Part shown: piece after piece, positions 1-64,000 of the stretch
Layout of the letters: each line of letters opens with the position of its first letter
How positions within the stretch are numbered: the stretch's first letter is position 1
NCBI RefSeq assembly: GCF_030028105.1
Contig: NC_092375.1
Coordinates: 14,721,537 to 14,785,536 of the forward strand
From: Mobula birostris
Lineage: Eukaryota
Length of the DNA: 64,000 nucleotides
Direction of reading: 5' to 3'
The notes under the pieces: model-generated
Seen by the model: only the letters and a program-made list of their open reading frames with translations
Databases searched by the model: none
What the model was told of the DNA's origin: nothing
Made by a program: the position numbers and the translations under genes

Positions 1-1297
1 TGAAAATAGACAAGGGAGAGCCAGTGGATGTAGTGTACCTGGACTTTCAGAAAGCTTTTGATAAGGTCCCACATAAGAGATTAATGGGAAAAATTGGAGC
101 ACATGGTATTGGGGGCAGGGTACTGACATGGATGGAAAATTGGTTGGCAGACAGGAAACAAAAAGTAGGGATTAACGGGTCCCTTTCAGAATGGCAAGCG
201 GTGACTGGTAGGGTACTGCAAGGCTCGGTGCTGGGACCGCAGCTATTTACAATATACATTAATCATTTAGATGAAGGGATTAAAAGTAACATTAGTAAAT
301 TTGTCTGCTGATCGGTACATCTTCTGGCTGTGGGAGGAAACCTTAACCTTAGCCTAATCACAGGACAGTTTACAATGACAAATTTGCAGATGACAATAAG
401 CTGGGTAGCAGTGTGAAATGTGCGGAGGATGTTATGACAATGCAGGGTGACTTGGACAGGTTGGATGAGTGGGCAGATGCATGGCAGATGCAGTTTAATG
501 TGGATAAATGTGAGGTTATCCACTTTGGTAGCAAGAACAGGAAGGCTGATTACTATCTGAATGGTGTCAAGTTAGGAAAAGGGGAAGTACAACGAGATCT
601 AGGTGTCCTTGTTCATCAGTCTCTGAAAGTAAGTATGCAGGTACAGCAGGCAGTGAAGAAAGCTAATGGCATGTTGGCATTCATAACAAGGGGAGTTGAG
701 TATAGGAGCAAAGAGGTCCTTCTGCAGTTGTACAGGGCCCTGGTGAGACCACACCTGGAGTATTGTGTGCAGTTTTGGCCTCCAAATTTGAGGAAGGACA
801 TTCTTGCTATTGAGGGAGTGCAGCGTAGGTTCACAAGGTTAATTCCCGGGATGGCGGGACTGTCATATGTTGAAAGATTGGAGCGACTGGGCTTGTATAC
901 GGTGGAAATTAGAAGGATGAGAGGGGATCTGATTGAAACATATAAAATTATTAAGGGATTGGACACGCTAGAGGCAGGAAACATGTTCCCGATGTTTGGG
1001 GAGTCCAGAACTAGAGGCCACAAATTGAGAATAAGGAGTAGGCCATTTAGAACGGAGTTGAGGAAAAACTTTTTCACCCAGAGAGTTATGGATCTGTGGA
1101 ATGCTCTGCCTCAGAAGGCAATGGAGGCCAATTGTCTGGATGCTCTCAAGAAAGAGTTAGATAGAGCTCTTAATGATCGCAGAGTCAAGGGATATGGGGA
1201 GAAGGCAGGAACTGGATACTGATTCAGCCATGATCACAGTGAATGGCGGTGCTGGCTTGAAGGGCCGAATGGCCTACTCCTGCACCTATTGTCTATT
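1..1297 (+). mobile_element. CR1-clade LINE, 3' part of ORF2 (RT) plus 3' UTR, runs off window start
   Basis: ORFs 24-311 and 413-1222 carry CR1 RT motifs (YLDFQKAFDKVPH, QGSVLGP, KFADD split by an insertion, RPHLEYCVQFW); 3' UTR ends in short tandem CTATTGT tail. Confidence 0.95.
304..379 (-). mobile_element. 76-bp circularly permuted V-SINE fragment inserted in the CR1 RT
   Basis: Flanked by AAATTTG at 297-303 and 380-386; both halves match the SINE copies at 41905-41990 and 37500-37588 but in swapped order. Confidence 0.75.
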
Positions 1298-1719
1298 GCC
1301 TAATTTCATAATAGAGTATAAATCAACATATAATACATAAATTTTAATATATCCTTTAATTTGAATTTAAAATGTTTCAATTCTAGCTCATTGTTCAAAA
1401 CCCTAGAGAGTTTAGGTCCAACATATTCAATCTTTCTTTGTAAGAGAACCATTTCATTAGGACTTAATGAAGAACAGTGAGTTTTCTTTTCACTTGTTAG
1501 AAAGATGTGAAAACACAAATCAACAGTGTATGTGATTTTCTTCCAGTTAAGTCTGCCTGTAATCTGGATGAAATACTCGATAGGTGATCTCACCGATTCC
1601 CATACAGGGATTACTTTTCTTTGTAGTCAGAATCAGAATAAAAATCAGATTTAATGTCTCTGGCATATATTGTGAAATTTGTGGTCTTTGTGGCAGCACT
1701 ACAATGCAATACATAATAA

Positions 1720-2025
1720 TCTTCAAGGAGCGGTGTCTCAGAAAGGCAGTGTCCATTATTAAGGACCCCCAGCACCCAGGCATGCCCTTTTCTCACTGTT
1801 ACCATCAGGTAGGAGGTACAGAAGCCTGAAGGCACACACTCAGTGATTCGGGAACAGCTTCTTCCCCTCTGCCATCCGATTTCTAAATGGACATTGAACC
1901 CCTGGACACTACCTCACTTTTTTTTACGTATACTCTATAAAGTATACTGAATAAGATTTATTTATTTATTGATTATAATTTCTTTTTTCTATATTATGCA
2001 TTGCATTGAACTGTTGCTGTTGATA
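1720..2025 (+). mobile_element. Rex1/Babar LINE 3' fragment
   Basis: Encodes decayed GRRYRSLKAHTQxFGNSFFPSAIRFLN C-terminus; the same block recurs near 11005-11160, 15545-15960, 30600-30860, 34085-34540 and 43720-44260. Confidence 0.8.
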
Positions 2026-2522
2026 ATAGAGAAAAAACTGAATTACAGTAAATTAAATAGTTAAATTAAATAAGTAGTTGAAAATAAAAATAAAGAAGTT
2101 GTGAGATAGTTTTCATGTGTTCAGAAATCAGAGGTTTGCATTCCATTGGCCATCCTTATTTACCTCTGTGCTTCCTGCATGACAACATCTAGATTTCTCT
2201 GTAGACCACCATTCATTGGTCATACATTATTTCAATATTATTTATTTTTTCTATTCTTCTTACTGAAATGCACCTGTCTCCATTGTACTCCAATTGCTCT
2301 TTGTTACTCGTTAATTTAACCAGCTTTACACTCTGACTGTGGGTTATAATAGGTATGGACAGGATGTTTCTGTAGGTGGGAGGATATAGATTTTGTGGTA
2401 ACTGTTTAAAAAATAAGGACTCACCATTTAGGATGGAGATGGAGAAACTCCTTTTTTCTCTGTTAATGGGATAAGTCTTTGGAGCCCTTTCTTAAAGAGC
2501 ATAAGAAGAGACTCTTTGAATA

Positions 2523-2665
2523 CTCAGCAAGTCAGGCAGCATCTGTGGAGAGGTCATGATGAAGGATCTCGGCCCAAAGCATCAACTGTTTATCTCTCTC
2601 CATAGATGCTGCGTTTGTGTATGCTGTTCTGAATTTCTAGCATCTGCAGAATCTCTTGCATTTAC
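2523..2665 (+). mobile_element. Penelope-like terminal repeat with degenerate hammerhead motif
   Basis: gtcATGATGAaggatctcggcccAAAGcatcaactg is a mutated copy of the family motif seen best at 19042-19079. Confidence 0.7.
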
Positions 2666-3284
2666 ATCATGTTGGCCTATTGACCTCACAATCTATATCA
2701 TCACCTTGCAGTTTATTGTCAAGCTGCAGCGTACTTTTTCTATAACTGTAATACTTTATTATGCATTCTGTCAATGTTTTCCCTTGTACTAACTCAATGT
2801 ATTGTCGTAATGAAATAATCTGTATGGATGGCATGCAAAACAAGTTTTTCACTGTATGTCAGTAATAATAAAACCCATTCCTGTTCCAGTTCCAACATAT
2901 CAGGTTTCCAGCATCTACAGCATTTTATTTTTGGATTTTAGAGAACCATCGGTTTCATTAAAGAAGTATCTAGGACGAGCTTAGTGTGAGAGGGAGCAGA
3001 AGATGTTTAGAGTGGTTTAGACTACAGGCAACAGAAGGAACTTTGATCCACGTGGACTGATTAAAATCCAGAAAACATAACAGATCAGAAGTATAGAGCA
3101 CTGTGGAGTTAAATAAATTTATGAAAAGGAATGTATAAGGCGTGTTGAAATGAGTTACTCTCGGCGTCCTGTCAGCTCGTACCAGCCTGGTCGTTCTCCT
3201 CTAACCGCTCTCATTAACAATGTGTTTACAGCATATATACTTTGATTATAAATGTACTTTAAACTTTGAACTGATTGTTGCTGC

Positions 3285-3418
3285 AAGATGAGATGGTCAG
3301 CGTGTCTCAGAAACTACTGGATCTCCTGGGATTTTGACACACAAGTCTCAACAGTTAACAGAGAATGGTGTAGGGAATAAAAAAACATCTAGTGAGCAGC
3401 AGTTTTGTGGGTGATGTG
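3285..3418 (+). mobile_element. Tc1-like transposon fragment (first part; continues at 5541)
   Basis: Decayed SVSET.DLLGF...REW...KTSSEQQFCG helix-turn-helix region, homologous to the copy at 29822-30345. Confidence 0.75.
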
Positions 3419-3425
3419 TTATTTT

Positions 3426-4175
3426 AAGACCATAAGACATTGGAACAGAATTAGGGCATTTGGCCCATTGAGTCTGCTCTGCTATTTCATCACAGCTGAT
3501 GCATTTTTCCTCTCAGCCCCATTCTCCTGCCTTCTCCCTGTATCCCTCAATGGCCAGACCAAATCAAGAATCTATCAACCTCTGCCTTAAACATACATAC
3601 AGATTTGGCTTCCACAGCTGCCTGTGACAAAGAATTCCACAGCTTCACCACTCTCTAGCTAAAGAAATTCCTCCTCATCTCCATTCTAAAAGATGTTGCT
3701 CTATACTGAGGCTGTGTCCTCTGGTCTTAGACTCTCCCACCATAGGAAACATCCTCTCCACATCTGCTCTATAAAGGTCTTTCACCACCTTTTGTTGTCT
3801 TCTGTTTGTATTTGAAAGCTACCAATCCTCTACCTTCCCATTAATTCTTGCTCTAATATATGCCTTCTCTTTGGCTTTTATGTTGAATTTGATTTCTCTT
3901 GTTACATCAACTTGCCTTCAGAATACTTTTCCAATCAATTCCAACCAACTCCTCTTTCATGCCTCTGTAATTCCCTTAACTCCACTTTAATAGTTTTACA
4001 TCCAACTTTACCTTCTCCTTCTCAACTTTCTGCATGAATTTGATCATATTATAATCACTTACCCTGAAGGGTTCTTTTACCTTAAGGTCTCTAATCAGTT
4101 CGGGTTCATTGCCAAACAACCAATTCAGCATAGCTGATCCCATAGTAGGCTCAAACATGAGCTGCTCCACTTGCA
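3426..4175 (-). mobile_element. CR1 LINE, internally deleted fragment
   Basis: CR1 3' UTR/tail at 3426-3560 and ORF2 remnants (ORF 3976-4176 resembles EQL..EPT...LDWVLCNEPELI of the intact CR1 at 57750). Confidence 0.85.
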
Positions 4176-4204
4176 CTTGCTAATTTCATTGCCTGTTTCT
4201 AATG

Positions 4205-4530
4205 AATCCCTCGTGCTGATTGGTCACTCTTCAACTCAGAGAAACTGTCACAAAATTCTGCCTTTGATTGCCCTCTTGATTAAAAGCTAACTCTTTTTAC
4301 ACAGCCCTGACGTGGATTTTCGAACTCGGAGAAACTGGCTTGAAGCTTTGCTTTTACATCTTACACACAGACCTGACTGAAAGGTAGCTCTTTTTAAGCA
4401 TGGCCTCCTGCTGATTGGTTGCTCCTTAACACAAAGAACTGGTGTGAAACTCTGCCTTTGAAATTTTGATTGCCCTCCTGATTAATAGCTAGCTCTTTTT
4501 ACGCAGCCCTGACGTGGATTGTTCAACTTC
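4205..4530. repeat. Diverged tandem duplication (about 195-bp period) containing ATTGG (CCAAT) and TGACGTGG motifs
   Basis: tgctgattgg...ctgcctttga...ttgccctc.tgatta...ctctttttac.cagccctgacgtggatt occurs at about 4213-4319 and 4409-4520. Confidence 0.8.
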
Positions 4531-4545
4531 ATTAAGTGTGTACAT

Positions 4546-5347
4546 CAGGGGTCCCCAACCTTTTTTGCACCGCGGACCGGTTTAATATTGACAATATTGA
4601 CCGGCCGACCGGGGGGGAGGGGCGAGGGGGGTTGGCGGTGTTCAAGTCGGGTTGCCAACTTTCTCACTCCCAAATAAGGGACAAAAATAGCTGTCAAATA
4701 CGGGACACTTGTGTTTACCCAGAGAAAGACTACCGTGACCATGAAGCCGTACGCGGGCACCTGTGTGCGCATCCGTGACGTGCGCAGGCATGACGTGCAC
4801 ATGCGTGTACATGCTGATTTTTTTTCTACAAATCGGTTTTGGCTTAATCTTCTGGATTCTGTTAAGTGAAACTATGCTGTACATACATTATTTCTACTTT
4901 ATATAGGCTGTGTATTTATCATATCATTCCTGCTTTTACTATACGTTCATGTTATTTTAGGTTTTGTGTGTTATTTGGTATGATTTGGTAGGTTATTTTT
5001 TGGGTCTGGGAACGCTCAAAAGTTTTTCCCATATAAATTAATGGTAATTGCTTCTTCGCTTTACGTCATTTCGGCTTACGTTATGAACGGTTTCATAGGA
5101 ATGCTATACCTTAGCGGGGGAAATACGGGGCAAGGGCGGTCCCATATGGGACAAACCAATTTAGCCCAATATACGGGATGTCCCGGCTAATACGGGACAG
5201 TTGGCAACCCTATGTTCAAGTTCAACAGTGTGTGACAGGGAATGAGGAAAGGTGCAGCTGACTCATATCGTTTCATATCGCCAAATCATATTGTTTCCTA
5301 GCGGCCCGGTAGCACACGCTTTGTGGCCCGGTGGTTGGGGACCACTG
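4546..5347. mobile_element. hAT (Charlie-like) non-autonomous element
   Basis: TIRs CAGGGGTCCCCAACC / GGTTGGGGACCACTG; 8-bp TSD GTGTACAT (4538-4545) / GTGTACTT (5348-5355). Confidence 0.9.
4647..5212. mobile_element. Second hAT (Blackjack-like TIR) element nested in the first
   Basis: TIRs TCGGGTTGCCAACT / AGTTGGCAACCCTA; perfect 8-bp TSD TGTTCAAG at 4639-4646 and 5213-5220; subterminal ATACGGGAC repeats. Confidence 0.9.
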
Positions 5348-5540
5348 GTGTACTTAATAAAGAACTGAAATTCCCAGTGTGCAATGTGGGTGGTTCACCT
5401 GGAAATGGAAGTAACGTTGGTGAGCGTGGTTGCACGCACTTGCGTTGAGCTGAAGCCATGAGTGGAGTGTCCTGTAGATAACTATGTTCGTGTTTTTACA
5501 AATGCTGTTTGTCTTTATGAAGAATAAACATAACAGCTGA

Positions 5541-5743
5541 AAGTGTCTTGTTAGTGTGAGAGGTCAGAAAAGAATGGCCAAACTGCTCATGCTGACAGAA
5601 AGGCGACAACAACTTAAATAACCATGAGTTTGATCAGTGGTGTGCACAAGAGCATTTTGAACACGTAATACGTTGAACCTTGAAGTACATGAGCCACAGA
5701 AGCAGAAGACCACGAGGTATCTGATAAAGTGGCCATTAAATGT
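5541..5743 (+). mobile_element. Tc1-like transposon fragment (second part with terminal repeat)
   Basis: CLVSVRGQKRMAKL...ADRKAT continues the reading at 3285-3418; ends in TAAAGTGGCCA TIR-like motif. Confidence 0.75.
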
Positions 5744-6038
5744 TTGACCCTCCATTCTCTGCCTGTTCACATGGCTGTCTAAATGACTCCTGAAGACAGG
5801 GTTTCTATCTGCCTCCACCATTTCCCCTGGCAGTACATTCCAGCCAACAATCTCCCTCTGTCTGAAAAAAGCCTTGCCTCATTTAAGGTTATGTAAGAAC
5901 CTTAAAATAACTTCAGGGTATTTAATTATCAAAGAGTTGTTCAAGTAATTGCTTAAGAGCTCTTTTGAACTTACCCCCTCTCACCTCAAGACTGTACTTT
6001 ATAGTTCTTGACATTTCCACTCTGAGAAATAGATTCTC

Positions 6039-6040
<2 letters not shown>

Positions 6041-6075
<35 letters not shown>

Positions 6076-6086
6076 ATGTGGGTGTG
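6041..6086. repeat. (TG)n microsatellite at the 3' end of the minus-strand RTE
   Basis: Direct reading of sequence. Confidence 0.95.
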
Positions 6087-6087
6087 T

Positions 6088-8530
6088 TTATGTGTCTGGA
6101 GGTGACTGATGAGTCCAATCCAGGCTAGGACGTACCTCCCACACGTGGGGCAAGTGTGTGAGAGCTCTGCTCTGTAACTTAGGTGTCTGCCGCTCGTTCT
6201 TTCTGCTGTTGTTGTTTCCCTTTTGCTTCAGCGTTGCGATTCTTTTCAGCTTTGGCGGCACCTTTATAGAGAAGGCTGCGCCAGGATTACGATTCAAGGC
6301 TGCGTGTTCCCAGGAAGTGTGATCGATCTCAAGGGCCGTGAACAAAGCCTTGAGTGTGTCCTTGAATCGTTTTTGCTGACCACCAAAAGGGTGCTTCCCT
6401 GTGGACAGTTCCCCAAAGAACAACTGCTTGGGAATATGGTCGACGTGGCCTGCCCAATTGACCTGATGTTTCGTCAGTAATGTGTAGATGGAGGACATGT
6501 CAGCTGCAGACAGCACTTGCACATCAGGAATTCTGTCTTGCCAAATGATTTTCATGATCTTCCGCAGTCATGACAAGTGGAAGTGGTTCAGTCTACATGC
6601 GTGTCTCATGTATACAGTCCACGTTTCACACGTGTAGAGGTGGCTGGGTAGGATGACAGTGCAGCAGACTTTCAACTTAGTCCTCAGAGTAATTCCCCTT
6701 TGCCCTCAGACAGTGTCACATAGTCTCCCAAAACTGGCACTAGCCTTGGCGATCCTGCAGCTGACCTTATCTTTAATGTGAGTTGCCAAGAGACGTGAAC
6801 CTGTCAGTTGCCTGGAGCTGCTGGCCATTCACGGAGATGGATGGCTCCACACAGGGTTGATCCGACGATGCTTGGTGCATGACTTCTGTCTTCTTGGTGC
6901 TGATAGTGAGGCCAAAGTTGTCACATACAATAGAGATTTATTGATGATGTCCTGCATGTCAAACTTGCGTTGAGAGCACAGTTCTCAGTAAATAGGAAGT
7001 CACTCAGCCCCATCTCTTTGACCTTCGTAACTGCTTGAAGCCTGTGCAGGTTGAACAGCTTGCTATCCATTCTGTATTTGATGTGGATTCCAGGGATCGA
7101 TGCCTGGAAATGCATCGGTCAACATCACACTGAACATCATTCTGAAGAGGGTGGGTGACAGCACACATCCCTGCTTGGCCCCATTTGTGACTGAGAAAGC
7201 AACAGAACAGTCACCATCGTCGAGCACACAGGCTGACACCCCGTCATGAAACTGAATAATCATGGTGATGAATCTTCCAGGGCAACCAAACTTCACCATG
7301 ATCTTCCATAATCCCTCTCGGCTCACAGTGTCAAAGGCCTTGGTACAATCAACGAAGGTGGTGCAGAGCTGTTTGTTCTGCTCCAGGCATTTTTCCTGCA
7401 TCGTCTTGCAGCAAAGATCAAGTTCCTCTTCCCTTCCTGAAGTCGTACTGACTTTTCGCGTTCCAGATGAGCATTTAGCCTGTCTAGTAGGACTCTGGCT
7501 AAGATTTTCCCAGTTACTGAGAGCAAAGAGATGCCTCTGTAGTTGTCACATGCTTGACAGTTTCCCTTGCACAGGTGTACAATGGATGCATCTTTCATTT
7601 CTGGCAGAATCTGACACTTCTCCCAGAAGGACTGGAAGAGCTCTGTCAGTTTGCTGGTGATGAGGCTGATAGCATCAAAAATCTCTTCGAGTCATGTCTA
7701 TCGGTGTAGCCCTGAATCTCCTCAGCCTTTTTGCAGAGCCAAGAGTCTTGCATCTTATCTTGAACTGTTCTGCATGTAATGGCAAATGCTGTCTTCTGAT
7801 AGGCTCTGTGTAGCCTGGGCTTTTATCTCCTCATCATGTACATCTACCCAATTTTAGTTCTTCTTTGTTGTATGGCCAAAGACCTCGAAGAAGGCAGAAG
7901 GAACACAATCTCTGAAAGCACCCAGTTTTCTTCAACATCCCCTCCAAGATGAACATTGCTGAGCTGTGACTGGAGGCTTTTAACCAGGTGGTCTGCAGCA
8001 GTACCCGATTTAGGCTTGCTGACGTTGAGATTCTTGGCAAGTCTCCTTGCCTGTGTACATTGTTTGGGTTGGATGTGGACATTAGGTTTGGAAACAATCA
8101 GATGGTGGTCTGTCCAGCAGTCTATGCCACACATGGCTTTGGTCACTCTGACATCACGGCTGTCACATCTTCTGGTGATGACGTAGTCAATCAGATACCA
8201 GTGTTTAGAGCGGGGATACATCCAAGACATCTTGTTATGGTTTGGTTGGCAGAAGACCATGTTGGTGATGATCAGATCATGCATGTCACAAGTTTTCAGA
8301 AGGCTGTCGCTGTTGCATTTGCCTACCTCATAGTGCCCTCGGACTCCATCCCAGATATTGTGGTCTCATCCCACTCAAGCGTTGAAATCTCCAAGGGCAA
8401 GGAAATTGTCTGACCTGGTACAGTGCAATCAGGGGACCAAGCTCTCCATAGAGCTTGTCTTTGTGGCCTCCTCTGACTGGTCATTGCATTTGTTCCTCAA
8501 TGGTAGGTGCATGATCATTAGTCAATTATT
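6088..8530 (-). mobile_element. RTE-clade (BovB-like) LINE, 5'-truncated, decayed, with internal deletion
   Basis: ORFs give endonuclease end (HDLIITN..F...K.SWMYPRSKHWYLIDY), NYRGISLLS.TGKILAR, FVD.TKAFDTVSREGLW, GAKQGCVLSPTLF and PKQLFFGEL..GK...GGQ.KRFKD; C-terminal CPTCGR...H...H. Confidence 0.93.
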
Positions 8531-8589
8531 AAATTCTTTTGGTAGACTGGTAAACTTTCAGACAAAATGGCTGACCTATCTTGGAAAAT

Positions 8590-9262
8590 AGAACAGGTCT
8601 TCACACCAGAGGTGCTACCCTTCCCTGACACCCCATAGTGGATTCATTGCCTACCCTCTCTATGACTCTCATTACTTTCATAAACTTCTATTGGGTCACC
8701 CTGCTCAGCTTCCACCGCTCCGGAGTAAGCAATCAAAGGCCATGAAACCTCTCCTTATACATAATACTGTGTAATACCTCCTGATGGAACTCTTCTGCAC
8801 TCTTTCCAGAGCCTCCACATCCTTCCTGTAATACAGTGAGTGAAACTACCTACGGTACTCTAAATGCAGCCTAAACATTTCAATGTGACTTGGCTTTCAG
8901 ACTCAGTGACCCCAATAACAATGGATGTGGAGAAGATGTTTCCTGTGGTGGCAGAAACAGAATTACATGGCACAGCCCCAACATTGAGCGGTGATCCTTT
9001 AGAAAAGAGGTAAGGAAAATTTTTTTTAGCCAGAGACTAATAAATCTGTGGAATGTTCTGTCACAGACTATGATGGAGGCCAAATCTATTCATATATTTA
9101 AGGCAGAAGTTGATTGTTTGCTGATTGGTCAAGGCATCAAAGGATATGGCGAGAAGGCAGGTGTATGGGCTTGAATGGGATCTGGGATCAGCCATAATGG
9201 AATATCGGAGCAGACTCGATGGGCTGAATAGCCTAATTCTGCTCCTATGTCTTATGGTCTAA
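8590..9262. mobile_element. Cluster of short CR1 3' fragments (minus 8590-8880, plus 8920-9262)
   Basis: Similarity to the CR1 ORF2 C-terminus and 3' UTR (GGCCTAATTCTGCTCCTATGTCTTATGG-type tail). Confidence 0.8.
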
Positions 9263-9486
9263 TGAAGATAAGTATTCCAGATGGCTTCTTTACTACCCTA
9301 TTTTGCTGTGTCGCCACATTCATGAAGATATGGACTTTCACTCCAAGATTCCTTTGTACATCAATGCCCTTAAGTGTCCTGCCCTTTACTGTATGTGGTC
9401 CTTATGCAAGTGACTTACATTTATAACATTTACATTATAACTTACATTTGAGCAGATTAAAATCCAACTGATATAGATCATATGGA

Positions 9487-10590
9487 AATAAGACATAGGA
9501 ACAGAATTAGGCCATTCGGTCCATCGAGTCTGCTCCACCGTTCCATCATGGCTGATTTGTTAACCCTCTCAACACCATTCTCTTACCTTCTCCCCATAAC
9601 CTTCGACATCCTGATTAATCAAAAACGTATCAAACTCTGACTTTAAATATACCCAACGACTTGGGCTGCACTGCTGTCTATGGCAATGAATTCCACAGAT
9701 TCGCCACTCTCTGGCTAAAGAAATGTTTCCTCATCTCTCTTCTAAATGGACAACTCTCAATTGCAAGGCTATGCCCTCTGATCCTAGACTCCTCTACCAT
9801 AGGAAACATCCTCTCCACATCCACTCTGTCTAGGCCTTTCAATATTTGAAATGTTTCAATGAGATCTCCTGTCATTTTTCTAAACAGTACAAGTACTCCT
9901 CATGTGTTAACCTTTTCATTCCTGGAATCATTCTTGTGGACCTCGTCTGGACCCTCCCAGAGCCCAAAATATCTTTTCTTTGATACGAGACCCAGAATTG
10001 CTCACAATACTCTACGTATGGTCTGACTACTGACTCATAAAGCCACAGCATTACATCTTTGCTTTTGTATTTTGTTCGTCTCAAAGTGAATGCTAATATT
10101 GCTTTGCCTTTATTACCACTGACTCAACCTGCAAGTTAACCTTTAGTGGATCCTGCACATGGATTCCCAAGTCCCTTAGCACCTCCAATTTTTGAATTTT
10201 CTCTCAATAATCCATGCATTTATTCCTTCTGCCAAATTGCATGACAATGCACTTCTCTACATTGTATTCCATCTGTCCTTCTGCAGCCATCCTGCTTCCT
10301 CAACACTACCTGCCCCTCCATATATCCTCATATTGTCTGCAAAAGTGGTCACAAAGCCATCGATTCCTTCATCCAAATCATTTATAGAATGCGAAAAGAA
10401 GCAGTCCCAATATCATCTCCTGCAGCACACTACTAGTCACTGGCAGCAGAACTGAAAAGACCCACTTTATTTCCACTTTTTGCCTCCTGCCAGTCAGCAA
10501 TCTTCTGTACATGCTAATATCTTTCCTGTAATGTAGTTTCTTAACTTTACCCACAAGGATTCTACATGTTCCAATCCGATGTCGCCTTTT
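9487..10590 (-). mobile_element. CR1 LINE 3' fragment
   Basis: ORFs 9678-9875 and 9872-10084 (RPYVEYCEQFW, GDLIETFQILKGLDRVD, HFFSQRV) plus CR1 tail. Confidence 0.9.
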
Positions 10591-12125
10591 TCTAAGATGA
10601 GCACTTCCATCTGTGCTTGCCCAAGCATTAACATATTTCTAGCTTTTATGTATCCTGCTAAAACCTTGGACAATCCTCCTCACTGTTCACAACTTAACCA
10701 ACTTTTTAAATCTCCTTCCCAATTTAGTAATCAGCCTATCTACATTTCCTTCATCACCACAGACAATAGACACAACACTGACCCTTGGTGAGCAGCACTA
10801 GTCACAGAACACCAGTCAGGATAATGCCACTCTATCAATACCCCCTGTCTTCTATGGGCAAGACAACCACCAAATCTCCTTGTGCTTCTGGATCAACCTA
10901 TCATAAGGACCAGATCAATGTTTACATGTTCTTTGCTGTTCTCATTATAGTTATAATCTTCACTGAAATTTTCTATGAGTATACCCTGAACAGACAAATC
11001 ATGTCCTGTTCTCACTGTTACCCTCAGGAAGAAAGTACAGAAGCCTGAAGGCACACACTCCACAATTCACGAACAGCTTCTTCCCTTCTGTCATACGATT
11101 TCTGAATGGAGATTAACTCACTACTTTTTAATTTCTATTTTTGCGCTACTTATTTTTCATATACTTGGACAATCAAGTCTACTCCACCATTCCATCATGG
11201 TTGATTTATTATCCCTCTCAACCCCATTCTCCATAACCTTTTGAGGCTCTCACTAATCAAGAACCTTTCAAGCTCTGCTTTAAACACACCCAATAACTTG
11301 ACCTCCAAGCTATTGTGGCAATGAATTCCACAGATTCCTAATCATCTGGCTAAAGAAATTTCCCCCTCATCTCTGTTCTAAAAGGATGCCCTTGTATTCT
11401 GGGGCTGTGCTCCCTGTCCTAGACTCTTCCACTATTGAACATGTCCTCTCCACGTCCATTCTGTCTAAACATTTCGTTGATAAATTTTAATGTGATTTCT
11501 CCTCATTTTTCAATGCATTCCAAGACTTGGCCAGGAAGGTTTGCAACTAATGTATCTGAAAGATTCAATCTTGTTTGTAACTAATTTTGAAAGATATATT
11601 TACCACATATGCAAAGTGATACTCTGCCAGCAAATGAGCATTGGTGGATGATACGGTCACTGCTATTTGCAATTACTACAGTTCTTAACATAACATTTTC
11701 TTTTGAAGTTTATCATGCGGTGTGTTCTTAAATGAATAATTTCATTTAATTATCTGAAGAATAGGTCTCTCTCCAGACTTTCTGGAGCCCAAGTAATTAG
11801 GAATTCACAAAGTAATGTAATTTGTTGATGTCAAATAAAACTATGCAAGCAAAAGTTCAGAGGGAGAAAGGACAGTTACCAGTTATGCGATGCACTTTCA
11901 AGTTAATTGAGATGTTTAAAAAATATATATACTTTCTGTGAAGCAACTATAGTGCCTATCAGGGAAAGCTCACATTTCAGCAGAGTCTGAGCCTAATTGA
12001 TTGGAGTTACTTTACAATATTCTGCGTTTGCAAAAGTCAGATTTCCAAGTGGGTCTGACGCTTCCAGGCACTCTATTGGGGATACAAAATGTGCAGTAGA
12101 TGTGAATTCCCTTTCTTTGCAGATG

Positions 12126-12243
12126 CTAGATTTGCTTCACCATGTCAGCCTTTGCGTTGTCTCTATTGTCACCAGTGCTTTCCAACATCTTTGTCCTCTT
12201 TCTAATCATGTTTTTGGATGCCTTATCCTGCATTATTTTCATA
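12126..12243 (-). CDS. Putative terminal coding exon of an unidentified host gene (..T-MKIMQDKASKNMIRKRTKMLESTGDNRDNAKADMVKQI*)
   Basis: Non-repetitive sequence; acceptor ttttggtttctgctttcgtgcAG ending at 12244; the other two frames stop within 7 codons; phase matches the 14473-14586 exon; followed by AT-rich UTR-like unique DNA. No homology recognised. Confidence 0.55.
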
Positions 12244-12544
12244 CTGCACGAAAGCAGAAACCAAAATTGAAACACTTTGTCCATTCAATGAAAATATTAC
12301 ATTAGAACTCTTCCCAGATAATTTATCCTTTTATTGCATGAATGTATGTAAGGAAAGAATTAAATGCGATTTGATATACGCTAAAATAAAATGGAAGTCT
12401 GTAGGACAAACTGGCGTTCTGGAGAGGGATTGTTTTGAGAACCAGTCCACAGCAATGTTTTGAGAAAGTCAAGGAAGTACATGTCTTCAGCCATACTAAT
12501 AGAAAGATTGAAGAACATATTTGTCTGGGCTGAAGGTTGTAAGA

Positions 12545-14135
12545 GATAAGACCATAATAGCATCAGGGATAGGAGCAGAATTAGGCCATTTGGCCCATCG
12601 GGTCTGCTCCACCATTTCATCATGGCTGATCCAATTTTCCTCTCAGCCCCAGTCTTCTGCCTTCTCCCCAAATCCCTCATGCCCTGACCAATCAAGAATC
12701 TATCAATCTGCCTTAAATATACATTAAGAACTTGGACCCAACAGCTGCCTGTGGCAAAGAATTCTCCAGGTTCACCACCCTCTGGCTAAAGAAGTCCCTG
12801 TTCATTTCCATTCTAAAAGAACACCCCTCTATTCTGAGGCTGTGTCCCTCTGGTCTTAGACTCTTCCACCATGGAAAGCATCCTCTCCACATCCACTCTA
12901 TCAAGACCTTTCACCATTCGATAGGTTTCAATGAGGCTGCCCCTCTTTCTTCTGAATTCTAGTGAATACAGAATCAGAGCCATCAGATGCTCTTCAGATG
13001 ACAAGCCATTCCATCCTGGAATCCATTTTCACAAACCTCCTTTGAACTCTCTCCAATATCAGCACATTCTTTCTTAGATAAGGGGCCTGGAACTGTACAC
13101 AATACTCCAAGTGAGGTCTCACCAGTGCTTTACAAAGTTTCAGCACTACAGCCTTGTTTTTATATTCTAGTCCTCTTGAAATGAATGCTAACATTGCATT
13201 TGTCTTCCTCACCACAGACTCAACGTGCAAATTATCCTTTGGGGAATCCTGCACAAAGATTCCCAAGTTCCTTTGCACTTCAGTTTTTTTATATATTTTC
13301 TCTCCAATTACTGAATAGTCAACCCTTCCATTTCTTTTACCAAAGTGCATGACCATATACTTACCAACACTGTATTCCATATGCCATTCTTTGCCCATTC
13401 TCTTAATCTGTCCAAGTCCTTCTGTGGCCTCTCTATTTCCTCAAAACTACCTGTCCTTCCACTTATTTTCATATGGTCTGCAAACGTTACAACAAGGTCA
13501 TTAATTCCATCATCCAAATCATTGACATGTAAAAGGAATTGATCCCAATACAGACACCTGTGGAACACCACTAGTCATTGACAGCCAGTCAGGAAAGGTT
13601 TCCTTTATTCCCACTCTTTGCCTCCTGCCAACCAGCCACTGGTTTATCTATGCCAGAATCTTTCCTGGAATACCATGGGCCCATCGCTTGTTAAGCAGCC
13701 TCATGTGTGGTACCTTGTCAAAGGCCTTCTGAAAATCCAAGTACACAGCATGAACTAATTCTCCTTTGTCTATCCTGCTTTGTATTTCTTTAAAGAATTC
13801 CAGCAGACTTCTCAGGCAAGTTCTTTCCTGTGCTGATTATTGCCTATTTTACCAAGTGCTTCCAAGTACTCTGAGACCCATCCTTAATAATCGACTCCAA
13901 CATCTTCCCAACCACTGAGGTCAGACTAACTGGCCTATAATTTCCTTTCTTCTGCCTCTCTCCCTTCTTGAAGAGTGGAGTGATATTAGCAATTTTCTAG
14001 TCTTCCGGAACCATACCAGAATCTAGTGATTCTTGACAGATCATTACTAATGCCTCCACGATCTCTTCAGCCATCTCTCTCAGAACTCTGGGTGTACACT
14101 ATCTGGTCCAGGTGACTTATCTACTTTCAGACCTT
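12545..14135 (-). mobile_element. CR1 LINE ORF2 3' half and 3' UTR, decayed
   Basis: ORFs 12713-13571 (TFADHMK, RPHLEYCVQF, FFSQRVVNL) plus tail. Confidence 0.93.
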
Positions 14136-14472
14136 AAGGGAGGTGGGGGTGGGTTGTGCAGCTAATACCACCAAGGGTTGGAAAAATACTAATGTGAGTG
14201 GTTTTGAAGGTTATAAAAGGGGCACTTTATTTGTACAAGTGGAAGAGTTTTGCCTTAGGCTGGGTCACGGCAGATGCTAGTGTTAATAAGATCAGGGCAA
14301 GTATGTTGCTTCAGAGTAACAGAGAAAGGGAGAGAGAGAGAGAGATTAAAAAAAACAGGTTGTGGTTAAGATTGTTGGATTTGTAGCTCCCCTCCAACAT
14401 TACAGGGATCTCCTTGTTTATTGCATGGTAAGTATTATTTTGATTTCTGTACGGCTACTACTGTAGACATAC

Positions 14473-14586
14473 GTTGTTTTCCTTTCTTTGTTCACACTTG
14501 TGCTTGTTCTAATAAAGCGTTTTCTTGTGCTTGAACACGTGCACCATGTCTCCTTTGTCTGCATATGCGCATGGAAATACTCTGCG
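14473..14586 (-). CDS. Putative internal coding exon, 114 nt, phase 2-2 (AEYFHAHMQTKETWCTCSSTRKRFIRTSTSVNKERKT)
   Basis: Strong acceptor tgttcttttcttattcAG, donor AAC|GTATGT, only one open frame, length divisible by 3, splices in frame to 12243. Confidence 0.6.
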
Positions 14587-14789
14587 CTGAATAAGAAAAG
14601 AACACAGACCAACTTTCAAAATATTTCTCATTACAATGTATTGGGTTAAGATAACTGATCAGACTTCAGCCTTCAAATTTACTACAAAATTTTTGTTGCA
14701 ATTGATCTGTTCAGTCCACTGTTGTCTCCATATCTGATGTCCCAATCTCTGTTAAACCTGTTATTATCTCTCAGACTTTCAATTGCCTC

Positions 14790-15140
14790 CTATTCAGAGG
14801 ACAGATATTGTCACAGTGTGCTGACAGACGACTGAAGCTAGGTGTGAGGAATGACAGACTCCCATGTTGAGGCAGAAACAGAGTTTATTCATAGGAATTC
14901 CAGCTGAACATTGGTGGCTTGACCAAGCCACACCATAAGACGATCCTTTCTCGAAACACACAAGGACCCCATGATCTACACTAATTGAGAGTCCACTTTC
15001 AAAAAATGCTCTATGCAGAAAACCCACGCCAGTCAAAATAAATTTGACAAGATTAAACAGAAAGCACAAGGGCTTAACGACTCCAGATAAGACAACAATT
15101 AACAAATACAGGTGCACGGGCCCTCAGGACTCATGACCGT
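14790..15140. repeat. Unclassified interspersed repeat; inverted homolog at about 62860-63070
   Basis: taattgttgtctta...ttaagc.cttgtgctttctgttt.atcttgtcaa...ggttttctgcat is shared on opposite strands. Confidence 0.65.
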
Positions 15141-16269
15141 TATGTCAGGGAGTTGGTTCAGACTACATTGCATTCATTTTTGCCACGTTCCATCCTTCTT
15201 GAATACTGAGCCAAACATATAAGATGATATCAGTCATGTACTCATTTGTGTCTTATTTACCCTGTTGCATTTTCTTCTTTTATTCTCCATAAGCCCATTT
15301 TGCCCATGACACCCCTCCTATCTTTTGCACCGTTCCCACTAACCTTGTCTGCTGTAAGCCACAAAGAATTAAGGCAGAGATTGATAGGTATCTGAGTAGC
15401 CAGGGCATCAAAGGTTATGGTGAGAAGGCGGGGGAGTGGGACTAAATGGGAGAATGGATCAGCTCATGATAAAATGGCGGAGCAGACTCGATGGGCCGAA
15501 TGGCCGACTTCTGCTCCTTTGTCTTATGGTCTTATGGTCTAATCAGCGTCCATCAGCAAGGACACCCACCGCCCAGGCTACACCCCCTTCTTGCTACCGC
15601 CATCAGTAAGGGGGTACAGGAGCCTGGTATCACACACCATCAGGTTCAGGATCAATTGTCACCCTGCAACCTTGAGGCTCCTGATCTGGCATGGATAACT
15701 TCACTCACCAAAACGCTGAACTGATTCCACAACCTAGAGACTCGCTTTCAAGGACTGCCATGCATGTTCTCAATACTATTGATTCTATTTGCACAATTTG
15801 TCCTCTTTTGCACATTGGATCTTTGTCAGTATATAGTTTATGTATATTTTTCACAAATCCTATTGTATATTTTAATTTTCCTGTAAATACCTGCAAGAAA
15901 TGGATTACAAGGTTGTTATGGTGACATATAGATATTTTAACAAGAAATTTGCTCAGACTTTGACATCCTCTTTGTAATTCACCTGTTGGTTAACAGTTTA
16001 CTCTTCCTAGGTTCACACTTCCTCTCCTTTACTTCTCTTTTCTATAAGATTCATCCTTGACTATCATGCTTCTTTGCAAAAACCGTATTTTCTTATTCTC
16101 TCCAAAGCCCACATTTCATATTTCCTGCCAATATAAAAATTGTTTGATTCATTGACTCTATGTTAGCTCAATCACCAATCCCATAATCCCACTCCACTAA
16201 CATCCCTTGTAACCTATTCTCACCACGTTCCCATCAACTCCCCCACGGCACAACTATTCATCTACGCAT

Positions 16270-18550
16270 CTGGGAATACAGGTGAATAATTCCTTCAAAG
16301 TGGCATTACAGGCAGATAAGGTCAAAAGAGACCTTTTAGCATATTGGCTTTCATAAATCAGAGTATTAATGTACAAGAGTTGGGCTGTTATGTTAAAGTT
16401 GTATAAAACTTTGGTGAGATCAAATTTGGAGTAAGTATTGTGTACGATTCTGGTCACCGACTTCACAGAAAGATATGAAAATGACTAAAAGAAAACAGAA
16501 AAAAAAACACAAGTATGTTGCCAGGAGTTGAGGACAGGGATTATAAGGGGAACATGAATAGAATAGGACTTTATTCCCTGGAGTGTACGAGAATGAAGGG
16601 AGATTTGATAAAGTACACCAAATTACAAGGGGCATAGAGAGGGTAAATGCAAGCAAGTTCTTTCCACTGAGGTTGGGTGTGACTAGACATAGGTTAAAAG
16701 TGAAAGGTGAAATATTAAAGGGGAACCTGAGGGGGAACTTCTTTACTTAGTGGGTAGTGAGAGTGTGGAACGAGCTGCCAGCGGAATTGGCAATTATGGG
16801 ATTGGTTGCAACATTTAAGGTCATTTCAGATAAGAACAAGGACAAGATGAGCTCTGAGTGTTATGGTGCAGGTGACCAGGTGGAATAACAGTTCGGCACA
16901 CACTAGATGGGCTGAAGCGCCAGTTTCTGTACTGTAGAGCTCTACAACTCTATTAGTGGATAATTAGCTTCTCAATCTGAATTTCTTGGGAGGAAACTGA
17001 AGCACCTGGATGGAAACACGCGTGGTCAAATGGAGAACATGCAGATTGAACCAGGTTGCTGGAGCTATGAGGCAGTAGCTCTTCTAGAGTTGCTGAAGTC
17101 ATAGTTCATATTGCCAGAGAAAATGACAGTACCATCATGCAAACTGGCTCAACTCACTTTGTATTGCATTTTTATACAAAATTTTGAGGGGTATAGAGAG
17201 TGAGAATGCATGCAGGCTTTCAGCACCCCCCCCCACCCCCCCCCCCCCCACCTCCCCACCAAGACTGGATGAGACTACAACTAGAAGCCATAGGCTTATT
17301 GTCTAAAGTTAAATACTTAAGGGGAATCTGAGGAGGAACTTCTTCACTCAGGGGGTGATACGGGTGTGGAACTGGGTTCAGTTGTGATATTTAAGAGAAG
17401 TTTGGATAGGCACACAGGTGAGAGGGGTATGGAGGGCTATGGTCTGGGTGCAGGTCGATGAGCATGTCACTATAGACTGGATTTGCTGACAGGCCTGCTT
17501 CTCTGCAGTAGTGCTCTATGCCTCTGTAACTCAATGGCTCATCCATGCCAATTAAGTTGCCTACTTTAGGTAGTCCTTTTTGCCTGCATTTGGCCTATGT
17601 TCCTCTAATCCCTTCTTCTCCATGTTCCTGCCCAAAAGCCTTTTAATTGAACCCATTTCTAGCACTTCCTCTGACTAATTATTTCATATGCACACCACCC
17701 TCTGTGTGGCAAAGTTGTCTCTCGGGAACTCTTTAATTCTATCCACCTCTTTCACTTCCTCTTATACCTCACGTCACATACTCAAATCCTTCTTTATAAA
17801 AAAGGTTCCCTTTAAATCTTTCACCTCTCACCTTAAAAATATGTTCTGTAGCTTTAGACTCCTCTGCTCTGGGAAGAAGACTGGTCATCCTGATTTTTTT
17901 ACACATCTTTTCTTGCTTGAAACGTTGCAATCAGATTATAATTTCTACCCTAATCTCCTCTCAAAGTCAATAATAAGAGCCAATGTGATTACTGAAAAGA
18001 AAACCCAGTGCCTCAGCCCGAAACTCAGGCACTGGGATACTTATGGCTTTATAGTTAAGAGGAGGTTCATGAGAATGTTTCCAGGCATGAAATGGTTATC
18101 ATACAAGCAGTCTTTGAAGTCTCTGGGCCTGTACTCACTGGAATTTAGAAGAATGAGGAGGGATCTCATTGAAATTATTGAATGTTGAAAGGCCAAGATA
18201 GAGTGGATGTGAAGAGGATATTTCCTTTGGTAGGGGAAGTCTAGAACAAAAGGGCACAGCCTCAAAATAGAGGAACAGCCATTAGAACATGAGATGAGGA
18301 GGAATTTCTTTTGCCAGAGGGTGCTAAGTCTGTGAGATTTCTTACCACAGGCAGCTGCGGAGGCCAGGTCACTGGATGCATTTAAGGTGGAGTTTGATAG
18401 TTTCTTGATTAGGCAGGGCATAAAAGGTTATGGGGAGAAGGCAAGAGAATGGGGTGAAGAGGGAAATTGATCAGCCATGATGAATTTGTAGAGCAAACTC
18501 GATGGGCCTAATGGCCTAATTCTACCCCTATGTCTTAATATCTTATGGAA
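16270..18550 (+). mobile_element. Several CR1 3' fragments (about 16270-16950, 17180-17530, 18050-18550)
   Basis: CR1 ORF2 C-terminal motifs (LGLYSLEFRRMRRDLIE) and 3' UTR tails. Confidence 0.85.
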
Positions 18551-18984
18551 ACATCTTTTGCTTACTCCCCTCCGTAGGTGCTGCCCGATTTTTTGATTTC
18601 TTCCAGGATTTTGCATGTGTTACTCTGGATTTCCAGCATCTACACATCCTCTTGCGCGTAGATCAGAGGACCAAGAGTTCATCTTTATCATTTAAGCGAT
18701 CCATCTAAGAGTGTTGTAACTATGCCCTTGAACATGGTGGTATATGCTCTCAAGTTATTGTATCTACTGCCCGATGGAAAAGGTTAGGAGGGGAGGAGAG
18801 AGAATGGCCAGTGTGGAAGGAGTACTGGATTATGTTGGCTACTTTCCAGAGGCAGTGAGCTATACATAGAGTCTACAGAGGGGAGGTTGGTGTCCATGAT
18901 TGACTGGGCAACTCTGTATAACTTCTTGCAGTCTAGGGCAAAGCAGCTCAAATGGCAAGCTGTGAAATATCAGGGGTAGCTAGT

Positions 18985-19155
18985 TTGTACTCCTACCCTT
19001 CCCCCCCATCTTTTTATTCTGGATTCTTCCCCTTTCCTTCCCAGTCCTGATGAGAGGTCACAGCCTGAAAGGTCGACCGTTAATTACCCTCATAGAAGCC
19101 CTCTGACCTGCTGAGTTCCTCCAGCATTTTTGTGTTTTGCTTGGGATTTCCAGTA
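18985..19155 (+). mobile_element. Penelope-like terminal repeat (pLTR) fragment
   Basis: Pyrimidine-rich leader, hammerhead motif, and CTGACCTGCTGAGTTCCTCCAGCATTTT end shared with many copies in the window. Confidence 0.75.
19042..19079 (+). ncRNA. Minimal type I hammerhead ribozyme motif
   Basis: CAGUC-CUGAUGA-G-AGG(UCACAG)CCU-GAAA-GG-UC-GACCG: both core boxes intact, stem II AGG/CCU, stem I with one mismatch. Confidence 0.7.
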
Positions 19156-19448
19156 TTTAAAGATCATCTTGCATTTATATCCACCTTTCTTTTTGCTGAC
19201 TGCTGCTGACACAGTTCTGCATGTCTCTCCACCATCTCCTAGCCAAATTCAACCGCACCATTTTTCCAGGTATAGGGACAGGTGGGAAAGAAGGAAAAAA
19301 ATTATGATAGTGTAGAAGAGAGAAATTACTTTAAGTAACAAATCTGAATGAGGGAAGAAGTCAAGAAGAAGCTGTGATGGAATCAGCAAAGAAGCAAAGG
19401 ATAGGGACAAATAAAACTGAAGATTTATTTGTTTTCTATTACTGTAGT

Positions 19449-19762
19449 GTGGCAGAGTAGAGATAGCTCTCCACCAAAGGAGGTGTAAGGTGCTCTATCC
19501 CTCCGCTAGCCTGCAGATCACCCTTGGGCAAGGTGTAGCTCCTGTTTAACTCCCTAATCAGGGTCAAGTGAAGCCATGGGAGCACATGGTGGACGGTCAT
19601 ACGAGCAGCTGGTGCATGTCACAAGTCCTGGTTATGCGACAGCAAGAAAATCTCTGAAGAGTATTGATAATGACTGGGGTCACCCACTTTATAAAGACGC
19701 TGCCAAGCAGAAGGCAATGGCAAACAATTTCTGTGGAAACATTTGCCAAGAACAATCAAGGT
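19449..19762 (+). mobile_element. Non-autonomous element with RTE/BovB-type 3' tail (second copy 29085-29463, minus)
   Basis: Two copies share the GTGGCAGAGT start and the AGAAGGCAATGGCA...TTTGCCAAGAACAATC tail characteristic of BovB-dependent SINEs. Confidence 0.7.
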
Positions 19763-19779
19763 GGACTTAAACCCTGATA

Positions 19780-21700
19780 AGCATGTAGTGGTTCTTTTTG
19801 TTAGATCAAATTTGAAGACAGAATATAATATTAATGGTAAGACTTGACAGTGTGGAATATCTGAGAGATCTTGGGATCCATGTCGATAGGACACTCAAAG
19901 CTGCTGCGCAGGTTGACAGTGTTGTTAAGAAGGTGTGTGGTGTGTTGCCATTCAGCAACCATGGGATTGAGTTCAAGAGCAGAGAGGTAACATTACAGCT
20001 ATATAAGACCTCGGTTAGACCCCACTTGGAATACTGTGTTCAGTTCTGGTCACCTCACTACACGAAGGATGTGGATACTATAGAGAGAGTGCAGAGGAGA
20101 TCTGCAAGGACATTGCCTGGATTGGAGGGTGTACCTTATGAGTGAACTTGGCCTTTTCTCCTTGGAGCGACGGAAGGTGAGAAGTGACCTGATAGAGGTG
20201 TATAAGATGATGAGGGGCATTGATCATGTGGATAGCCAGAGGCTTTTTCCCAGGGCTGAAATGGCTAACACGAGAGGACATAGTTTTAAGGTGCTTGGAA
20301 ATAGATACTAAGGAGATGTCAGAGGTAAGTTTATCACACAGAGTGATGGTGGCAAGGAATGCACTGCCAGCGGCGGTGGTAGAGGTGGATACAATAGGGT
20401 CTTTTAAGAGCCCCTTAGATAGGTACATGGAACTTAGAAAAGTAGAGGGCTATGCACTAGGGAAATTCTAGGCAGTCTCTGGGGTGGGTTACATGGTCGG
20501 CACAACATTGTGGGCCGGAAGGCCTGTAATGTGCTGTAGATTTCTATATTCTATGTTCTACATTCGATGTTAAAAGCAAAAGGGTTGGCAAATAATATAG
20601 CAAAAATCAGTGGGATGACAGATGATTGAGAAGCTTTAAAAAAACTAACAAAAGGCAACTAAAAAGGTCATAAAGGCAGGTAAGTTAGACAATAATATAA
20701 AAGATGATACGAAAAATTTCTTTCAGAGATGCAAAGAGTAAAACAAATGAAAATGGATGTCAAACCACAGGTAAATGATGCTGGAGAGGTAATAATGAGG
20801 GAGGAAGAAATGACGGAAGATCTTAATAAATATTTTGAGTCATTCTTTATTGTGGAAGACACTAGCAGAATGCTAGAAATGCCTGAGTGTCAGGAGCAGA
20901 GGTAAGTGCCATTGCTATTACTAAGAAGAAAGTGCTTCAGAAGCTGAAATACCTTATGTAGCTGAAGAGATTGTGGAGGCATTAGTAATGACCTTTCAAG
21001 AATCACTAGATTCTGGAATGATTCTGGAGGACTAGAAAACTGCAAATGTCACTCCACTCTTCAAGGAGGGAGAGAGGCAGAAGCCAGGAAATTATATCTC
21101 AGTTGGCCTGACTTCAGTGGTTGCAAAGATGTTGAAGTCTATTATTAAGGATGAGGCTTCAGCCTACTTGGAGGCACACGAGAAAATACGTCCAAGTCAG
21201 CATAGTTTCCTTTAGGGGAAATCTTGCCTGACATACCTGTTGGAAGTTTTTGATGAAATAGCAAGCAGGATAGACAAAGGAGAATCTGTGGATGTTTTTT
21301 TATTTGGATTTGTGCTGCACATGAAGCTGCTTAACAAAAAAGAGCCTATGCTGTTATGGGAAAGGGACTAGAATGGATAGAAGATTAGCTGACTGGCAGA
21401 AGGCAAAGAATGGGAATAAGTGGGGCTTTTTCAGGTCGGCGGCTGGTGACTAGTCATGTGCCACTGGGGTCTGTGTCATGACTGCTTCTTTTCACATTGT
21501 ATATCAATAATTTGGATGAAAGAATTGATGGCTTTGTGGCCAAGTTTGCAGATGATATGAAAATCGGTGGGGAGCAGGTAGTGTTGAGGAAGCAGTGTGT
21601 CTGCAAAGGACTTAAACAGGTTGAGGGAATGGACAACAAAGAGGCAGAAGGAATATATTGTAGGGAAATACATGGTCATGCCCCTTGGCAGAACAAATAA
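19780..21700 (+). mobile_element. Two adjacent CR1 fragments (19780-20560 with tail; 20570-21700 central ORF2)
   Basis: RPHLEYCVQFWSP, (ATTCTRTG)-like tail at 20540-20560, YINNLD...AKFADDMK at 21497-21560. Confidence 0.9.
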
Positions 21701-21929
21701 AGGTGTGGAATATGTCGTCTATCGTCTGTTCTGAAAGGTACCGGGAAAGGGCCAGTAACATCACGAAAAATCTCACTCTTCCTGTTCATGGACTGTTTGT
21801 CCCACTCTCATCAAGGAGCAGGCTATGTAAAATTTATGCTAAGATCGCAGCCCTCAGAAACAGTTAGCTTCCCTAAGCAGTAAGGCTGATCAACACCTCC
21901 ACCCGGCAACTCCACCACTATTTTTATTA

Positions 21930-22560
21930 GTTAGATAGATAGGTATACTTTATTGATCCCGAGGGAAATTGGGTTTCGTTACAGCCGTACCAACCAAGAA
22001 TAAAGTATAAATATAGCAATACAAAAACCACAAACAATCAAACAACAAAATGCAAACTATGCCAGATGGAAATAAGTCCAGGACCAGCCTATTGGCTCAG
22101 GGTGTCTGACCCTCCATGGGTGGGGCTGCAAAGTGCAATGGCCACAGGCAGGAACAACCTCCCGTGACGCCCAGTGTTGTATCTCGGTGGAATATGGCCG
22201 GAGACCAACAACAAAAAGTTCAATATCCGGTCTACAAACACATTCCTCGATCGTAATATGACCCGGATTGCACTATCTGTTGTTAACCAGAACAGTAAGC
22301 ACCCAACTCCTCTACGCTTACCGCTCTCAGTGCACTTCCGGTCAGCCCGAACGGTCTGGAAGCCGTCCATAGAAAAGTTTTGATCGGGTATGTCCTCGTG
22401 CAGCCCCGTTCCAGTGAAACACATAACACTACACTCCCGAAATGTTCTCTGCTGCCCGGCTAACGCCATGAACTCGTCCATTTTATAACCCACCGAACTC
22501 CTCTTCTCCATTCTCTGGTTGTCTCGACACCATTTCCCGTCAATCTCCTTACTTACAGCC
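21930..22560 (-). mobile_element. Internally deleted Rex1/Babar element (endonuclease start fused to extreme 3' end)
   Basis: ORF 22089-22571 joins KMDE...CSVMCFT.T.L.EDIPD...DGF..VRADR...SGK to IPPR.NT.RH..FLPVAI; 3' UTR matches 36405-36460 and 36535-36575. Confidence 0.85.
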
Positions 22561-24679
22561 TGTGGACACACAATACATTAAGCTAACTTATATGTTTATA
22601 TTTATTGTGTGTTTTTTCAGGATTATTATTGTGTTCTTTTTTGTGCTGCATCAGAAGCGGAGTAACAATTATTTCATTCTCCTTATACTTGTGTACTGGA
22701 AATGGCATTAAACAATCTTAAGAACCTTCAATCTTGGTTCTACTGTAAATGCTGGCAAGAAAATGAATTTCAGGGGAGTATATTGTAAAATATACTGTAG
22801 TTATTAGAGCAAACATTTGTCAAGCAGGGTGTTGTGCAACAGGAAAAATAGAGAAACTGCAAATTGTTCAAATGGAGACAGACTTTGGAATGCCTAAGGG
22901 TTATCAGTCTCTCTGTTCATAAAACACAGAGAGCCAGCATGCAGGTGAAACAAGTAATTTGAAAAATGGACTTCTGTCGCAAGGAGGAAGAAGTGAATGT
23001 AGGAAACATTTGCTGAAACCATACAGGAATCTTTGAAACTGTATCTGGAACACTGCACACAGGTGTTGGTCTCCTTGTTTCATGAGGGTTATAATTATAT
23101 TGATTTTTTCCCCCTGGCTGGAAATAGATAATATGAAAGGGCATAATTTTAAGATGATTCTTGTAAAGTGGTAGTGCTTGTCCATTGGGTCTGATGATGA
23201 CAGGGTACCTGTGCAGGAGAGTTTTTAAAGTGGAAAAGGTGTTGCACTGGGGCAGTTCCACTCTCCCAACCTCAGAATTCCAAGTCCTGTGGTAAGAACA
23301 AGTGTCACAAACTGGGGTTTTCCTTGGTGGTAGTGGATGACTTGATGTCATCTGTGCCTTTTCAGGCCCTTCACTCTCTATGGAGCATTGTAGTATCAAC
23401 TTCTTAGCCATTGGATCTCGTCTGCTCAGTCCACTAGACTTCACATGCTACCTTAGCTAGAATCACGTATGATATAAAATTGAAGAGGTATGTGGGTGTT
23501 GTTGTGATTGTGAACAAAGTCAGTTGAGAGGTGCAAACACTGGTGGATATAGAAGTCCTTATTCAGTAAAATGAGCAGCTGGCATCATAATCGAGACAGT
23601 CTTGGAAGAAGAGGCCTGCCTGACCCAATATTCCATGACATTTTAATATGCTAAAGATTAAAAATAACAGCAGGGCAATTCTATATTTACAATGTATCTA
23701 CAATGCTTCTTTTGATTTACATATAAATTTCAAACACCTCCATCATCACACTCACACTCCAGATACCCAAACAATGTTAATTCCCACTGACTTTGAGCTG
23801 CATTCATGCACACACAGGCTTCTGAGGACCAATGGAGTGTTTCATTGTTTGCAATCAACCCTAAAAGGTTCAGAGCTGCATTTTAAATCCAATCTACAAT
23901 CCATGTTCAGGTCTGAAGAATGGCTGCTGATGAAATTAGTATTTGCCATATTCCCATAACTCCATAATATATCCAAACAGATGGGAAGGGTTAGATTAAT
24001 CTTGTACTAAATTAAAAGTTTGAAAATCATTTTGGGCTTTAAGGTCTGTAATGTGCTGTAGTTTTCTATGTTCTATGTACATATATCATGTGAAAAGATT
24101 AAGCAGACTAGACTTATACTCATTGCATTTAAAAGAGTAATTTAACCTTAATGAAATATTTCATTCTTGCCTAGGCTCTTGATCATGTGACCTAATGCCT
24201 CTTTATCAGGTGTTAGACTGAGTTGGATAACACTGAGTCCCGTGTGAGAATTTATTTGATTGAAGATATTCTATACGTGAAAGTGGTTACTGTTCCATTT
24301 ACTCATTGATCAGCATTACTATAACATTTCTATTCATTAGAAGGGTCTTGATAGGATAAGTATGGAGAGACATTTTCCCTTGCATGGTTATCTAGAGCTG
24401 GTGGGCGTTGTTTTGGAATAAAGAACTGCTGATTTAAGATGAGAAAAAGGTGTAATTTCTTCTCTCAGGAGGACCATGAATCTTTGAAATGCAGAGAGCT
24501 GTGCAGGCTGAGGCAATGAGATGCTTGGCCCATTGGAAATTAAGAGTAATAGGAAAGTGGAGCAGCGGTCCAGATCAGTTAATCTTAATGAATGGGGAGC
24601 AGGCTGGCAGGCTTAAATCCTATACCTGCATCTACCTCTGATGTTTTTAATACAAGTGTGTAAATGGGAATAGGGCAAT

Positions 24680-24820
24680 GCTCACAAAATGTCAGAGGAA
24701 CTCAGCAAATCAGGGAACATCTATGGAGGGGGATAAATGTTGATGTTTTGGATCAGGACCCTTCACCAGGACAGGAAAGGAAAGAGGCAGAAGCCAGAAT
24801 AAGAAGATTGTGGGGTGGGG
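24680..24820 (-). mobile_element. Penelope-like terminal repeat, degenerate hammerhead
   Basis: Reverse complement reads gtcCTGGTGAagggtcctgatccAAAAcatcaac. Confidence 0.7.
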
Positions 24821-25299
24821 CGGGGGGGGGGGCGGTGGAGGTGATTCACTGTGCAAAGAACTGAGGATTCTTCTTGTGACTGTGACTGTGTGGGTTTCCT
24901 CCAGGGGCTCTAAATCTCTCCCTCTACTCTGTATTTGAATGAAAGACACTTGCACTTACAGCAAATGTTCATAACTTCAGAATGTCAATTTTTGCTTAGT
25001 ATTATTAATACAAAAATAATTGGGTGGATGTGTGCACTCCTGGGGACCCACTGTTCCAATGATAGGTTCTCAATTAATCCCTGTAAATACTGAGGCAAAT
25101 ACTAAAAATGAGGACGCACTTCCTGGTATCTCTGTCAGCGGTGACATAACCTTAGAGATCCCGAATCAATGCTGACACTTTCCCTTAAATCCCCTTTAAA
25201 TAATATCCTCAAACACATATGGGATGATGGGATTAATTATTTACCATAAATTGTTCCCAAGGTGTAAGTCATAGATTCATAAATTCACAGAACTGATAG

Positions 25300-26260
25300 T
25301 CTTCCTCATTGTCCTCTACACCCCCTATCTTGGTGTCATCTGCAGATTTGCTGATCCAGTTTACTACATTATCATCCAGATCATTGATGCAGATGACAAA
25401 TAACAGCAGATCCAGCACCGATTCTGGTCGCAAACACTTGTCACAAGCCTCCAGTCAGGAAGTCAACCATCTACTACCAATTTCTGGCTTCTTTCATGAA
25501 GCCAATGTCAAATCAAATTTAGTACCTCATCCTGAATGCCAACCGACTGAACATTCTTGACCAACCTCCCATGCATGATCTTGTCAAAGGCCTTGTTAAA
25601 GTCCGTGAAGACAATATCCACTGTCTTGCCTTCATCAACTTTCCTGATAACTCTAAAACAGAGGTTCTCAACCTCTGTCATGCTACGGACCCCTACAGTT
25701 AACCAAGAAGGCCATGGACCCCGGGTTCGGAACCTTGCTCTAAAAACTGTAAGATTGAAAAACTTGGGGAAATCAAAAAACTTTATAAGATCAGTTAGAC
25801 ATGCTCCACCCAGCACAAAGCCACGTTGACTATCCTTAATCAGTTTTTGTCTATCCAAATACTTATATGTCTGGTCCCTTAGAATACCATCCAATAACCT
25901 ACCACTACTGATATCAGGCTTACCAGCCTTTAATTTCCTTGGTTATTTTTAGAGCCTTTGTTAAACAGTATAACAATGTTAGCTATCTTCCATTCCTCCA
26001 GTACCTCACCTGTCACTAAGGTGGTTTAAATATCACTGCTCGGCCCCCTGCAAATTCTGCACTAACCTCCCACAATGCCCGAAGGAACACTTGTTAAGTT
26101 CTGGGGATTTATCCACCCTAATTTACCTCAAGATAGCAAGTACCTCCTTTTCTGTAATCTCTGTACGGTCCGTGACTTCACTGCTGTTTTGCCTCACTTC
26201 TGTAGAATCAAGTAAATGCAGATGCAAAAATTCCATTTAAGATCTTTCCCAGTCCCCAGT
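25300..26260 (-). mobile_element. CR1 ORF2 central fragment
   Basis: ORF 25508-25894: SQRGFV.G.ACLT.LI.FF and DIVFTDFNKAFDKI.H. Confidence 0.88.
25659..25737. mobile_element. 79-bp hAT (Charlie-like) MITE inserted in CR1
   Basis: Imperfect TIRs CAGAGGTTCTCAACC / GGTTCGGAACCTTG; perfect 8-bp TSD CTCTAAAA at 25651-25658 and 25738-25745. Confidence 0.88.
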
Positions 26261-27049
26261 TCAGTGGTACAATCTGGAAGGAGTTGATAGTGATGAGAAC
26301 AGAATAAACAGGGATTTGTGTAGAATTATATAAACGAGTGCTCGATGGTCAGCATGAACTCGGTATGCCAAACAGCCCATTTCTGTGCGGCATCATGCAA
26401 TGGCTTTGCATTTATACAATTTCAGCTGTCATTTTCCCTGTAATCTCTGGACAGATATATCGCACATCATGAGCGATGATAACTGCAGTTAATTTTGGGA
26501 CTTTCTTTATCTCTGCTCACTGGGCCTGGGTCACTAATTGAAGTCATGGCCTTGACGTCCAGAGCGAAATTATTCCCAGCAATGAATGTGTGTACATCTG
26601 TGTCTGAGGGATCAAATTCAGCACCTGCAGGTGCAAGTAGCCTGTATATGAGAGATCCACAAATAAATCTTCCTCCTTTCAAAAGATGCCAAACTTGTTG
26701 AAAGTTTGCATCAGTCTGCTTTAGGTATCCTGTTGAGATTGCTGGGAATGGTGTACTGATGTTTACATAGGACTTGGTAGCTGCATTTTCAGAACCAGAA
26801 TTAGAATCAGGTTTAATATCACTGGCATGTGTCGTGAAATTTGTTGATTTGTGGCAGCAGTACATTGCAATACATTACAATAAAAAACTATAAATTACAA
26901 TAATAAATATATACAAATAAAATAAGGAGTATAAAACTGAAGCAAAAAAAAGGAAAATTAAGCAGTGAAGTAATGCACATGGGCTCATTGTCCATTCGAA
27001 ATCTGATGACAAAGAGGAAGAAGCTGTTCCTAAAATGTTGGGAACGGGA

Positions 27050-27256
27050 ACGTCGACTTAGGCCTGTGTCAGGCATTTTCATGTATACAAGGCGCAGATT
27101 GGAAGTCTGTGTGGGGCGCCACTCCTCGCACAGACACTAGAGCAATGTGTGGTTAAGTGCCTTGCTCAAGGACACAAACACGCTGCCACAGCTGAGGCTC
27201 GAACTAGCGACATTCAGATCACTAGACCAACGCCTTAACCACTTGGCCACGTGCCC
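27050..27256 (-). mobile_element. tRNA-derived SINE (5'-truncated plus-strand copy at about 38196-38325)
   Basis: Box A TGGCCAAGTGG and box B GTTCGAGCC on minus strand, followed by GTGTCCTTGAGCAAGGCACTTAACC core. Confidence 0.85.
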
Positions 27257-27639
27257 AACACATTGAGTATCTGACTATACCCTGTTTTGAAGAAACTTGC
27301 ACTTAGAAAAAATATTCATAACTTCAGAATGTCAACTGTTGCTTAGTATTGTTAATACCAAGGTGAATGGATGGATGGGAAAAATCTCTGTTATTCAATC
27401 TTCATATGACAGCTTCTGAAGATATTGACAGGTACCCAAATGCTCCCTAAACATAAGGATGGACTTCCGGCTATGTCCGTCAGTTGTGACATACTGTCAG
27501 AGAATCTCCATCAACACATTCCCATATATTCCCTTGAAATAGTAGTACGCAGTTAGGAACTCCATGTCGGAAGTGACAAACCCTTTGGCATTCCACATCA
27601 ATGGTGACACACTCCCAGATGCATCTGGGAGTTACAGTA

Positions 27640-28695
27640 TGTGCTTAGCCCCCTGCTCTATTCACTTTACACTTATGACAGTGTGGCTAAGCACAGCTCC
27701 AATGCCATGATTAAGTGTGCTGATGAGACCACTGTCGTAGGCCGAATCAAAGGAGGTGACGCATCAGCTAGTTGGAGGGAGATTGAAAACCTAGCTGAGT
27801 GATGCCACTATAGTAACCACTCACTCATTGTCAGAATGACCAAGAAGCCGATTATTGACGTCAGGAGAGGAAACCGGAGGTCCATGAGCCAGTCCTCATC
27901 GAAGGGATCTGAAGTGGAGAGGGTAAGCAACTTTATAACTCCTTGGTGTTATCATTTCAGGAGCCCTGTCCTGGCCCAGCATGTAAGAGCAATTATGAAG
28001 AAAGCATGGCAACACCTCTACTTGCATAGAAGTTTGCTAAGACTTCAGCATGAAAAACTTCTATAGATGTGTGGTGGGAGTATATTGACTGGCTGCTTCG
28101 CAGCCTGGTGCAGAAACACCAATGCCCTTGAATTGAAAATCCTACTATAAGTAATGGCTATGACCCAGTTCATCACAGGTAAAGCCCTCCCCACCATTGA
28201 GCACATTTACACAGATCGCTATTGCATGAATGCAGCATTCATCAGCGACCTCCACCATCCAGGTCATACTCTCTGCTCGCTGCCATATTAGAAAGAAGGC
28301 ACTTGAGCCTCAGGACTCATACCACCAGGTTAAGGAACAGTTATTAGTCCTCAAGCATCAGGCTCTTGAACTAGTGGGGATAATTTCATTCAAATCCACT
28401 GGCCCCATCACTGAACTGTTCCTGAACTTTTAACTCACTTTGGACTCTTCATCTCATGTTCTTGATATTTATTGCTTATTTATTTAATGCTATTATTTCT
28501 TATTTTCTTTTATATGTTCACAGTTTGTTGTTTTCTGCACTTTGATTGTGTTTCCACCCTGTTGGGTGAGATCTTTCATTGATTTTATTATGGTTCTTGG
28601 ATTCACTGAGTATATCCGCAAGAAAACAAATCTCAGTGTCCTCTGTATATTCTGAGATATATGTACTTTGATAATACATTTACTTTCAACTTTAC
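27640..28695 (+). mobile_element. Rex1/Babar LINE RT-to-3' end fragment, decayed
   Basis: CVLSPLLYSLYTYD.VAKHSSNA.IKCADETTVVG.I, KKAWQHLY.HRSL and AT-rich 3' UTR. Confidence 0.87.
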
Positions 28696-28794
28696 TGGTG
28701 ATCAACCCACGGGACAATGTCAATGGAGACACACCTCCAGAGATATACTCCCACTGAGCCTCCATCGACAGTGACACACCAACAAAGACCCCTC

Positions 28795-29082
28795 AAAGCG
28801 CAGCGGTTAGTGTGAAGCTATTAGAGCTCGGGGGGGTTCTGGAGTTTGGAGTTCAATTCTGGCACCGTTCTGTAAGAAGTCTCTGTACATCCTCCTCATG
28901 AAATGTGTGTGTGTTTTCCCTGGGGGTTTTGATTTACTCGCATGGTCCAAAGACATATCATGTAGATTAATTACTTATTGTGCATTCTCCCATGATTAGG
29001 TTAGGGTTAATTATCTCAGGTTGCTGGGGCAGCATGTCCTGAAGGACTAGAAGAACCTACTCTGTGCTGTATTACTAAATAA
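28795..29082 (+). mobile_element. V-SINE/HE1-like tRNA-derived SINE (other copies about 30860-31070 +, 37380-37650 +, 41900-42050 -, 44495-44730 +, 48570-48760 -)
   Basis: tRNA-like head (GCAGCGGTTAG...GTTCAATTC), decayed V-domain-like GTGTGGGTTTCCTCC..GTGCTCC core, CTGTGCTGTAT..CTAAATAAA tail. Confidence 0.75.
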
Positions 29083-29084
29083 AT

Positions 29085-29463
29085 CATCGTTATTATGTGC
29101 CATGTCGTATGACGAGGGCTTTCATGGTCTTATCCAAGACCAGGATTGTTCTTGGCAAATTATTCTACAGAACTGGTATGCCATTGCCTTCTTCTGGTCA
29201 GTGCCTTCACAAGACAGGTGACCCAGCTATTATCAATACCCTACAGAATTTGTCTGCCTGGTGTTAGTGGTCACATCACCAGGACTTGTGATATGCACCA
29301 GCTGCTCATACAACCATCCACCACCTCCTCCCATGGCTTCCTGTGACTCTGATCAGGGGCTAAGCAGGTTCTACTCCCTGCCTGAAGGTGACCTGTAGGT
29401 TAACAGAGGGAAGGAGTGCCTTACACCTCCTTTGGTAGAGACATACCTCCACTCTGCCACCCA
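29085..29463 (-). mobile_element. Non-autonomous RTE-tailed element, more complete copy
   Basis: Colinear with 19449-19762 and extends to the family 3' end. Confidence 0.72.
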
Positions 29464-29821
29464 GTTAAATAAATAAATGAATAAAGAAATGCTGATGTGA
29501 TACTCTAAAAGCCACTTTGTCAGTGGTGGCATATTCCCAATATTTATCTGTCCAGGAGGACGCACCCAATAGCACAATGTGCCGGACATTTTCTTGACAG
29601 CAAATAGAGTTTGTCATTATTAATCTAAATACTTGTTAAGGTCAGGCTGCTTATGGTATGCAGAGTAAGTCACAGATGCTAGATAGCTATCGAATCATTG
29701 AAAGACTCAAAGATAAATACTTCCAGCCCACACTTCTGATTTTACAATCCATTTTTGGATATTTTGTGATGCAGGGATTGCTGGAATGGTCTATCCCATC
29801 TCTAACTCAATGGATACTTCC

Positions 29822-30345
29822 AGTACCAAATAAGGGGGTCACTGAATGTACGTTTATGGTCTTTGGCTGCTGTAGCAACGCGTTGTGCTTTCAGAGGTGT
29901 GCTTCTGCAAATCACTGTTGTAACATGTGGCTATTTGATTATTTGTCATCTTCCTGTCTGCTTGAACCAGTCTGGCCATTCTCCTTTGACCTCACTCATT
30001 AACAAAGCATTTTTGCCCACAGCACTACCACTCACTGGATTTTTTTTTTTGGTTTTTCACACCCTTCTTTGTAAACTTTACAGATTGTTCTGCATGAAAA
30101 TCCCAGGAGATCAGCAGTTTCTGAGATACTCAAGTCACCCTGCCTGGCACCAACAATCATTTCACAGTCAAAGTCACATAGATTAAATTTCTTCCCCATT
30201 CTGATGCTTGCTCTGAACAACAATGGAACCTCTTGACCATGTCTACATGCTTTTATGCATTGAGTTGCTGCACATGATTGGCTGATTAGAGATTTGCATT
30301 AATGAGCAGGTGCAGATATACTTAATAAAGTGACCACTGATTGTA
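29822..30345 (-). mobile_element. Tc1-like non-autonomous element
   Basis: ORF 30032-30223 MGKK..LCDFD..MIVGARQGDLSISETADLLGFS is a Tc1 transposase N-terminal HTH; TAATAAAGTGACCACTGA terminal motif. Confidence 0.85.
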
Positions 30346-31147
30346 TTTTTAACAAGAATCCTCAACGTTTATGCTGGCTATCCAGACAAGATAGATTTTA
30401 AAAAAAATCCAGATTATTTCATTAACTAAATTTAAATTAAACCAGAGTGCTCCATGTGATAATTGCAATCAAGCTGTTGGCAGGTTAGCCGTTCACAAGA
30501 TGTGCTATGTGCTGATGTTGCAGTGTTGTGAAATCTCATGTGAAAGAAGCTGTGATTTAGCTGGTTCATTTGGAACATCAAATACATTTCAATTTTAACA
30601 TGCAAGGATGCAAGGGGCTGCAGGGAATAGTGGACTCAGCCCAATACATCATGAGCACATACCTTCCCATCATCTACAGGAGGTGCTGCCTCGGGGAAGA
30701 AACATCCATCATCAAAGATGCTCACCACGTGAGCATTGACATCTTCTTAGAGCTACCATCTGTCAGGAGGTGTAATGTAGAAGCCTAAAGTCCCATACCA
30801 CCAATCTCAGGAGCAGCTTCTTACCTGCAATCATTTGGTTCTTGAACCAACCAACACAACAGGGCAGTAGTATAGCAGTTAGCGTAACGGTATTACAGCA
30901 CCAGTGACCTGGTTCATTTCCCGCTGCTGTCTGTAAGGAGTTTGTTCCTTGTCCCTTTGACTGTGTGGGTTTCCTCTCTCATTCCAAAGAATATGAGATA
31001 GTATGGTAATTGGTCACTGTAATGGCCAGCATGGGCTCATTGCACTGGAAGCTCTATCTCTAAATTAAAAAAATCCTAATCAGTACAGATTAACAACTGC
31101 TATGCCCAAAACCACAAGAAATCGCAGAGTTCAGAGCAACCCATTAT

Positions 31148-31593
31148 AAACACAAGAGATTCTGCAGATGCTGGAAATCCAGAGCAAAATGCACAAAATG
31201 CTGGACGAACACAGCACGTTTCATCCCCTTTTATTTCCTGTCCTAATCAAGGGTCTCCAACTGAAATGCTGACTCTACCTTTCTCAGTACCTATGACAAT
31301 AATAAGCCAATACCAATATTTGACTCTCTCCCATCCACACTAGGACCATCAGACTCAAAAGCAGTTACTTCCCTTAAGTAGTAAGGCTGATCATCAGCTC
31401 CACCTGTTGAAGTTGTGGCAGGCAAGGATTAAAGAAAACAACCAGACAAGGATAGTCAGGCAAACACGAGGAAATCTGCAGAAGCTGGAATTTCAAGCAA
31501 CACACATAAAAGTTGCTGGTTTCGGCCCGAAACGTCGACTGTACCTCTTCCTAGAGATGCTGCCTGGCCCGCTGCGCTCACCAGCAACTTTTA
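31148..31593. mobile_element. Two Penelope-like fold-back terminal repeat remnants (31148-31275, 31461-31593)
   Basis: Second copy keeps the hammerhead 3' half TCGGCCC-GAAA-CG-TC-GACTG (31522-31541) between inverted AAAAGTTGCTGGT / ACCAGCAACTTTT arms. Confidence 0.75.
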
Positions 31594-32349
31594 AGGATAG
31601 TCAAGGGAGACCTTTGAAGTGAGCGCATCGGCCACACCTCTGTTTACTATTTCTAAGAGAGGTGTGATGATTGCAACCATGTATACTCTCCAGACATGCG
31701 ACACCTCTGTAATGAGATTTTTCTTGAAATATCCTCCTAAAACGTAGTGTCCCTTTACATAATAGGGAGTGCCAGAGACAAACCAGATAAGAATAATGGA
31801 AAGATGTGAAAGTAAGGGACTTTAGATAGTCTTTACTATCTTCAAAATATCATTGGCTATCACTTGAAGTTTCAAATGACTTTAAGCACCTCTATTGTGA
31901 ATGGTGATTGATCTTGCAAGTAAGGAATTGAAATATATACAGTACAATTTACCAAATGGTCAATATGTATAACTTATAAACTAATTCTGCATAAATATAG
32001 CAGGTTTTCTGCTCTGGCTTGTGAAAAGTGTGGGTGAAAGGGGACATGCTGTTCTCCTAGTACACAAATGAAATAAAAAGAATGCTTGAGTCGTAACAGT
32101 GTATGTGTTGGGGTTCAATTATTTTAGTTATTTTATTTAATTATTGGTGATGACACACCCACTATTTCTCCCCACCAGTGGCATTTTATCATTTCCTGAT
32201 AGAGTTTTCTTATGTACAGACACTCCTGTGTCCATTGTTATTTCATGCACAGACAATCAATCTATATGTATGTGTATGTGTGTGTGTATGTATATACACA
32301 CACACATAAGATATTCTTTATCTTTTTTGTGCTGCATCGGATTCAGGGT

Positions 32350-33925
32350 AGCAATTGTATTACTATGGAAAATTCTATTAATAGTGAGAAGGTGGTTGGG
32401 AAGCTGGAAGGTCTGGAGGTAGATAAATCACCTGGACCAGATGGTCCAGGGTTCTGAAAGAGGTAGCTGAGGAGATCGTGGAAGCATCAGTAATAATCTT
32501 TCCAGTATCACAGATTCTGGAATGGTTCCAAAAGACTGGAAAATTGCAAATCTTATTCCACTCTTTAAATATGGAGGGAGGCAGAAGAAAGGAAATTATA
32601 GGACAGTTAGGCTGATGTTAGTGGTTGGAAAGATATTGGAGTTGATTATTTAGGATGAGGTTTTGTGGTTCTTAGAGGCACATGATAAAATAGGCCAAAA
32701 TCAGAATGGTTTTCTGAAGAAGAAGTCTTGCCTGACAAATATCTTGGAATTCTTTGAGAAAATAACAAGCAGGATAGACAAAGGAGAGTCAGTGGATGTT
32801 GTTTATTTGTATTTTCAGAAGGCCTTTGACAAGGTACCTCCCATGAGGCAGCTTAACAAGGTAAGAGCCCGTGGTATTTCAGAAAGGATGATAGCATGGA
32901 TAAAAGTTTGGCAGACTGTCAGGAGGCAAAGAATGGGAATAAAGCAAGCCTCATCTGGTTGGCTGCCAGTGACTAGTGTTGTGCCACAGGAGTCAGTGGT
33001 TGGATGAAGGAATTGATGGCTTTGTGGCCAAGTTTGCAGATGATACGAAGATAGGCAGAGGAGCGGGTACTGTTGAGGAAGCAGTGTGTCTGCAGAAGGA
33101 CTTAAATTGGAGGAATGGGCAAAGTAGTAGTGGGTGGAATATAATGTAGGGAAGTGCATGGCCATGTATTTTGGCAGAAGGAATATTTTCTACAGTAAAT
33201 GGGCAGAAATTTCAAAAATCAGAAGTGCAGAGCAACTTGGGAGCTCTTGTGCAGGGTTCCCTAAGGTTAAGTTGGTGGTAAGAAGGCAAATGCAATGTTA
33301 GCATTCATTTTGAGAGGACTAGTACATTAGAACAAAGATGTAATGCTGAGGCATAAAAGGCATTGGTCAGACAGTACTTGGGGTATTGGGGCAGTTTTGA
33401 CCCCTTATCTAAGAAAGGATGTACTGGAATTGGAGGGAGTCCAGAAGAGGTTCACTAGAATGATCCTAGGAATGAAAGGGTCAGCACATGAGGAGCATTT
33501 GATGGCTCTGGGCCTGTACTCACTGGAGCTTAGAAGAATGAAGGGGGATCTCATTGCAATCTATCAAATATTTAAAGGTCTGGATAGAGTGGATGTGATG
33601 TTTCCTATTGTGGGAAGTCTGGAACCAGAGGGCACAGCCTCAGAATATAGGGACGTCCACTTAGAACAGAGATGATGAAAAATTTCTCAAGTAGAGGGTG
33701 GTGCATCTGTGGAATTTATTGCCACAAATGGCTCTGCAGGCCAAGTCACTGGGTATATTTAAAGCCTTGATAGACTCTTGATTAATCAGGGTGTTAAAGT
33801 TTATGGGGAGCAGGCAGGAGAATGGGGTCGAGACGGATAATAATTCAGCCATGGTGGAATGGTGGAGCAGATCCGATGGGCTGAATGGCTTAATTCTGCT
33901 CCTATATCTTACGTTCTTATCGCCT
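32350..33925 (+). mobile_element. CR1 ORF2 RT region to 3' tail, decayed
   Basis: KSPGPDG, KSCLTNILEFFE, YLYFQKAFDKVP, AKFADDTK and CR1 tail. Confidence 0.93.
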
Positions 33926-34627
33926 AATTATTTCATTCTCCTTTACACATGTGTACTGGAAATGACATTAAACAATCTTGAATTTTGGAGTAAATTGTTT
34001 TCTTATTTTATTACTGTTCAATATTCAGGTTTTGATTTAGCAGTAAATGTTGTTTTGATTTAATTCCATGCGCATTGATTAATGAAGACTTTAACAAGTT
34101 TCTACAGATGTACCCGGGAGAGCATTCTGACTGGTTACATCATCTGGTATGGAGGCGCCATTGCACAGGATCAGAAAAAGCTGCAGGCTGTAAACTTAGC
34201 CAGTTCAATCATGCCCACCATCAAGGAGGTCTTCAATAGTTAAAAAACATCAAGAAAGTGGCATCCATCATTAAGGACAATCACCATCCAGAACATCCCC
34301 CTTTTTCTTTACTATCAACAGGGAGCAGATACAGGAGCCTGAAGACACATAATCAATGCTTTAGGAACAGCTTGTTCTCCACCTTCAGAGCCCCAAATAA
34401 ACAATGAACCCATGAGCACTGTTTCATTTTTTGATCTTTTTTACTAGTTTATTTTTTTACATCTTTTTGTAATTTATAGTATTTATTATGTATTGTACTC
34501 TACTACTGCAGGAACAATAAACCTGATTCTGATTCTGATGTAGGTTTTAAGATAGCCTTGATCTATTCCATAACCAACAAATCATCTTCGATATAGTGAT
34601 CCATACAGGAAATGTAGCAATCATTTT

Positions 34628-35315
34628 ATTAGATTAGCTTAGATTACGAGGACACTCAGTCCTCGTTTATTGTCATTTAGAAATGCATGCATTAAAAAAT
34701 GATACAATTTTCCTCCAGAATGATATCACAAGAAACACAGGACAAACCAAGACTAAAACTGACAAAACCACATAATTATAACATTTGGTACAACAGTGCA
34801 AAGCAATACCATAATTTGATAAAGAACAGACCACGGGCACGGTAAAAAAAAAAGTCTCAAGTCCCAATAGCCTCATCATCTCACGCAGGCAGCAGAAGGG
34901 AGAAACTGTCCCTGCCATGAACCTCCAAGCGCTGCAAACTTGCCGATGCAGCACCATCGGAAGCACCCGACCACAGCGGGCTCTGAGCCCGTCCGAAAAC
35001 TTCGAGCCTCTGACCAGCCCTATGACACCGAGCACCGAGCACCATCGTCTGCCAAGCGCTTCGACCCTGCCCTGGCCGCCGAGCAACAAGCAAAGCCGAG
35101 GACTCGGGGCCTTCCCTTCTGGAGATTTCGGACCACACAGTAGCAGCAGAAGCAAAGCAGGCATTTCAGAAGTTTCACAGATGTTCCTCCGTGCTCTCAC
35201 GTCCGTCTTCATCAAATCAGGATTGTGCATGGCACCCTGCTTGACAAATAACAGATATCACCACTGGAGTGGCCGCTGTGAGCTGCGTCACGCAGCCGTC
35301 TTCTCCTCTCCTCTC
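34628..35315 (-). mobile_element. Young CpG-rich non-autonomous LINE derivative with stem-loop and (AATCT)n tail
   Basis: Minus-strand 3' end AATAAA-overlapping ACGAGGAC(TGAGT)GTCCTCGT hairpin then AATCT repeats; 5' end AAGACGGC; many intact CpGs; no recognisable coding motif. Confidence 0.65.
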
Positions 35316-35948
35316 TTTAATACACAGAAAACAGGGATATGATAATTACCTGATCATTTGCTTTGGTTGAATCTATGATAAATACTGGTTCAGGTCAATG
35401 TTAGTGCTGAATATAGCACTTGATCATGTTGTCCACTGCTTTAACATACTCCGTCCTACCACTTTCAAGTCTCTTCTCTCAGGTTAACAATTCTACTGAT
35501 ATAGTTCCTCTTTATGTGCACCATTAAAGTGAGCCATAACTTTGAGTATAAGGCTCTGAAAATCTACCGGTTTCTGAGACTTTTTTTTATTATTTATCAA
35601 AACAAACTTTATTCATAATAAATAAATATTTACAAGAATAATCCACACAATATCTTTCATTCTTACATTCATAGTCAGGATCACTTTATTGCCAGTGTGT
35701 GCCAGATTGTGGCTTGGTGCCAAGCATAAAACACTGGACAATACCATAACAGACAACACAACAACAACCAACAATTTACAAGACAGTAGTGTAAACAGCC
35801 ATGGGCAATCAACAATTAGGGAAAAAGTCAAAAATCAAACTTAAATAAATGTGAACATATGAACAGACTAAATAATTATCAACAGAACTAGGACAACAAG
35901 GAAAACTGGTTAACAGATGTTGATACTGTTAGAGTATTATAGTATTGA

Positions 35949-36590
35949 GTGGTATACCTGGGGATACGAATTGACAATAAACTGGACAGGTCAAAGAACA
36001 CTGAGGCTGTCTACAAGAAGGGTCAGAGCCATCTCTATTTCCTGAGGAGACTGAGGTCCTTTAATATCTGTCGGACGATGCTGAGGATGTTCTACGAGTC
36101 TGTGGTGGCCAGTGCGATCATGTTTGCTTTTCTGTGCTGGGGCAGCAGACACCAACAGAATCAACGAACTCATTCGTAAGGCCAGTGATGTTGTGGGGAT
36201 GTAAATGGACTCTCTGACGGTGGTGTCTGAAAAGAGGATGCTGTCCAAGTTGCATCCCATCTTGGACAATGTCTCCCATCCACTACATAATGTACTGGTT
36301 GGGCACAGGAGTACTTTCAGCCAGAGACTCATTCCACCGAGATGCAACACAGAGCGTCATAGGAAGTCATTCCTGCCTGTGGCCATCAAACTTTACAACT
36401 CCTCCCTTGGAGGGTCAGACACCCTGAGCCAATAGGCTGGTCCTGGACTTATTTCCTGGCATAATTTACATATTACTATTTAACTATTTATGGTGTTAAT
36501 TTAATTATTATTGGTATTTAATTACTTATGGTGCAACTGTAACGAAAACCAATTTCCCCCGGGATCGATAAAGTATGACCATGACTATGT
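35949..36590 (+). mobile_element. Rex1/Babar LINE 3' fragment
   Basis: YLGIRIDNKLD.SKNTEAVYKKGQS.LYFLRRLRSF and HPLH...RHRKSFLPVAIKLYN; ATGACY tail. Confidence 0.92.
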
Positions 36591-36689
36591 GAATTTTGTA
36601 TCAATGTATTATATAGTGGATTATTAGATTTCTTACAATCAATAAGATGGTTGCCTTCACTGGGATGTTACAGTGCTACATAACTGAGG

Positions 36690-37060
36690 GGCTTCCTCAC
36701 CTAACCCAGTTCTTCTCTGTCTAGAGGAGGAGGAACCCTAAATTGTAGTCCTCATCCACTGAGCCCTTGCAATGGCTGCACCAAGAAGCTCCAGTGCACC
36801 CCTCAGCACGTACTCCTGCAGCCTGGAACGTGCCAGTCAGCAGCAGCCCTCCATGGACAACTCGACATGCTGGCAGACCAACAGGTTTGCACAGACCAGA
36901 GTGTGTGTTTCACTGAGCTTGTGATGTGTCAGCAGCAGTTGATGTCCGTCACTGTGTGCGTCCCTGAGAACAGCCTGTAGATCACGCAGCTGCTTGGGGT
37001 GAACCATGACGCATGTCCTTGCACCTTTCATTTTCTGAGTCACTGTTCACAGCCTCGTAC
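36690..37060 (-). mobile_element. Tx1 (L1 clade) 3' fragment
   Basis: Minus strand reads ..NLLVCQH.ELS...CCxLARSRLQEYVLR.., resembling Tx1 ORF2 C-terminus. Confidence 0.6.
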
Positions 37061-37779
37061 ACAATCTGGAGAGTACATTGAAAAGACAGGCTAAGGAACC
37101 GTAGTGAAGTTAAGCACAGAATGCTCCTTTGGGTAAGTGTAAATATGGCTGTTTAATTTATGATTGACTTAGCCTCCCACCATTCTACCTGGAAGGCCAA
37201 GTCAATCATTGTCGCTGTCAGAGAGTCACAGAGTCACATAGCTCGGACGCAGGCCATTCAGACCAACTTGTCCGTGCTGTCCAAGGTTCCTTCCTGAAAT
37301 GCATTGAAATTTGATGGAACACAGCTGAGATTCAGTTCCTGAATTGAAATACACTGAAGGCTTTTATCATTTGCAGTGTCACCATGATACAGCGCCGAAA
37401 TGGGTCTTTTGCCACAAACTGGAACATAGATCTCCCACTGCTGCCTGGAAGGAGTGTGTAATGTCTCCCCGTGACCTTGTGGGTTTCCTCCAGGTGCTCC
37501 AATTTCCTCCCGCAGAACAAAGATGTACCAGTTGGTAGGTCTATTGGTCACTAAAATTGTTCCATGATTAGGCGAGGATTAAATCAGGGGATTGGAGGGT
37601 GGTGCAGCTCAAGGGGCCAGAGGACCTATTCTGCATTACATCAGAAACAAATTCTTAAAAATCTGATTGGTATGAACAATGAATTCTCCAATTTCATGCA
37701 AACTCTTTCTCTTCTCTTCCTTTTGCTCTCTTCTTGTTTTACCCAATTCCTATCCTCAGTCCTTTGTCTCCCAGTTTCT

Positions 37780-38150
37780 TTCCCCTCCTCCACCCCATGC
37801 ATCTAACCATCACCCACACATTTCCCTACCTGTTTCCATATGTCCACCCCACCTCAGTCACTTGGTTCATGCTCCACCTTCATTCTGATTAGATTACATC
37901 ATCTGCTGCCCTTTGTTTCTCTCTACCTATCATCTGCCAGCCACTGACACCATATCCGCTTTCCCTCCTCCATCTGCAAATCACCCCTCCTCAGCTGGGT
38001 CCACCTATCACTAGCCACCTCCTGCGCTAACCATTCCTCATGATAGTGATCATCTTCCCACTACTCCATCAATCCAGATGAAGGGTCTCAACCTCAAACA
38101 TTAACTGTCCACTTACTTCTGCAGATGCTGCCTGATCTTCTGTGTTTTTT
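37780..38150 (+). mobile_element. Penelope-like pLTR, decayed (related copies 43280-43690, 44975-45110, 48060-48360, 50640-50850)
   Basis: CT-rich body (CACCTATCAC) followed by degenerate CAGATGAAGGGTCTCAACCTCAAAC hammerhead motif. Confidence 0.65.
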
Positions 38151-38534
38151 TTCCACTCCTGAGCTCTTCATGTAGTTTTTTTTTACGTTCCTGACCTCAA
38201 GGCACTTAACCACACATTGCTCTAGTCTGTGCGAGGAGTGGCGCTCCACACAGACTTCCAATCTGTGCCTTGTAAGGCATGAAAATGCCCAACGCAGGCC
38301 TCTCATAGTCTGAGTCAACAGTCCCTCCCCTCCCTCCCTCCCTCCCTCCCTGACCTCAAAATGTACCTGTTTAATTGAAGCCTGACTATTACTAGTAACC
38401 AACAGCTCCATCTGCCCAGCTGCCCTATCCAATTAAACCAGGTGTGCACCTGAGTACATCAGCTAGTGCATGAAGAACACACTGAGCTTTCTGGTTGTTT
38501 TCCTTGTAAAACTGAGGCTGAGACACGGATTTAC

Positions 38535-38582
38535 CTTTGTTTTCTTCCTCTGCATTTGCAAATCTAAAATCCCGAGAAGATA
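38535..38582 (-). CDS. Possible 48-nt exon of the same host gene
   Basis: Acceptor tttctctcctcctacAG, donor AAG|GTAAAT; two frames open (YLLGILDLQMQRKKTK or xSSRDFRFANAEEENK). Not directly phase-compatible with the 14586 exon. Confidence 0.3.
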
Positions 38583-38599
38583 CTGTAGGAGGAGAGAAA

Positions 38600-38888
38600 T
38601 GTTATGATACACACCCAACCACGCCAGCTTCCGGGGTTTAGACGCTCCAACCCTCCGGAATATGGACAGCTGGTGTGGCCCCTTTAAGGATACAGCAACA
38701 TCCTGCTAATTGGCAATCATGTTTTGTGAACCAAGAATCGAGTATTTAAAGAGTACCTGAACTGAGGTTTGGTGCTTAGTCATGAGCTCTACTAAAAATT
38801 TTGTCTGGCGTTTGTTTTGTGGTCAGTTCTCGATCCAGTTTGATGTCGTGTCTCATTCCTTGCTTCAGATACCCCAGCATTTGTCACA
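38600..38888 (+). repeat. 5' LTR (partial 3' LTR match at about 40724-40753)
   Basis: TGT...ACA ends, TATTTAAA at 38743-38750; attccttgcttcagataccccagcatttgt resembles atccttgtctcggatactctagcatttgt. Confidence 0.75.
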
Positions 38889-38924
38889 GAATGATTAAGG
38901 CCATATGGACCCAGCAGGGTTTCA

Positions 38925-39050
38925 ACTCATACAAAATGCTGGAGGAACTCAGCAGTTCAGGCGGCATTTATGGAAGAGAGTACAGTGGCCGTTTCAGGTC
39001 GAAACCCTTCAGTGGATTTCCAGCATCTGTAGATTTTCTCTTGTTTGTTA
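38925..39050. mobile_element. Penelope-like fold-back repeat inserted just after the gag start
   Basis: CAAAATGCTGGAGGAACTCAGCAG ... GGATTTCCAGCATCTG family termini. Confidence 0.75.
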
Positions 39051-39458
39051 TCAAAGTCTTTCATCCGTTGTGATCAGCCACAGCAAAAATATTTCCAGAC
39101 AGAGCTGGAGATACACAAACTCCAGGTAGCTATTTGTCAACTTTTAGAAGGACGAAGCTAGAATTTATTGGGAGAGCCAGTTCTTCTTTCAACCCCAGAA
39201 CAGTTCGAAGGTGACCCGAGCTCTTGTCGCAGCTTCATCATTCAATGCTTGTTAGTGAATGGCAGCTGTCCTGGTTCCCTTTGGAGTGCGGAAAGGTGGC
39301 CTTCATTATCGCTCTTCTGACTAGAGAAGCACCAGCCTGGGCCACTGCACATTTGGAATTCAGACTGGAGGTTTGTGTGGATTAAGAGGAATTCATGGCT
39401 GCCTTGAGGAAGGTGTGCCAAGCCACCCGAAGCTCGGACTGTCTGATGAAGATTCGAC

Positions 39459-39601
39459 AGGGCGGATGGTTAGCATCCGACTTCGCTATGGAGCTTTGGA
39501 CCTTAGCCCAAGGTAGTGGCTGGAGCAGGGAGACCTCCAGCCACTACCTTGGGCTAAGGTCCAAAGCTCCATAGCAAAGTCGGATGCTAACCATCCGCCC
39601 T
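39459..39601. repeat. Inverted repeat, 67-bp arms (one mismatch), 9-bp spacer
   Basis: 39459-39525 is the reverse complement of 39535-39601 except cttCgc versus cttTgc. Confidence 0.97.
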
Positions 39602-41594
39602 ATACCACCATGGACTCTGAGATGAACTGAAGGACGCCCTTGCCTTAGGAGAACCAGCAGAGGACTTAAAGGTCCTGACTGACCAATCCATTTGTGTTCA
39701 CAATCATCTGGCAGAGTATGTGGGACCATATCAAGAGATCGAAGGAGGCTAGCCCGAGCCAGCCCACAATGCATCGTAGTTCCATTCCTCGATCTCGGAC
39801 CATGACCAGTCAGTCTCCTGCTCAGGAACTTGTCAAACTTATGCAAATCGGTCACTTAGAATCTCCGCTGATAAGAGGCTCCAGCATTTGAGTCGAGGTT
39901 GCTGCTATTACTGCGAGGAAATAGGTCACCTGTGGCTTGAATGTCTGAAGCTGCAGCCATTGGGAGAACTGTTAAGACCATCTGGTGTCGGGAGGACTGT
40001 GACAATAGCAGCCATTACCTCCAACCTTACAGATTTTGCTGTAATGCTGAGGATGGAGATCTCCTGGGGTATGAACTGACAAGAGGTGAATGCTTTTCTG
40101 GACTCTGGGGCAACGGGAAATTTTCTGGACCTGGGGACAGCCTGCTGCTTCAGGTGCTGAGTCAGCCCATGCTTGCAACTGTCTTAGAAGCCGTCCACTT
40201 GGTTCTGGGCAGAGCCGGCAGCAGACGTTGGCCTTGTGGATATGAGGATAGAGGATCATGTGGAGGACATTAGTCTATATCACTGACTCTCCTCACATAC
40301 CCCTGATCCTCAGGCATCCTTTGCTGTCCCAGAACAACCCTCCTGTGAAATGGAAGGATGGAAGGATGGAAGGATCATTGCATGGTCCAGTTGCTGCAAC
40401 AAGGCTTGTTTTCAGCTTGGTGTTCCAACCTCCAGACACTTCCAAGACCAGTGGCTGACTCAGAGGTAGACCTGCACAAGGTAACCTGGAGCCTTCAAGA
40501 AACGCAGTCCTACCTTCAAGGGAAGACAAGCCAGGTTCAGTCAATAGCCCTGTGCGAGTCCTGACTCTGTCCAGTCATGGACAGGAGCTAGATCTCTAGT
40601 TCAGAAGCAAGCTAAAGAGGTGCCCAAGCTCTGGAACTCTAGCAGCTAAGCCAAAGGGCTCCATTTGCCAGGTCCCACCAAAAGGAAAAGCTCCAAAATG
40701 GAAACTCTTGGAGCCTAGTCCCAATCCTTGTCTCGGATACTCTAGCATTTGTGTCCAAACCATTCTTGTCAAGGACTCTCATTACAAAAGGTTTTGGAAA
40801 ATATTACAAACAGGGTTACAGGATGCTTCATAACAAAGATAATTAGTTACATTTACATTTTTTCCACTAATTACATCAATATAAGTGTTCACACATTTTG
40901 CTAGCTACATTAGTTACCGTTTGGTATTACAATGATTTCAAAATAAATTTATTATCAAAATACCTTATACAACCTTGAGATTCATTTTATGCAGGCATAC
41001 TCAAAAAATCTATGGCATTATAACCATAACAGAATCAATGAAAGACTGCACCAACTTGGGTGCTCAACCAGTGTGAAAATACAAAAAAATGACAATAATA
41101 AATAAATAAGCAATAAGTATCAAGAACACGAGATGACAAACCCTTTAAAGTGAGTCCAGTAGTTGTGGGAACAATTCAAAGATGGGGTAAATGAAGTTGA
41201 GTGAAATTATCCCTTTTGATCCAAGAGCCTGATGGTAACTGTTGCTGAACCTGGTGGTGCAAGTCCTGAGGCTCCTGTACCTTCTTCCTGATTTCTATAT
41301 GTTATTCATTTAAATATGAGAGCCACCAATCCATACTCAATCAGAGCGGACCACCAATTTTGTATTCAAATACGTCAGACAAAGATCTTCATGCAACAGT
41401 GTGGTCCATCTCCTGCATTGGACCCTGACACTGGTCTGTGAGACAATCTCCATTACTTCCTTATCAGTATCGAACCCCTGAAAACCAATCTCTCACCAAT
41501 GTCCCTCCCTAATCTTCTACAGAATCGCCAAAGAAACCATCCTCCTACAGATTGGTATAGCAACTACTCTGGCCAAGACCACAAGAGATTCCAG

Positions 41595-41785
41595 AGAAAC
41601 AAGGGAGACTGCAGAAGTTGGAAATATAGAGCAAAACACAAAACACTGGAGGAATTCAGCAGATCAGGCAGCATCTATGGTTAGAACACATCGGTTGATG
41701 TTTTGTTCAAGATCCTTCATCAGGTCCTCCGAAGAAGGGTTTCAGTTTGAAACTTCCTCCAAGGATTTTTTATGTTGCTCAAGAA
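41595..41785. mobile_element. Penelope-like fold-back with back-to-back degenerate hammerhead motifs
   Basis: Minus CTGATGAaggatcttgaacAAAAcatc next to plus CCGAAGAagggtttcagtttGAAAc. Confidence 0.7.
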
Positions 41786-44700
41786 ATTACAGGGAGTTAT
41801 GAGTACAGTCCAATCCATCATGCAAAGCAGTCTCCAGTCCACTGACTCTGTCTACACTTCCTGCTCCCTCAGCATCAGCATAATGAAGAACTTTTATCCT
41901 CTGATTTAACCCCAACCTAATCACAAGACAATTTACAATGACTAATTATTCAATCAACTGGTATGCCTTTAGGCTGTGGGAGGAAACTGGAGCATATGGA
42001 GGAAACCCACAAGGTCAAAGGGAGAACATACAAACTCCTTACAGACAAAGGTGGTAACCACGATCACTGGAATGCAAGTCTTTCCCTCTTCCCTCCTCGC
42101 CAGTGTAGGGCCTGACTACCACCAATCTGACCCCATTGGTAGGACACGGTCACGGTCAGTTATCTGTTTTGTGGCCTTTTCTCTGCACTTTGGGCTCTGA
42201 CTTGCAGGTGAAGTAATCCTCTTGCTTGGTCACTTTTGAAACTCCGGAGACTTCTGCATGTTTAAACAAGGGGTGCTGGGAAAAGAAGGGTGGAGCTACA
42301 CTATCAAAAGGAAGGTCCAACAACAATTTGTCTTGGAAAAGATCTGTGGAGAGTTCCAGGGATTCCCCAACTAAAGTCACTGAAAAACAATTTGCTGTTC
42401 ATTCCTACTTTCGGTGTGTGGGACTTAGCTTGGGTCAAGTACCCGTTCAGCACAACCTTTTGCCTGGATGACTTTCTTGATCCAGGCACCTGAGCTACAA
42501 AGGATACGTGGCGAGTATGGCGAGTATGAGCAGGAGCTGGGAGGGAAGAAAGAAGAGGAAGGATCAAGACATGGGAGATCAACAGAGCTGAAACTAGGAG
42601 AAGGACAGAAGGGATAGGGGAGTCACAGGTAAGGAAAGTGTGAAAGAACCAGGTTGCATGGAAGGTAAATGAAGAGACTAAGGAGTGTTGAGGGAGATGG
42701 AGTGAAGAAAAAGGTGAAGCACGGGTCAACATGAATAGAGGAAGACAGAAGGAGTCTGGAATGCTTCTTTCTGCATAGTTTCTTTATTCCGGGACCGGAC
42801 TCACAAGACCCAGACAGAGATGTTCTGAGGAGAGTAATTTCATACCACTATATGTTATGGTAAGAAGTGATGGGAATTGCATGGGGAATACTTAAAACAG
42901 CCCCACCTAAACCAAACCATAACTATTACATTTGAAACAAAGCATTGGCAACATTGTTCAGTGAAGCTCTTGTCACTAAAAATGGCTATTATATGATACT
43001 GGATTGTCTTCTATTTTTAGACAGTTTGTCGGGATCGAGGATAATTCACTTCCACTCTGGATTTGTGGGCATTAGGGTGACTAATCAGGCCACTGGAGCT
43101 GTAAAGTTTTCTATAGATAATGCTGATGTGATGGTCTAGTGGGTGGTTTTAGAAGCCCTCTGCACCTTTGACACAAAAGGTTCTGTGTACTTTTGAGGCC
43201 AGATCTTGGGGTTCTCAAAGCCATCATGAATGCTCCTTCGGTGTGGTCAATCATGGGTATAGATTGAAAGGATAATCAAAGGAGACCCTGAGAGAGAGGG
43301 AAGGAGGAGGGGCACTAGGGAAAGGTGATAGGCAGATGAGGAGAAGAGAAGGGGTGAAAAAGAGACACTCCTATCCTGTCCTCTCCAATTAGACTCCTTC
43401 TTCTTTACCTCTTCTACCTATTGCCTCTGAGTATCTTACTTCATTTCCCCTCCCCCACCCATCGACCTGCCTCCTCACCTGGTTTCAGCTATCACCTGTG
43501 TGTACTCCTTCACCTCTCCCACCTCCTTATTCTGGCTTCTTCAATCTTCTTCTTCAGAAGTTGATGAAACGCCTTGGTCCAAAACATCGACTGTTTATTC
43601 CTTTCCAAAAACGCTGCCTGACCCTGCAGAGTTCCTCAAGTAATAGTGTGTGTTATTCAAGATTTCCAGCATCTGCAGAATCTCTTATATTTGAAATTTC
43701 ATGACATACGTCAGTCAGTATGACCCAGTCCATTACAGGTAAAGTCCTCCCCACCTTTAAGCACACCTACACAAAATGCAGTTGCAGGAAAGCAGCAAAC
43801 CCACCATCAGGGGCCTGCATCAACCAGGACATGCTCTCCTCTTGCTGCTGCATTTGTAAGAAGGTACAGGAACCTTAGGGCTCATATTACCTGGTTCAGG
43901 AACAGTTATTACCTCTCTGACATTAGGCTCTTGAACAAAGGGGATAACTTCACTCAACTTCACTTGCCGGTTATTGAAATGTTTCAGCAAACTATGGACT
44001 CGCTTTCAAGGACTCTTTATCTCATGTTCTTGATACTTAATGCTTATTTATTTATCATTATTATTGCTTTAATTTTGTATTTGCACAGTTTGTTGTATTT
44101 TGTACACTGGTTGAACACCTAAGTTGGTGTGGTCTTCCATTAATTCTGTAATGGTTATTATTCTATTATGGATTTATTGAGTATGCCTGCAAGAAAATGA
44201 ATCTCGGGGTTGTATATGATGATGTATATGTACTTTGATAATAAATTTACTTTGAACTTTGGTAATAAACCTGATTATAATTCAGATTGTCTGGCTCATT
44301 TTTTCAGACACCCTTTCCTGTAGAATCAAATGTAAAATGTAAAAGTACAGTGTTTCTAAGGCCAGGTCAGAGACTGAGAGGTCAGCATGGTGGGAAAATG
44401 GGTTGGTAATTTGGAGTGGGGGGATGAGCGGTTCAGAGATCTCTTTGTAGCCTGGTTGTTCAGCTGTTTGCATCCATGCTTTATGATATCTAGAGTCAGC
44501 ACGATAGTGTAGCAGTTAGTGTAACTCTACTACATCAGCAGTTACTTGGATTCATCTCCATCACTGCCTATAATGAGTTTGTATTTTCCCCCTGTGACCA
44601 TGTGGGTTTCCTCTGGGTGTTTCGGTTTCCTTCCACATTCCAAAGATTAGTAGGTTAATTGGTCCCAATGGGTGTAATAGGGTCCATTGTGCTGGAAAGA

Positions 44701-45959
44701 CCTGTTACTGTGCTGTATCTGTAAATAAGTAAGTCAGGGGCAAAGTTGGAGTGGGTCTGGGGATTGGTGCAGGAAATACCATTGGGAACTCATGTGGGGG
44801 ATTGCCGACCCCTCCCCTCACACAACAAGCCCACTTTCCCACTATTCTGACTCCTCAGACTCAGATCTGGACCTGGTATCACTGTGCGTGGACGAGTAGT
44901 CATTTCAGTGAGTGGGCTGTGAATGGTTTGAAACCCCAGGAAGTAGAGAAATCAGAAAAAATTATAACAGTCCTGCAAACATGAGGAAAGCTGCAGATGC
45001 TGGAATTTCAAGCGACACACATAGAAATTGCTGGTGAACGCAGCAGGCCAGGCAGCATCTATAGGAAGAGGTACAGTCGGCATTTTGGGCCGAGACCTTT
45101 CGTCAGGACAAAGCAGACAGTCCTGTTTGGATGGGTGGCAGAATTGACCTGGGATGTATTTTTAGACTGTGTGAGCATAGGGCACAAGGGCTGGTGATCC
45201 TCAGGGTAAGCAAGCTGGTGAGTCCAGAGTTCAAGGCCCGGTGTTCAGAATCCTGTAACTGACTCCTGGGGTCGATACTGAAGATCAAAACCCATCGGTT
45301 GAACAGACGTTGAGGCATGAGAGCCAAAGTTTTGGGTCTACGAGACTGAGGGTCCACCGGGGAAGTCAGACGCTAGATGTCTGCAAATTCATGAGTCCAC
45401 AGGTGGCTGGAGGCTCAGAGAACTGTTTGTGTGAGTGAGCGGGAGGGAGGAATAAGATTTATTTTGCTGCTTATTGTGTTCTGTGTTGTTCTGCTCAACA
45501 TTGTACGTATGCTATGTGGTGCCAGAATGTGTAGTGATACTTGCGGGCTACCTCCAGCATATCCTTAACTTGTGTTGGTTGTTAACACAAATGATGCATT
45601 TCACTGTATGTTTCATCATATACATGATAAATAAATTACTCTGAATGGAACACTGCAGGATAGAAGCAGGCCATTCAGTCCATCTATTCCATGCCAACCT
45701 GGTCTTCTGCCTAATGCCATCTACTTGCACCCAGACTAGAGCCCTCCATGCAACATTCATTCATCTTCTCTCAAATGTTACAAATGAACTTGCATCAACC
45801 ACTTCCACTGAAAGTTCAGTAGTATTTATTTATTTATTTATTTATTATTTGCTTTTCTTATTTTCAGTTTGTCTTCTTTTGGACGTAGATTGCTTTTTCT
45901 GTGTTTGTTTGTGTTTAGTTTTTCATTGATCCTTTTGTATTTCTTTGTTCTACTGTGGA

Positions 45960-46528
45960 TTGGTAAGGTGAAATTTGGAGTATTGTGTACAGTTCTGGTC
46001 ACCGAATTATAGGAAAGATGTCAACAAGATTGAGAGAGTACAGAGAGGATTTACTAGACTGTTACCTGGGTTTCATCTCCTAAGCTACAGAGAAAGGTTG
46101 AACAAGTTGGGTCTTTATTCTTTGGAGCGTAGAAGGTTGAGGGGAGACTTGATAGAGGTGTTTAAAATTATGAGGGGGATTGATAAAGTTGATGTGGATG
46201 GGCTTTTTCCATTGAGAGTGGGGGAGATTTAAACAAGACATGAGTTGAGAGTTAAAGGGCAAAAGTTTAGGGGTAACATGAGGGGGAACTACTTTACTCC
46301 GAGAGTGGCAGCTGTGTGGAACGAGCTTCCAGCAGAAGTGGTTGAGGCAGGTTCGATGTTGTCATTTAAAGTTAAATTGGATAGATATATGGACAGGAAA
46401 GGAATGGAGGGTTATGGGCTGAGTGCAGGTCGGTGGGACTAGGTGAGAGTAGGAGTTCAGCACGGACTAGAAGGGCCGAGATGGCTTGCTTCCGTGCTGT
46501 AATTGCTATATGGTTATATGGTTATATG
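45960..46528 (+). mobile_element. CR1 3' fragment inserted in a Rex1-type 3' UTR
   Basis: LEYCVQFWSPNYRKD...; (GTTATATG)n tail; TGGAT at 45956-45960 and again at 46527-46531 where the host repeat resumes. Confidence 0.9.
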
Positions 46529-49154
46529 GATGCCTGCAGGAAGGTGAATCCCAGGGGTAGTATATAGTGACAGATACTTGCTTTGATAATAAATTTACTT
46601 TGAATATTGCACTTGGAGCATGTTCCACATATGCACAACACTCCGAGTGAAAATGTTCTCCCTCAGATTCTCCTTACATAATTCACCTTTCAAAGTTTGA
46701 AGTACATTTATTATCAAAGTACGTATACAGTACTATATACAATCTTGCAAATAGTCTCCTTACAGGAAGCCACAAAGCAAAGAGACTCAAGAGGACTCAT
46801 TCAAAAAGGCTGTCAAACACCAAATGTGCAAAAAAAGAACAAACCATGCAAACAATAAATAAGTAGGCAAATAAGATTCAGAAACCAGTTATTACTGCAG
46901 CCTGTCCAGGAATCCATTAGTTGCAGGCCAAAGCCTCAGTTCTGCACAAAGACAAGTAAATCACACCCTGCAGTGCGCTGGACACTGGCCCGTCAATCGT
47001 CTCTGGCCCTGACACCCTGATCTTTTCAATCTGGCCAGGTGCATAAAATCCGCCAAACATTAGTTCATTCCTCACACTCAGATCTGGGCCCTTCTGCTTC
47101 GACACACTCTTGGGCCTGGGCCCCGCTGCCTTGGTACAGCCCATACTCGACCTTTCCAATCTGGCCTGCTACTTAAATTTGTCTTTTCTTTCTTGATTTT
47201 CTGCAATAACTCTTTAGTTAAGATTCATGCATATAATTCCTTTAATCGTAATCTGTGATTTCGTGCCACTAATTTGTAACAGGGCAGCAAATTACACAGC
47301 ATCCACACAAACCAGGCTTTGGGGTGGGAGAGCCTTCTCAATGTCATAGGTTTGGCAGGACCAGAGAGTGTCTTCCCTACACTTACACAGTCAAGGAAAC
47401 CAGGGCGTTGGATTTATTTATTTATTTATTTATTTACTGTAATAACTGTTTGCTGTAATTCCATTTGTTTTATTTTTATGTATGGCAAGGCACTGCTGCT
47501 GCAAAGACAACGAATTTCACAACATGTGCTGGTAATATTAAACCTGATTCTGATTCTGATTCTGCAGTGTCCTGGCATATATAAAAAAAATGTTTGCCTT
47601 CTTCAATAACTAAATTGGAAATAAAAGAAAGAAAAATGAATTATAAGAGGGGGATCTGGGACATTATTGAAGTATACTCCAAAGATACCATGACATGGAG
47701 AGGGAAACTATAAAAATAATGATTGCTAAGTAAGAAGGTCAGATATAACCTGGAGGCTAATGAAACTCAATATAAGATACAGGGAACTAAAAAGTCAGCC
47801 AAATTCACTGGAGAATATTTAAGTAATATAAAGGGAAGAGATTGACAGAAAGTGATGAAATGAGTTGCAGTAAAATAGATTAAGGAATTAGAACTGTAAA
47901 TGGTAGGTGCTGTGTTAGGAAAGGTAGGGGCTGAGAGAGCTAGGATAAGAAGAGGTGGGCCAAGTGGCTTTCTTCTGAGCTGTAAGATTCTCTGTGTTTC
48001 CTTGGTTCTGCGTATCCACATTCAGATTAGTTTTATTGTCATACATGTAAGGCTACTATGCAACACACACAAAATGCTGGAGGAACTTGGGCAGTATCTA
48101 TGATCAATGTCTTGGGCCAAGACCCTTCTTCAGGACGGGACAAAAAGAGGGAAGACACCAATATAAGATGCCAGGTGGGGGGAGATGAAAGAGTCTAGCT
48201 GGAAGGTGGTAGGTGAAGCCAGCTGGGTAGGGAAGGTAAAGGGCTGGAGAGGAAGGAATCTGATAGGAGAGGAGAGTGGACCATAGGAGAAAGGGAAGGA
48301 GAAGTGGACCCAGGGGGAGATGATAGGCAGGTGAGAAGTAGTAAGAGGCCAGAGAGGGGAAGGGAAAAATGTTTTCATTTGTGTGAAGCTTGTGGAGTAA
48401 ATGGTGTACATAGTAAAAGATTTAATGATTTAAAGGATAGCTTTATTTGTGACATGTAAATTGAAGCATTAAAACATGCAGTGAAGTGTGTTGTTTGCGC
48501 CAATGACCAGCACAGTCCGAGACGTGCCAGTGGCGGCCCGCAGGTATCACTTTGCTCCTAGCACCAACATAGCATGTCCACAACCTCCTGATCCTCACTC
48601 CTATGTCTTTGGAATGTGGGTGGAAACTGGAGCACCCGAAAACATATCCAATGTGGCCATTGGGAGAGAATATGAATCCCTTACAGACGGCAGTGGGAGT
48701 TGAATTCTAATCAGTCAGCTGGTGCTGTAAAGCATTTCTCTCACCATTACACTACTGTGTCACGAGTAAACACAGTGATGAGCATAAAACAATGAGACGG
48801 TGCAAAGATTGTAGTGCATAAAAAAAACCTAACAAGAACAGAATAACTGAGAGGTAGAATTAAGTGCTCGAGTATGTGGCAGCACAGGAATATTGTTTGG
48901 AATCAGTTAAAAACAGAAAATGTGGTTTATGCACCGCAAACACCTTCTCATCATTGAAAGGTTCAATGACGAGGAATGAGAGATGTACAATTCTTGGCCA
49001 AAGATGTAAGGGAGATTTTTATTATGCAGAGAGATGTTATGACCAGGGTGGGTGGAAACAGAATTATTCAGGAAGGACTAAAAGGAAGCGGGCTAGGTAC
49101 TTGAGAGATGGTAATTTAAAGGGCCATGTTAAAAACAGAATCGGACTGATAATA

Positions 49155-49375
49155 AAGACAAAAGATTCTGCAAATACTGGAAATCCCGGGCAACACATCC
49201 AAAAAGGCTGGAAGAACTCAGCAGGCAGGGCAACGTCTTATGGACAACAGTCGATGTTTCGGGCTAAGAGTTTGAAGAGTTGGTGCCCTGATGAAGGATC
49301 TCGGTCTGAAACATCAACTGTTTATTCATTCCCATAGAGATTGCATGGCCTGCTGAGTTCTTGCATTTTGTGTTA
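49155..49375. mobile_element. Penelope-like fold-back element; plus-strand hammerhead core at 49288-49315
   Basis: Inverted arms GAACTCAGCAGGC / GCCTGCTGAGTTC; CUGAUGA-A-GGA(UCUCGG)UCU-GAAA-CAUC. Confidence 0.75.
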
Positions 49376-49849
49376 CATAGGACTGATAATACAACTCTAC
49401 TCAGACATAATTGATTGAATGCCCCCCTTCTCTGTCATAACAATCTATGATTCTGTAATTCTATGACTTCATAAGCTATTAAGTATATGAACATCAATAA
49501 AGTTTATGATTATGAAGTTAAATAGAACAGAAATATTTCAATTGACATGGCACTTTATTACATTATTAATAAGCATGGCTCATGATAAATGAATCTGAAA
49601 GCAGCTCCTGTTGTGCTGACAAGTACACTGCGTCTCAGCCCAGGAGCAAGGAGAGAGATTATTGGTTATTTCTCTTGTGGAGCAATACTTGGAGAGTTAC
49701 ACAGAACGTAGAACAATACAACACGGTACAGGCATTTCAACTCACAATGTTGTGTCAACCTTTTAATCTACTCTAACATCAACCTAACCCTTCCCTCCCC
49801 TTAGCTTATACTATTTTGTTTTCATCTGCGTGCCAGTCTAAAAAGCCAC

Positions 49850-50225
49850 CTATCAACTGTTGAAAGACTCAAATAGAGTGGCTGTGGGGAGGATGTTGCC
49901 TATAATGGGAGAGTCTAGGATCAGAGGGCACAGCCTCAGAATGCAAGTACATCCCTATAGAACAGAGATGAGAAGAAATTTCTTTAGCCAGAGGGTGGTG
50001 AATCTGTGGAATTCATTGCTACAGACAGTTGTGGAAGCCAGGGCATTGTTCATATTTAAAGCAGAGGTTGATAGGTTATTGATTAGTAAGGGCATCAGAA
50101 GTTATGGAATAAGGCAGGAGTATGCAGCTGAGAGAGATAATAAATCAGCCATGATGGAATGGCAGAGTACACTCGATGGGATGAATGGCCTAATTCTGCT
50201 CGTACCTTATGGTCTTATGGTGTTA
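49850..50225 (+). mobile_element. CR1 3' fragment
   Basis: GESRIRGHSLR...EMRRNFFSQRVVNLWNSL plus CTTATGGT tail. Confidence 0.9.
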
Positions 50226-51678
50226 TAGTCTATTAAACGTCCCTAATGTATCAGCCTCTACAACCACCCCGGGCAGTGTGTTCCATGCACCCATCACTCA
50301 CTGTGTATAAAAACTTATTTCTGACATCTCCTCTGTACTTTCCTCCAATCACCTTAAAGTTATGTCCCCTTTCGGAAGGGACAAATGTCTTTGCACTGCC
50401 ACATGCTCAGACTCTGAATTCTACCTCTCTCTGTTATTCCGTTATTGTCATGTTAGCATTTCTTTTTACATTATTTCAGATTACACTACAATCTTAGCAC
50501 CATTCCAGAGTTTTACACTCCTTGCAAACCAGTTCCCTAACCCTCTTCAATATTTCCAAGTGGACCATTCACCCAAGTAAAAAGGACCATTACTTGAGCA
50601 CTTACATTCTGAAAAATCAAGGATTATCACATATTTCGGTACAAAACACACAGAATGCTGGATGAGCTCAACAGGTCAGACAACATCCGTGGAAAAGAGC
50701 AAACAGTCAATGTTTCAGGCTGAGACTTTTCATTTGGACTGAGAAGGAAGGGGGAAGATGCCAGAATAAAAAGATAGGTGGAGGAGGGGAATGAGGCTTG
50801 CTGGAAGGCGATGGGCACATTGGATTTTCAGCATCTGCAGACTTTTTTGGGTTTGCATATTTTGGTGTCTGGCCAGCCCTTGTGCTCATACTCAATGTGA
50901 ACTTTGAAGCTTGAAGTGCTGGCTAAAAATGCTGAGCCACTGCCAACTCTTCAGAGCCACGAGCAATAAATGGAGTTCTGTCCACATTTCTCAATGAAAA
51001 AGGCTGGCTTTCAATGAGTTCATTGACACCAAAGCTGAATTCAATTGGTAAATTGGTTTATAATTGTCACATTCACCAAGGGACAGTGAAGAGCTTTTTC
51101 TGCATACAGGTCATATCTTTACATTAGTACATTGAAGTAGTACAGAAGAAAAGCAATAACAAAATGCATAACAAAGTGTTACAGCTACAGAGAAGGCGTA
51201 CGATAGGATCACAGCATTGTTACTGGACACAAGGAGGTCATTGGGTCTATCTAACATGTACTAGTCCCAGTAGAACAATCCTGCCTATCCATTGATAGAT
51301 TCTTGATTATCAGATCATGAAATGATACAGGGAGAAGGCAGGAAATTGGGGCTGAGAGAGAAAATGTATCAGCTATGATGAAATGGTGGAGATGACTCAA
51401 TGGGCAGAATGGCCTAATTCTGCTCCTATATCTTCTGGCCATATGGTCTCATACCCATAATTTCCTCATAAAATAGTCCACCTCAGTGTCTCCCTCATTT
51501 CCATTTGAAGGAACAGTGACTACTTCCATGGCAGTCATTAACTCCGTCTGCCAATTCTCTGCCCACATCTGTAACTAACATATACCTTGCTGTATAGTCC
51601 TTCACACTGTCCACAAGTCCACCAATCCACCAACTTGCAAATCCCCCTATTTGCATTTGTTTCTGAATGATTGATGTA

Positions 51679-51715
51679 CAGTACTGTGCAAAACTCTTAG
51701 ACATATATATATAGA

Positions 51716-51750
<35 letters not shown>

Positions 51751-51783
51751 TGCTAGAGTGTCTAACACTTTTGCAGAGTGCTG
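51679..51783. mobile_element. Tc1/mariner-type MITE with internal (TA)n(GA)n
   Basis: TIRs CAGTACTGTGCAAAA / TTTTGCAGAGTGCTG, preceded by TA. Confidence 0.8.
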
Positions 51784-52182
51784 TGTTTGTCAACGTGGAG
51801 TGAAGAGCAAGATTGTAAATCTGGCGTGAGCAAGGGATGTTGGGAATGGCAAGGGTGGAGCGCAGTGGGAAGGGTGTGAGACAGGTGGCAGGAAAGCAGT
51901 GTCATGGGTCAGGAGGTGGCACAGGTCCAGACACTCCCAGCCCTGAGGCAAGGCATGGCCATTTGATTCCAAGCAATTGTTTTATTGATCATTACAAAAT
52001 GGCTCTCTGGTGCTTCCCTCTCACTTCCGCTTTCCCCAACCATGATTTCCCTCTCCCTGTTCCCTTCCCACTCTCGGTCCACAATAGAGACCCATATCAG
52101 AATCAGGTTTATGGTCACTCATATATGTCATGAAATTTGTTTTCTTTGTGGCAGCAGTACAGTGCAATACATAAAATTACGA

Positions 52183-52213
52183 CAATACTGTGCAAATGTC
52201 TTAGCCACACTAG

Positions 52214-52271
<58 letters not shown>

Positions 52272-52295
52272 GCCTAAGACGTTTGCACAGTATTG
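52183..52295. mobile_element. Same MITE family, opposite orientation, internal (TA)n(TG)n(CG)n
   Basis: TIRs CAATACTGTGCAAA / TTTGCACAGTATTG, followed by TA. Confidence 0.8.
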
Positions 52296-53385
52296 TATAT
52301 CACAAACAGCAGAGATGCAAGCGCTGAATGATGCAGAGCATCACGGGCCATAGACCTCCAGCCAGAATAAGGAAACTTCCACCCCTACCCTCAGTTTTCT
52401 TTGAACAAACCATAATGAATCCAACCTCATATTTTACCTTAAGTTCTATCCATCATTATCCTCTGAATGGATGTACCATGAGGGACCTGATCAAGTGCCT
52501 TACTGAAATCCAGGAGATAATATCTACTGCCTTACATTAATCAATCAGCTTTGTCACATTGTCAAAAAACACAATAAGTTTTTGATTGAGTTTTTTAAGG
52601 AAGTGACAACTGGAGGGGTGTGGGTTTGTGCAGGGCAAACTGCAGCATAGGCTTGTGCAGAGCATGACCTGCCCTGCACAAGCCCACGTTGACTGTCCCT
52701 AAACAGGCTATCTCTTCCCAACTGTGCATAAATCCTCTCTAGTAACTTTCCTACCACTTATCTGAGGCTCACTAACCTATAATTTCCTGATTATCCTATT
52801 TCTCTTCTTGAGCAGTCACAATACTTGCCGCTCTCTAGTGGCAGACTTAAAAACATTTACATATTCTACTTATATTGTAAAGGCTCACAGTCCAACCCCA
52901 CAAAAGAAAGAAATTTGCCTCCTATCCCCTTAAGTACACACGGTTTTATTTTTAAACACCCCTCCCCCAAAATGTTAGATGTTTTCATGAGGAAGCACTG
53001 AATGGAAATCATAAAAAATTGCAGATGTTGGAAATTAGATATAAATCAAAACATTTTGGGTCGTGTAACTGAAACATTGAGTGTTTCTCTCTCCATGGAT
53101 ACAATCTAACCCACTCAGTGTTTCCACCATTTTCTGTAAGTCCATATCTCTCAGGGTCTTACATGTTTCAATTAAAAGCCCTCTCATTCTTCTCATCTAT
53201 AATACTAGTCTGTTCAACCTTTCATCATACAACAATCCACCCCCGAGTTTAGCAAATCTTCTCTGAACTGCTTTCTACCATAAACTGCTTAAATAAGGAA
53301 ACCAGTAGTGTACTCAGCACTCTAGATATGGACTCACCAGTGCCCTCTGTAAACTGAAGCTGAATTCTCTATATTCCATTTCCTT

Positions 53386-53567
53386 GGGGTGCATGGGAGG
53401 GGTAGCAGCTCTAGATGGGGGGCTTGTCGCACTCTTTGGAGTGGCTCGTCATCTATTGGTCCCCACCAACGCCTAGCTCTCACCTGTGGCTTCTCGTAGC
53501 TGTTTGCATGCGACAGCGGCCACACCCCGGACAACGGCTTCCACAGGCCGGCTGAACCAGCTGAGGG
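53386..53567 (+). ncRNA. HDV-like self-cleaving ribozyme at RTE 5' end (variant with extra hairpin in L3)
   Basis: P1 GGGGUGC 53386-92 / ACACCCC 53522-28; P2 53477-87 / 53556-67; P3 GGC 53488-90 / GCC 53519-21; P1.1 UC / GG 53529-30; P4 CGGCUU / AGGCCG; J4/2 G-C-U-G-A with C at 53552. Confidence 0.65.
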
Positions 53568-55992
53568 TAGCCGACGGGTCTCAAACCCCTGGTGAGATAG
53601 GAATTTGCCCATCTCAACATGCACGCTTTGGTGGATCAGGCGGAGGAAACCCCAGGGGTTCAACGGCTGAGAAGGCGATGCAGCAGCGCATTGTGGAGTG
53701 CATAGGGTGCGGCAGAGCACTTAAAAGGACGCGGCCATCCAATGCAGCCAAGGAAGTTGCCGGACATAACGATTTTTTGTGCCACTGGATCCTGAATTCT
53801 GAGGCCGAGAGAGCGCGATCGTCTCTGTGCAAGGCTTTTCCACTTTAATATCTTTAAAGCACTGGTTACATCTCCCAACTTTCAATTCCTACCAGTCTTC
53901 TACGAGTCCTACGGCGATGGGGGAGTGGCGAAGCAACAGGTGGTGGTGACCACTGGGCGTTGTGGTCACAAACCCGCACATAGGCGGCCTTTGGGCAAGT
54001 GGTTATTCTTCTTTGTACCCAGAGCAGCAGAGGAGTCCGGCAGTACCAATGGCGACTGAGCATCCCTTTTCAGGACAGCACTGCTCATCCTTTGATAGGG
54101 AGGGGCCTAGAAAAGGTGGCCTAAACATTGCCTGCCCTACAGACAGATAACTGACCAGCTTGCCGCGGTTGGCAATTCATCCGCCAATGCGGTTACACTC
54201 AAAGAAGAAAGAAACTTCTGTTAGTATCATGGAATGTCCGCACACTCATGGACAGATAGAGCTCGGCAAGACCCCAAAGAAGAACAGCCCTTGTTGTCAA
54301 GGAACTTTCACACTACAACATCAACATCGCAGCCCTCAGTGAAACCAGGCTTGCGCAGGAAGGATCCTTGACTGAAACCACCAGCGGCTACACTTTCTTT
54401 CGGAAAGGAAAAGCGCAAGATGAAGAGAGGATTCATGGAGTTGGATTTGCAGTCAAGTCCAGCTTCCTGAAACAACTCTCCGACCTGCCCATGGGAATCA
54501 AGGAAAGGCTTATGTGGCTACATCTGCCCCTCAGCCACAAGCATCACGCAACAGTCATCAGCACTTATGCCCCCACTATGACCAACAAATACGAGACCAT
54601 TGAACTGTTCTACCACGACCTTAGCTCTGTTCTGCCAACAACAAACTAATCCTGCTCGGTGACTTCAATGCCCGAGTAGGCTGCGATCACTGTCGCTGGG
54701 AAGGGGTTCTCGGCAAGCATGATATTGGCAATATGAACAGCAACGGCCTCTTGCTCCTAAGCAGATGTGCAGAATACGACCTCCTCATCACAAACACAGT
54801 GTTCAGGCTGGCGAACAAGTACAAGACAACATGGATACACCCAAGATCCAAACATTGGCAACCGTTTGACTATGTTATAGTACATCGCCGAGGGATCCGG
54901 GATGTCCTTATCACTAAAGTCTTGTAAGGAGTGGAGCGCTGGACTGACCACAGGCTTGTCCGCACCACATTGAAGATACGTATTTCTCCCCACCATCCCA
55001 AGCACCCTAAGTTAATCAGAACAGCTTTTAACACCTCCAGACTCCAAGAGCCACTGTATCTTCAGAAGTTCCAGACCACCCTTGATGAGAAGCTGTCTGC
55101 CAACGGACCACTAACCGGTGGGCCAACCCAGAAGTGGAATCAGTTCAGAGACATGGTGACGGAGACAGAAAAATCAGTCCTCGGCCCCAAGGACCGGAAC
55201 CACCGAGATTGGTTTGACGAGAATGACAGTGTCATCAAGGATCTCCTGGCCAGGAAGAAGAAAGCGTTCATGGAGTGGCAAAATGACCCAAGCTCCATTC
55301 CCGAAAACCAGCAGTTCAAGTCCCTTCAGGCCCATGTCCAACGGGAAATTCGCAAGATCCCTGACCTGTGATGAGATAGGAAAGCTGAAAAGGTGCAACA
55401 CCTCGCCGACATCAACAACACGAAGCTGCTCTTCAACTCCATCAAGATGATCTCCGGCTCCTCAAGATCTGTCTCATCTCCACTGTTGTCCACTGATGGA
55501 ACCATACTGCTAAAGGACAAGGAGAGCATCCAACACAGATGGAAAGAGCATTTCAGACAGCTCCTGAACCGCCCTTCATTGGTCGACCAGTCTGCTCTGA
55601 ACCAAATCCCCCAACAGCCTATTCATGAGGAACTAGATGATCCTCCCTTGATAGATGGAGTCAAGAAGGCCATCACACAGATGAGCAGTGACAAGGATGG
55701 AATACCTGCTGAACTGTACAAGGCACTCAACAAGGAATCACTTGAGGCTCTTCACAGCACCCTGACTAGCATTTTGAAAGAAGAAGAGATGCCCCCGACC
55801 TCAGAGATGGAACGATAATCGCTCTCTACAAAAATAAAGGTTCAAGAACCAACTGCGGGAACTACAGAGGCATCCCACTACTTTCCATTGCCGGAAAAAT
55901 CCTTGCCCGCATCATCCTGCGAGATGATGTAAGAGGCTAAGGATTTCCAGCGAGAAGACATTTTATTCCTTGGAGTAGGAGAGAGGCCAGAC

Positions 55993-56039
55993 TGCGCAGG
56001 TGCGTGACGTCAGCCAGTTGAGCGCGAACAGTTTAAAAA
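55993..56039 (+). promoter_or_regulatory. Pol II promoter-like cluster in CR1 5' region
   Basis: NRF1-like TGCGCAGGTGCG 55993-56004, perfect CRE TGACGTCA 56005-56012, TATA-like TTTAAAAA 56032-56039, CpG-rich context. Confidence 0.55.
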
Positions 56040-56225
56040 GAAAACTGCCATATCCAGCGGGCAGCGTCGGAGCGGGCTGCGGAGTGAGAGGGTGCAGAGT
56101 GAAAGGGCTTTGGCCCAATGGGCTTCAGTGGAGACTGGAAGAGGCTTCCTGCGACCGTTGAGTCTCATAGTAACGGAGTAAGTTACAGTTTTTTGGTATT
56201 TGGTACAAACAGTAGCATTAGAGGT

Positions 56226-57082
56226 ATGCATCTAGGATTAGTGTTGTGCTTGGAGTGCCAGATGTGGGGACCCTGGGAGACTCCCAGCCTCCCCAAGGAT
56301 TACATCTGCACCAGGTGCACTGAGATGAGGCTCCTGAAGGACCGTGTTAAGGAGCTGGAGACGGAAGTTGATGACCTTCGGCTAATTAGGGTAAGTGAGG
56401 AGGTGATAGGTACTACCTATAGAGAGGTAGTGGATAGCACCCCTGTGACAGTCCCCCTCAGAAATCGATATATCGTTTTGGATACTGTTGAAGAGGCAGA
56501 CCTGACAGAGGAGGACCACAGTGAACGAGACTGTGGCATTCTGCCCAGCGCCGAAATCAAGACAGCAAGAAGAAATGCGGTAGTTATAGGGGATTCCATT
56601 GTAAGGGGGATGGACAAGAGATTCTGCGTGCCGGACAAGGATACCTGGATGGTGTGTAGCCTCCCTGGTGCCCAGGTACGGGATGTCTCAGATCGAGTCC
56701 AGAGTATTCTGAGGAGAGAGGTTGAGCAGCCGGAAGTCTTGGTACATGTTGGTACCAATGACATAGACAGGAAAAGAGAGGAGGTCCTGAAGAAAGATTT
56801 CTGGGAGCTAAGAAGAAAATTGAAAAGCCGGACCTCCAGAGTAATAATATCAGGATTGCTGCCTGAGCTGTGCACTAATGATGGTAAGAATAGCAGAATT
56901 AAGTAGATGAATGTGTGGCTAAGTAATGGTGCAGGGCGCAGGGCTTCAAATTCTTGAATCATTGGGATCTATTTTGGGGAAGGTATGACTTGTACAAAAA
57001 AGATGGATTACACCTGAGCTCAAAAGGTACTAATATCCTGGTGGGATTGTTTAATATGGCTATTAGGGAGGGTTTAAACTAA
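56226..57082 (+). pseudogene. CR1 ORF1: zinc finger/leucine zipper plus SGNH esterase domain, with premature stop (56904-56906) and frameshift
   Basis: CLEC..CTRC, heptad LKDRVKELETEVDDL, VVIGDSIVR, HVGTND, later DGLHL (57002). Confidence 0.9.
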
Positions 57083-57150
57083 GTTGGCAAGGGGAAGGAA
57101 ACCAAGGTGTTAGGGTCGAGGAAGAGGAAAATAGAAATAAGTCAAAAATA

Positions 57151-60030
57151 TTGTACAGCAAAGATGGCAAGGACAGGCCGGTGAATATACAGGATAATTT
57201 GCTGCAAAATAGAAATATAGCAAAATCGGCAACAGATACTGATCTAAATGTACTGTACTTAAATGCACGCAGCATTAGAAATAAAGTGGATGACCTTGCT
57301 GCACAGATGCAGGTTAAAAGATATGACATTGTGGCCATCACCGAGTCATGGCTAAATGATGGATGTGATTGGGAGCTGAATATCAAAGGATACACAGTGT
57401 ATAGGAAAGATAGGAAGGTAGGTAAAGGGGGTGGCGTGGCCCTGATGGTAAGTAACAATAACAAATCAATAGATAGAAGGGACATAGGATCAGAAGAGGT
57501 AGAATCCTTATGGGTAGAATTAAGAAATGGCAATAGCAAAAAGACATTAATAGCAGTTATACACAGGCATCCAAACAGCAGCCGGGATGTGGACTGCAAG
57601 TTGCAGCTGGAAATAGAAAAAGCGTGTCAGAAGGAAAATGTCAAGATAATTACGGGGGATTTTAATATGAAAGTGGATTGGGAAAGTCAGGAAGGTAATG
57701 GATCTCAGGAGAGGGAGTTTGTAGAATGCCTACAGGGTGGCTTTTTGGAGCAGCTTGTCCAGAAGCCCACCAGGAGACCGGCTGTTTTGGACTGGATGCT
57801 GTGTAACGAACCTGAGGCGATTAGGGAGCTGGAGGTAAAAGAACCCCTTGGATGTAGTGATCATAATATGATTGACTTCAGTTTCAAATTTGAAAAGGAG
57901 AAGCTGGTATCAGATGTATCGATATTTCAGTGGAACAGGGGAAATTACAGTGGTATGGCCCAAGTCGATTGGAAAAGTAAGCTAAATGGAGGGACGGCAG
58001 AGCAAAATTGGATGAAATTCCTACAAGAAATAAGGAAATTGCAGAAAAAATATATTCCAAGAAAAAAGAAAATCATGAATGGAAAAATGGCACAAATGTG
58101 GCTAACGGGAGAGGTTAAGGCAAAATTAAAAGCAAAAGAAACGGCATACAAGGAAGCAAAGATTAATGGGAAAAATGAGGACTGGAAGACTTTTAAAAAC
58201 TTACAGAAGGAAACTAAGAAAGTCATTAGGAAAGAAAATTTGAATTATGAAAGGAAGTTGGTGATTAACATAAAAAAGGATACTAAGAGTTTTTTTAAAT
58301 ATATGAAGAGTAAAAGAGTGACAAGGGTATATATGGGACCGATTGAAAATGATGCTGGAGAAATTATAATGGATAACAAAGAGATGGCGGAGGAACTGAA
58401 TGAGTATTTTGCATCAGTCTTCACAGTGGAAGACATGAGCAATATACCTGATAGCCAGAGGTATCATGGAATAGAATTAGGTACAGTCAAGATTACTAGA
58501 GAGAAAGTGCTTGGGAAGCTAAGTGGACTAAGAATAAATAAGTCTCCCGGTCCGGATGAGGTACACCCAAGGGTTCTGAAGGAGGTGGCTTTGGAGATTG
58601 TGGAAGCATTGGAAATGATCTTCCAGGAATCAACAGACTCTGGCATGGTTCCGGAGGACTGGAAGGTCGCAAATGTAGTTCCGCTATTTAAGAAAGGAAG
58701 GAGGCAGCAAAAAGAAAATTACTGACCTATTAGTCTGACATCGGTAGTTGGAAAGATATTGGAGTTAATCCTCAAGGACGAGGTTATGAAATACCTCGAG
58801 GTGCATGACAAGATAGGCCGAAGCCAGCATGGTTTCATGAAGGGAAGATCCTGCCTCACCAACCTATTGGAATTTTTTGAGGTAATCTCGAATAAGATTG
58901 ACAAGGGAGAGGCTGTGGAAATTGTGTATTTGGATTTTCAAAAGGCCTTCGATAAGGTGCCGCATATGAGGCTGCTTAATAAGATGAGAGCCCATGGAAT
59001 TATAGGAAAGATATTGAAATGGGTGGAGCATTGGCTGATAGGCAGAAAGCAAAGGGTGGGAATAAAGGGATCCTATTCTAATTGGTTGCCGGTTACTAGT
59101 GGTGTTCCGCAGGGGTTGGTGTTGGGGCCGCTTCTTTTTACGATGTATATTGATGATTTGGATTATGGATTAAGTGGTTTTGTGGCTAAGTTTGCGGATG
59201 ACACCAAGATAGGTGGAGGAGCAGGAAATGTTGAAGAAACGGAAAGGTTGCAGAGAGACTTAATCAGTTTAGGAGAGCGGGCAAAGAAATGGCAGATGAG
59301 ATACAACGTTGGCAAATGTATGGTTGTACATTTCGGAAGAAGAAATAATTGGGCAGATTATTATTTAGGTGGGGAGAAAATTCAAAAATCGGAAGTGCAA
59401 AGGGACTTGGGGGTCCTTGTGCAGGATACCCTAAAGGTTAACCACCAGGTTGGATCGGCGGTAGAGAAAACGAATGCTACGTTGGCATTTATTTCAAGAG
59501 GAATAGTGTATAAGAGTAAGGAGGTGTTGATGAGGCTCTCTGGGGCATTAGCGAGACCTCATTTGGAATACTGTGTGCGGTTTTGGGCCCCCTATCTTAG
59601 AAAGGATGTACTAATGTTGGAGAGAGTTCAGAGAAGATTTACGAGGATGATTCCTGGAATGCAGGGGCTAACATATGAGGACCGTTTGTCGGCTCTTGGA
59701 TTGTATTCATTAGAGTATAGAAGAATGAGAGGGGATCTCATAGAAACATTTCGAATGTTGAAAGGGTTGGACAGAGTAGATGTGGAAAGGTTGTTTCCCT
59801 TGGTGGGTGAGTCCAGGACAAGAGGCCACAGTCTTAGAATTAGAGGGTACCCAGTTAAAACAGAGATGAGGAGAAATTTTTTTAGCCAGAGAGTCGTGGA
59901 TTTGTGAAATTCGTTGCCACATACAGCTGTGGAGGCCCGATCATTGAGGGTGTTTAAGGAGGAGATTGACAGGTATCTAATTAGTCAGGGTATCAAGGGA
60001 TATGGGGAAAAAGCCAGAAATTGGAACTAG
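57151..60030 (+). pseudogene. CR1 ORF2: APE endonuclease plus reverse transcriptase, two in-frame stops only
   Basis: YLNARSI, ITESWL, GDFN, SDH; KSPGPD, YLDFQKAFDKVPH, GVPQG, FADDTK; TGA at 58723 and 59905 in one continuous frame to TAG 60030. Confidence 0.95.
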
Positions 60031-61644
60031 ATGGGTGAATAGTTTAGCTCATGGGGGAACTGCGGAGCAGACTCGATGGGCCGAAAGGCCTACTTCTGCT
60101 CCTTTGTCTTGTGATCTTGTGATCCTCAACAGACTGATTCCAACAGTGTCAGAAGAGAACCTTCCCAAGTCGCAATGCGGCTTTCGTCCCGAACACAGCA
60201 CTGTCGACATGATCTTCGCAGTGAGACAGATACAGGAAAAGTGCCTGGAGCAGAACAAGACATTATACTCTGTCTTCATTGATCTGATGAAGGCGTTTGA
60301 CATGGTCAACAGAAACGCGCTGTGGATCATCCTTAGAAAGCTTGGCTGCCTGCAGAAATTCACTGCACTCATCCGCCTGCTCCACGATGGCACGATAGGA
60401 GACGTGTTCTCAGATGGTTCCCCATCTGAGACTTTCAACATCTCAAATGGCGTGAAGCAAGGGTGCATTCTAGCGCCAGTGCTCTTCAACCTCTTCTTCA
60501 CCCAAGTGCTGAAGCATGCTGTTAAGGACCTAGACCTGGGTATTTACATAAGATGTCGTCTAGATGGATCGATGTTTGACCTGAAATGCCTTGCTGCAAA
60601 GACCAAAACGTTGAGGAGGCTCATCACTGAAGCCCTGTTTGCTGATAACTGTGCCCTCATGGCCCACCAGGAGAAACACCTGCAGACGATTGTCGACAGG
60701 TTCTCCGCAGCCTCAGAACTCTTCGGCCTGACAATCAGCCTCGGTAAGACAAATGTTCTTTTACAACCTGCACCAAACGGTCACCTTCCTTAGCCATGCG
60801 TCACCATCGATGGCACTGTCCTGAAGAATGTGGAGAGCTTCAAGTATCTAGGGAGCACCATCTCCAGTGACGGATCCCTTGACAAGGAGATCATAGCAAG
60901 GATCCAGAAAGCCAGCCAGGCACTAGGGAAACTCTGAGTCAAAGTTCTAGAGCATAAAGACATTCAGCTTTGAACCAAGCTCAAGGTGTACAAGGCTGTG
61001 GTCCTCACCTCTCTCCTGTATGGCTGCGAAACCTGGACCCTGTACCGCAGGCACATCAAACAGCTGGAGCAGTTTCACACGCGCTCTCTGAGGTCGATCA
61101 TGAGGATTCGATGGCAGGACCGAATCACCAACCAGGAAGTCCTTGACAGAGCCAACAGCACAAGCATTGAGGCAAGGATCCTCCAGGCCCAGCTACGCTG
61201 GACTGGCCATGTAATCCGCATGGGTGAAACAAGAATCCCCAGGCAGTTGCTCTACGGTGAGCTTTGTCATGGCAGTTGCAATCAGGGCCGCCCCAAAATA
61301 AGATTGAAAGACAATCTGAAATCGTACATCAAATGGGCAGACCTCCAGCCTCGACACCTTGAGAAGTCCGCAGCCGACCGGGCTGTGTGGCGCATCCTGA
61401 CCAGAAAAGCTGCATCTGACCTTGAGGATGACCGAAATCAGCGCCTTGCAGCAGCACGAGATCGACACCACAAAGCTGTGTATGCACCTGTCCTAACAAC
61501 CGCCATTCCATGTCCAACCTGCAACCGCATGTGTGCTTCGGCCTTCGGCCTCCGAAGCCACATGCGTATCCACAGATGACTGCATGATGTTTAGTCTTCC
61601 TCGGACCCTGAGAGACAACCGACTAGCAATAAATAATAACATTT

Positions 61645-61840
61645 TGTTTGAGGATCGTTTGCCGAGCCTGGAGGTGAAGTTGCAAACGTTTCATCTCCAG
61701 TCAAGGTGAGTTATCCATGTGCAACACTCAATTGCACACTGATATGTTACTCTGACTGGTGATGGAACGTTTGTAACCTAACCTCAAGGGTCAGTAAACA
61801 ACCCTACAAGCGAGCAGCCAACCCGAGCTACCAATCTTCT
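61645..61840. mobile_element. Second Penelope-like family: inverted pLTR pair with degenerate hammerheads
   Basis: Arms about 61645-61724 and 61732-61810 are diverged reverse complements; right arm continues to AACCCGAGCTACCAATCTTC, a Poseidon-like pLTR end. Confidence 0.7.
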
Positions 61841-61842
61841 CT

Positions 61843-62595
61843 TTCTTTTTTTTAAATACTTTATTTTCAAAATTTTCAAAAAGAAAATGAAATCAACAAG
61901 AACATTCCAGCTCAGAGATGTGTAAAAATGAAATAAGCAAAAAAAAAGGGACATAACATTAGAGGGATGGCTATTGTACAAAGTGCTCAAAAATGCCTGG
62001 CCTGCTGCGTTCACCAGCAACTTTTATGTGTGTTCCAAGGGGAAGGATCTTTTATAGGCCTTTGAATACCATTCGAATATTTTGGACCAAAATCCAGTCA
62101 GTAATGGGCAAAACCAAGAAGTGTGTGACAACGTGGCCTCCGTCCCTTGGCATCTATCACATATTGGCGAAACAGAAGGGTAAATCCTGTGCAATCTAAG
62201 TTTAGAGTAATGGAGACAGTGGACAACTTTAAACTTGGATCAGTTGGTGCCCGCTGTTAACAGAGCAAGCCTGTATCAAAGACAAACACTTGTCCCAGGC
62301 AGCTTCAGATAATTCAATGCCCAACTCCTCTCTCCAGGCGTCTCTAATCCTCACAGAAGACGCTACAGTGCAATCATCAAACAAATGTACAAACTTAGAA
62401 ACGCGATGCCTGGAGTCAGGAGGGTTCTTTAAAATATCAAAAAATATATGTTTCCCTGGAAGGATTTCAAAATTACAAGCCTTAGATTGAATGTAGTGTC
62501 TAATTTGTAAATAACGAAAAAAGTGCGAAAGAGGCAGCTCAAATTTCTCTTTCAGCAGACTAGATGTTGCAAACCGCCCCTCTATCTTCTCTTTC
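61843..62595 (-). mobile_element. L1-clade LINE ORF2 3' fragment
   Basis: LKEKFELP.SHFFRYLQIRH, AW.EELG, then SP.CDRC....TLSH..WFCP cysteine motif; A-rich tail (T-run at 61841-61853). Confidence 0.88.
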
Positions 62596-64000
62596 ATTTC
62601 CTAATAATATTCTGCTTGCTTTCCCCATAATTCTCTATATTGTCTGCTAGCTTTTGTGAATCAGCCATTGAAACAAATTGGGTATTGCGATCAACAGTAA
62701 GTAATGTAGACTGCATATGTGATGGGACATTGTGGGATCCTTGGCTAAATATGCAAGACACAATGAGGTTAATATGGGGTAGATAATTCAACGTGCTCAG
62801 ATATCAGAAATGTGCATTAACACCTTGTGCCTTGAGCTCTGTGGGCCTCTGCAGTGTGCCACAGAGCACTGGGTTTCCAGGTTTCTCTATTTACTAATTG
62901 TTGTCTTAGCTACAGTCATTAAGCTCTTGTGCTTTCTGTTTCATCTTGTCAAGGTAATTGGTACTGGCAGGGGTTTTCTGCATTCTGTGATTACCTAAAG
63001 TGGACTCCCAATTAGCACTGATCGTGAGGTCCTTATGTTTACAGTGATTTGTTTGGCAGAGTCACTCCGTCATGCCACCGAGACACTGTCAGTGTACCCA
63101 TGTCAAACCTTTTGTTTCCGTCTCTGCATGGGAGTCTGCCGTTCCTCCACTCCAGGGTTCAGTCGTTGCCAGTCTGCACTGTGACAGAATCTGCCATTCC
63201 TCTGTACTGGGTTCAGCCATTACCAGTGCATGCTGTGACGCCTTGAGGAAAGCTTTGTAACCCTGAGGTGCAGGATCAAGGGATGAGTAGCTGAACATTC
63301 TGTAAAATGGAAATGGAATGCTCTAGCTGGCTACAAGCAGCCATGGCTAGTACTTGACACATGTGAACAGACCCCAGTACCAGGGAGACAGTGAGAATGG
63401 AGGCATCCGGGGTGGTGACTTCAGCGAAATAACATGAGAGAAAAAAAGGATGCTTGAGGTAACCAAAATCAAAAATTACACTAAATGTTGGTAACAGAAA
63501 TGGAAGATTCTGGAAACATATAATGACACGGCTTCATCAAAACAGGGAAAGTTAAGATCTCCACTGGAAACAATAAATCTGTTTCTCGTTCTGTGGATGT
63601 TGTCGGGCCATTTGAGATTTTCCAGCATTTTCCGTTTGCTAGCTTGACTACACATGGCATGGTCACACACGTCAATCAGTCACACCGTGCCAAAATCACA
63701 TTTATCCCTCTTTCCCAATTGGAATGAGGGATTTCAAACCAGAAACATTAACACTGCTCCTCTTTCATCGGGCCTGCTGAGAGCTTCCAGCTATTTCTCC
63801 TGTAATTTATGTATAAAATGGCCCATATTCTGAGTTTCAGAGAGGTTCTCATTTGCACTCCCTTATGATTGGTTGATTGCCACCATAAAGGCTCGCTGTA
63901 GTCTCCACATGGCATTTATCCACGACATTTACCATAGCAACCAACATAGAGAGTAGAGTGTAGACACAAGAGACTGCAGATGCTAGGACTTGGAGCATAA

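Follow-up and report, generated by a model that had tools for sequence, protein, structure and literature searches.

We analyze a 64,000-nt stretch of the Mobula birostris genome (hereafter, the window), in which positions 53386..53567 hold the parts of an HDV-like ribozyme whose loop L3 contains an inserted hairpin. The interpretation that we favor, with fair confidence, is that this is the decayed 5′ end of an RTE-type LINE, headed by an HDV-like ribozyme in which the loop of the L3 hairpin forms a third pseudoknot. Comparison with related elements makes the HDV-like fold at the head of an RTE-type LINE very probable, and we predict with good confidence from their sequences that intact copies of the family self-cleave.

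Background

HDV-like ribozymes are established at the 5′ ends of RTE, R2, R4 and Ingi/L1Tc LINEs, as set out in the available sections of PMC6765202 and PMC5786205. The ribozymes of these LINEs and the one studied here are alike in the order of their elements, in their position at the first base and in their predicted release from co-transcripts; they also head bipartite non-autonomous RTEs, represented here by a family of ~560 bp (family B). The HDV active site is taken to include an L3 of constant length, 7-8 nt, and this length is built into those published descriptors that we examined, in the portions available. In the RNArobo supplement (PMC4870747, in part), for instance, L3 is written as TYYHCG N{0,1} Y or as TNCNCGY plus one base, and J1/2 has a maximum of 51 nt.

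Another point of reference is drz-Agam-2-1, a large HDV-like ribozyme with a P1.2, for which a structured J1/2 hairpin, short linkers and a long P2 are reported to give fast cleavage (PMC4908430, in part). The window family is alike in all three features as predicted here, with a P2 of 11-12 bp. The peripheral domain of drz-Agam-2-1 lies in J1/2, and the available part of its description mentions neither an L3 insertion nor a 3′ tertiary helix. A literature search found no L3 insertion, and none is described in the accessible portions of PMC4035085, PMC10879173, PMC13708176, PMC1874588 and bioRxiv 10.1101/2022.09.22.508989; Ruminski 2011, Webb 2009, Webb and Luptak 2011 or their supplements may describe one.

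Results and discussion

Parts of the ribozyme and its host element in the window

The first-pass annotation had placed all ribozyme parts in HDV order, and when we went through the region base by base the parse was exact. The parts, the downstream partner of the hairpin loop and the surrounding elements are as follows.

53386..53392, + strand: P1 5′ strand of the window copy; pairs with 53522-28 at 6/7 positions, terminal C.A
53393..53476, + strand: J1/2, 84 nt, predicted long P1.2-type hairpin
53477..53487, + strand: P2 5′ strand; partner is 53556-67
53488..53490, + strand: P3 5′ strand, GGC; 3′ side GCC at 53519-21
53491-53518, + strand: whole of L3, 28 nt; holds the 6-bp hairpin
53491..53496, + strand: canonical portion of L3, TTCTCG; fits TYYHCG, positions 2-3 are P1.1
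53499..53517, + strand: hairpin inserted in L3; 6-bp stem 53499-504/53512-17, 7-nt loop 53505-11
53506..53511, + strand: hexamer within that loop; 5′ side of the third pseudoknot helix as predicted
53519..53530, + strand: P3 3′ strand (53519-21), P1 3′ strand (53522-28), P1.1 GG (53529-30)
53531..53550, + strand: J1.1/4 and P4 hairpin of 6 bp; three P4 pairs with two-sided change
53551..53555, + strand: J4/2; fits CNRA (CUGA), C53552 at the catalytic position
53556..53567, + strand: P2 3′ strand; C53561 is decayed from G, one pair broken
53617..53622, + strand: hexamer downstream, partner to the loop of the L3 hairpin; decayed in the window copy
53386..55920, + strand: 5′ part of the RTE-type LINE, 5′ UTR and broken endonuclease/RT frame
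55921..60120, + strand: second LINE inside the RTE, esterase-like ORF1 and APE-RT ORF2; boundaries approximate
60121..61620, + strand: 3′ part of the RTE-type LINE, RT, C-terminal C2H2 finger and short 3′ UTR; end approximate

The dimensions given earlier stand as well: J1/2, put at about 84 nt, counts exactly that; the mismatch and bulge ascribed to P2 are a C.C mismatch and a bulged C; L3 does measure 28 nt and enclose a hairpin; and the C proposed for catalysis is the one that opens a CNRA-type J4/2. Decay of this copy had also been suspected, and this is borne out by its first 195 nt, where it departs from the subfamily majority at nine bases, among them the first P1.1 base (U53492, formerly C) and one P2 pair (versus the A majority); the C.A of P1, in contrast, is fixed in subfamily A and is not decay. 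The element no longer functions as a retrotransposon, but its ribozyme, though decayed, still matches TYYHCG and CNRA and may keep weak activity.

Folded alone as a nested structure, the region has ordinary stability (z -0.57); relative to the MFE of the core alone, the nested HDV arrangement is ~9 kcal/mol less stable, with P1 and P1.1 left uncounted in that figure, and a competing 5-bp P3 register is also predicted for the core. Across eight sequences the J1/2 hairpin is predicted at -37 to -48 kcal/mol, and P2 is long, 11 bp, in the aligned hairpin sequences. P1 has 6-7 bp and starts with G, pairing 7/7 in families B and C and loci L147 and L148 and 6/7 in subfamily A. J4/2 reads CUAA in the majority sequences of families A and B and CUGA in the window.

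The broken frames of the window are pieces of what its homologues carry as single APE-RT proteins of ~1,050-1,100 aa, one ORF with APE endonuclease and RT and no ORF1, an architecture for which we take RTE to be the clade name. On this architecture the window element would be an RTE-clade LINE. The LINE nested in it at 55921-60120, presumably CR1/L2-like, is near-complete: its ORF1 has a weak OSK match, its ORF2 is mostly open, and ~5 bp of the RTE are duplicated at the insertion.

Families in the same genome and support for the fold

Across the 4.0-Gb genome the core pattern matches 2,567 times, against 19 times for a reversed control. Four families with the L3 hairpin are present: A, the (sub)family of the window copy (29 best matches aligned); B, the commonest, mostly two-ended non-autonomous RTEs for which autonomous counterparts exist; and C and D, which are older, with majority sequences built from 9 and 8 decayed copies. 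Family majorities repair pairs that are broken in the window copy. Near-identical family A endonuclease matches are clustered within a few hundred kb on C38 and C5 of genome G000, which suggests segmental or tandem amplification.

Scores of at least 17 with a descriptor of our own were reached by 7/69 real RTE upstream regions versus 1/690 shuffles; the A, B and C majorities score 17.5-18.5 and the decayed window copy 0. Matches below 17 were taken as chance, because shuffles attain 13-15, and on this ground L164, L174, L175, L195, L199 and the long parse of L161 were set aside; L156 and L157 were retained as canonical ribozymes by eye. In an alignment of 10 hairpin sequences, 91.7% of the cells are paired, a level reached by 0/500 shuffles. 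Covariation across lineages, which the first-pass annotation had called for, is seen in part: five pairs show two-sided changes (two in P2, three in P4), whereas the inserted L3 stem has 0/6 pairs with two-sided change and four one-sided changes, and is weak in L176. P1 and P3 show matched pair changes in two siblings with canonical L3, L210 and L217. RNAalifold recovers the inserted stem, P2 and P4 and favors an extended P3; the canonical register is supported by family E of the same genome, in which a P2 perfect over 12 bp adjoins a 4-nt CNRA.

Several other searches were negative within their scope. Rfam gave no HDV-type match for the window or for 11 loci, and it also missed four canonical-L3 controls and L202. 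A canonical-L3 pattern run on the same genome gave 0 matches, the pattern being too strict, and family E, which has canonical L3, was reached afterwards via protein searches. Contigs of four RNA runs yielded no start sites and no additional covariation. In viral contigs we found no RTE relatives; there were 83 pattern matches there, and the one among those fetched with a longer core match was judged chance by eye. Two loci matched in prokaryotic genomes.

The hairpin inserted in L3

LINE 5′-end ribozymes have an L3 of 7-8 nt; here L3 is 24-29 nt in the hairpin relatives as in the window, with a hairpin and a predicted third pseudoknot downstream. By the 7-8 nt length that defines L3 in HDV-like ribozymes, neither the window copy nor its relatives belong, and we file them as a variant, not as canonical members, because L3 exceeds it. 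The suspicion that descriptors with a fixed short L3 would miss this structural subclass was justified: the published pattern TYYHCG N{0,1} Y excludes an L3 of 28 nt, and the RNArobo-supplement descriptors, in the part available, miss the family since both its L3 and its J1/2 (84 nt against a maximum of 51) are too long.

L210, L217 and family E have recognizably the same P2, P3, P1 and J4/2 frame and differ by an L3 of 7 nt, and since these siblings share the frame we read the hairpin as an insertion after the sixth L3 base. Such a position follows the six conserved L3 bases, and therefore U20.G25 and P1.1 could still form. The U, the second C and the G at the sixth position of L3 are invariant among the 10 aligned sequences, and positions 4-5 go beyond the descriptor in several of them. 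The final L3 base of HDV may be dispensable; a literature search found no paper on this point.

Other lineages

Among the best 80 of 517 metagenome RTE loci, five carry the L3 hairpin (L147, L148, L149, L176, L191), three of these with intact ORFs of ~1,100 aa; ~16, some of them near-duplicates, have ordinary ribozymes with a 7-8 nt L3 by eye, and many others are without 5′ ends. L153 and L202 were considered as a second independent L3 insertion and rejected, because comparison with L188, L218 and L220 shows a 7-nt L3 and a long P4 in them; both are counted as canonical. In endonuclease trees the hairpin and canonical types are intermingled, a pattern suggesting exchange of 5′ ends between lineages; deep support in these trees is weak, and they do not give the direction of gain or loss.

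Family E has six near-full copies with a normal 7-nt-L3 ribozyme. Most of its copies (L437-L454, minus L438, L441, L446 and L448) begin mid-P4 after a common GC-rich upstream sequence, which points to a subfamily that exchanged its ribozyme for another 5′ module, possibly a promoter. Upstream of the P1 strand, four further copies (L430-L433) have a pyrimidine-rich sequence in common in place of unrelated flanks. L197 (246-524) has an intact 1,081-aa RTE frame and keeps stems resembling P2, P3 and P4 as well as the hairpin and the partner hexamer, with P1.1 and CNRA lost; it is a possible non-catalytic descendant. In L221, ~580-1230, upstream of the ORF, is the reverse complement of an L218/L220-like ribozyme region.

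Probable pairing between the hairpin loop and a downstream strand

The hairpin loop consists of 1-2 bases and a hexamer flush with the 3′ strand of the stem, and a conserved hexamer lies ~45-70 nt past P2, directly before GAAG. In nine aligned ribozymes the two hexamers pair in 53/54 cells, with all four two-sided changes coming from L191, where two more perfect partners lie nearby. The pairing is also kept outside an intact ribozyme in three lineages: L197 (intact frame and hairpin, without P1.1 or CNRA), L159 (a matching hairpin 35 nt upstream, no core seen by eye) and family E (a module of its own, made up of hairpin and partner, downstream of the normal ribozyme). In E and L159, whose hairpins were located by searching (shuffle chance rates 0.02 and 0.23), the partner differs at one base and the loop is altered by exactly the matching base. 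Over all 12 lineages 71/72 cells pair, 62 of them Watson-Crick, and whole-partner permutation gives p 0.00045, or 0.0018 on 8 distinct types, values that are not true probabilities because the lineages are related.

In the window copy the first base of the partner (53617-22) has changed from G to A, with one pair lost, and a 5-nt deletion follows. L210 and L217 are without the downstream motif. Strict co-occurrence of L3 hairpin and downstream motif was rejected, as the L3 of family E is normal and the motif is present there all the same. These comparisons make it likely that the loop hexamer and the downstream hexamer form a third helix of H-type pseudoknot geometry.

Weighing other explanations

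The loop is palindromic in 7/12 lineages, and the complementarity between loop and partner is for that reason partly built in. The ribozyme could thus be real and the hairpin a passenger, with the loop-downstream match a short palindrome conserved at both sites separately, a view to which the motif beside a normal-L3 ribozyme in family E and a partner that is not dependably single-stranded (often predicted locally paired, with an unpaired probability of 0.17-0.77) lend weight. We nevertheless consider it unlikely: wherever the partner has clearly changed (E, L159, L191) the loop has changed to match, and in five lineages self-pairing of the loop falls to 4/6 while pairing with the partner stays at 5-6/6. 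The same five lineages, lacking perfect self-complementarity and still pairing with the downstream strand, speak against the loop driving dimerization through loop-loop kissing between two element RNAs, which, despite the self-complementary loops of the other seven and the L3-mediated dimers in CPEB3 ribozyme crystals (bioRxiv 10.1101/2022.09.22.508989, in part), strikes us as extremely improbable.

A third helix that forms could also act on the ribozyme itself, as a peripheral brace or as a timing switch that would allow fast cleavage once the downstream strand is transcribed and docked. It would connect a core loop with the strand leaving P2, and peripheral domains are known to accelerate HDV-like ribozymes, by as much as three orders of magnitude (PMC4908430, in part); yet the P2/P4 frame is shared by close siblings that have a 7-nt L3 and no such helix, and hairpin and partner are kept where the core is lost (L197), not seen (L159) or elsewhere in the element (E), and we hold such a role to be improbable. 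More doubtful still is that the insertion inactivated the ribozyme and the fold was kept for a non-cutting purpose such as 5′ protection or protein binding, the sharp 5′ end then being due to an internal promoter. L3 does belong to the active site (PMC4908430, in part), L197 combines an intact ORF and scaffold with the absence of a catalytic core, and the P1 mismatch fixed in subfamily A counts against activity because such mismatches lowered the activity of R2 ribozymes (PMC3774820, in part). Against it, U20, the P1.1 pairs, G25, C75 and CNRA are kept across hairpin lineages whose proteins are ~50-65% identical, family C copies differ among themselves at the second J4/2 base, a variation that CNRA allows, and element ends fall at the first G of P1.

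Start of the element and a doubled P1 strand

It had been proposed that P1 starts at the first base of the element. The window copy does start at 53386, but the usual start of the family is 9 nt upstream: the P1 5′ strand is tandemly doubled, with repeats 9 nt apart, and 53386..53392 is the second repeat, the window copy being without the upstream one. Full-length copies reaching beyond 53386 had been named in advance as evidence against the ribozyme, and many do extend 9 nt further; since that extension is a second P1 5′ strand, the main predicted cut moves and the ribozyme is not refuted.

In family B, 71/82 distinct loci among the matches listed (first on contig C1), chosen by the core pattern alone, span the start of J1/2, and the upstream repeat is present in 61/71. 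TSDs of at least 8 bp (n=39) end at -9 in 15 cases, at -8 to -6 in 11 (partly shared Gs), further upstream in 10, at -3 to -1 in three and at 0 in none. Repeat 1 is absent from 18/29 A copies versus 10/71 B copies (Fisher p 3.5e-6), and the TSDs of two short A copies end exactly at repeat 2 (position 0); for the window copy we found no TSD longer than 5 bp. Folding of the leader alone predicts, for B, C, L147, L210 and L191, a free repeat 1 and a repeat 2 that closes the long J1/2 hairpin. L148 gives an intermediate result and L149 an ambiguous one, and either of the two identical repeats of A can take either place (0.52 vs 0.59). It is plausible, from copy ends and predicted folding, that the main cut of the family falls at -9 and that 53386 is a second site in subfamily A.

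R2 ribozymes, for which a model of P1-segment duplication is published (PMC3774820, in part), are alike in that their P1 5′ strand is duplicated in tandem, which gives a choice of two cut sites, and the inner copy can decay into J1/2. The R2 duplicate comes from the 28S target, whereas here it is element sequence, with the inner copy predicted to be recruited into the J1/2 stem.

Some junctions deserve separate mention. In five family B copies (L043, L046, L050, L051, L115) extra bases lie between the TSD and repeat 1, and these are suffixes of the repeat, up to a complete third copy, which suggests that the end of the new cDNA moves back from repeat 1 to repeat 2 and copying resumes there; such slippage could regenerate a lost P1 strand. 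Repeated P1 5′ strands also occur in canonical-L3 RTE ribozymes at L167 (1-90) and L222 (1516-1527), as GT arrays and a 5-nt tandem, and the doubling may be general among RTE ribozymes. L039, L048, L139, L438 and L446 are 5′ inversion junctions, with the 5′ part inverted relative to the remainder.

A proposed sequence of events

Starting from the sequences, part order, copy ends and covariation described above, we propose how folding, cleavage and the third helix might act in the element cycle. Read-through transcription would cross the element, and the ribozyme would free the element RNA from longer host transcripts. J1/2 would fold as a long P1.2-type stem closed by repeat 2, leaving repeat 1 for P1, and the C at the first J4/2 position would catalyze a cut 5′ of the first G, giving copies their sharp 5′ end. 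In subfamily A either repeat could serve, because the two are identical, and copies would start at -9 or at 0 (53386). The P1.2-type hairpin and the long P2 would help cleavage, and the L3 hairpin would be tolerated at the loop's 3′ end. The loop hexamer would then pair downstream in H-type geometry, with a first loop of 1-2 nt and no gap between helix and stem. The chemistry can probably do without this helix; because the helix persists outside intact ribozymes we assign it another job, likely a protein-binding, translation or RNA-stability step of the element cycle.

Conclusions

The element family at 53386 is probably headed by a ribozyme that is HDV-type and 5′-processing in its working, non-canonical in its L3 length, and joined to a third pseudoknot with a role of its own. 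More tentatively, and at a little less than an even chance, we suggest that these elements form an active class of triple-pseudoknot HDV-like RTE ribozymes in which the L3 hairpin is one half of a mobile 5′-UTR H-type signal that outlives the ribozyme.

If the ribozyme is active, L3 would join J1/2 and P4 as a third place where insertions are tolerated, and a widespread group of ribozymes in animal retrotransposons would have been overlooked, with thousands of copies in this genome and five among the best 80 RTE loci. The bimodal 5′ ends of subfamily A offer a natural readout of cut-site choice. The conserved loop-downstream helix is a precise, mutable target for roles of RTE 5′ UTRs beyond cleavage, roles that bear on gene-writing systems built on RTE UTRs (PMC13708176, in part). 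If the mobile signal is real, it would point to a cis-element, so far undescribed, that serves RTE translation or the recognition between RNA and protein and is physically built into the site of self-cleavage.
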